From: a virus
Taxonomy: Duplodnaviria; Caudoviricetes
DNA length: 34,331 nt
Virus record (IMG/VR): IMGVR_UViG_3300022923_001480
Span: 1 to 34,331 of that record
Direction: 5' to 3' (one strand)
Shown: piece after piece, positions 1-34,331 of the stretch
Position numbering within the stretch: the first letter of the stretch is position 1
How the letters are laid out: each line of letters begins with the position of its first letter
Position numbers and translations under genes: made by a program
The notes under the pieces: model-generated
Seen by the model: the letters and a program-made list of their open reading frames with translations, nothing else
Database searches by the model: none
Told to the model about the DNA's origin: nothing

Positions 1-47
1 ACTAGACTTTGCCAACGTAATGCTCTTTCTATTTCTTTATTGTCCAT
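1..47 (-). CDS. 5' end of a gene running off the window edge (MDNKEIERALRWQSLV...)
   Basis: ATG at 47-45 overlaps the end of the 37..1353 gene, and the frame stays open to the window edge. Product cannot be determined. Confidence 0.55.
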   Translation of the reverse strand, partial: MDNKEIERALRWQSL

Positions 48-1353
48 CTATACTTTCCGCTAACTCTGGAAATGTTTCTCTCCAGTCAGTCCCTCTTGTT
101 TTATCACAACTGTCTAAATATTCTACCAATGCAGGTAATTTATGACTCCAATCTTCTGCGTACATAAATTTAATTATACCTTCCCAACGCTGTCTGCCCA
201 TAGGATGATCATTGAAGTACTTGTCATTTGAATGCCTAATTAGAAAGTCTTCGATATTTCTACGCACCTTGTTTTTAATTTCTATAGGCAATACTTTAAT
301 ATTCATATAACTTGGTAGATATACAAAATGTGTATTAATAAAAGGTGCAGCCATATGTGTTCTTTTATTATTAATTTGATTTGCTTGTATTGACCATTCT
401 ACAAAATTTGTTAAGTCAAGTGCATTAAGTGCTTGTACAGCACAAGCAATATTAACTTGATGATTTTTATCTAGTTCTTGTGTAATGTAATAGAATGCAT
501 CAAGTTGATCGCTCCATACACTTGGATGTCTTATGTAATTGTTTACACGTTCAGTTCCATCCATACTAAAATTTACAACAACTTCTTTAAACTGATTCCA
601 ATAGTTAACAGCCTTTCTCATACTAGGAGGGTGTCCATTGGTGTTATATCTTAACTTAATATTTTTTGCGTGACCATCTGCTATTAGCTCTTGTAATATT
701 TTCCAATGCTCGGGAATCATTAATGGCTCACCGCCAGCAAAATATAACTGCTGAATGTTATGACTTTGCTGCATCATACTTTCAATAAAACTTCCCTTCT
801 TGTACCAAGTGTAATCAAAGTTTTGATCCCAATCTTGATCACTTGCTAGAATAGGATTTTTGTAATTAGGTTGTTGACTTCTCCAATCCTTAATCCAACT
901 TGAACTATCGTGCGGCGAACACATTACACATTTTAGGTTACATACATTTCCTAAGCGTAAATCAAAGTAAGGAATATCAACCTCCAAACTACCATCTTCT
1001 TGTGTTTTATCTACAAGGTTTTTCATATCAATTTTTCCTTCCCATTCACGTGTTTCCCATTGACGTTTGCTCACTACACCTTTACTTTCTTCATCAAAGC
1101 ATTTTGTGCAACTTACAGGTACTTCACCATTTAACATTTGCAGTCTTGTGTTACGCATATGTTCACTATTCCATACTTCTTCAATAGTATGGTCTCTCAA
1201 GTTCATAGCAATACCGTCTTTCTTTACAAGTCCTGCAGTCTTATTATCTTCCGGGCCAGCACCACTTGCATTTGCTGTACAGCAAACTCTCACATCACCA
1301 TTAGGCCTAGTCGCCATATGTATCCAAGGTAGCGGGCAAAACGTTTTACTCAT
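37..1353 (-). CDS. Radical SAM protein with N-terminal SPASM/twitch-like auxiliary Fe-S domain
   Basis: CNLKCVMC (CxxxCxxC), FAGGEPL and YNTNG motifs. N-terminal CPLPW...GDVRVCC...IEEVWNS...CTKC pattern. Confidence 0.9.
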   Translation of the reverse strand: MSKTFCPLPWIHMATRPNGDVRVCCTANASGAGPEDNKTAGLVKKDGIAMNLRDHTIEEVWNSEHMRNTRLQMLNGEVPVSCTKCFDEESKGVVSKRQWETREWEGKIDMKNLVDKTQEDGSLEVDIPYFDLRLGNVCNLKCVMCSPHDSSSWIKDWRSQQPNYKNPILASDQDWDQNFDYTWYKKGSFIESMMQQSHNIQQLYFAGGEPLMIPEHWKILQELIADGHAKNIKLRYNTNGHPPSMRKAVNYWNQFKEVVVNFSMDGTERVNNYIRHPSVWSDQLDAFYYITQELDKNHQVNIACAVQALNALDLTNFVEWSIQANQINNKRTHMAAPFINTHFVYLPSYMNIKVLPIEIKNKVRRNIEDFLIRHSNDKYFNDHPMGRQRWEGIIKFMYAEDWSHKLPALVEYLDSCDKTRGTDWRETFPELAESIDGQ

Positions 1354-2344
1354 TTGGTATCCCTACAAACTGTTTATTTAATTTATCAAAGTTGCCGCAC
1401 TGCCTTGTACATTCTTTCAAACCTGTAGTTGACCAGCAACTTGATATTTTGCTAAAAAAGCCACTTGCAAATATATCGCTAAGACTTTTATTATTTAGAT
1501 TAGGATATTCTTTAACTTTGCTCATATAATCTATACGAGAAAAACTATGCTGCGGCACCCATTCTAAATCTAACCAACAGCAAGGACTTACACCGCCGTT
1601 AGCAGCAACATATATTTGGTTATATTTTTGTGCTTTACAAGTGATGTTAGGTAACACATCTTGTTTTGCTTTTTCAACTCCTGCACTGTTTTTATCACTA
1701 TGCGTAGTTGGATACAAAGTATGTGTTATATTGTAATTATCATCTATAACATCTAGTTTACCGTCTCTGAATCTACTTGTGTGTTTTTGATAGAAATGTG
1801 TAAAGCCTAATTCTTTTGACATCTGTTCACATTTACTAACTTGGTGTTCATTATGTTTGAACACTAACATATCCCAACGAGCATCTCCACCTGCTTGTAT
1901 AAATGCTGTTGCATTTTTTATTATTTTGTTAAAGTCTGTGTTTACTCTATAAAGAGAGTGAGTGTCTTCTAAACCATCTATACCAAACACAACTTGCACA
2001 TTCAAACTTGCTAATTCTTTCCACCAATCTATAGACCTTGCACTGCCGTTAGTATGCATTTGTAAATGCATTATAGGATTGGTTTCTCTAAGATATCTGT
2101 ATATTTCTAAAGTGTCTGTTGCAATTATAGGATCTCCTAAATTACCACACATATTCAATTCATCTAACTGTTTTACAAAGTCTCTTGGAAACCAATTAAC
2201 AAAAGTGCCTAAATCTATTTCTTCAAGATATAAAGTATCAAGGAGCGGTCCGCCTTGTATTCTGCGAGGACACATAGGGCACTTTGCTTGACACTTAGAT
2301 GTCACTTCAAGGTGAACTGATTTGATTTGATCTATGTTATACAT
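1346..2344 (-). CDS. Radical SAM protein with C-terminal SPASM/twitch-like domain
   Basis: CQAKCPMC, CGNLGDP, MHTNGS and FGIDG motifs. C-terminal C...GGVSPCCW...CTRQC. Confidence 0.9.
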   Translation of the reverse strand: MYNIDQIKSVHLEVTSKCQAKCPMCPRRIQGGPLLDTLYLEEIDLGTFVNWFPRDFVKQLDELNMCGNLGDPIIATDTLEIYRYLRETNPIMHLQMHTNGSARSIDWWKELASLNVQVVFGIDGLEDTHSLYRVNTDFNKIIKNATAFIQAGGDARWDMLVFKHNEHQVSKCEQMSKELGFTHFYQKHTSRFRDGKLDVIDDNYNITHTLYPTTHSDKNSAGVEKAKQDVLPNITCKAQKYNQIYVAANGGVSPCCWLDLEWVPQHSFSRIDYMSKVKEYPNLNNKSLSDIFASGFFSKISSCWSTTGLKECTRQCGNFDKLNKQFVGIPNE

Positions 2345-2949
2345 TACTTGTGTCCAATAAGCATAAATCTTATATACTTTTGTAATTGTAACTCATCCTC
2401 AACCATATATGAAGATAAGCCACTGCTTTTTTTAAATGCTGCTAAAGATGATACACAATTTACGTGTTCATCTAGTTCTTTATAATCATTACTTTGTAGT
2501 ACTATTTTACAATCTTTAGGAACATTTTGCAACCATTTTTTATATTGTGCTTTGGTCAGATGTTCACAACTTGTATTAATAACTATGTCAGGTTTTTTGT
2601 CGTAATGGAAGTTACACATATCTTCTGTAACAGCAACAAACTTGCCTTCCATTTCTTGTCGCTTATTCATTGTTCTTGCTATTTCTTCGCAAACAGGATC
2701 AATATCTACACTTGTAATATGTTTTATTCCTATTTCACTGTTAAACAACATACTAGCAAGTACACCATTCCATCCACCAAAAATAATAACTGATGCATTT
2801 GCAATACGTGATTTTCTTTCAAGAGATTCTATTAACCAAGTTTTGGATTGAAGTTGTCCTCCCCAAAAACTTTCAAGTGTTCGACTTCTGTCATCGCTGT
2901 TGCGAATAGCATCCATCCAAAATTTTATATCTTGTATATCTATTTTCAT
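2344..2949 (-). CDS. Class I SAM-dependent methyltransferase-like protein
   Basis: VIIFGGWNG glycine loop, ITSVDID acidic motif II, DIVINTSCEH. Translationally coupled to both neighbours. Confidence 0.75.
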   Translation of the reverse strand: MKIDIQDIKFWMDAIRNSDDRSRTLESFWGGQLQSKTWLIESLERKSRIANASVIIFGGWNGVLASMLFNSEIGIKHITSVDIDPVCEEIARTMNKRQEMEGKFVAVTEDMCNFHYDKKPDIVINTSCEHLTKAQYKKWLQNVPKDCKIVLQSNDYKELDEHVNCVSSLAAFKKSSGLSSYMVEDELQLQKYIRFMLIGHK

Positions 2950-3926
2950 CTTGATTTTGGTATTTTACTGTCTGCAGAACTTACACAGGTGCTAGTAATG
3001 CATTTAGATGGTGCTTTAAACAGCGTAAAACCGTCTGTAAGCGTGCCTAAAGGCTCTTCCGCACAACTATATGCTCTCTTAACTTCCACCCCCCTTATAA
3101 CGCAACTTTGATACCCTGCTGCGCAATTCCAATCTTTAAACTTATTGAAGTCAAATGCGTTCATTCTTTCTGCTTGATCCAATCCGTAATCGTTACCTTT
3201 GTGATCTTCAAAATACATTTGCATAACTTGTTCACCTTTTATGTGTTGTGGAAATTGTTCTTGCATCATTAAGTGTTGTTTCACAGTATATCCATCTACA
3301 ATAAAACTAGCAGTTGGATCGCTTTGTGGTTTAAGTGTTACATTAATACCCCTTTCTGAAAATCGTTTGCACCTTTCATAATACTCGTCAAAATGGTGAG
3401 GAACCATTACTTGATTGATTGTAACTAATACACCGTCAGCCATAAGTTGTAAACATTTGTCTCCAAACTCTTGCTCCTTTGCAAACTCAGAATGGAAACT
3501 AGCAGTAATACTTCTGCGTTGTAATTTACTCGTTGCTTCTAGCCATCTGTTCCACCATTTGCTACCTGGAGATAGATTAGTGGTCATATGTATACTTTGG
3601 TAAGGTGCTTCTGTATCACTACAGTAATGCTCTATAAGCTCTCCAAAGTGTTTGTACGCTGTTGGCTCGCCTCCACTAAAACTAAAATGGAATTCAGTAA
3701 ATCCATTATCTCTTGCCTGGCGTTTAATTTCATCTATCGTATTTTTGTAGACATCTAGTTCTTGATGATCTGGTTTATCCGTTCTTGCATATGGCCAACA
3801 GTAACTACAACTGTAATTGCAAAAGCGACCAAGTATCCAACTAACATTGAATAAAGGTTGATCTAGCATAGTTTTTTGGCCGAACTTTACAATGTTTTGG
3901 AACGGAATAAGAGTAAAATCATTCAT
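2946..3926 (-). CDS. Radical SAM protein with C-terminal twitch-like Cys cluster
   Basis: CNYSCSYC, FSGGEPT, MTTN, ASFH and several C-terminal Cys. Start placed at ATG 3926 because the upstream ATG at 3935 overlaps the TAAATA box. Confidence 0.88.
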   Translation of the reverse strand: MNDFTLIPFQNIVKFGQKTMLDQPLFNVSWILGRFCNYSCSYCWPYARTDKPDHQELDVYKNTIDEIKRQARDNGFTEFHFSFSGGEPTAYKHFGELIEHYCSDTEAPYQSIHMTTNLSPGSKWWNRWLEATSKLQRRSITASFHSEFAKEQEFGDKCLQLMADGVLVTINQVMVPHHFDEYYERCKRFSERGINVTLKPQSDPTASFIVDGYTVKQHLMMQEQFPQHIKGEQVMQMYFEDHKGNDYGLDQAERMNAFDFNKFKDWNCAAGYQSCVIRGVEVKRAYSCAEEPLGTLTDGFTLFKAPSKCITSTCVSSADSKIPKSR

Positions 3927-3934
3927 TATAAACA

Positions 3935-3940
3935 TATTTA
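3935..3940 (-). promoter_or_regulatory. TAAATA late-promoter-like box for the radical SAM operon
   Basis: TATTTA on the + strand, 8 nt upstream of ATG 3926. Matches the core of the T4 late promoter TATAAATA. Confidence 0.55.
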
Positions 3941-3953
3941 ACCACTTTACATA

Positions 3954-3982
3954 TTGACAAATGCATTCAAGGCTTATATAAT
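3954..3982 (+). promoter_or_regulatory. Sigma70-type early promoter
   Basis: TTGACA (3954-3959), 17 nt spacer, TATAAT (3977-3982): exact consensus in an intergenic gap. Confidence 0.9.
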
Positions 3983-4026
3983 AAAGAACAAATAAGGTTC
4001 ATTTTATTATTAGGAGAACAAATAAT

Positions 4027-4221
4027 ATGTCAAATACAGACGCTATCAAAGCAGCAATGGATGTTTTTCTTGCTGAAGATGAGAAATTTGAAGCAGGTAA
4101 CGGTGCTGCCGGAACCAGAGCAAGAAAGGCCCTACAAGAGATGACTAAGGCTATCAAGGAAAGACGTAAAGAAATCACTGATACAAAAAACTCTCGTAAA
4201 GAGGCAAAACTTAATGGGTGA
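4027..4221 (+). CDS. Histone H1-like (Hc1-family) small basic protein
   Basis: EKFEAGNGAAGTRARKALQEM...KERRKEI resembles the Hc1-like family in large phages. AGGAG SD present. Confidence 0.7.
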   Translation: MSNTDAIKAAMDVFLAEDEKFEAGNGAAGTRARKALQEMTKAIKERRKEITDTKNSRKEAKLNG

Positions 4222-4555
4222 TGATAACACTTTTACTATTACATTAGATAATGATGATATCTACGGTGGGGCCTCTGGCTCTGCCGTAACATCATATGAT
4301 ACCAATTTTACTTTTGATACTTCATCTACTCTTGACAGTGCAACTGATTGGTCTTATAGTACAGACAGCCTTGAAGTCGACAGTGCTATGCGCAAACGAC
4401 TAGAAGCCATTGAATCAAGACTAAACATTTTAGTTCCAGATCCTAAAAAGTTAGAAAAATTTGAAGCACTTAAAAAAGCATACGAACACTACAAACATAT
4501 AGAAAGGTTATGTGAAATTGATGACGAGGACGAAAAAGAAGGTCCAAACTTCTAA
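4214..4555 (+). CDS. Hypothetical phage protein
   Basis: Ser/Thr/Asp-rich N-terminus and helical C-terminus (RLEAIESRLNIL...LKKAYEHYK). Overlaps the upstream stop. Confidence 0.75.
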   Translation: MGDDNTFTITLDNDDIYGGASGSAVTSYDTNFTFDTSSTLDSATDWSYSTDSLEVDSAMRKRLEAIESRLNILVPDPKKLEKFEALKKAYEHYKHIERLCEIDDEDEKEGPNF

Positions 4556-4721
4556 AGATAAAAATAAGTTATTCAGAGATATAATGCGTATAGACTTTCT
4601 CCAAGATGAGATAGAATACGCTACAAAGCAATTACAACCACACGACACAGGCCATATAAATACGGCTATAAGTTGGTTACATCACAGAGTTAGACAGTTA
4701 AAAGGACAAACAGATGACTGA
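4521..4721 (+). CDS. Hypothetical phage protein
   Basis: ORF fills the gap and is coupled to thyX. ATG at 4521 is in frame with the track start at 4512. Confidence 0.65.
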   Translation: MTRTKKKVQTSKDKNKLFRDIMRIDFLQDEIEYATKQLQPHDTGHINTAISWLHHRVRQLKGQTDD

Positions 4722-5376
4722 AGTAAAATTGATTTCCTATAGCACAGCACCACAAGGAGTAGGTTTAGACAACTGTCAAGAACTTATTGCTTATTGTGCT
4801 AGAGTAAGCAATCCAAGCAATCAAATGAACAGTGAGACAAGTGAGAAACTTATCAAGTATCTAATTAAACACGCTCATTGGTCTCCACTTGAAATGGTAA
4901 GTGCTTGTTTAGAAATAAACACAACACGAGATATTGCACATCAAATTGTAAGACATCGTAGTTTTAGTTTCCAAGAGTTTAGCCAACGCTATGCAAATCC
5001 TGCAGAGTTTGGTGAAATGTTTGTAACACGTGAAGCACGTTTACAAGACAAACAAAACAGACAAAATTCAATTGAACTTGATGATGAAAGTGAATTACAT
5101 TATGATTGGGCTTCAAAACAACAAGAAGTAATTGAAAAAGCAAAAGAAGTATATAACTGGGCTATCGACAACGGTATTGCTAAAGAGCAGGCTCGTGTTG
5201 TCTTGCCTGAAGGTAACACAAAAACACGTTTGTATATGAACGGAACACTGCGTTCGTGGATTCATTATATTGAACTACGTGGCGCAAACGGAACACAGAA
5301 AGAGCATATGGATATTGCACACGCCTGTGCTAAAGTCATTGCTGATATTTTTCCACTAGCAACAGATTTAGTCTAA
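4714..5376 (+). CDS. thyX: FAD-dependent thymidylate synthase
   Basis: RHRSFSFQEFSQRY (RHRx7SxR), HWSPLE and AKEQARVVLP. Confidence 0.96.
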   Translation: MTEVKLISYSTAPQGVGLDNCQELIAYCARVSNPSNQMNSETSEKLIKYLIKHAHWSPLEMVSACLEINTTRDIAHQIVRHRSFSFQEFSQRYANPAEFGEMFVTREARLQDKQNRQNSIELDDESELHYDWASKQQEVIEKAKEVYNWAIDNGIAKEQARVVLPEGNTKTRLYMNGTLRSWIHYIELRGANGTQKEHMDIAHACAKVIADIFPLATDLV

Positions 5377-5386
5377 GGAGGCTAAA

Positions 5387-5425
5387 ATGGAATACAGTTT
5401 TTACTTTACTCGTGGTGTGACCTAA
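5387..5425 (+). CDS. 12-aa micro-ORF (MEYSFYFTRGVT)
   Basis: TAAGGAGG SD at 5374-5381, ATG 5387. Its stop overlaps the next start as TAATG. Confidence 0.45.
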   Translation: MEYSFYFTRGVT

Positions 5426-5616
5426 TGAAAAGGTACGGTATAATGGTGTGCATAGACGGGGACGATGATTGGATGTTTGTTACAGAAGATTCTGGAGAAG
5501 CATTTATACGGCAACCTATTTTGTTCGATGACTTTGATGAAGCACTTATTGCTGCTGAAGATTGGATCGAACCAGGAAAGGAAGAAAATGTAATGGTAGT
5601 TGAATACGAAGGATAA
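5425..5616 (+). CDS. Small acidic hypothetical protein
   Basis: 63-aa ORF in operon orientation. Confidence 0.7.
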   Translation: MKRYGIMVCIDGDDDWMFVTEDSGEAFIRQPILFDDFDEALIAAEDWIEPGKEENVMVVEYEG

Positions 5617-5621
5617 TTTTT

Positions 5622-5780
5622 ATGTGGGAACTTTGGTGTAAAGCAATAGGAAGAAAGGCATTTGAAGATGATAAACAAGCAGACAGAGTTGCGGTTATTC
5701 GTACTCTGTGGATTATACTGCACATTGTTACTTGTTTGGCTATTATAGCAGGTAACGGTAGAACATTAGAGCTATGGTAA
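5622..5780 (+). CDS. Small membrane protein, 52 aa (not in ORF track)
   Basis: MWELWCKAIGRKAFEDDKQADRVAVIRTLWIILHIVTCLAIIAGNGRTLELW. One hydrophobic segment; fills the gap. Confidence 0.7.
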   Translation: MWELWCKAIGRKAFEDDKQADRVAVIRTLWIILHIVTCLAIIAGNGRTLELW

Positions 5781-5823
5781 TATCTGTTTTGAATCTAAAT
5801 TGCTCGGAAAAAAGTAATTTCTC

Positions 5824-5852
5824 TTGACAAAGGATATATATCATCATATAAT
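5824..5852 (+). promoter_or_regulatory. Sigma70-type early promoter
   Basis: TTGACA (5824-5829), 17 nt spacer, TATAAT (5847-5852). Confidence 0.9.
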
Positions 5853-5881
5853 CTAATTTTTGTTGAAGGAGCAAACTGACA

Positions 5882-7174
5882 TTGGCTGGTAAAAGAAAAA
5901 CAATAAGAAGCGCACCTAGGTTGCGTAAAGGCGCCAAACTAACAGAGCCATCTTGGGATGGTTGGGAACAGTTATCTGGCGAAGAGTTTCATCGTAAGAA
6001 ACAAGGTTCACACCAATGGTACTATGCTAACTTTGCAAGTAAAGACCTTATGCCAGCAGTTTGGATCTGGATGGAAGCCAATGGATACACTAAAGATGAT
6101 ATTAAAAAAGCAAAAGCAGCAGCAGATAGCACAGTAAGCACAACCGCTGCAATTACTTGCAAAATGCTTAACAATGGTATGCCTGATTTTTACAAGCCAG
6201 CAGCAGAATATTGGGATAGTCTACCAGGAACTTCTGGAGAACTTAGACCTGTTACAGAATTTGTAAAGAAAAGAATCGCCGAAGCACTGAACGAAGGTAA
6301 AGATAAAACTGAACAAAAAGAAAAAGAAGATGCAGCAGCGGCAGCAAAAGAAGAAAACAAAAAACTAAGTCAGCCAAGTATCCAAGATAGAATTAGACAA
6401 GCATCATATCTTATGTGTGAGTTTATTGAAGCAGCACACGACGATTACTTAGACGGAAAAATAACAGACTTTAAAGATATCAAGCCTGCAACAAGACTTA
6501 GACAAATGGAGTGTAAGCAGCCACACGCTAGAATGATTAAGGCTTCATATGATGGACAAATTAAGGAATATGAAGAATTACTTAATCCTAAAAAACTAGG
6601 AAAAGATGCTACAGAATTAGAAAAGGACTATGCACAACAACTTAAAGAAGGGTATGCGCATCTTAAGAAAACAGATATTAAGAAACTGTATGCTTTTTAT
6701 ATTGCAGTGCAAGGCGCTTGTGATGCTATTATTGCTGAATCAAAAGCAAATAGAAAGCCACGTAAAATTGCTAGAAAATCACCAGAGCAACTTGTAGCAA
6801 AAATGAAGTATAAAGTTTCAGACGACAAGTATAGCATTTCAAGTATTCCTGCTTGGAAACTAGTAGGTGCAACGTGCTTGGTTGTGTTTAATGGTAAAAC
6901 TCGTAAACTGGGAATATACTACACAAGCAATGAAGATCCATTAGGCGGTATGCGTGATGGTACAGGACTAGACATTAAAGGAACAACATTACAGCGTTTT
7001 GATGATGATAAAAGCGTTGCTTGTACACTGCGAAAACCCGTAGAACAACTACGTGAAGTAAAATCGCTAAATACACGTAAGAAGTTCGAGAATTGGTTTG
7101 CAAAACTTACAACAACACCAATTAAAATGAACGGTCGTATAAACGCTGAAACTGTATTAATAGCAGCATATTAA
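5882..7174 (+). CDS. Hypothetical phage protein, 430 aa, Lys-rich
   Basis: TTG start after AAGGAG. Long ORF with its own promoter; no function recognised. Confidence 0.85.
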   Translation: MAGKRKTIRSAPRLRKGAKLTEPSWDGWEQLSGEEFHRKKQGSHQWYYANFASKDLMPAVWIWMEANGYTKDDIKKAKAAADSTVSTTAAITCKMLNNGMPDFYKPAAEYWDSLPGTSGELRPVTEFVKKRIAEALNEGKDKTEQKEKEDAAAAAKEENKKLSQPSIQDRIRQASYLMCEFIEAAHDDYLDGKITDFKDIKPATRLRQMECKQPHARMIKASYDGQIKEYEELLNPKKLGKDATELEKDYAQQLKEGYAHLKKTDIKKLYAFYIAVQGACDAIIAESKANRKPRKIARKSPEQLVAKMKYKVSDDKYSISSIPAWKLVGATCLVVFNGKTRKLGIYYTSNEDPLGGMRDGTGLDIKGTTLQRFDDDKSVACTLRKPVEQLREVKSLNTRKKFENWFAKLTTTPIKMNGRINAETVLIAAY

Positions 7175-7196
7175 GCGTTTTGTAAAGACGCTTTAT
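7173..7196 (+). terminator. Possible intrinsic terminator or hairpin
   Basis: AAGCGTTT-TGTAA-AGACGCTT (8 bp with one G-U) at the stop codon. The U-tract is weak. Confidence 0.4.
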
Positions 7197-7207
7197 AGAT
7201 AAAGAGA

Positions 7208-7214
7208 ATAAATA
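7208..7214 (+). promoter_or_regulatory. ATAAATA late-promoter-like box
   Basis: Lies 5 nt before ATG 7220 of a structural-type gene. Confidence 0.65.
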
Positions 7215-7219
7215 CTATT

Positions 7220-8053
7220 ATGAACAGTACAGCAGTTGAAAAAGCACTACAAGATCTTACACTAGCACTTACCGAAGACGGCTCAATTACAGCAAATTCG
7301 TCGGTTAGTTTTAGTGGGAACATTTATGATAAAGGGTTCTACTGGGCGGGTAGAGACTATACTAAAAAATTCGTTATGGTTGCTGATGAAGATAGACTTT
7401 TTTCATCAGAAACAATTGATATTGGCCGCGGCAAACATCTTGCTATTAACGGCAACGCAGTCCTTGCTGAACAAGAACTAGGCAGAAGCGTTACAAAAAG
7501 TAATTTACGTGAAGTAGGTAGACTAAAAGGTCTTATTGTTGATGGTAGCGTAAGCATTAATCAATACGTTTACTTTGATGCAAACAGTGATAGACTAGGT
7601 GTTGGTACTGAAGAACCTAATGCAGCACTTTCAGTTGCAGAAGATGGTATTGAAGTGATGGTTGGTACTGAAGACTTTGTAAAAGGTTTTGTTGGTACAT
7701 TTGCAAGTCACGATTTAGAATTTAAAACAGATAACACAACTAGAGTAGCAATTAAAGCAGGCGGCGATATTGCACTAGGTAACAGCAATGCTGCACCTAT
7801 AAAAGTTTCAGTCAACGGCAAACTTGCTATTGGTGTTAATAATCCAGATAGTGATGTAGACTTACACGTAAGAGGTGCTATCAAGTTTAACAATAAAAAA
7901 CATTTAGCCGGTACTGCTCCTCCAACAGGTGGACAATTCAATCAAGGTGATATTGTATGGAACGATGCTCCACAACAAAGAGGACACATTGGTTGGGTAT
8001 GTATTAGAGCCGGCAATCCTGGTAACTGGGCACCATTCGGCGACATTAGGTAG
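7220..8053 (+). CDS. Putative virion structural or fibre-like protein
   Basis: LGVGTEEP and LAIGVNNP fibre-type repeats. C-terminal GDIVWN..P..GWVC..AGNPGNW motif seen in phage tail proteins. Confidence 0.6.
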   Translation: MNSTAVEKALQDLTLALTEDGSITANSSVSFSGNIYDKGFYWAGRDYTKKFVMVADEDRLFSSETIDIGRGKHLAINGNAVLAEQELGRSVTKSNLREVGRLKGLIVDGSVSINQYVYFDANSDRLGVGTEEPNAALSVAEDGIEVMVGTEDFVKGFVGTFASHDLEFKTDNTTRVAIKAGGDIALGNSNAAPIKVSVNGKLAIGVNNPDSDVDLHVRGAIKFNNKKHLAGTAPPTGGQFNQGDIVWNDAPQQRGHIGWVCIRAGNPGNWAPFGDIR

Positions 8054-8058
8054 TAACT

Positions 8059-8664
8059 GTGATTGCCTATTGCATAGGTAATGGTGAAAGCCGAAGATTC
8101 TTAAACCTTCCTAAACTAACAGAAAATAAAACAGTAGTAGGTTGTAATGCATTACACAGAGATCTCGCTGTAGATCATTTAATATGCTGCGACAGACGTA
8201 TGGTAGATGAAGCAATACAAAGTGATAACACTGCTAACACTAAAATTTATGTTAGAGATATGTGGTTCAAGTATTTTAGAAAGATTAAAAAAGACAAAAG
8301 AATAAATCATTTACCAGACTTACCTTACAAAGGTGAAAAGAAAATAGATCAACCTTTACATTGGGGCAGTGGAACTTATGCACTTTTAGTTGCAGCAAGT
8401 TTGCCAGACATTACCGAGGTAAGAATAATTGGTTTTGACCTATACGATAAAAATAGTAAGGTGAATAACATTTACAAAAACACAATGCACTATGCTAAAA
8501 AGGATGATAAACCTGTAGACTTTAGTTATTGGGTGTACCAAGCACAAAAAGTTTTTGTTCACAATCCGCAGATAGAATTTAATATCATAAATGCAAAAGA
8601 TTGGCAAACTCCAACACAATGGAAACTGCCCAATGTGTCAAGTCAGCTCTTGACAACTGCCTAA
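8059..8664 (+). CDS. Maf/GT42-like nucleotide-sugar transferase fold protein
   Basis: IGNGESR, VGCNA, DHLICCD, WGSG and IIGFD motif series typical of Maf/Cst/MptE-like Rossmann proteins. GTG start. Confidence 0.55.
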   Translation: MIAYCIGNGESRRFLNLPKLTENKTVVGCNALHRDLAVDHLICCDRRMVDEAIQSDNTANTKIYVRDMWFKYFRKIKKDKRINHLPDLPYKGEKKIDQPLHWGSGTYALLVAASLPDITEVRIIGFDLYDKNSKVNNIYKNTMHYAKKDDKPVDFSYWVYQAQKVFVHNPQIEFNIINAKDWQTPTQWKLPNVSSQLLTTA

Positions 8665-8678
8665 ATAGATCGTATAAT
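8650..8678 (+). promoter_or_regulatory. Sigma70-type promoter with embedded TAAATA box
   Basis: TTGACA (8650-8655), 17 nt spacer, TATAAT (8673-8678). TAAATA lies at 8662-8667 inside the spacer. Confidence 0.88.
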
Positions 8679-8694
8679 TAATTTTATGTTTAAC

Positions 8695-8746
8695 AAGGAC
8701 TTGGCGTCAACCCTTCTAATTCTGCCGCCATTATTTAAAACAGGAG
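8695..8746 (+). ncRNA. Candidate cis-regulatory pseudoknot RNA in the queD-like leader
   Basis: AAGG(8695-98)/CCTT(8712-15) and TGGCG(8702-06)/CGCCA(8726-30) are interleaved. GC-rich island in an AT-rich UTR. Confidence 0.45.
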
Positions 8747-8752
8747 AAAATA

Positions 8753-9202
8753 ATGGGAAAACATTACAGTACTAAACACTATGGACACAATATTGGACTA
8801 TCGGCAGTCTTTAGACAGCCTAACGCAGATCATTCACACTGCCATTTATTGCACGGATATAGTTTAGCATTTACATTTACATTTGGTTGTGATGAACTAG
8901 ATAATAAAAATTGGGCAGTTGACTTTGGTGGACTAAAGCCTTTGAAGGCTTGGTTGGAAGATAGTTTTGATCATAAGACTTGTGTAGATGTTAATGATCC
9001 GCATAAACAAGACTTTTATGATTTACAAGATAAAGACTTATGTGAAGTAAGAGAGTTTGATGGTGTAGGTGCAGAGAAGTTTGCAGAACACGCATTTAAC
9101 TTTGCAGACAAATTAATTAGAGAAGCAACAAATAATCGTTGCTATTGTATCAAGGTCGAGTGTGCAGAACACGGAGCCAACTCCGCAATTTACGAGGCAT
9201 AG
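8753..9202 (+). CDS. queD: QueD/6-pyruvoyl-tetrahydropterin synthase-like T-fold enzyme
   Basis: CHLLHGY, VDFGGLK, FDHK and GAEKFA motifs. AGGAG SD present. Confidence 0.85.
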   Translation: MGKHYSTKHYGHNIGLSAVFRQPNADHSHCHLLHGYSLAFTFTFGCDELDNKNWAVDFGGLKPLKAWLEDSFDHKTCVDVNDPHKQDFYDLQDKDLCEVREFDGVGAEKFAEHAFNFADKLIREATNNRCYCIKVECAEHGANSAIYEA

Positions 9203-9979
9203 ATGAGAATTATAGCAGGACCGTGTCAACACGAAACTCTAGAACAGAGTTTAAGAATAGCAAAAGAATGTAAACGTGTTTGTGATAAGCACGGTGTTGA
9301 TTATATTTTTAAAGCAAGTTACGATAAGGCAAATAGGTCAAGTATCAAAGGCAAAAGAGGACAGGGATTACAAACTACTATGCAAGACTTTGAAAGTCTT
9401 AAAAAAGTAATACCTAGTTTAAAAATTATAACAGACGTGCATAACGTCAACGAAGTTTTAAAAATAGGAGCATATTATCAAGACATAATTGATGTATTAC
9501 AGATTCCTGCTTTCTTGTGTAGACAAACTGATTTGGTCCGTGCTGCGGTCAAAACAGGAATGATTGTAAACATTAAAAAAGGACAGTTCCTTGCACCTTG
9601 GGACGTTGAAAACATTTTATCTAAAACAGAAGGTGCTAAAGAAGTTTGGATTACAGAAAGGGGAACAAGTTTTGGATATAATACTTTGGTCACTGATTTC
9701 ACTGGCCTTCAGTTTATGCTGTCTAATTATAACGTTCCCATTGTTTATGACATTACGCACTCAGTTCAAAAACCCGGAGGTATGGGCACTAGCAGTGGCG
9801 GTAATCGTGAGTATGTGCCTGGCTTGGCTCGTGCTGCATCTGCAATGGGTGTAACAGAATTCTTTTTAGAAGTTCACGAAGATCCAGATAATGCACCTAG
9901 TGATGGACCTAATGCATTACATTTAAAAGATTTTAAAACAGTTGTCGCAGACATTGTTAAATATTCTTACACAGGTTAG
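9203..9979 (+). CDS. kdsA: 3-deoxy-D-manno-octulosonate 8-phosphate synthase
   Basis: IAGPC, KASYDKANRSS, QIPAFLCRQTDL, NIKKGQF, ERGTSFGY, DITHSVQ and APSDG. Confidence 0.96.
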   Translation: MRIIAGPCQHETLEQSLRIAKECKRVCDKHGVDYIFKASYDKANRSSIKGKRGQGLQTTMQDFESLKKVIPSLKIITDVHNVNEVLKIGAYYQDIIDVLQIPAFLCRQTDLVRAAVKTGMIVNIKKGQFLAPWDVENILSKTEGAKEVWITERGTSFGYNTLVTDFTGLQFMLSNYNVPIVYDITHSVQKPGGMGTSSGGNREYVPGLARAASAMGVTEFFLEVHEDPDNAPSDGPNALHLKDFKTVVADIVKYSYTG

Positions 9980-9990
9980 GAAGATGGTTA

Positions 9991-10806
9991 ATGGCATTCG
10001 ACAAATCCAAAGAAACTAAAGAGCAACGTAAAGCAAGGAAAGCACTACTTCGTGCTGAGAAGGTAGCAAGACAACGATTGCAAGAAACTGTTACGACCGA
10101 TGCATCAGTACAAATAAATGTTCTTTGTGTTCGCTTTGGTAACAAGTACGGACAAGAATACGTCATTAGGTTAAGGAATATGGTGGAGCGCCATTTGAAT
10201 GTTCCTTATAAATTTTGGTGCTTAACAGATGATCCAGCCCCAATAGAAGGTGTTACTAGTATCATACGTCCTAATCAAGGTTATAAAAAAGGTTGGTGGC
10301 ACAAAGTACATATGTTTGAAAGTTCTATGCCTATTCCGGGTAGAATATTATATATGGATCTAGATGTAGTGATACATAATAATATAGATAAACTTGCAAC
10401 TATGTGGACAGAAGACTTTGTTGGAATTAGAGATTTTAATAGGAAGTTTCATCCTGGATATAAGTACTTGAACAGTTCAGTAATGGCGTGGAATGCTGGT
10501 AGTCAAAATTATATTTTTGATAAGTTTAAACAAAATCCAGAATATGCTATGCGAATGCAAGGAGACCAAGACTGGACTTGGGCACAGGCTAAAAAACATA
10601 TGAAGTTTTGGCCAGATAAGTGGATACAAAGTTACAAGTGGGAAATAAGATCACGCAGTGAGTTAGGAATGCAGCACGGTATAAGAAAATTTAAAACAAT
10701 ACGTGATGATATTGTTCCTGACAAAGAATGCTGTATTGCAGTTTTCCACGGTGAACCTAATCCTGCACAAGTGCAAGATAAATTTGTAGTGGATAATTGG
10801 CAATGA
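9991..10806 (+). CDS. GT-A glycosyltransferase (GT8-like)
   Basis: WWHKV, LYMDLDVVI (DxD), LNSSVM, GDQDW and VFHGEPNP. Confidence 0.8.
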   Translation: MAFDKSKETKEQRKARKALLRAEKVARQRLQETVTTDASVQINVLCVRFGNKYGQEYVIRLRNMVERHLNVPYKFWCLTDDPAPIEGVTSIIRPNQGYKKGWWHKVHMFESSMPIPGRILYMDLDVVIHNNIDKLATMWTEDFVGIRDFNRKFHPGYKYLNSSVMAWNAGSQNYIFDKFKQNPEYAMRMQGDQDWTWAQAKKHMKFWPDKWIQSYKWEIRSRSELGMQHGIRKFKTIRDDIVPDKECCIAVFHGEPNPAQVQDKFVVDNWQ

Positions 10807-11375
10807 AACAAGACACATTTATAAAAGAATATAAAAAAGCATTTAGCAGTGAATACTGTAAAAAAGCAATAGAAGTCTTTGAAATGATGAAGGAACAAAG
10901 ACAAACTATAGAACAGAATAATATCAAGAAAAATCAAGACGACAGAATTATGTATGACTGGGCACCTGGTAATGGTATACAGTATTATGATCATAAGTTT
11001 TGTCAACATTTTTTCCAAACAGTACACCAATTCTACGACAAGTATGTTGGCGAGTATGATATATTAGAAACAATTGAAGGTCATAGTCCAAAAGGAATGT
11101 GCATTCAAAGGACAGGTCCTAAACAAGGATATCACGTATGGCACGTTGAAGATGGTGGACAAGCAAGTTGCAATAGAGTAGTTGCTTACACATTATATCT
11201 TAATGATGTAGAAGAAGGTGGAGAAACAGAATATCTTTATCAAGGCGTGAAAGTAAAACCTGAAGAGGGCAAACTAGTATTTTGGCCTGCAGGTTATACA
11301 CATCCACATAGGGGCAATCCTATCTACGAAGGTTACAAGTATATTATCACTGGCTGGTATACTTATGACTCGTAG
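10803..11375 (+). CDS. 2OG-Fe(II) oxygenase
   Basis: WHVE (HxD/E), LYLNDVEEGGET, HPHRGNP and KYIITGW. Start set at the ATGA overlap at 10803. Confidence 0.9.
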   Translation: MKQDTFIKEYKKAFSSEYCKKAIEVFEMMKEQRQTIEQNNIKKNQDDRIMYDWAPGNGIQYYDHKFCQHFFQTVHQFYDKYVGEYDILETIEGHSPKGMCIQRTGPKQGYHVWHVEDGGQASCNRVVAYTLYLNDVEEGGETEYLYQGVKVKPEEGKLVFWPAGYTHPHRGNPIYEGYKYIITGWYTYDS

Positions 11376-12069
11376 ATTTATATTTGATGTTGACGGAACA
11401 TTAACACCTAGTAGATGTTCTATGGATCCAGACTTTCAACGATGGTTCCTTAACTTCCAAGAACACAATTTTGTTTATCTTGTTACTGGTAGTGACAAAG
11501 ATAAAACATTAGAGCAAGTTGGACAGATGGTTTATAACTTTGCTGATAGAGTTTACAATTGTTCTGGCAGCGACGTTTACGAACAAGGAAAAAATGTGTA
11601 TACAAGTGAATGGAAATTACCTGAACTTGCTATTAATTTTTTAACACAATGTATGAATGAAAGTATGTTTGAACTAAGAACAGGTTTACACTTCGAACAT
11701 AGACCTGGTATGTGTAACTTTAGTGTTGTAGGTCGCAATGCAAACCAAGAACAACGTAAATTATATGTTAAGCACGATACAGGTTTTGATGAACGTAATA
11801 CAATTGCAAAAGCATTTTGTACAATATTCCCAGATATAGATGCCAAAGTAGGCGGCGAAACAGGTATTGATATTTTTCCAAAAGGCAGTGATAAATCACA
11901 AATATTAAGAGATTTTGATCCCAATGACGAGTTACATTTCTTTGGCGATGCAATGCACCCTGAAGGAAATGATTATCCATTAAAGAAAGAAATCATTGAC
12001 AAAGACTTAGGTCTCTGTTATAATGTTAAAAATTGGGAAGAGACGTGGAAAATATTACGAAAAGAATAG
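11365..12069 (+). CDS. HAD-IIB family, eukaryote-type phosphomannomutase-like
   Basis: FDVDGTLT, VTGSD, NFSVVGRNA, GGETGIDIFP, FFGD...GNDY. Confidence 0.85.
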   Translation: MTRRFIFDVDGTLTPSRCSMDPDFQRWFLNFQEHNFVYLVTGSDKDKTLEQVGQMVYNFADRVYNCSGSDVYEQGKNVYTSEWKLPELAINFLTQCMNESMFELRTGLHFEHRPGMCNFSVVGRNANQEQRKLYVKHDTGFDERNTIAKAFCTIFPDIDAKVGGETGIDIFPKGSDKSQILRDFDPNDELHFFGDAMHPEGNDYPLKKEIIDKDLGLCYNVKNWEETWKILRKE

Positions 12070-13064
12070 GCTTTGCCTGCAAATATATGCACCCTGATCA
12101 GACTCAGAAGAAGAAACTTCTTGAGGAGATTCAGCGTCCATTGAACACACGCAGTACAACTGTTGCGTGGCTTAATAGGCAAACTAAAGAAGTTGCTGAA
12201 GAACGATTGTGGGACATTATGGTTCACAACATACAATCGTATTTTAATCTTATCAATTATGTAGGAGGATTACCGAATGAACTTAGAATGGTTAGGTTGG
12301 GAAGTGACGTCCTACCTGTTTATACTGAGCCTACTTGGTCTTACTTCTGGCGCAAGCCTGATGTACGAAAATATTGCGAGACTAACTTCGCTCACGTCGG
12401 CGCAAAGGCTCGTGAACTTGATGTCAGGGTGTCTATGCATCCTGGTCAGTTTACTGTACTTGCGTCAGATAATCCTGATATCGTAGAAAGGAGCATAGAA
12501 GAATTTGAATATCACACCGATGTCTTCCGCTGGATGGGATACGGCAAGTCCTTCCAAGATGCGAAGTGCAATGTACACATATCCGGTAGGCAAGGTCCAG
12601 CCGGTATACAAGCAGTCCTCCCAAGATTATCTCAAGAGGCGCGAAATATTATTACGATCGAGAACGACGAAATGTCGTGGGGCATCGACGCAAGTATCGA
12701 ACTTGCAAAAGACCTCGCCCTCGTTCTTGACATACACCATCACTGGGTCGCTAGTGGAGAATACATTCAACCAACCGACGATAGATTTGCTCGCATAGTA
12801 GACAGTTGGCGTGGTGTGCGGCCTGTTATACATTACAGTGTATCACGTGAAGATCTACTTGTAGGTCATAATCCAGACACCTTACCTAATATGGAGGAAT
12901 TACTTGAACAAGGATTCAAAAAACAGAAACTACGTGCTCATAGTGACTTTATGTGGAATAGGGCTGTTAACGATTGGGCTTTGTCTTTTAGAGACTTCGC
13001 AGATATTATGGTAGAGTCTAAGGCTAAGAACTTGGCAAGCATTGCACTTTACGAATCTATATAA
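12033..13064 (+). CDS. uvsE: UV-damage endonuclease (UvsE/UVDE)
   Basis: RIGFAC, SMHPGQF, NVHISG, IENDE, VLDIHHH, HYS, AHSD and MVESKAK. The true start may be GTG 12045. Confidence 0.92.
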   Translation: MGRDVENITKRIGFACKYMHPDQTQKKKLLEEIQRPLNTRSTTVAWLNRQTKEVAEERLWDIMVHNIQSYFNLINYVGGLPNELRMVRLGSDVLPVYTEPTWSYFWRKPDVRKYCETNFAHVGAKARELDVRVSMHPGQFTVLASDNPDIVERSIEEFEYHTDVFRWMGYGKSFQDAKCNVHISGRQGPAGIQAVLPRLSQEARNIITIENDEMSWGIDASIELAKDLALVLDIHHHWVASGEYIQPTDDRFARIVDSWRGVRPVIHYSVSREDLLVGHNPDTLPNMEELLEQGFKKQKLRAHSDFMWNRAVNDWALSFRDFADIMVESKAKNLASIALYESI

Positions 13065-13654
13065 CCTTCTTGTGCTATAACAGCATCAAGCATTTCAATT
13101 GGAAATCTAAGAATTAAATGAGCCCTATCTGTTTCTCCGTTATTGATTACAGAGTGTTCTAGTTTTGTATTAAGAATATATACACTTCCATCTGCATCCA
13201 TAGTTTTTTGTTTTCCGTCTACAGTAAAAATAAAATTGTTATCTGAAATAATAGGTATGTGTATTTTGTAAAAGTCGTGATAATCTATGTGTTTACCTAA
13301 AGACGATCTAGGAGGCATAACTGTTAATGCTGTTCCTTCTGCCATATAAAAATGACGTTTGATTAGATTAACATAACCAAAATTAAGTTTTGTTTCTTTG
13401 AAATATGGATTTCTATTTTTAGTTGTATCGTAAGGAGCATTTGGAATTGTTATATCATCGTAGTCGGTATCAATCTGCCAACCATATATATTTTTTATGT
13501 TGTATCCTTCTCCAATAGCAAAGTTGCAATCTCGCCAATCCACAATACCACTATGCCAACGTAAGTCGTCGTGGTCTAACTTTACTGTATTATAATAATC
13601 TGTAAGTTTGTTAATATTTACAGTGGTGTTTAGTTTGATTATATCGAATGTCAT
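13049..13654 (-). CDS. Aspartyl/asparaginyl beta-hydroxylase-like dioxygenase
   Basis: KHID, KIHIPI, GSVYILNT..EHSVINNG..RAHL cupin-fold motifs. Confidence 0.8.
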   Translation of the reverse strand: MTFDIIKLNTTVNINKLTDYYNTVKLDHDDLRWHSGIVDWRDCNFAIGEGYNIKNIYGWQIDTDYDDITIPNAPYDTTKNRNPYFKETKLNFGYVNLIKRHFYMAEGTALTVMPPRSSLGKHIDYHDFYKIHIPIISDNNFIFTVDGKQKTMDADGSVYILNTKLEHSVINNGETDRAHLILRFPIEMLDAVIAQEGYIDS

Positions 13655-14163
13655 TTTATATAATTATGCCAACTATCGTGTTTGATTTTTAATTGAAGTA
13701 ATTCTTTGTTTTTGATGAGGTCGTAGTAGGTGGGGCGATAAGGTTCACGTAATGGTTGCCGACCTAACTTGTCACCTTTTTCCACATTACACGGTCCACA
13801 AGCAGTTACACAGTTTTCCCAAACATTACGTCCACCTTTACTAATAGGTATAATATGATCTACTGTGCATTTATTTCTATGGGGTAGTTGTTCATTGCAA
13901 TATAAACAAGTGAACTGGTCTCTTAAGAAAACATTATACTTTGAGAATCTAACACTTGTGCTTTTTTTAATATAGTCCTTTACAATTACAACAGCAGGAA
14001 CTTTAGTTTCCCAACTAGGACTACTGATAATCCAATTGTCATACCATTCTAATACTGTAACACGTTCTAACACCAGTTGTTTGATAGATTCCTGCCAGGA
14101 AATAGTGCTTAGAGGTAATATAGAATAAGGTTTAGCGTCAGCGTTTAATACTAGGGTATCCAA
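13651..14163 (-). CDS. HNH endonuclease (McrA-like)
   Basis: RDQFTCLYC, TVDHIIPISKGG and WENCVTACGPCN. TTG start. Confidence 0.92.
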   Translation of the reverse strand: MDTLVLNADAKPYSILPLSTISWQESIKQLVLERVTVLEWYDNWIISSPSWETKVPAVVIVKDYIKKSTSVRFSKYNVFLRDQFTCLYCNEQLPHRNKCTVDHIIPISKGGRNVWENCVTACGPCNVEKGDKLGRQPLREPYRPTYYDLIKNKELLQLKIKHDSWHNYIK

Positions 14164-14194
14164 TTAATTTCACCACTTCTTCGTATAACACTAC

Positions 14195-14209
14195 TATTTA
14201 CACTAAATA
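14195..14209. promoter_or_regulatory. Back-to-back TAAATA boxes (TATTTA-CAC-TAAATA)
   Basis: Perfect inverted pair between the divergent HNH and SOD genes. Confidence 0.6.
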
Positions 14210-14215
14210 CGTAAG

Positions 14216-14773
14216 ATGTTAAAAGAACTGAAAGATATTATTATTGAAGCGGACACAAAGCGTCCAACATTAGTACTTAACCCATTACCGTATGCACGTG
14301 ATGCATTAGAACCGGTAATGAGTAAGGAAAGCGTTGACCTCCATTATGGGAAACTTTCCAAAGGATATGTTGATCGCTACAACAATAAAGAAGGTGACGA
14401 TAAGTTTAACTTTGGCGGAGCGCATTTACACAACTTGTATTGGGCGCACCTCCAACCACCTACTTCAGGGAACACACCATCAGGCAGATCGCTCGAACTT
14501 ATTGACAAAAAGTTTGGGTCTTTCCAAAATTTCAAAGAGAAGTTTATTGAGAAAGCCAAAAGTCTACAAGGTTCTGGTTGGGTATATATGGATGTTAAAG
14601 GAAAACTAGATACAATTCCTAATCAAGATTTTCAACGTGGAACTGAAATTGTTATGCTAGTTGATATGTGGGAACACAGTTATCTATTAGATAAAACTAA
14701 AGACAAATATCTTAACGATATATGGCGTATTTTCAATTGGTCGATTATCAACGACAGATTAACAGGAGAATAA
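14216..14773 (+). CDS. sod: Fe/Mn superoxide dismutase (Mn-type signatures)
   Basis: LPYARDALEP, HYGK, GGAHLHNLYW, FGSF, GSGW, NQD and DMWEHSY. Confidence 0.9.
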   Translation: MLKELKDIIIEADTKRPTLVLNPLPYARDALEPVMSKESVDLHYGKLSKGYVDRYNNKEGDDKFNFGGAHLHNLYWAHLQPPTSGNTPSGRSLELIDKKFGSFQNFKEKFIEKAKSLQGSGWVYMDVKGKLDTIPNQDFQRGTEIVMLVDMWEHSYLLDKTKDKYLNDIWRIFNWSIINDRLTGE

Positions 14774-14774
14774 A

Positions 14775-14981
14775 ATGTTCAATTGGTTGAAAAACCTATT
14801 CGGGTCAGCAAAAACTGAACCATTAGTTTTAACAGAGGAAGTCAAGGCAACTAAACCAAAGACTACCGCTGCTAAAAAGCCTGCTGCAAAGAAAAAAGCA
14901 CCGGCTAAAAAGAAGTCTACTGCTATTGTAAGAAATAAAAGTAAGACTACTAAAAAGAAAACCACCAAAAAGGAGAAGTAA
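14775..14981 (+). CDS. Small Lys/Ala/Thr-rich basic protein
   Basis: AGGAG SD; amphipathic N-terminus (MFNWLKNLFG) and a KKPAAKKK histone-like tail. Confidence 0.75.
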   Translation: MFNWLKNLFGSAKTEPLVLTEEVKATKPKTTAAKKPAAKKKAPAKKKSTAIVRNKSKTTKKKTTKKEK

Positions 14982-14984
14982 ATT

Positions 14985-15158
14985 ATGTTAGACAAATTTA
15001 AATCTTGGGTAGGAAAAGCATTTCAAGAAAGAACATCTTGGGATGGTGCAGTTTTAATTGCATTTGGTATCATTGTGTTAATTGCAAAACCTTTAGCAGG
15101 TTTATTAGCATATGCTGCTATTGCATACGGCGCTTGGACTATTTGGAAAAGCGAATAG
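14985..15158 (+). CDS. Small membrane protein, 57 aa (not in ORF track)
   Basis: MLDKFKSWVGKAFQERTSWDGAVLIAFGIIVLIAKPLAGLLAYAAIAYGAWTIWKSE. AAGGAG SD; two hydrophobic segments. Confidence 0.8.
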   Translation: MLDKFKSWVGKAFQERTSWDGAVLIAFGIIVLIAKPLAGLLAYAAIAYGAWTIWKSE

Positions 15159-15161
15159 TAA

Positions 15162-15488
15162 ATGCCAGACGCAGTTAATCTAACAGATTCTGCAATTAAG
15201 CATATGGAAGGCTTAATTGAAAAGACCGGCAAGCCTATTGTCCGACTTCAAATGAAGGGTGGTGGGTGTGCCGGATTTTCATATGACTGGCAGATGGCTG
15301 ATTCTAAAGAATTAGATGACGAAGTTATTAAATTACCTAATGGTGAATTCTGCATTGACAGTGCAAGTTTGCTATATCTAATAGGAACTGAAATAGATTA
15401 CATTGAAGAAGTATTTGGTTCTTATCTATCTATTAAAAATCCCAACTCAACATCAAGTTGTGGGTGCGGTGAAAGCGTAGGCTTTTAA
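15162..15488 (+). CDS. iscA: A-type Fe-S cluster carrier (IscA/SufA/HesB family)
   Basis: GGGCAGFSY, IDY and NPN...CGCGES. Confidence 0.93.
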   Translation: MPDAVNLTDSAIKHMEGLIEKTGKPIVRLQMKGGGCAGFSYDWQMADSKELDDEVIKLPNGEFCIDSASLLYLIGTEIDYIEEVFGSYLSIKNPNSTSSCGCGESVGF

Positions 15489-15772
15489 TTGTTCCCAATT
15501 ATAATGTCTGTATCAACAGGCATATCCCACATTTGCTTTTGTTCAACACCCTTTCGCTGTGCAAAACGCTTTGCATCACAATCTTTACATACGTGGAAAT
15601 AGTTATTATTCAGCCGGGCTCTACTGATCTTTTTTAGATCCCTGGTAAATACATTGTCACAATTGTCACACTGGAGTTTAACTACAGTTTTAGTACGCTT
15701 ATAAACGTGTTCTTTACCGTGTTTACTCTTACGTTTGTGAGTAGTTTCTTTTTGTTCTGTGCCTAAAAACAT
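15485..15772 (-). CDS. Small putative zinc-binding protein
   Basis: CDNC and CKDC pairs; basic composition. Confidence 0.7.
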   Translation of the reverse strand: MFLGTEQKETTHKRKSKHGKEHVYKRTKTVVKLQCDNCDNVFTRDLKKISRARLNNNYFHVCKDCDAKRFAQRKGVEQKQMWDMPVDTDIIIGNN

Positions 15773-15777
15773 ACTTG

Positions 15778-15813
15778 TATTTACATTCGGCTTATAGAAC
15801 TTAGAGATAAATA
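15778..15813. promoter_or_regulatory. Divergent TAAATA late-promoter boxes
   Basis: TATTTA at 15778-15783 (minus strand, 5 nt before ATG 15772). ATAAATA at 15807-15813 (plus strand, before the structural block). Confidence 0.65.
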
Positions 15814-15844
15814 TTGATAAGAAACAGAGTGTTTAGGGGATAAA

Positions 15845-18800
15845 ATGGCAAGAAAAGTTATTGATACAGGTGCAGTAGGTAACGACGGTACTGGCGATAG
15901 TATTAGAGATTCGTTTCAAAAGGTAAACGATAACTTTAGAGAACTATATAGCTCATTAGGTTTAGGTGAAAGACTTACTTTTATTGGACTTAATGATTCA
16001 CCGGCAACTTACTTAGGTAATGAAGGTGCTGTTTTAGCAGTCAACCCTACTACAGATGCTATTGTATTTAAAAATATTGTTGGCGGCGTAGGTGTTGCCG
16101 TTGATGATACTACTAATCCTAGTGAGATTAGTATTTCAACAGAATTTAGTGAGATCTCAGGTGATACATCACCACAACTTGGTGGTAACTTATCTGCAAG
16201 ATCAGGTGGTAACCAATACAGAATAAAAGATTTAACTACACCGGTTAGCGATGATGAAGGTGCTAACAAAGGATATGTAGATACTAAAATTTCATTACAA
16301 GGTGTTAATGCAGTTGATCCAGAAACTGGACAAACAAATAGTGCATTCGGTACTATGGGCGGACCACTTGTACTTTCAAGAGATCCAGAACCAGACGATG
16401 ATATTACATACGATGGCTTAATTGCTGCAACAAAACGTTATGTTGATAGTTCATCATTTGGATCTAGTGTTAACTTGTATGTTGCAACTTCAGGTGCTGA
16501 CGAACGTCCGGGAGTAAGTGAAGAATTACAAGGTAGAGCTCTAGCATACGCATATAGATCTATTGAAGCAGCACTTAAACGTGCAGAAGAAATTGTTTTA
16601 GGTTCAGAAAAAGAAATTGGACCATACAAAAAAGTTTTAACATATAATAATGGCGCAGATGATGTAACCCTAAGTGCTATTGAAACATCACCAGATTCAG
16701 GAGTAGGATTTGCAGGTTCAGTTACGCTAAGTGTTGACTCGATTAGTATTGCCACAGTAGGTGCAAACTATCTACCAGGTGATATCATTACACTAGATGG
16801 CGGAACAGGTTCTCCAGCAAAGTATGAAGTTTTAAGTACAGCAAGTACACCAGGTGCACTTGTTACTTTCAGACAAATTAGTTCAGGTAACTATTCAGTA
16901 TTACCAGGTAGCACAAATGTTGCTACAACTTCTAATTCACAATTTGGTACAGGCGCTACATTTAATGTAACCTACAGAGTTGCAGGTGTTACTATTAATA
17001 ATCCAGGTAGTGGATATAGTTTAGTATCAGTTAGAATTACAGGTGGCGGCGAAACAAACGGTGGCTTTGGTGTTGCACAAGTTGTAGGAGGCGAAATTGT
17101 AGGAATTGAAATTACAGATCAAGGTGCTGGATTTACAAGTATTCCAACAGTAGTTGCTGACTTACCAAGATTCTTACTAAGAACAGAAGGACAAAGAACT
17201 GACTTTACAGGTGATGTATTAACAGATACTCCTGTTGCATTTAGAACACGTGACATTAGAGAAGGATTATTTTTACGCGGTGAAGATTCAGGCGCACTGG
17301 CACAGATATTAGGACATACAGGGGCACTTGATAGTTTAGGTAATGAAATTTTTGATGTTGATATTAAGTATGGTGACTTTACAGTAGGTGAAGTTATTTC
17401 ATATGGTGATGTTAGTAACCAAATTAATATTACAATTAAAGTAGAAAGTGGCATTTATGAAGAACATTATCCTTTAAAAGTTCCGCAGAACGTTTCTATT
17501 GTTGGTGATGAATTTAGACGTTGTATTATTAGACCTAAACCAGGAACATCAAGTTCACCTTGGGCATTTCAAAAGTTTAGACGTGATACAGTAATTGATG
17601 GACTTCAAGTAACAGATAGATTGTATGGTCATCATTACTTGCACGATACATCACAACCAGTTTATCCAAAGATTGATAATGCTGGTAATTATAAAAACTC
17701 AGCAACACTTCTTAAACTTAACAAAGTGTTTATTCAAAACGAAGTTGTTGAATGGATTGATAATCAAATAGCAAATAGTATTGCTCCTTTTGATATAACA
17801 TTCCAATACAATAAAAATTTATGTAAACGTGATGTTGGATTACTACTTGATAGTATGATCTTTGATTTAAGGTACGGCGGTTACAATAGAACTATATCGG
17901 CAGCACTAAAATATTTTGAAAGTGCAAGTGGAAGACTTGCAATCACAACACAGTTATCAGAAACAGTTGCAGGTATTAGACGTATTGAATATCTTGCAAG
18001 TTTTATTCTTAATAACCTTCCAGTAGGAACAACATTCCAAAGTACTTTCCCACAGATTGTTGATACAGCATATCTAAAAGAAACAGGTACAGAAGATGTA
18101 TTCGAAGATTTAGTTGATGCAGTTGTAGATGTAATTAGTAGTTCAGGTAGTGTAAACTATCCACAAGAAAACCAATACCTTGATGTATTCCTAGCAAACG
18201 ATGCAGTACGTTGGCAAGGTATTACAATGCAAGGACACGGAGGCTTTGGTCTTGTACTTGATCCGGAAGGACAGATCCTTGCTAAATCACCTTATGCACA
18301 AGAGTGTGCTGCATTTAGTAGATCAATTAATAAACAAATATTTGCAGGTGGTATGTTTGTTGATGGTTTCTCAGGTAACTTACAATTTGAACACTTATCT
18401 TCAACCACTGATACAAGATTAGGTGTAGGCGGATTAGAAAGATTCCCACAACTACCTGCATCGTTTATTGTAGATGACGCAGTATTTAGAATTAACTATG
18501 TTAGAGACTTTGTATACAGTCCTAGCGGTTCAACTGCTACATTTGTACTTGATGAAACAACACCATTTACTAGACCACCAAATTATCAAACACTTTTAAG
18601 TGTAAGTGTTGCTGATCCTGGTATATTTACTAATAATGATCATAGACTACAATCAGGTGCAATTTTAAGATTTAGATCAGTGGGTGGCTCTTTGCCTGCA
18701 CCACTAGTAGCAGGAAGAGACTACTATGTTTTTGAAGATGGTTTAACAAATAATACTTTCCAAATTAAAGATTCATTTGATGGTAGTGTTCCATTAGAAA

Positions 18801-21800
18801 TTACATCAGGTGGTAGCGGCACTATTCAATATCAAAGAATTTATGAAGTATTGATGCCTGGTAACAGATCAATGCTTTCAAATGACTTTACACAGGTTGC
18901 TGATATGGGTTACGGCCTAATTGCAACTAACGGTGGATTAACTGAATCAGTATCAATGTTTACATATTACTGTTATGCATCATACTATTCAATTAATGGT
19001 GCACAGATACGTTCAGTGGGTGGTTCGTCCGCACACGGTATATTTGCACTGGTAGCAGAAGGATCAGATCCTTTAGAAGTACCAACACCGGTAACATTAT
19101 TTAATGACCTTGCGCAAAGAGTAGATGTTTATGCACCTACTCCTGCATTTGCTACAGCAGCAAATGGTTTATTTGTACACGTTACCAACTATGACTATAC
19201 ACCATTAAACAATTCAGAACTAGAAGTTGACCACGGTAATTTAATATTTAGATATCCAGTTACATCTGTAACTACACAGGATTTACCTCCAGGAGTTGCA
19301 AGACTTAACTTAACATCAGACGAAACAGGTAACTTCGATGGATTATTTGATGCTATTCCAGATGGAACAAAATGTACACTACGTTCAAATTCACAAGTTG
19401 TGTTAACAGGTGATATTGTTAATGTTGCTACTAGACCATCAACAGGTTTAAAACTTGCAGAATCATCAAACGTCTATCGTGTACTACAGTTTGAAGACTA
19501 TACAGATACAAGAGGAAATTTTGAAGTAGAATTTACACCAGGTGCAACTGCAACTGTTTCAATGTTTGGAATAATTGATAGCACAGATTCAACAACTGAT
19601 ATTGCAACATTTACGTTTCCTCATAGATTAAGAACTGGTGATACTTTTGTACCAAGCTCTACAGCAGTTGGATTTACTGCTGGTGTAACTTATTATGTCA
19701 AAGATGTTCCTAAATATGACCAAGTTATATTTTCGACATCACCAGGTGGTACAACTTTACCATTAACTACTGGTTCAAGTTTAGCATTAAAAGGTTTAAT
19801 TCCTCACAAACAGTTACGTAATTACATCTTTACATTTGAATCAACTGGTACTTTGCCAACGGGAATAATTGAAGGACAAAAGTATTATGTAAAAGAAACT
19901 GGACTAACAACTACTACATTCCAAATTGGTGAAAGTGAAACAACTAATGCTATTGGAGTTACAGATGCTGGTACTGGTACAATTACTGCAAACATTGAAG
20001 GATTAGGTAAAACTACACTTAGAGAAAACTACGACTACATTGATTTAACACTTTATAAGCCAGGCGAACTTGTTGGAACTACAGGTGCAGGTCTTACGTA
20101 TTCAGAAGGACCTAAAACAGGAGTTACAATTAGTATTGGTGCTCCGGCAGTGTTTACAAGTACAACACACGGATTAACACAAGGCGATTGTATTGTTTTC
20201 CAAACAACTGATACATTGCCAACAGGTATTAACGAAAGTGTACACTATTTTGTTTACAGTACACCTACTGCTGATACATTTACAGTAAGTACAGAATGGC
20301 CAACATTGAGTGCTGCTGTACAAGTAGAATCATTTGCTCCGCAGGCAGGAACACACACTTTTGGTAAAGTAAAAGGTGTAGCAGGCGACACTGAAGTTGC
20401 TGTTGTTCCAGTTGCTCCTGCTGATAGATCAAGAGTACCTAATTCAAGAGTTGTATTCAAAGGTGAAGAATACGTAATTACTAGTTACGAATCAGAAGAT
20501 GATATTAACGTAAAACCTTATGCAAGAATTACTCTTGACAGACCATTAGAAGATAGTTTACTAGACTATGGTGCAACATACACCATCAGAAGTGCTGTAC
20601 CAGTAAGAAGTGTAGGAGCAGATGGTAACCTAACTATTAGAATTTCATTGACTCGTGTTACATCACACGATTTACTTGACATTGGTACAGGTTCATATGC
20701 AGATACAAACTATCCAAATGAAATTTACGGTCCACCTGTTAATGCTGTAAACGCAGCAACTGAAACAGATGAACGTGATGTGGGACGTGTGTTCTACGTA
20801 ACCACTGACCAATTTGGTAACTTTAGAGTTGGTCCATTCTTTAGCGTTGACCAAGGTACTGGACAGGTTACATTCTCAGCAGCGATTGCATTGAGTAACT
20901 TGGACGGACTTGGATTTAAACGTGGTGTTCCAATTGCAGAATTTAGTACAGATTCAGGATTTAGTGATAACGCTGTTGATACTGTACCAACTGAAAACGC
21001 AACTAGAGTTTATTTAGAAAGACGTTTAGGTAAAACACACAACGGTGCAGCAGTACCGCAAGGTAACTTAATACCACCATTAAGCGGCGGCTTCTTAGCA
21101 CTAGACGGTGGCCTTCCAATGAAAGGTCCGGTAGATATGAATGTGGTTAACAAAATAGTTAACCTTGCTGATCCTACTGATCCAAGAGACGCTGTTAACC
21201 TTAGAAGTTTAACATTTGAAAATATTCAAAACTTTGGATTTAATGCTGTTAAGGCAAATGAATTTATTGTGTTTACAGGTGTTGGTCAAGAAGCGATCAA
21301 CGTAAGCGTTGTTGGAGACATTGACTTTAACATTGATTCAACTGCAAATACTATTGATGCACAAATTAATCCAGACACAATTTTAAATGCTGATGTTAAT
21401 AGCACAGCAGGTATCGAGCAATCAAAACTATTAATGAACCTTGCAGGTACAAGTGCAGCAGCACCGACAGGTACACAAGCAGATAAACAAGCAGCAAGTG
21501 GTGTTGTTAGTTTTGACGATGCACAATTTGTAGCAAGTAACGGTTGGATTACACTTAAAGATAATGGTACTCCAAGAAGTGCATTAGCACAAGTTACAGC
21601 AAGAAGTGTAATTGGTAATAATCAACTTACAGTTGACGATGCAGCAGATGTTCCATTTACAACTGTTGTAGATAACGGTGGCGGTGTTAAAAAATCACAA
21701 TACAGTAGCATTGGATTCTTACGTAGAACAAATAGCGTAAGTAACACTGACGATTTAGATTATACAGTTATTGATGCAGTAGCAGCATATACTGGCACAG

Positions 21801-22564
21801 GTGATAATAATACACTTATCCAAAGAGACAGTAATGGTGACTTTGGTGCAAACAATGCAGACTTTAGTACACTTAAAATAGATACTAAGACTGCAATTGA
21901 TACAGGAACTATTTCATCAGGTGGATTTATTAGACTTTACACTTACGGTGGTAATGGCGGTATCTATTTACAAGATGGTTCATTAGCAAGTGATAAAACT
22001 AACCAATACTGGAATAACAAACACGAATTTAAAACACAAGACGGTTTGAGTAATGCACCTATTACAGCAAGTAGTGTAGAAACACTAGTGCTGACTACAG
22101 GTGGTAATACTACAACTGGTACTGTAACTGGTAGATGGTCACTAACAGGTTCATCACCAAACGAATCAAGGTTTGAAGCAACTTATGCTGCTGACCTTGC
22201 AGAATACTATGAAGGTGACAAGGAATATGAAGTTGGAACAGTATTAGTATTCGGAGGTGACAAGGAAGTTACTACTACAAAAGATAAAATGAGTAGAAAA
22301 GTAGCAGGTGTTGTTTCTGATAGAGCAGCATATGTTATGTACAGTGCTTGTCCTGGACTTAAAAATCTTGTTGCATTACAAGGTAGAGTTCCTGTAAAAG
22401 TAGCAGGTAAAATTGAAAAAGGTGACACACTTGTAACTTCACATATTGAAGGTGTTGCAGTTGCATCAGATGATCCTAAACCAGGAACAATTATTGGTAA
22501 AGCAATTGAAGCATATGATAGTGATCATATAGGCACAATTGAAGTAGCGGTAGGGAGATCATAA
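15845..22564 (+). CDS. Giant baseplate/tail structural protein (2239 aa)
   Basis: N-terminal GNDGTGDSIR..F.KVN.NF motif of the T4 gp9/gp10 type. Repeated LP..L..G..YYV domains, and a C-terminal DLAEYY...GRVPVKV chaperone-like domain. Confidence 0.85.
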   Translation: MARKVIDTGAVGNDGTGDSIRDSFQKVNDNFRELYSSLGLGERLTFIGLNDSPATYLGNEGAVLAVNPTTDAIVFKNIVGGVGVAVDDTTNPSEISISTEFSEISGDTSPQLGGNLSARSGGNQYRIKDLTTPVSDDEGANKGYVDTKISLQGVNAVDPETGQTNSAFGTMGGPLVLSRDPEPDDDITYDGLIAATKRYVDSSSFGSSVNLYVATSGADERPGVSEELQGRALAYAYRSIEAALKRAEEIVLGSEKEIGPYKKVLTYNNGADDVTLSAIETSPDSGVGFAGSVTLSVDSISIATVGANYLPGDIITLDGGTGSPAKYEVLSTASTPGALVTFRQISSGNYSVLPGSTNVATTSNSQFGTGATFNVTYRVAGVTINNPGSGYSLVSVRITGGGETNGGFGVAQVVGGEIVGIEITDQGAGFTSIPTVVADLPRFLLRTEGQRTDFTGDVLTDTPVAFRTRDIREGLFLRGEDSGALAQILGHTGALDSLGNEIFDVDIKYGDFTVGEVISYGDVSNQINITIKVESGIYEEHYPLKVPQNVSIVGDEFRRCIIRPKPGTSSSPWAFQKFRRDTVIDGLQVTDRLYGHHYLHDTSQPVYPKIDNAGNYKNSATLLKLNKVFIQNEVVEWIDNQIANSIAPFDITFQYNKNLCKRDVGLLLDSMIFDLRYGGYNRTISAALKYFESASGRLAITTQLSETVAGIRRIEYLASFILNNLPVGTTFQSTFPQIVDTAYLKETGTEDVFEDLVDAVVDVISSSGSVNYPQENQYLDVFLANDAVRWQGITMQGHGGFGLVLDPEGQILAKSPYAQECAAFSRSINKQIFAGGMFVDGFSGNLQFEHLSSTTDTRLGVGGLERFPQLPASFIVDDAVFRINYVRDFVYSPSGSTATFVLDETTPFTRPPNYQTLLSVSVADPGIFTNNDHRLQSGAILRFRSVGGSLPAPLVAGRDYYVFEDGLTNNTFQIKDSFDGSVPLEITSGGSGTIQYQRIYEVLMPGNRSMLSNDFTQVADMGYGLIATNGGLTESVSMFTYYCYASYYSINGAQIRSVGGSSAHGIFALVAEGSDPLEVPTPVTLFNDLAQRVDVYAPTPAFATAANGLFVHVTNYDYTPLNNSELEVDHGNLIFRYPVTSVTTQDLPPGVARLNLTSDETGNFDGLFDAIPDGTKCTLRSNSQVVLTGDIVNVATRPSTGLKLAESSNVYRVLQFEDYTDTRGNFEVEFTPGATATVSMFGIIDSTDSTTDIATFTFPHRLRTGDTFVPSSTAVGFTAGVTYYVKDVPKYDQVIFSTSPGGTTLPLTTGSSLALKGLIPHKQLRNYIFTFESTGTLPTGIIEGQKYYVKETGLTTTTFQIGESETTNAIGVTDAGTGTITANIEGLGKTTLRENYDYIDLTLYKPGELVGTTGAGLTYSEGPKTGVTISIGAPAVFTSTTHGLTQGDCIVFQTTDTLPTGINESVHYFVYSTPTADTFTVSTEWPTLSAAVQVESFAPQAGTHTFGKVKGVAGDTEVAVVPVAPADRSRVPNSRVVFKGEEYVITSYESEDDINVKPYARITLDRPLEDSLLDYGATYTIRSAVPVRSVGADGNLTIRISLTRVTSHDLLDIGTGSYADTNYPNEIYGPPVNAVNAATETDERDVGRVFYVTTDQFGNFRVGPFFSVDQGTGQVTFSAAIALSNLDGLGFKRGVPIAEFSTDSGFSDNAVDTVPTENATRVYLERRLGKTHNGAAVPQGNLIPPLSGGFLALDGGLPMKGPVDMNVVNKIVNLADPTDPRDAVNLRSLTFENIQNFGFNAVKANEFIVFTGVGQEAINVSVVGDIDFNIDSTANTIDAQINPDTILNADVNSTAGIEQSKLLMNLAGTSAAAPTGTQADKQAASGVVSFDDAQFVASNGWITLKDNGTPRSALAQVTARSVIGNNQLTVDDAADVPFTTVVDNGGGVKKSQYSSIGFLRRTNSVSNTDDLDYTVIDAVAAYTGTGDNNTLIQRDSNGDFGANNADFSTLKIDTKTAIDTGTISSGGFIRLYTYGGNGGIYLQDGSLASDKTNQYWNNKHEFKTQDGLSNAPITASSVETLVLTTGGNTTTGTVTGRWSLTGSSPNESRFEATYAADLAEYYEGDKEYEVGTVLVFGGDKEVTTTKDKMSRKVAGVVSDRAAYVMYSACPGLKNLVALQGRVPVKVAGKIEKGDTLVTSHIEGVAVASDDPKPGTIIGKAIEAYDSDHIGTIEVAVGRS

Positions 22565-24468
22565 TGGCATTTGATAATAACGTAAGTCCGGGTACACCAC
22601 CGCTTAATTGGCAAAAAGTCAAAGATGCATTTGATATAATAAATCAGAACTTTACACAGATAGGTTCTGCCATTGCACAGTACAGACCCGTAACAATTAT
22701 TAACATTGACAATAGCAATCCTGTAAAAGTTACTACAAGTGGTAACCACGATTTACCAGCAGGTTCACGTGTAAACATTTTAAGCACAGGTGTTTCACAA
22801 CTAGACGGTAATGAGTTTTATGTAAGTGTAAGCAGTGCAGACGAAGTATTACTTTACACTGACGAAGCATTAAGCATAGCAGTAGATGGTGCAACACACG
22901 ATGCTTATCCATCGTCAGGTGGTGTTATACAAGGATACAGTCCTTTTGCAAATATTGACTTTGATGTATTTAGAAATAATATTATACCTGCAGATACAGG
23001 TATTTACAATTTAGGAAGTTTTAGTAAGCAATGGAAAGAAGTACACATTGAACCTAGCAGCGATGTACCAGGTAGTGAGAATAATGGTTTATGGTTAGGA
23101 CTTGCTAAAATTGAAGGTAATGGAACTGTAATTAATCTTCCAGTCGACTCAACTGTAGACGGAACAAAAATTATTGATCTAGATAAAACTTTCTTTAAAG
23201 AAGTACAAGTAGATAATGAAAATGCAGTTGTAGCAGATGAATTCGTTGACAGTTTAAACTTGATTAGCGGCACTGCTATGCAACTTACTGTTGACAGTAG
23301 TGCAGAAAGTATTACATTTACAAACACAGGTGTTACACAATTAGCAGGTAGCACAGGTGTAAGTGTAAGTGCTGCAACAGGAAATATAACATTAACAAAT
23401 ACAGGTGTTACAAGTGTAGGAAATGGTAATACTTTACCGACAGGACTGCCAGTAGGATCAGGTATTGCAAGAGATAACACTACTGGTGTAGTTACAATGA
23501 CTAACACAGGTGTTATTGATCTTGATGATGGTTTTGGTATTACACTTTCAAGAGACGATGCAACAGGTATTGTTACAGTAACCAACGCTGCTCCAGCAGT
23601 TAATACATTTGGAACATTTGCTGTCCAAGGACAATCAGATGTACAACCCGATAACACTTCAGATACTTTAGAATTTGTTGCAGGTTATGGAATAGGAATT
23701 ACAACAGACGGCCTTAATGATAAAATTAATTTTGCTTTTGATCCTAATGTGGATATTAATGGTAGTGTATTTGCTGATGATAGTACGTTGCTTGTTGACG
23801 GTGTTATGGGTAGAATTGTTGCTGATGTTTATGCTAACGTATTTGGTAATGTTACTGGTAACTTAACTGGTAATGTAACTGGAAACACAACTGGATATCA
23901 TACAGGTGATGTTACAGGTAGTGTGTTTGCAGATGATAGCACAAAATTAGTAGATAGTGTTGATAGTACTTTTAATTTAGATGGAACTGTAGGCACTAAT
24001 GTTATTGCAGATCAAAATAATCAATACGATTTAGGATCTAGTGCAAAACAATTTAAAAACTTATTTTTATCACAGCACATAGAACTAGGCGGAAACATTG
24101 TTGCAATTGGAAATGTATCAGCAGCAACACTAAATGGAAACTTAGTTGGTTACCAAACTGGTGATATGACTGGTTCAGTATTTGGTGATGATAGTACAAA
24201 ACTAGTAGACGGTGCCGAAAGTAAAATTGTTGGCCCAGTTGAATCAGATAATATTAGAGGATCATTTATAGGAACAGTGTTTGCAGATGATTCTTCTGCA
24301 ATTATAAATGAGGAAGGTACAGTATTAGGAACAATTGCTCCTGGTGCAGCAGCACCTGCATCAGAAACAGAAGCAGCACCTGTAGGTGAAATTAGAGTTG
24401 ATGACAATTATGTTTATGTCCGCAAGAGTACGGGCTGGGGCAAAATTGCAATCGGCGGTTGGGTATAG
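22564..24468 (+). CDS. Tail fibre-like protein
   Basis: NTGVT and GNVT repeats, four G[ST]VF[AG]DDS repeats, and a C-terminal GEIRVDDNYVYV...W motif. Confidence 0.8.
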   Translation: MAFDNNVSPGTPPLNWQKVKDAFDIINQNFTQIGSAIAQYRPVTIINIDNSNPVKVTTSGNHDLPAGSRVNILSTGVSQLDGNEFYVSVSSADEVLLYTDEALSIAVDGATHDAYPSSGGVIQGYSPFANIDFDVFRNNIIPADTGIYNLGSFSKQWKEVHIEPSSDVPGSENNGLWLGLAKIEGNGTVINLPVDSTVDGTKIIDLDKTFFKEVQVDNENAVVADEFVDSLNLISGTAMQLTVDSSAESITFTNTGVTQLAGSTGVSVSAATGNITLTNTGVTSVGNGNTLPTGLPVGSGIARDNTTGVVTMTNTGVIDLDDGFGITLSRDDATGIVTVTNAAPAVNTFGTFAVQGQSDVQPDNTSDTLEFVAGYGIGITTDGLNDKINFAFDPNVDINGSVFADDSTLLVDGVMGRIVADVYANVFGNVTGNLTGNVTGNTTGYHTGDVTGSVFADDSTKLVDSVDSTFNLDGTVGTNVIADQNNQYDLGSSAKQFKNLFLSQHIELGGNIVAIGNVSAATLNGNLVGYQTGDMTGSVFGDDSTKLVDGAESKIVGPVESDNIRGSFIGTVFADDSSAIINEEGTVLGTIAPGAAAPASETEAAPVGEIRVDDNYVYVRKSTGWGKIAIGGWV

Positions 24469-24720
24469 GAGCGGATAGATGGCAAAACTAACAGTAAACA
24501 TTGGCTCTAGTGCAAACGATAGAACAGGTGATAATCTACGTACTGCCTTTAATAAATTAAATTCAAACTTTGATGAAATATATCTAAGTGTAGATACTTT
24601 GACTTCACAGGTTGCTACTATAACAGGTAGCGGTACTAGTAACAGCGCATCAGGCAATACAATTGTAGGAGACATACAAGGTTCAGTTATTGCTGAAGAT
24701 TCAACTGTATTGGTAGACGG
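23761..24720 (+). repeat. Dispersed coding repeat GSVFADDSTxLVDG
   Basis: Copies near 23761, 23918, 24172 and 24271, with one more in the next gene near 24680. Confidence 0.75.
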
Positions 24721-26161
24721 AGTTGGTGGTGCAATTGATGCTAGTAACTTAACAGGTGCTTTACCGGCAATAGATGGTAGTGCATTAACTGGTGTTGTAA
24801 GTGCATTTAGCGACTTAACAGGAACACCAACTACAATAGCAGGTTATGGAATAAGTGATGCCTATACAAAAGCAGAAGTAGATAGTTCTATTGCTTCTGT
24901 TACAGCAGGACATTTTGATTTTAATATTACAGGCGATGACTCAACTGTAAGAACAGTAACTTCGGGTAGCACATTACAAATAACAGGTGGCACAGCAATT
25001 ACCACAGCAAGTGATGTGGACGGTAATATTACTATTAACGGTGTTGCACAGGATTTTGCGTTTTCAAGTTTAACAGGAACACCAACTACATTGGCAGGTT
25101 ATGGGATTACAGATGCAGCAACCTTAGCAGCGCCAGCATTCACTGGTGCAGTAGACTTTACTGGTGCAACAAGTGTAGACTTTACAAGTGTAACTGTTAC
25201 TGGCTTAGCAAGTCACACAGAAACAGATCCAGTAGTAGGTGCTATCAACGGTATTGTAAAAGCAGACGGCGCAGGAAACATTTCAGCGGCAGTGGCAGGA
25301 ACAGATTATCTAACAACTGTTGCGTTTAGTGATTTAACAGGTACACCAACCACAGTAGCAGGTTATGGAATTACAGATGCATTTGATGGAGCATTTGGTT
25401 CATTATCAGGCACGCCAACTACACTGGCAGGCTATGGAATTACAGACGCCGCAACACTAAACAATATGGCTCCAACAGGTGCAGTTGACTTTACAGGTGC
25501 AACAAGTGTAGACTTTACTGGTACAACAATTACAGCATTAGACTCATCAGGACTTACTAAACCTATTGACCTTGACGATAATGAGGAAGTTAGGTTTGGC
25601 ACTGATAATGATATGAGAATATATCACAGTGGGACAACAGGTAACATCGATAACAACACAGGCTCTTTGATCATAGACGGTAGCACAGTGAGAATACAAG
25701 ATGGCGCATTGGCAAATACTGCTATATCAGCCGCAAACGGTATTGCTACACTTTATCACACAAACACAGCAGTATTAAACACAACAGCAGGTGGGATAAA
25801 AATAGAAAAAGGCGTTTTAGAAAAGTTTGCTACAACTAACAGTGCTACAGGAGTTACAGCATTAGATTGTTCAACAGGACACGTTCATTATCTAACAGGT
25901 GCGTCAGGTGATATCACAGCAAACTTTACAAATTTAAATTTAACAGTAGAATACGCAACAAACATTACAGTAATTATTAACCAAGGTGCTACACCTTATG
26001 AAGTTACCGCTGTCCAAATAGGAGGAGCGGCACAGACCATTAATTGGCAAGGTGGTGTGGCTCCTACAGGAAACGCAAACGGAATTGATTCATTCTCATT
26101 TACTATATTAAATGATGGTGGCGCTTACGTTGTGCTTGGACAGATGGTGGACTTCACATAA
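24479..26161 (+). CDS. Tail fibre protein
   Basis: gp9/gp10-like N-terminal motif (ANDRTGDNLRTAFNKLNSNF) and four PTTxAGYGIxDA fibre repeats. Confidence 0.85.
   Translation: MAKLTVNIGSSANDRTGDNLRTAFNKLNSNFDEIYLSVDTLTSQVATITGSGTSNSASGNTIVGDIQGSVIAEDSTVLVDGVGGAIDASNLTGALPAIDGSALTGVVSAFSDLTGTPTTIAGYGISDAYTKAEVDSSIASVTAGHFDFNITGDDSTVRTVTSGSTLQITGGTAITTASDVDGNITINGVAQDFAFSSLTGTPTTLAGYGITDAATLAAPAFTGAVDFTGATSVDFTSVTVTGLASHTETDPVVGAINGIVKADGAGNISAAVAGTDYLTTVAFSDLTGTPTTVAGYGITDAFDGAFGSLSGTPTTLAGYGITDAATLNNMAPTGAVDFTGATSVDFTGTTITALDSSGLTKPIDLDDNEEVRFGTDNDMRIYHSGTTGNIDNNTGSLIIDGSTVRIQDGALANTAISAANGIATLYHTNTAVLNTTAGGIKIEKGVLEKFATTNSATGVTALDCSTGHVHYLTGASGDITANFTNLNLTVEYATNITVIINQGATPYEVTAVQIGGAAQTINWQGGVAPTGNANGIDSFSFTILNDGGAYVVLGQMVDFT
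24803..25520 (+). repeat. Coding repeats AFSxLTGTPTTxAGYGITDA (x4) and TGAVDFTGATSVDFT (x2)
   Basis: Copies visible at DNA level near 24803, 25058, 25322 and 25391, and near 25142 and 25475. Confidence 0.8.
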
Positions 26162-27012
26162 TGCCGATATTATCAACAGCAACAGGTAGTTTTTTCGCAG
26201 GACGTAGAGCAAGTACTTACAGTAGTGCGGCTTGGGATCCTTCAACAGATATTACTGCCGCGGCTTGGCTTGATGCAAGTGATACTTCAAGTTATTCAAC
26301 CAGTGGATCAAATGTTACAGCAGTCACAGACAAAGCAGGCAATGCCACAGTCACAGTGACCGGCACACCCAATATAACAAACACACTGGACAGCAAAAAT
26401 GTTTGGACATTTACATCAGGAGAAGATTTAACCACCGACGAGGTTGCACAAGCCAGCAGTGGCAATCACTGGGCTATTGGTGTAATGCAATGGAATCAGA
26501 TCAACGACACACAGGATAGTTTCTGGAGTTTAGATACTACAGGTAGTCCAAAAAGATGCTATGCTGTAAGTGCTAGTAACGCAAGTGCATTTGATGGTGA
26601 GTTGGACCTAGACGCTTTGAGCAATCCGAACAGGATATCATCAACCATAGGTAATGCCCAGGACTTTGATTCAGGTATTGCTCAAAACACTTGGGTTATT
26701 ATTGGTGCTATATTCAACAAGACAGGCAACCAGATTGCTGTTAGAGTAGATGGTGATAATGCATTTACACCTGTGAATGACTATGATAATAGTCTACAAA
26801 CAAATATGGATTTAAGAATATTTAGAAACCGATCCAACGAACGAATGCAAGGTCAAATGGCAGAGTTTTTTACTGTAGCAGACGTTCCAGGCACAGGCGG
26901 TACAGATATAACAGATTTTGAAAAAGCAGAAGGTTATCTTGCTCACAAGTGGGCACTAACAGGCAATTTACCTGTAAGTCACCCATATAAGAGCACAGCA
27001 CCAACAGGATAA
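26161..27012 (+). CDS. Concanavalin A/LamG-like putative receptor-binding protein
   Basis: AAWLDASD...DKAGN, GQMAEF and EGYLAHKW..LP..HPY pattern. Coupled to the fibre gene by TAATG. Confidence 0.65.
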   Translation: MPILSTATGSFFAGRRASTYSSAAWDPSTDITAAAWLDASDTSSYSTSGSNVTAVTDKAGNATVTVTGTPNITNTLDSKNVWTFTSGEDLTTDEVAQASSGNHWAIGVMQWNQINDTQDSFWSLDTTGSPKRCYAVSASNASAFDGELDLDALSNPNRISSTIGNAQDFDSGIAQNTWVIIGAIFNKTGNQIAVRVDGDNAFTPVNDYDNSLQTNMDLRIFRNRSNERMQGQMAEFFTVADVPGTGGTDITDFEKAEGYLAHKWALTGNLPVSHPYKSTAPTG

Positions 27013-27015
27013 ATA
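27009..27015 (+). promoter_or_regulatory. ATAAATA late-promoter-like box
   Basis: Overlaps the upstream stop codon, about 20 nt before ATG 27035. Confidence 0.55.
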
Positions 27016-27034
27016 CTACAAATAGGAAAGCAAA

Positions 27035-27616
27035 ATGGCAGATTTACAAACAATTAATATAGGAAATGTAGTTAACGACGGACTAGGTGACGATCTAAGA
27101 ACCGCATTTGAAAAAGTAAATTCTAACTTTTCTAGTTTAAATGCTGAACTTACAGTAGAGGTTATCAATTTATCTAGTTCAGGCACAGGATTATTTAAAG
27201 AAAAAGTAGGAAACGAACTACGCTTTAAAAGTCTACAAGGCGGTGCTAAAATTATTCTAAATGAAAGAACTGATACAGTAGAAATTGCTAGTACAGCACC
27301 TGATTCATTTACACGTTTTGATACAGATGCAGGAATAATGAGAGCTAGTGTGAATGAGGCGATCAGTGTACAAGGTACATTTGCTCCAGGTAGCGAAACA
27401 CTTATAAAAGATATTGAAGTAACATCTGATGGTAGCACAGGCTTAAAAATTAAAAATATTATTCCTGTAACAGAATACTTAACAACATATGATTTTGGCA
27501 GTATTAACGGTTCATATGATAATGCTTTACAACTAAACTTTAATGCAGCAAATATAGAATTCGGCACACTGACACTTAATTCAGATTTAGATTTGGATTG
27601 TGGCGGATTGACGTAA
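27035..27616 (+). CDS. Baseplate/fibre connector-like protein
   Basis: INIGNVVNDGLGDDLRTAFEKVNSNF, a gp9/gp10-like motif. Confidence 0.75.
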   Translation: MADLQTINIGNVVNDGLGDDLRTAFEKVNSNFSSLNAELTVEVINLSSSGTGLFKEKVGNELRFKSLQGGAKIILNERTDTVEIASTAPDSFTRFDTDAGIMRASVNEAISVQGTFAPGSETLIKDIEVTSDGSTGLKIKNIIPVTEYLTTYDFGSINGSYDNALQLNFNAANIEFGTLTLNSDLDLDCGGLT

Positions 27617-27627
27617 GGAGGTAACCT

Positions 27628-30135
27628 ATGGCAGTAACTTGGAACACGCCAGCAGGAGACCTAGGAATTCTAGAAGAAAGAATCACTGTTGACATCCCTT
27701 TAACTGCAACAACTACACTTAATGAAGATGTAACTTACAAAGTTATATCTGGAAAACTTCCTGCTGGTTTACAATTACTAGGTAATAGAATCAAAGGAAC
27801 ACCGGGAGAAGTTGTAAAGTTTACTGAATCTAGATTTGTAATACGTGCATCGGATTCACAAGATGAAAAAGATAGAACTTTTAAATTATCTGTGGACGGT
27901 GCAGATATACCTGAATGGGTAACAGAAGAAGGATTTATAAATGTAGGAGCAGGTGCTGCATATTTTGTTTTAGATGATGCAGAAGTAGACTTCCAATTAG
28001 AAGCAAGAGACAATGATGTAATTGCAGGAGATGTATTAGAGTTTTACCTTGTTCCTAATAGTGGACAATTACCTCCAGGTTTAACAATGAGTAAAACTGG
28101 ACGTATAAAAGGATTTACAAAACCAGTCAATGCAGTTGCGTATAGTACTGAACCTATCGGTGCATATGATACACAAGCATTTGATGTAACAGGATTAGAT
28201 ATTGGTAAGAACAACAGTACAGGTTTTGATACGTACATCTATGATACATTAAATTATGACTACAGTGAAAGAGGTGTAACACCTAAAAAATTAAGTAGAA
28301 TTTACACATTTAGTGTTGCAGTGACTGACGGTGTTAATAACATTTCACGAATGTTTAAAATATATGTTGTTACAGAAGAATTTTTACAAGCAGATAATAC
28401 ACTTGTACAAGTTGATACAAACTTATTCCAAGCGGATAGTAGTAGAGATAGAACTCCGCTTTGGATTACAGACAGTTACTTAGGTAGATATAGAGCAAAT
28501 AACTATCTTACTTTACAACTAGACGTGTATGATCCTCCAAGTCTTTCAGGAACAATAATTTATTTTATACTTGCAAATAATCCAGATGGTACTCCAAGTA
28601 CTATTCCGCCAGGACTTGTGCTAGATAATACAACTGGAGAAATTGCAGGTGTTACTCCATATCAGGCTGCTGTAACTAAACAATATAAATTTACAATGCA
28701 GGCAATTAACTATCCGTTAATTCTTGCAGATACAGAATATACACTTGTAGGAGATTGGAACAGTAAAATTGTTTACTTGCCAGACCAAGCAGTAAGATTT
28801 TTAGGACAAATATGGATTGCTAAAGTTGCGAACAAAGGTGAAATACCTGGAACAGGAACTAGTTGGAATTCAAGTGTTTCAACTTCTGAGAAAACATTTA
28901 CAGTTGACTTAATAGGTGAAATTGAAAGTGCATTAGAATGGAATACTGATTCAGACTTAGGAACTATTAAACCTAATCAACCTAGCACAAAAAGTGTCAA
29001 TGCAACAAGTTTACTTTATGGCGGTAGAGTTGCTTATAGTATTACAGACGGTGCTCTTCCTCCTGGTTTAGACTTTTTACCTACAGGAATAATACAAGGC
29101 AAAGTAAGACAGTTTGCAGATAGTTCTGATCCTGGATTGACTAGATTTTATGAACAAGATAGTGCAGGTGCAGATCAGTCTACACTTAGTAGGGATTTCA
29201 GTAGTATATTTGACGGGGATACTACAAGTTATGATAAAGTTTATACGTTCACTGTAAAAGCACAAGACGGAGCAACTTTTTCAGAATTAGAAAAAACATT
29301 TACACTAACAGTTGTTGCTGACAATGAAAAGACTTTTGCCAACATTTATGCAAGGGCATTTCCATCTAAAGAAAAAAGATTAAATTGGTTTAACTTTATT
29401 ACCAACTCACAAGTATTTAAAGCAGAAGATATCTATAGATATGGAGATGCAAACTTTGGTATACAAACTGATTTACAATGTTTACTATTTGCAGGTATTG
29501 AGAGCAAAGAAGCAGTAGCATATGTTCAAGCACTAAGCCGTAATCACTATGATAAAAGATTTAATTTCGGCACTATAAAAGTAGCAAAAGGTAAAGACCC
29601 AGTAACACAACAAACACTTTACGAAGCAATTTATGTTGACTTACTAGATCCTTTTGAAAAAGGAAACAAGAGTATAAGTGAAACTGTAGAACTAAAAGAT
29701 AATATTAATAGTAAGGTTCTTGTAAGTTATCAGGGTATTAGAATAGACAGTGATATTCCGTTAGTAAGCGACAGAGATGTACAGCGTGTTTTTCCTAACA
29801 GTATAAAAAATATGAGAGAACGAATTGGTGCTGTAGGACAACGTGATAGAGAATTTTTGCCACTATGGATGCGCAGTATCCAAGATGATGCACAAGCGGA
29901 ACTAGGTTATACAAAAGCATTAATACTATGCTATGCCAAACCAGGGCGTTCTAATGCTATTTTAGCACGTATAAGAGCCGAAAATTTTGACTTTAAACTG
30001 TTAGATTTTGTTGCTGATCGCTTTGTAATTGATATTATCGACGGTGAAATTCAGGATCAATACCTTAAATTTCCACAAAAACGTATTACAAATCACAGAA
30101 ACAGTACAAGTGTATCACAAAATTTAGGGAACTAA
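27628..30135 (+). CDS. Structural protein with putative Ig-like (He_PIG-type) domains
   Basis: Four G.LP.GL.L...G.I.G repeats, each followed by F.V.A.D-type strands. TAAGGAGG SD. Confidence 0.8.
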   Translation: MAVTWNTPAGDLGILEERITVDIPLTATTTLNEDVTYKVISGKLPAGLQLLGNRIKGTPGEVVKFTESRFVIRASDSQDEKDRTFKLSVDGADIPEWVTEEGFINVGAGAAYFVLDDAEVDFQLEARDNDVIAGDVLEFYLVPNSGQLPPGLTMSKTGRIKGFTKPVNAVAYSTEPIGAYDTQAFDVTGLDIGKNNSTGFDTYIYDTLNYDYSERGVTPKKLSRIYTFSVAVTDGVNNISRMFKIYVVTEEFLQADNTLVQVDTNLFQADSSRDRTPLWITDSYLGRYRANNYLTLQLDVYDPPSLSGTIIYFILANNPDGTPSTIPPGLVLDNTTGEIAGVTPYQAAVTKQYKFTMQAINYPLILADTEYTLVGDWNSKIVYLPDQAVRFLGQIWIAKVANKGEIPGTGTSWNSSVSTSEKTFTVDLIGEIESALEWNTDSDLGTIKPNQPSTKSVNATSLLYGGRVAYSITDGALPPGLDFLPTGIIQGKVRQFADSSDPGLTRFYEQDSAGADQSTLSRDFSSIFDGDTTSYDKVYTFTVKAQDGATFSELEKTFTLTVVADNEKTFANIYARAFPSKEKRLNWFNFITNSQVFKAEDIYRYGDANFGIQTDLQCLLFAGIESKEAVAYVQALSRNHYDKRFNFGTIKVAKGKDPVTQQTLYEAIYVDLLDPFEKGNKSISETVELKDNINSKVLVSYQGIRIDSDIPLVSDRDVQRVFPNSIKNMRERIGAVGQRDREFLPLWMRSIQDDAQAELGYTKALILCYAKPGRSNAILARIRAENFDFKLLDFVADRFVIDIIDGEIQDQYLKFPQKRITNHRNSTSVSQNLGN

Positions 30136-30147
30136 TTTAAGATATGC

Positions 30148-30153
30148 TAAATA
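30148..30153 (+). promoter_or_regulatory. TAAATA late-promoter-like box
   Basis: Intergenic, upstream of the GGAG SD and GTG 30182. Confidence 0.55.
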
Positions 30154-30181
30154 CTAACACAAAACAATTGGAGATATAACC

Positions 30182-30769
30182 GTGGCAAGTACTATTAATT
30201 TTTTAGGTATTAACGAAAACTTTCCAGTTGCCGGGCAAGATAATGATACACAAGTGTTTAGAGACAACTTTGACACTATAAAACAAAGCCTAGCATCTGC
30301 TAAAGAAGAAATTACCGATTTGCAGGGCAACACTGCAAAACTAAACTTAGACAATGATTTTGAATTAAACAAAATTCAAAGAGCATTATTACAGAACAAT
30401 AGAACACAAAAGTTCGACGGCGGAACAATTTCTGCAAGTCCTACTACTATTGATTATGAAAATGGTGATTATCAAATCTTTAGAATTGCTGCAAATATTA
30501 CAATGGACTTTTTAAATTTTCCAGGCGATCCTGTATTTTCTTCAGAAACAACTCCAATTGGTATGGGAAAAACAACACTGGAACTTTATAATAGCGGTAG
30601 CGAAAATCACACTATTACATTTGTATCTTCAGGCGGAACTGTGTTTAAGAAAGACGCAACTTTTCCTGCTGTGCTTACACTTGACTCAACACAAGATCCG
30701 CACTTAATTGAAGTATGGAGACATAGTGTAGATAAAATCTTCTTAAGATACTTAGGTCAATACTCATAA
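30182..30769 (+). CDS. Putative virion structural protein
   Basis: FPVAGQDNDTQVFRDNF N-terminal motif; structural gene context. Confidence 0.7.
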   Translation: MASTINFLGINENFPVAGQDNDTQVFRDNFDTIKQSLASAKEEITDLQGNTAKLNLDNDFELNKIQRALLQNNRTQKFDGGTISASPTTIDYENGDYQIFRIAANITMDFLNFPGDPVFSSETTPIGMGKTTLELYNSGSENHTITFVSSGGTVFKKDATFPAVLTLDSTQDPHLIEVWRHSVDKIFLRYLGQYS

Positions 30770-31005
30770 TGTTTCATCCTTTTCAAGAGGATCCAAAAGA
30801 ACTAACTGATACTGAAATCACTAATAAGATTTCCGAATTGGGTAGAAAATATAGCCAAGCGGCCAAATTAGGCAACAATCAACTGTTGACACAACTCCAA
30901 ACATTTGTTACAATATACAGAGATGAATTACGTAGAAGAGCAATGCAACCTACTACAAACGCAAATGATGATAAGGATTTGGATCAACTAATTAATGTCG
31001 ACTAA
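30769..31005 (+). CDS. Hypothetical helical protein
   Basis: TAATG coupling; 78 aa. Confidence 0.75.
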   Translation: MFHPFQEDPKELTDTEITNKISELGRKYSQAAKLGNNQLLTQLQTFVTIYRDELRRRAMQPTTNANDDKDLDQLINVD

Positions 31006-31462
31006 GTTTACACAAGAACAAATAGTAGAAGGAGTACTTAAACACGGTACAGATATCCTTGAGCATTGTCTTGTGGTTGATAACATAGACAACTATGTTA
31101 ATATTGTTGAAAAAGAACATTTACGTTATCCTATTCCAAAAACAGAATTTAATAAAGACAATTGGTTTATGCCACAAACATACAAGGATATGGACATAAA
31201 ACAATATATACTTACAATGTGTAGAACAGAAGAACAAGTTCAGCGTGTAAACATTGAACTAGCAGAATATGAAAAACGTGGACTGCTTATGCTGTTGAAA
31301 CAAATGAAATATATCATTGATACACTAAGAGAGAATAATATTGTATGGGGTGTTGGACGTGGTTCGAGTGTAGCAAGTTATACACTCTATTTGATGGGTG
31401 TACACCGCATTGACTCGATTAAATACAATATACCATTAAATGAATTCTTTAAAGGAGTATAA
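30995..31462 (+). CDS. Stand-alone DNA polymerase III alpha (DnaE) palm/NTPase-region fragment
   Basis: RVNIELAEY...YIIDTLRENNIVWGVGRGSSVASYTLYLMGVHRIDSIKYNIPLNEF matches the DnaE G.GRGS region. Confidence 0.85.
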   Translation: MSTKFTQEQIVEGVLKHGTDILEHCLVVDNIDNYVNIVEKEHLRYPIPKTEFNKDNWFMPQTYKDMDIKQYILTMCRTEEQVQRVNIELAEYEKRGLLMLLKQMKYIIDTLRENNIVWGVGRGSSVASYTLYLMGVHRIDSIKYNIPLNEFFKGV

Positions 31463-31464
31463 AG

Positions 31465-31689
31465 ATGGCTAGAACAGTAAAAAGTATGCGTGGAAAAGAA
31501 ATTGATATGGAAAAACTTAATCTTAAGAATGAGTTACTTCCAGCAGTTGGAAACGCAAAAGTTAACGCTCGTGGCGATGAAATTGGTAAAGGTGGAGAAA
31601 TTGTAAGAACAAGAGAAGAAGTATTACAAGACTACTACAATAAAAATCCAAGAGCAGTTAAAGAAGAAATTGTAAATCGTAAGAAATAA
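31465..31689 (+). CDS. Hypothetical phage protein
   Basis: AAGGAG SD; AVGNAKVNARGDEIG motif. Confidence 0.8.
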   Translation: MARTVKSMRGKEIDMEKLNLKNELLPAVGNAKVNARGDEIGKGGEIVRTREEVLQDYYNKNPRAVKEEIVNRKK

Positions 31690-31708
31690 TTTTAGAAAGG
31701 TATAAACT

Positions 31709-32107
31709 ATGATTGAAGGCAAGTTACGCCCTATTCGTGATAGAGTATTAGTGATGGGTATGCACTTTGGCGAAACAAAAACCAAAGGCGGAATTATTAT
31801 TGGATCGGATGATGGTAAAGCACACGGTGTAAAGCCACGCTGGTGTCAAGTTTATGCAAAAGGTCACGAGAACAATGACCCATACGAAAAAGGTAATTGG
31901 ATCTTAGTTGAACACGGTCGTTGGACACGTAAAATCAAAGTAAAAGATGAAACCGGCGAAGTTATCGAAATCCAAATGGTCGAAAACGAGGCTATCTTAG
32001 CATACACAGATGAAAAGCCAAAAGATGCTGATCTCGCTTACTACGGCCAAGAGTACTCAGACGGAGCAAGTGCTACATTTGATCCTAGTATGTTTGGTGC
32101 TCAATAA
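31709..32107 (+). CDS. groES: Co-chaperonin GroES-like protein
   Basis: LRPIRDRVLV...KTKGGIII mobile-loop signature. Confidence 0.85.
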   Translation: MIEGKLRPIRDRVLVMGMHFGETKTKGGIIIGSDDGKAHGVKPRWCQVYAKGHENNDPYEKGNWILVEHGRWTRKIKVKDETGEVIEIQMVENEAILAYTDEKPKDADLAYYGQEYSDGASATFDPSMFGAQ

Positions 32108-32289
32108 GCAGTACTAAATTCCGGACATAATCTAAATGTTAAGGCCTTCCTAGGTCCTTTTGTAGTATTGATTGATACTTCCCCTGATTTTGGATGAAAT
32201 TCGATCTTTGTAATCTTAGCACGTTCATTATTCTTACCAACAAGTATTTCTTGTCCTAGTTCTAAATTAAGTGAAATGTTTCTAATCAT
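32101..32289 (-). CDS. Small hypothetical protein (62 aa)
   Basis: ATG 32289 with GGAGG SD (32304-32300) and a TAAATA box at 32333-32328. Shorter than the track ORF. Confidence 0.7.
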   Translation of the reverse strand: MIRNISLNLELGQEILVGKNNERAKITKIEFHPKSGEVSINTTKGPRKALTFRLCPEFSTAY

Positions 32290-32342
32290 AGGATTATGTC
32301 CTCCATAAACAACGAATGTTGTAAAAATATTTAGTATTTCAC

Positions 32343-32371
32343 TTGACAAGAGTAAACAGATGTTATATAAT
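32343..32371 (+). promoter_or_regulatory. Sigma70-type early promoter
   Basis: TTGACA (32343-32348), 17 nt spacer, TATAAT (32366-32371). Confidence 0.9.
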
Positions 32372-32401
32372 ATAACATATTAATACTAACAAGGAGTTAG
32401 A

Positions 32402-32668
32402 ATGTTCACAGCAGTACTAATGACAATAGCAGGTTTGTTTATGTATGACAACTCGGCTTTTTTCGCACAAGTAAAAACAGAACGCGAATTGGGCTACAGA
32501 TTTGAATATGTAGGTAAACGCCCAGCAGATGACTACAAATATAGTATTCCTGTAATAAACGAAGAAACAGGTGAAAAGTTTATCTATTGGGAACACAAAA
32601 TTCCTGCGGATTATTGTACGGACGACGGTTGTCCAGAATTCAAAGAACTATCAAGTAAAGAGGAGTAG
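32402..32668 (+). CDS. Hypothetical protein with hydrophobic N-terminus
   Basis: AAGGAG SD; signal/anchor-like start. Confidence 0.75.
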   Translation: MFTAVLMTIAGLFMYDNSAFFAQVKTERELGYRFEYVGKRPADDYKYSIPVINEETGEKFIYWEHKIPADYCTDDGCPEFKELSSKEE

Positions 32669-32671
32669 CAA

Positions 32672-33076
32672 TTGGCCCAGGTAGATCTAAACAAATATAA
32701 AGACTTTGTAAAAGAAGTAACAAGCGATCAAAGCGACTCTGTTGCACATATGCATCATAGAATGGTCGAAATGAGTGATAAATGTAACCCGTCATTGCTT
32801 ATGACAGGTGCTATTGGTATCGCATCAGAAGGAGGAGAATTTGCAGAAATTGTTAAAAAATGTGTGTTCCAAGGTAAACCAATGGACGATGAAACTGTAT
32901 TTCATTGCAAACGCGAACTTGGTGACATTATGTGGTATTGGATTAATAGTTGCCGTGCTCTTGGTTTGGACCCTAACGATGTAGTAGCAGAAAATGTAAA
33001 CAAACTTAAGGCAAGGTATCCAGGTGGAGAGTTTGATGTACACTATTCTGAAAATAGGAAAGAAGGAGATCTTTAG
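32672..33076 (+). CDS. mazG: MazG-like NTP pyrophosphohydrolase
   Basis: GIASEGGEFAEIVKK and RELGDIMWY (ExxE...ExxD). Confidence 0.9.
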   Translation: MAQVDLNKYKDFVKEVTSDQSDSVAHMHHRMVEMSDKCNPSLLMTGAIGIASEGGEFAEIVKKCVFQGKPMDDETVFHCKRELGDIMWYWINSCRALGLDPNDVVAENVNKLKARYPGGEFDVHYSENRKEGDL

Positions 33077-33435
33077 TGTCTGATCAAAATAAGATTTACA
33101 GTGACGGATTAAAATTTAAATCCTTAAACATAGAAGGCACTGTTGTCAAAAAAGACGATAGATATATTGTTAAAGATAACACTGTATTAAAAAATCTTAT
33201 TGTAAGCAGCACTAGATTAAATCCTAAGAAAAGTACATCAGGTCATTTACATAAAGGACAAGAAGAAGTCTATATGTTCTTAGAAGGTCACGGCACTATG
33301 GAACTTGATGGTGTTATACACAAAGTAGAAGCAGGTGATACTGTTCTAATTCAAGATGGAGTCTTTCATCGTGTTCACGCAGATACAGTAGAACTATATT
33401 TTGTATGTGTGTTTGATGGAAGGAGAACCATTTGA
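33076..33435 (+). CDS. Cupin domain protein
   Basis: GHLHKGQEEVY...GDTVLIQDGVFHRV. Confidence 0.88.
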   Translation: MSDQNKIYSDGLKFKSLNIEGTVVKKDDRYIVKDNTVLKNLIVSSTRLNPKKSTSGHLHKGQEEVYMFLEGHGTMELDGVIHKVEAGDTVLIQDGVFHRVHADTVELYFVCVFDGRRTI

Positions 33436-34169
33436 AAGTAGGAGTAAGAGGAAGTAAACTTGCACTTGCCTATGCCAATAAGGCAATCCAACTTATGGGC
33501 GAGGGCGAAATAGAAATCATTAAAACAGATGGAGATTTACATCCTGATACTCCTATACACGAGATAGGTGGTAAAGGTGTGTTCTGTAATGCTATTGAGT
33601 CAGCACTTGCAGAAGGATTAATTGATGTAGCGGTACACAGTCTTAAAGATATGCCAGGTGATGTAGAACATCCTGACTTACATATCTGTGCAGTATTAGA
33701 GCGTAGCAGACCTAGTGATGTTCTTGTAGGGAAGGTGTTTGATAACTTTGTATTAGGAACTAGCAGTCCTAGACGTAAAGCACAACTAGAACAGTTTTAT
33801 GCTAATCAAAACGTACAAGTCAAGCCTATTAGGGGCAACATAGATACAAGGCTTGCAAAATTAGACGCAGGCGAATACGATGCTATTGTACTTGCAGAAG
33901 CAGGTTTAGATGCATTAGGTATTAAAAGAGATTACACTAGGTTGCCTATTGTTCCAGCAGTTGGGCAAGGTATCATTGCATTACAAACACGCAAAGATGA
34001 TACAGAAACAAATGCTGTAGTTAGTAAAGCAAACCACGAACTTACATACAGACAAGCACAATTAGAAAGAGCATTACTTAAAGGTATAAGTGGCGATTGT
34101 CATACAAAAGTTGCAGGTCACGCAAGAGGAGATAATCCTATCAAACTGGAGGCTGTGTATTATGAATAA
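33432..34169 (+). CDS. hemC: Porphobilinogen deaminase (hydroxymethylbilane synthase), C-terminally compact
   Basis: RGSKLAL, KTDGD, GGKGVF, AVHSLKD, GTSSPRR, RGNIDTRL, LAEAGL, PAVGQG and GDC. Confidence 0.95.
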   Translation: MKVGVRGSKLALAYANKAIQLMGEGEIEIIKTDGDLHPDTPIHEIGGKGVFCNAIESALAEGLIDVAVHSLKDMPGDVEHPDLHICAVLERSRPSDVLVGKVFDNFVLGTSSPRRKAQLEQFYANQNVQVKPIRGNIDTRLAKLDAGEYDAIVLAEAGLDALGIKRDYTRLPIVPAVGQGIIALQTRKDDTETNAVVSKANHELTYRQAQLERALLKGISGDCHTKVAGHARGDNPIKLEAVYYE

Positions 34170-34331
34170 TAGACGAGTTGGATTTACAGCATCTGCTTTT
34201 GATTTATTTCATAGTGGACACGTTGCTATGTTAAAAGAAGCAAGAAGCAATTGTGATTATATGATTGTTGGATTGCAAACAGATCCAACTATAGATAGAC
34301 CAAATAAAAATCAACCAATCCAAAGTGTATA
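34162..34331 (+). CDS. Cytidylyltransferase (TagD/RfaE-like), partial
   Basis: MNNRRVGFTASAFDLFHSGHVAML...IVGLQTDP (HxGH motif). Runs off the window. Confidence 0.88.
   Translation, partial: MNNRRVGFTASAFDLFHSGHVAMLKEARSNCDYMIVGLQTDPTIDRPNKNQPIQSV

Follow-up and report, generated by a model that had tools for sequence, protein, structure and literature searches.

Hundreds of sequences from uncultured phages were found to keep a compact pseudoknot motif through compensating base changes, and the motif accompanies a queD-like gene only, not an operon. We regard it as virtually certain that the fold is real, and sequence comparison gives solid support to the motif as a structured RNA and makes it a good candidate for a riboswitch.

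The window, i.e. the whole analysed stretch of 34,331 nucleotides, corresponds to a 34 kb virus record in which tail-fibre and baseplate genes occur. Relatives were found on contigs of up to 356 kb, and the window is thus probably a piece of the genome of an uncultured aquatic jumbo phage. Perfect TTGACA-17-TATAAT promoters occur three times within 11 kb of the window sequence (5824-5852, 8650-8678 and 11996-12024). The second is the exact sigma70 promoter that an earlier note on this DNA had pointed out, and it agrees with the consensus at all 12 positions; transcription would start near 8685. The leader of about 68 nt is indeed long, as the same note had held, when compared with motif-less homologues, in which promoter and Shine-Dalgarno (SD) sequence nearly abut. 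The gene downstream is QueD-like by its PTPS family and its enzyme activity is putative: the PTPS fold family was recovered, but the signature is CxxxHGY versus CxxxHGH in QueD (CPH4 synthase), and a score of 35 bits against TIGR03367 (NCBIfam QueD, cut-off 89) is below the curated threshold. No relative of the protein was found in the PDB. The features of the locus are compiled in Table 1.

Table 1. Features of the queD leader and adjacent genes in the window (positions count from the first letter of the window).
Feature	Position	Strand	Basis or remark
Sigma70-type promoter TTGACA-17-TATAAT	8650..8678	+	12/12 consensus
P1, 5' strand; G8698 in invariant G-C pair atop P1	8695..8698	+	G-C 126/126 (alignment); 45/45 (protein-found)
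Loop L1, A-C-U; consensus W-C-U, variable length after	8699..8701	+	A 35, U 10; C 44; U 43 of 45
P2, 5' strand: outer helix 8702-8706, mismatched U8707, inner C8708 and A8709	8702..8709	+	Covariation
Loop L2 (H-C)	8710..8711	+	C 45/45
P1, 3' strand	8712..8715	+	Sequence, covariation
Loop L3, AA near start, invariant U-C at end	8716..8722	+	U 45/45, C 45/45
P2, 3' strand: U8723, G8724, mismatched C8725, outer 8726-8730	8723..8730	+	Last three bases shared with anti-AUG hairpin
Predicted OFF hairpin: 8728-8736 pairs 8748-8756; AUG hidden, SD in loop	8728..8756	+	-6.9 kcal/mol, z -5.2, 0/200 shuffles
Shine-Dalgarno AGGAG	8742..8746	+	Sequence
QueD-like (PTPS-family) gene, 149 aa, CxxxHGY; regulated gene	8753..9202	+	PF01242 E 8e-13; phrog_2389
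kdsA, abuts queD stop	9203..9979	+	Could follow by translational coupling; not a conserved partner

The two stems described in the earlier note, AAGG 8695-8698 with CCUU 8712-8715 and UGGCG 8702-8706 with CGCCA 8726-8730, are present in the sequence. Its conserved cis-regulatory pseudoknot was thus borne out, but the extent of stem 2 was not, the inner half having been overlooked: beyond the U8707.C8725 mismatch, the stem continues to C8708-G8724 and A8709-U8723. The window represents the short subtype, and L3 of the long subtype is three bases longer. The outer A8695-U8715 pair is optional, with only three P1 pairs in 45 of the 113 short-type matches among those listed. In a further subtype (L039, L684, L701, L718 and L754), L1 begins A-U-G-G and a bulge of several bases shifts the outer P2, with the core left intact. 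Folding energy was unremarkable, with z 0.47 for 8685-8760 and z -0.79 for the motif alone; the evidence for the motif is therefore comparative, and single-sequence folding energy was rejected as evidence for being non-significant.

Control of a six-gene operon reaching from queD to uvsE, as the earlier note had assumed, did not hold up. Among 128 leaders, the gene 3' of queD was kdsA in 22, a glycosyltransferase-like gene in 61 (a label taken from that note, the family search having given no match for the gene) and another gene in 45. The promoter at 11996-12024, again 12/12, is located within the PMM gene and would serve uvsE. With kdsA next in so few leaders, and with a separate promoter for uvsE, we assign the element to queD.

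Four salt-marsh runs yielded RNA-library contigs over queD-kdsA, of which three start at 8715-8721 and one spans the promoter; since such contigs carry no strand or start information, neither a start site nor an expression level was derived. One contig from the RNA library of run X2 lacks 74 bases over SD and AUG (window 8729-8804); being a single contig with 35 letters on its short side, it is likely a relative or an artefact. Elsewhere in the window, three radical SAM genes (37-3935 on the minus strand, 4714-5376 and 14216-15488) have a methyltransferase-like gene, thyX, a superoxide dismutase and an Fe-S assembly gene as neighbours.

Conservation, gene linkage and range

The earlier note had proposed to collect the regions upstream of homologous genes and to examine both stems for covariation, and both steps supported the pseudoknot. 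Among 54 distinct leaders fetched by protein homology alone, the core was present in 45, one of the remaining nine being truncated where its contig stops. The pattern had left free five unpaired or mismatched positions (U8707, C8711, U8721, C8722 and C8725), and none of these varies among the 45. In all 59 protein-found loci where a regular expression recovered both motif and -10 box, the motif starts within about 20 nt of the latter.

In an alignment of 126 sequences, consisting of the window and 125 of the 151 distinct instances (the 26 omitted were near-identical rows of the short type), 11 of 13 pairs had changed on both sides. Paired cells amounted to 89.3% compared with 68.4% after shuffling, and the covariation score was 0.509 compared with 0.155, slid controls reaching at most 0.178. 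The inner pair (8709-8723) was A-U in 184/184 and G-C in 61/61 of the respective queD-linked matches listed, with no such tie in unlinked matches. A metagenome scan with a pattern that left this pair free gave 76 A-U, 44 G-C and 0 mismatches (n = 120), and the 4-bp P1 complement, likewise outside the search pattern, was found in 120/120. A quick tree built from 129 QueD proteins required at least six changes of the A-U/G-C label at the inner pair; leader-gene recombination may lie behind some of these changes and inflate the count. The motif is retained before QueD-like proteins that are only 31-40% identical to that of the window.

Viral contigs were scanned with three patterns, in which loop bases were fixed and outer stems free. 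Among the at least 359 loop-pattern matches listed, 245 precede a queD-like gene; of these, 195 have a P1 of at least four pairs together with an outer P2 of at least three, 45 are of the short subtype with a three-pair P1, and five are irregular. The other 114 matches listed comprise 111 without the two stems and three with at most 243 nt of downstream sequence. From the metagenome scan, 115 of 120 matches precede queD. L694, which has a broken outer P2 and an unrelated small ORF next to it, is the sole case of the 120 with enough DNA and no queD.

A search of GTDB with one exact long-subtype pattern yielded 11 matches, nine of them without the stems. The two true ones are located on contigs of 5.5 and 6.3 kb from Bacteroidota MAGs (L442 and L447) that are syntenic with this phage and are likely misbinned phage DNA. 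Occurrence in bacteria was rejected on this basis, the scope being that one pattern, which divergent forms could escape. Among cultured phages, blastn gave no match across the motif. The queD-motif model (R1) found nothing in the examined stretches of phiST, BUCT-ZZ01, Phosso, 2.275.O and RHph_I1_18, and model R2 nothing in those of Phosso, 2.275.O and RHph_I1_18. Judged from these sequences, the motif appears confined to phage-like DNA and to one phage assemblage. Close relatives lacking the whole motif (L020-L022, L075 and L078) start queD with TTG, versus ATG in the motif-bearing neighbours L060-L062.

Expression platform and the folE twin

The predicted OFF hairpin of the window (Table 1) has a pair probability of 0.69-0.70, and only three of its nine pairs overlap stem 2. 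It replaces the platform of the earlier note, which had CUUCU or UUCUG pairing with the SD: these helices were calculated at -1.4 and +2.3 kcal/mol with a probability of at most 0.002 in the window. Alternative pairing as such survives, with the AUG hairpin in the window and with competition for the SD in the G-C subtype, where the competitor is more often an anti-SD strand (26/43). SD or AUG pairs with knot strands in 164 of 183 leaders. In many long-subtype leaders (L026, L328-L333, L348 and others), the AUG hairpin is extended to a longer and irregular helix in which the SD is covered as well.

The two arms of the competing helix match each other better than expected from permuted partners, the arm-to-arm duplex averaging -6.2 versus -4.5 ± 0.14 kcal/mol over 183 leaders. 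A run of at least five pairs between the arms was present in 108 of 155 leaders, compared with a mean of 80 and a maximum of 95 in 500 permutations, and the same 155 leaders revealed G-C and C-G swaps at +5. As AUG hairpin and anti-SD competitors would both be relieved by the knot, ON control is predicted, and on these pairing models we consider an ON-wired regulator probable. Blocking the knot lowered the opening cost by 3.36 kcal/mol, but this test was nonspecific, with shuffled knots giving 3.5-3.7 and swapped downstream parts 2.7-2.8 kcal/mol. The drop in opening energy was therefore rejected as proof of ON wiring, as was the drop in AUG pairing, which has the same weakness, and polarity rests on the pairing tests. 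No terminator-like site was found near the motif.

The ON logic was absent from the earlier account, as was a second element in front of the folE genes of the same phages. This twin consists of P1, a six-base loop A-U-C-C-H-C, P1' and an L3 ending in U-C, followed by GGAG, so that the SD is the 3' strand of P2; the twin is predicted to be OFF-wired by SD burial. It was found at 69 of 84 folE loci, in 25 distinct forms, with a pattern that required the last loop C. In a separate scan with 120 twin matches, all 101 that had P1 and enough DNA precede folE, two were cut short, and none of the 17 without P1 precedes folE. P1 of the twin covaries; P2, being the SD, is fixed and never covaries, and is hence unproven.

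Placed in the register of the queD motif, the twin keeps the C-G pair, the C of L2 and the U-C of L3, and its inner pair is C-G. The top P1 pair varies (C-G 15, A-U 8, G-C 1 of 25), and a U-A pair takes the position of the queD motif's U.C mismatch. These differences in floor pair and U.C, together with the fixed P2, may mean that twin and queD motif bind different things. A single core pattern, drawn up post hoc after both elements had been seen, matched 66/80 folE loci and 51/80 queD loci, versus 17 matches in 765 kb of shuffled DNA. Both elements share one contig in G001, G002 and G007; in G003, G004 and G006 the queD motif is present and the twin absent, and no twin was found in the window.

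Pathway, ligand and alternative readings

The order of the FolE, QueD and QueE steps is established. GTP is converted via dihydroneopterin triphosphate and CPH4 to CDG by FolE, QueD and QueE (passages of PMC10516641). No queC was found in five of five large contigs (41-96% complete), a DpdL-like gene was found in five of five, and four contigs are common to the two sets. In view of both observations, the phages likely make neither preQ0 nor preQ1, and by analogy their route would resemble the phiST pathway to 7-deazaguanine DNA. Searches with phiST DpdA3 and with the Pfam TGT family were empty. Near the DpdL-like gene lie two unannotated ORFs, L800:4157-5704 (516 aa) and L801:17702-19432 (577 aa). 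The former gave a weak TGT-like lead (score 0.93, TGT on 17% of the cluster), has homologues in PA5oct-like phages, Phosso and 2.275.O, and is a candidate DNA transglycosylase.

The effectors suggested in the earlier note (pterin, deazaguanine, GTP or a protein) are still the right candidates. It is reasonably probable that the RNA is a small-molecule sensor; a pterin of any kind falls somewhat short of an even chance. With OFF control on the producer FolE and ON control on the consumer QueD, the metabolite between them is singled out, and this gene logic points to dihydroneopterin triphosphate or a related pterin. An RNA that binds dihydroneopterin has a precedent in THF-II, with a KD of about 18 µM (passages of PMC6800512). 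Our preferred reading, held tentatively, is that the queD leader is a translational ON riboswitch for a reduced pterin, with dihydroneopterin triphosphate, on which QueD acts, as the most likely one. In the ligand-free state, the AUG region would be paired with the 3' end of stem 2 and initiation would be low. Ligand would bind at the P1/P2 junction, where C8711 would read the guanine-like face of the pterin ring, and would lock stem 2, thereby removing 8728-8730 from the hairpin and freeing the start codon. Through the shorter folE-queE twin with the same core, the same metabolite would turn the producer off and the consumer on, the paired switches tuning flux into the phage 7-deazaguanine pathway. 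If true, the supply of a DNA-modifying base would be governed by a two-part RNA flux valve. More doubtful is the full proposal of a phage-only dihydroneopterin triphosphate riboswitch class with a preQ1-I-like knot and a rewired pocket, present twice per genome as an OFF element on folE and an ON element on queD.

The same fold and ON wiring might serve another guanine-faced ligand (guanine, GTP, CDG, a 7-deazaguanine or host preQ0/preQ1), with the folE twin perhaps a separate end-product sensor. C8711 and the G-C floor agree with the pocket of preQ1-I, the twin differs at just that floor pair, and turning queD on by GTP or guanine supply would be logical. As queE overlaps the folE stop and would be off together with folE when its upstream intermediate is high, their joint OFF control fits ordinary end-product feedback better. 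We nevertheless rate a ligand of this kind as unlikely: an end product would be expected to turn queD off, not on; the core shared by the two elements favours one ligand; and, as to preQ1, the U and A that read its minor-groove edge are missing and queC was not found in the contigs (41-96% complete). Pockets for small ligands typically have invariant unpaired pyrimidines at a helix junction. Their clustering in the queD motif is unlike the expectation for an operator at which a phage or host protein, for instance FolE, binds the knot, represses folE and activates queD in the manner of T4 gp32. Such an operator is about as improbable as the other ligand; opposite wiring would suit one protein as well as one metabolite and the motif is apparently confined to one phage assemblage, but a conserved unstructured A+U tract as in gene 32 is absent. 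Autoregulation by QueD itself is unlikely, since the motif is kept in front of genes from widely divergent QueD subfamilies. There is a phage precedent for a protein-bound pseudoknot in a leader (passages of PMC3014915).

Finally, the knot might always be formed, shielding the 5' end of the mRNA or preventing the AUG hairpin from closing, and so fixing a queD:folE ratio with no sensing. The position at the very 5' end, the nonspecific opening-energy control and the TTG start of the motif-less relatives (L020-L022, L075 and L078), as if their level were tuned otherwise, agree with this reading. We judge it decidedly improbable, as it leaves unexplained the five invariant unpaired or mismatched positions, the co-adapted competing helix and a twin that buries the SD.

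Novelty and comparison with known systems

No description of the queD-leader motif was found in our literature searches. The main text and four supplementary files of PMC10690425 gave no match, its remaining supplements being places that could hold the motif; the passages of PMC5737381 do not describe it, and the supplement of that paper could hold it; eight supplements of PMC2864571 gave no match for the gene terms. Riboswitches are described as rare in phages, those named being glutamine-type or unassigned (passages of PMC9004378). A compact class in phage-like DNA only, with a testable ligand and with both RNAs shorter than 45 nt, would add a new aptamer specificity and would show how a preQ1-I-like fold changes its ligand. 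It would also supply a regulatory mechanism for phage 7-deazaguanine synthesis, where the main-text passages of PMC10516641 mention neither a riboswitch nor regulation.

The phiST-type pathway to 7-deazaguanine DNA comprises FolE, QueD, QueE, DpdL and DpdA3 (passages of PMC10516641). The phages related to the window likewise have folE, queE, queD and a DpdL-like gene with no queC detected; they differ in giving no phiST DpdA3 match, only the TGT-like lead, and the phiST stretch is without the queD motif. The T4 gene 32 operator is also a phage leader pseudoknot that controls translation, but it is bound by gp32, represses and needs an unstructured A+U tract (passages of PMC3014915), whereas the phages here have a competing hairpin and an oppositely wired twin. 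THF-II, the folE motif, is similarly a small RNA that controls folE via the ribosome-binding site; it binds reduced pterins including dihydroneopterin (passages of PMC6800512), and pterin binding by the elements described here is suggested by gene logic. According to the same passages, THF-II has a two-stem model with the ribosome-binding site in P1 and is restricted to Rhizobiales and not queD-linked; neither of the present elements has that fold or an Rfam family match.

In keeping with the absence of an Rfam family that the earlier note had anticipated, neither element matched Rfam at the gathering score or at E up to 10, where models may miss compact forms. An element of a cultured phage that is more preQ1-like, in the folE leader of Vibrio phage 2.275.O (L804:6740-6772), likewise went unreported by Rfam. 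This has a hairpin with a U-first loop ending in U-C, then an A-rich tail, and is nearer to the preQ1-I definition than the queD motif; phage 2.275.O is annotated with queF and queC-like genes. In a queuosine-gene leader of the same phage (L804:5280-5322) and in the folE leader of Sinorhizobium phage Phosso (L803:1388-1440), the hairpin loop starts with A-C and ends with C, and an A-rich tract after the hairpin stops just before the SD. Both are possible intermediates between preQ1-I and the queD motif and were scored by neither model.

With the preQ1-I riboswitch, which we take to be Rfam RF00522, the queD motif shares a compact H-type pseudoknot with P1 and P2 before que-pathway genes. Passages of PMC11625349 define types I-III and the pocket positions, including the specificity cytosine. 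The invariant C directly 5' of the P1 3' strand (C8711, 45/45), preceded by A or U, is a further likeness, as are the adenines early in L3 and the G-C floor atop P1 (126/126 in the queD motif, only 1/25 in the folE twin); the twin in turn resembles type III in burying the SD in P2. The differences lie elsewhere. The first L1 base is mostly A (35/45, including the window; U in 10/45) in contrast to U6 of preQ1-I, and L3 ends in U-C (45/45) where that of preQ1-I is A-rich and ends in a ligand-reading adenine, so that the dissimilarity of tail and loop seen in the earlier note is genuine. P2 has six to eight pairs with a U.C mismatch, the SD lies outside, 12 nt past P2, and the motif is predicted to act as an ON element, whereas preQ1-I acts OFF by SD burial or a terminator; it also occurs in phages without detected queC. 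Since it departs from preQ1-I in the first L1 base, in the end of L3 and in its predicted polarity, the queD motif is not classed as preQ1-I. We conclude that it works like preQ1-I in topology, specificity C and G-C floor and do not file it as a member of that family.
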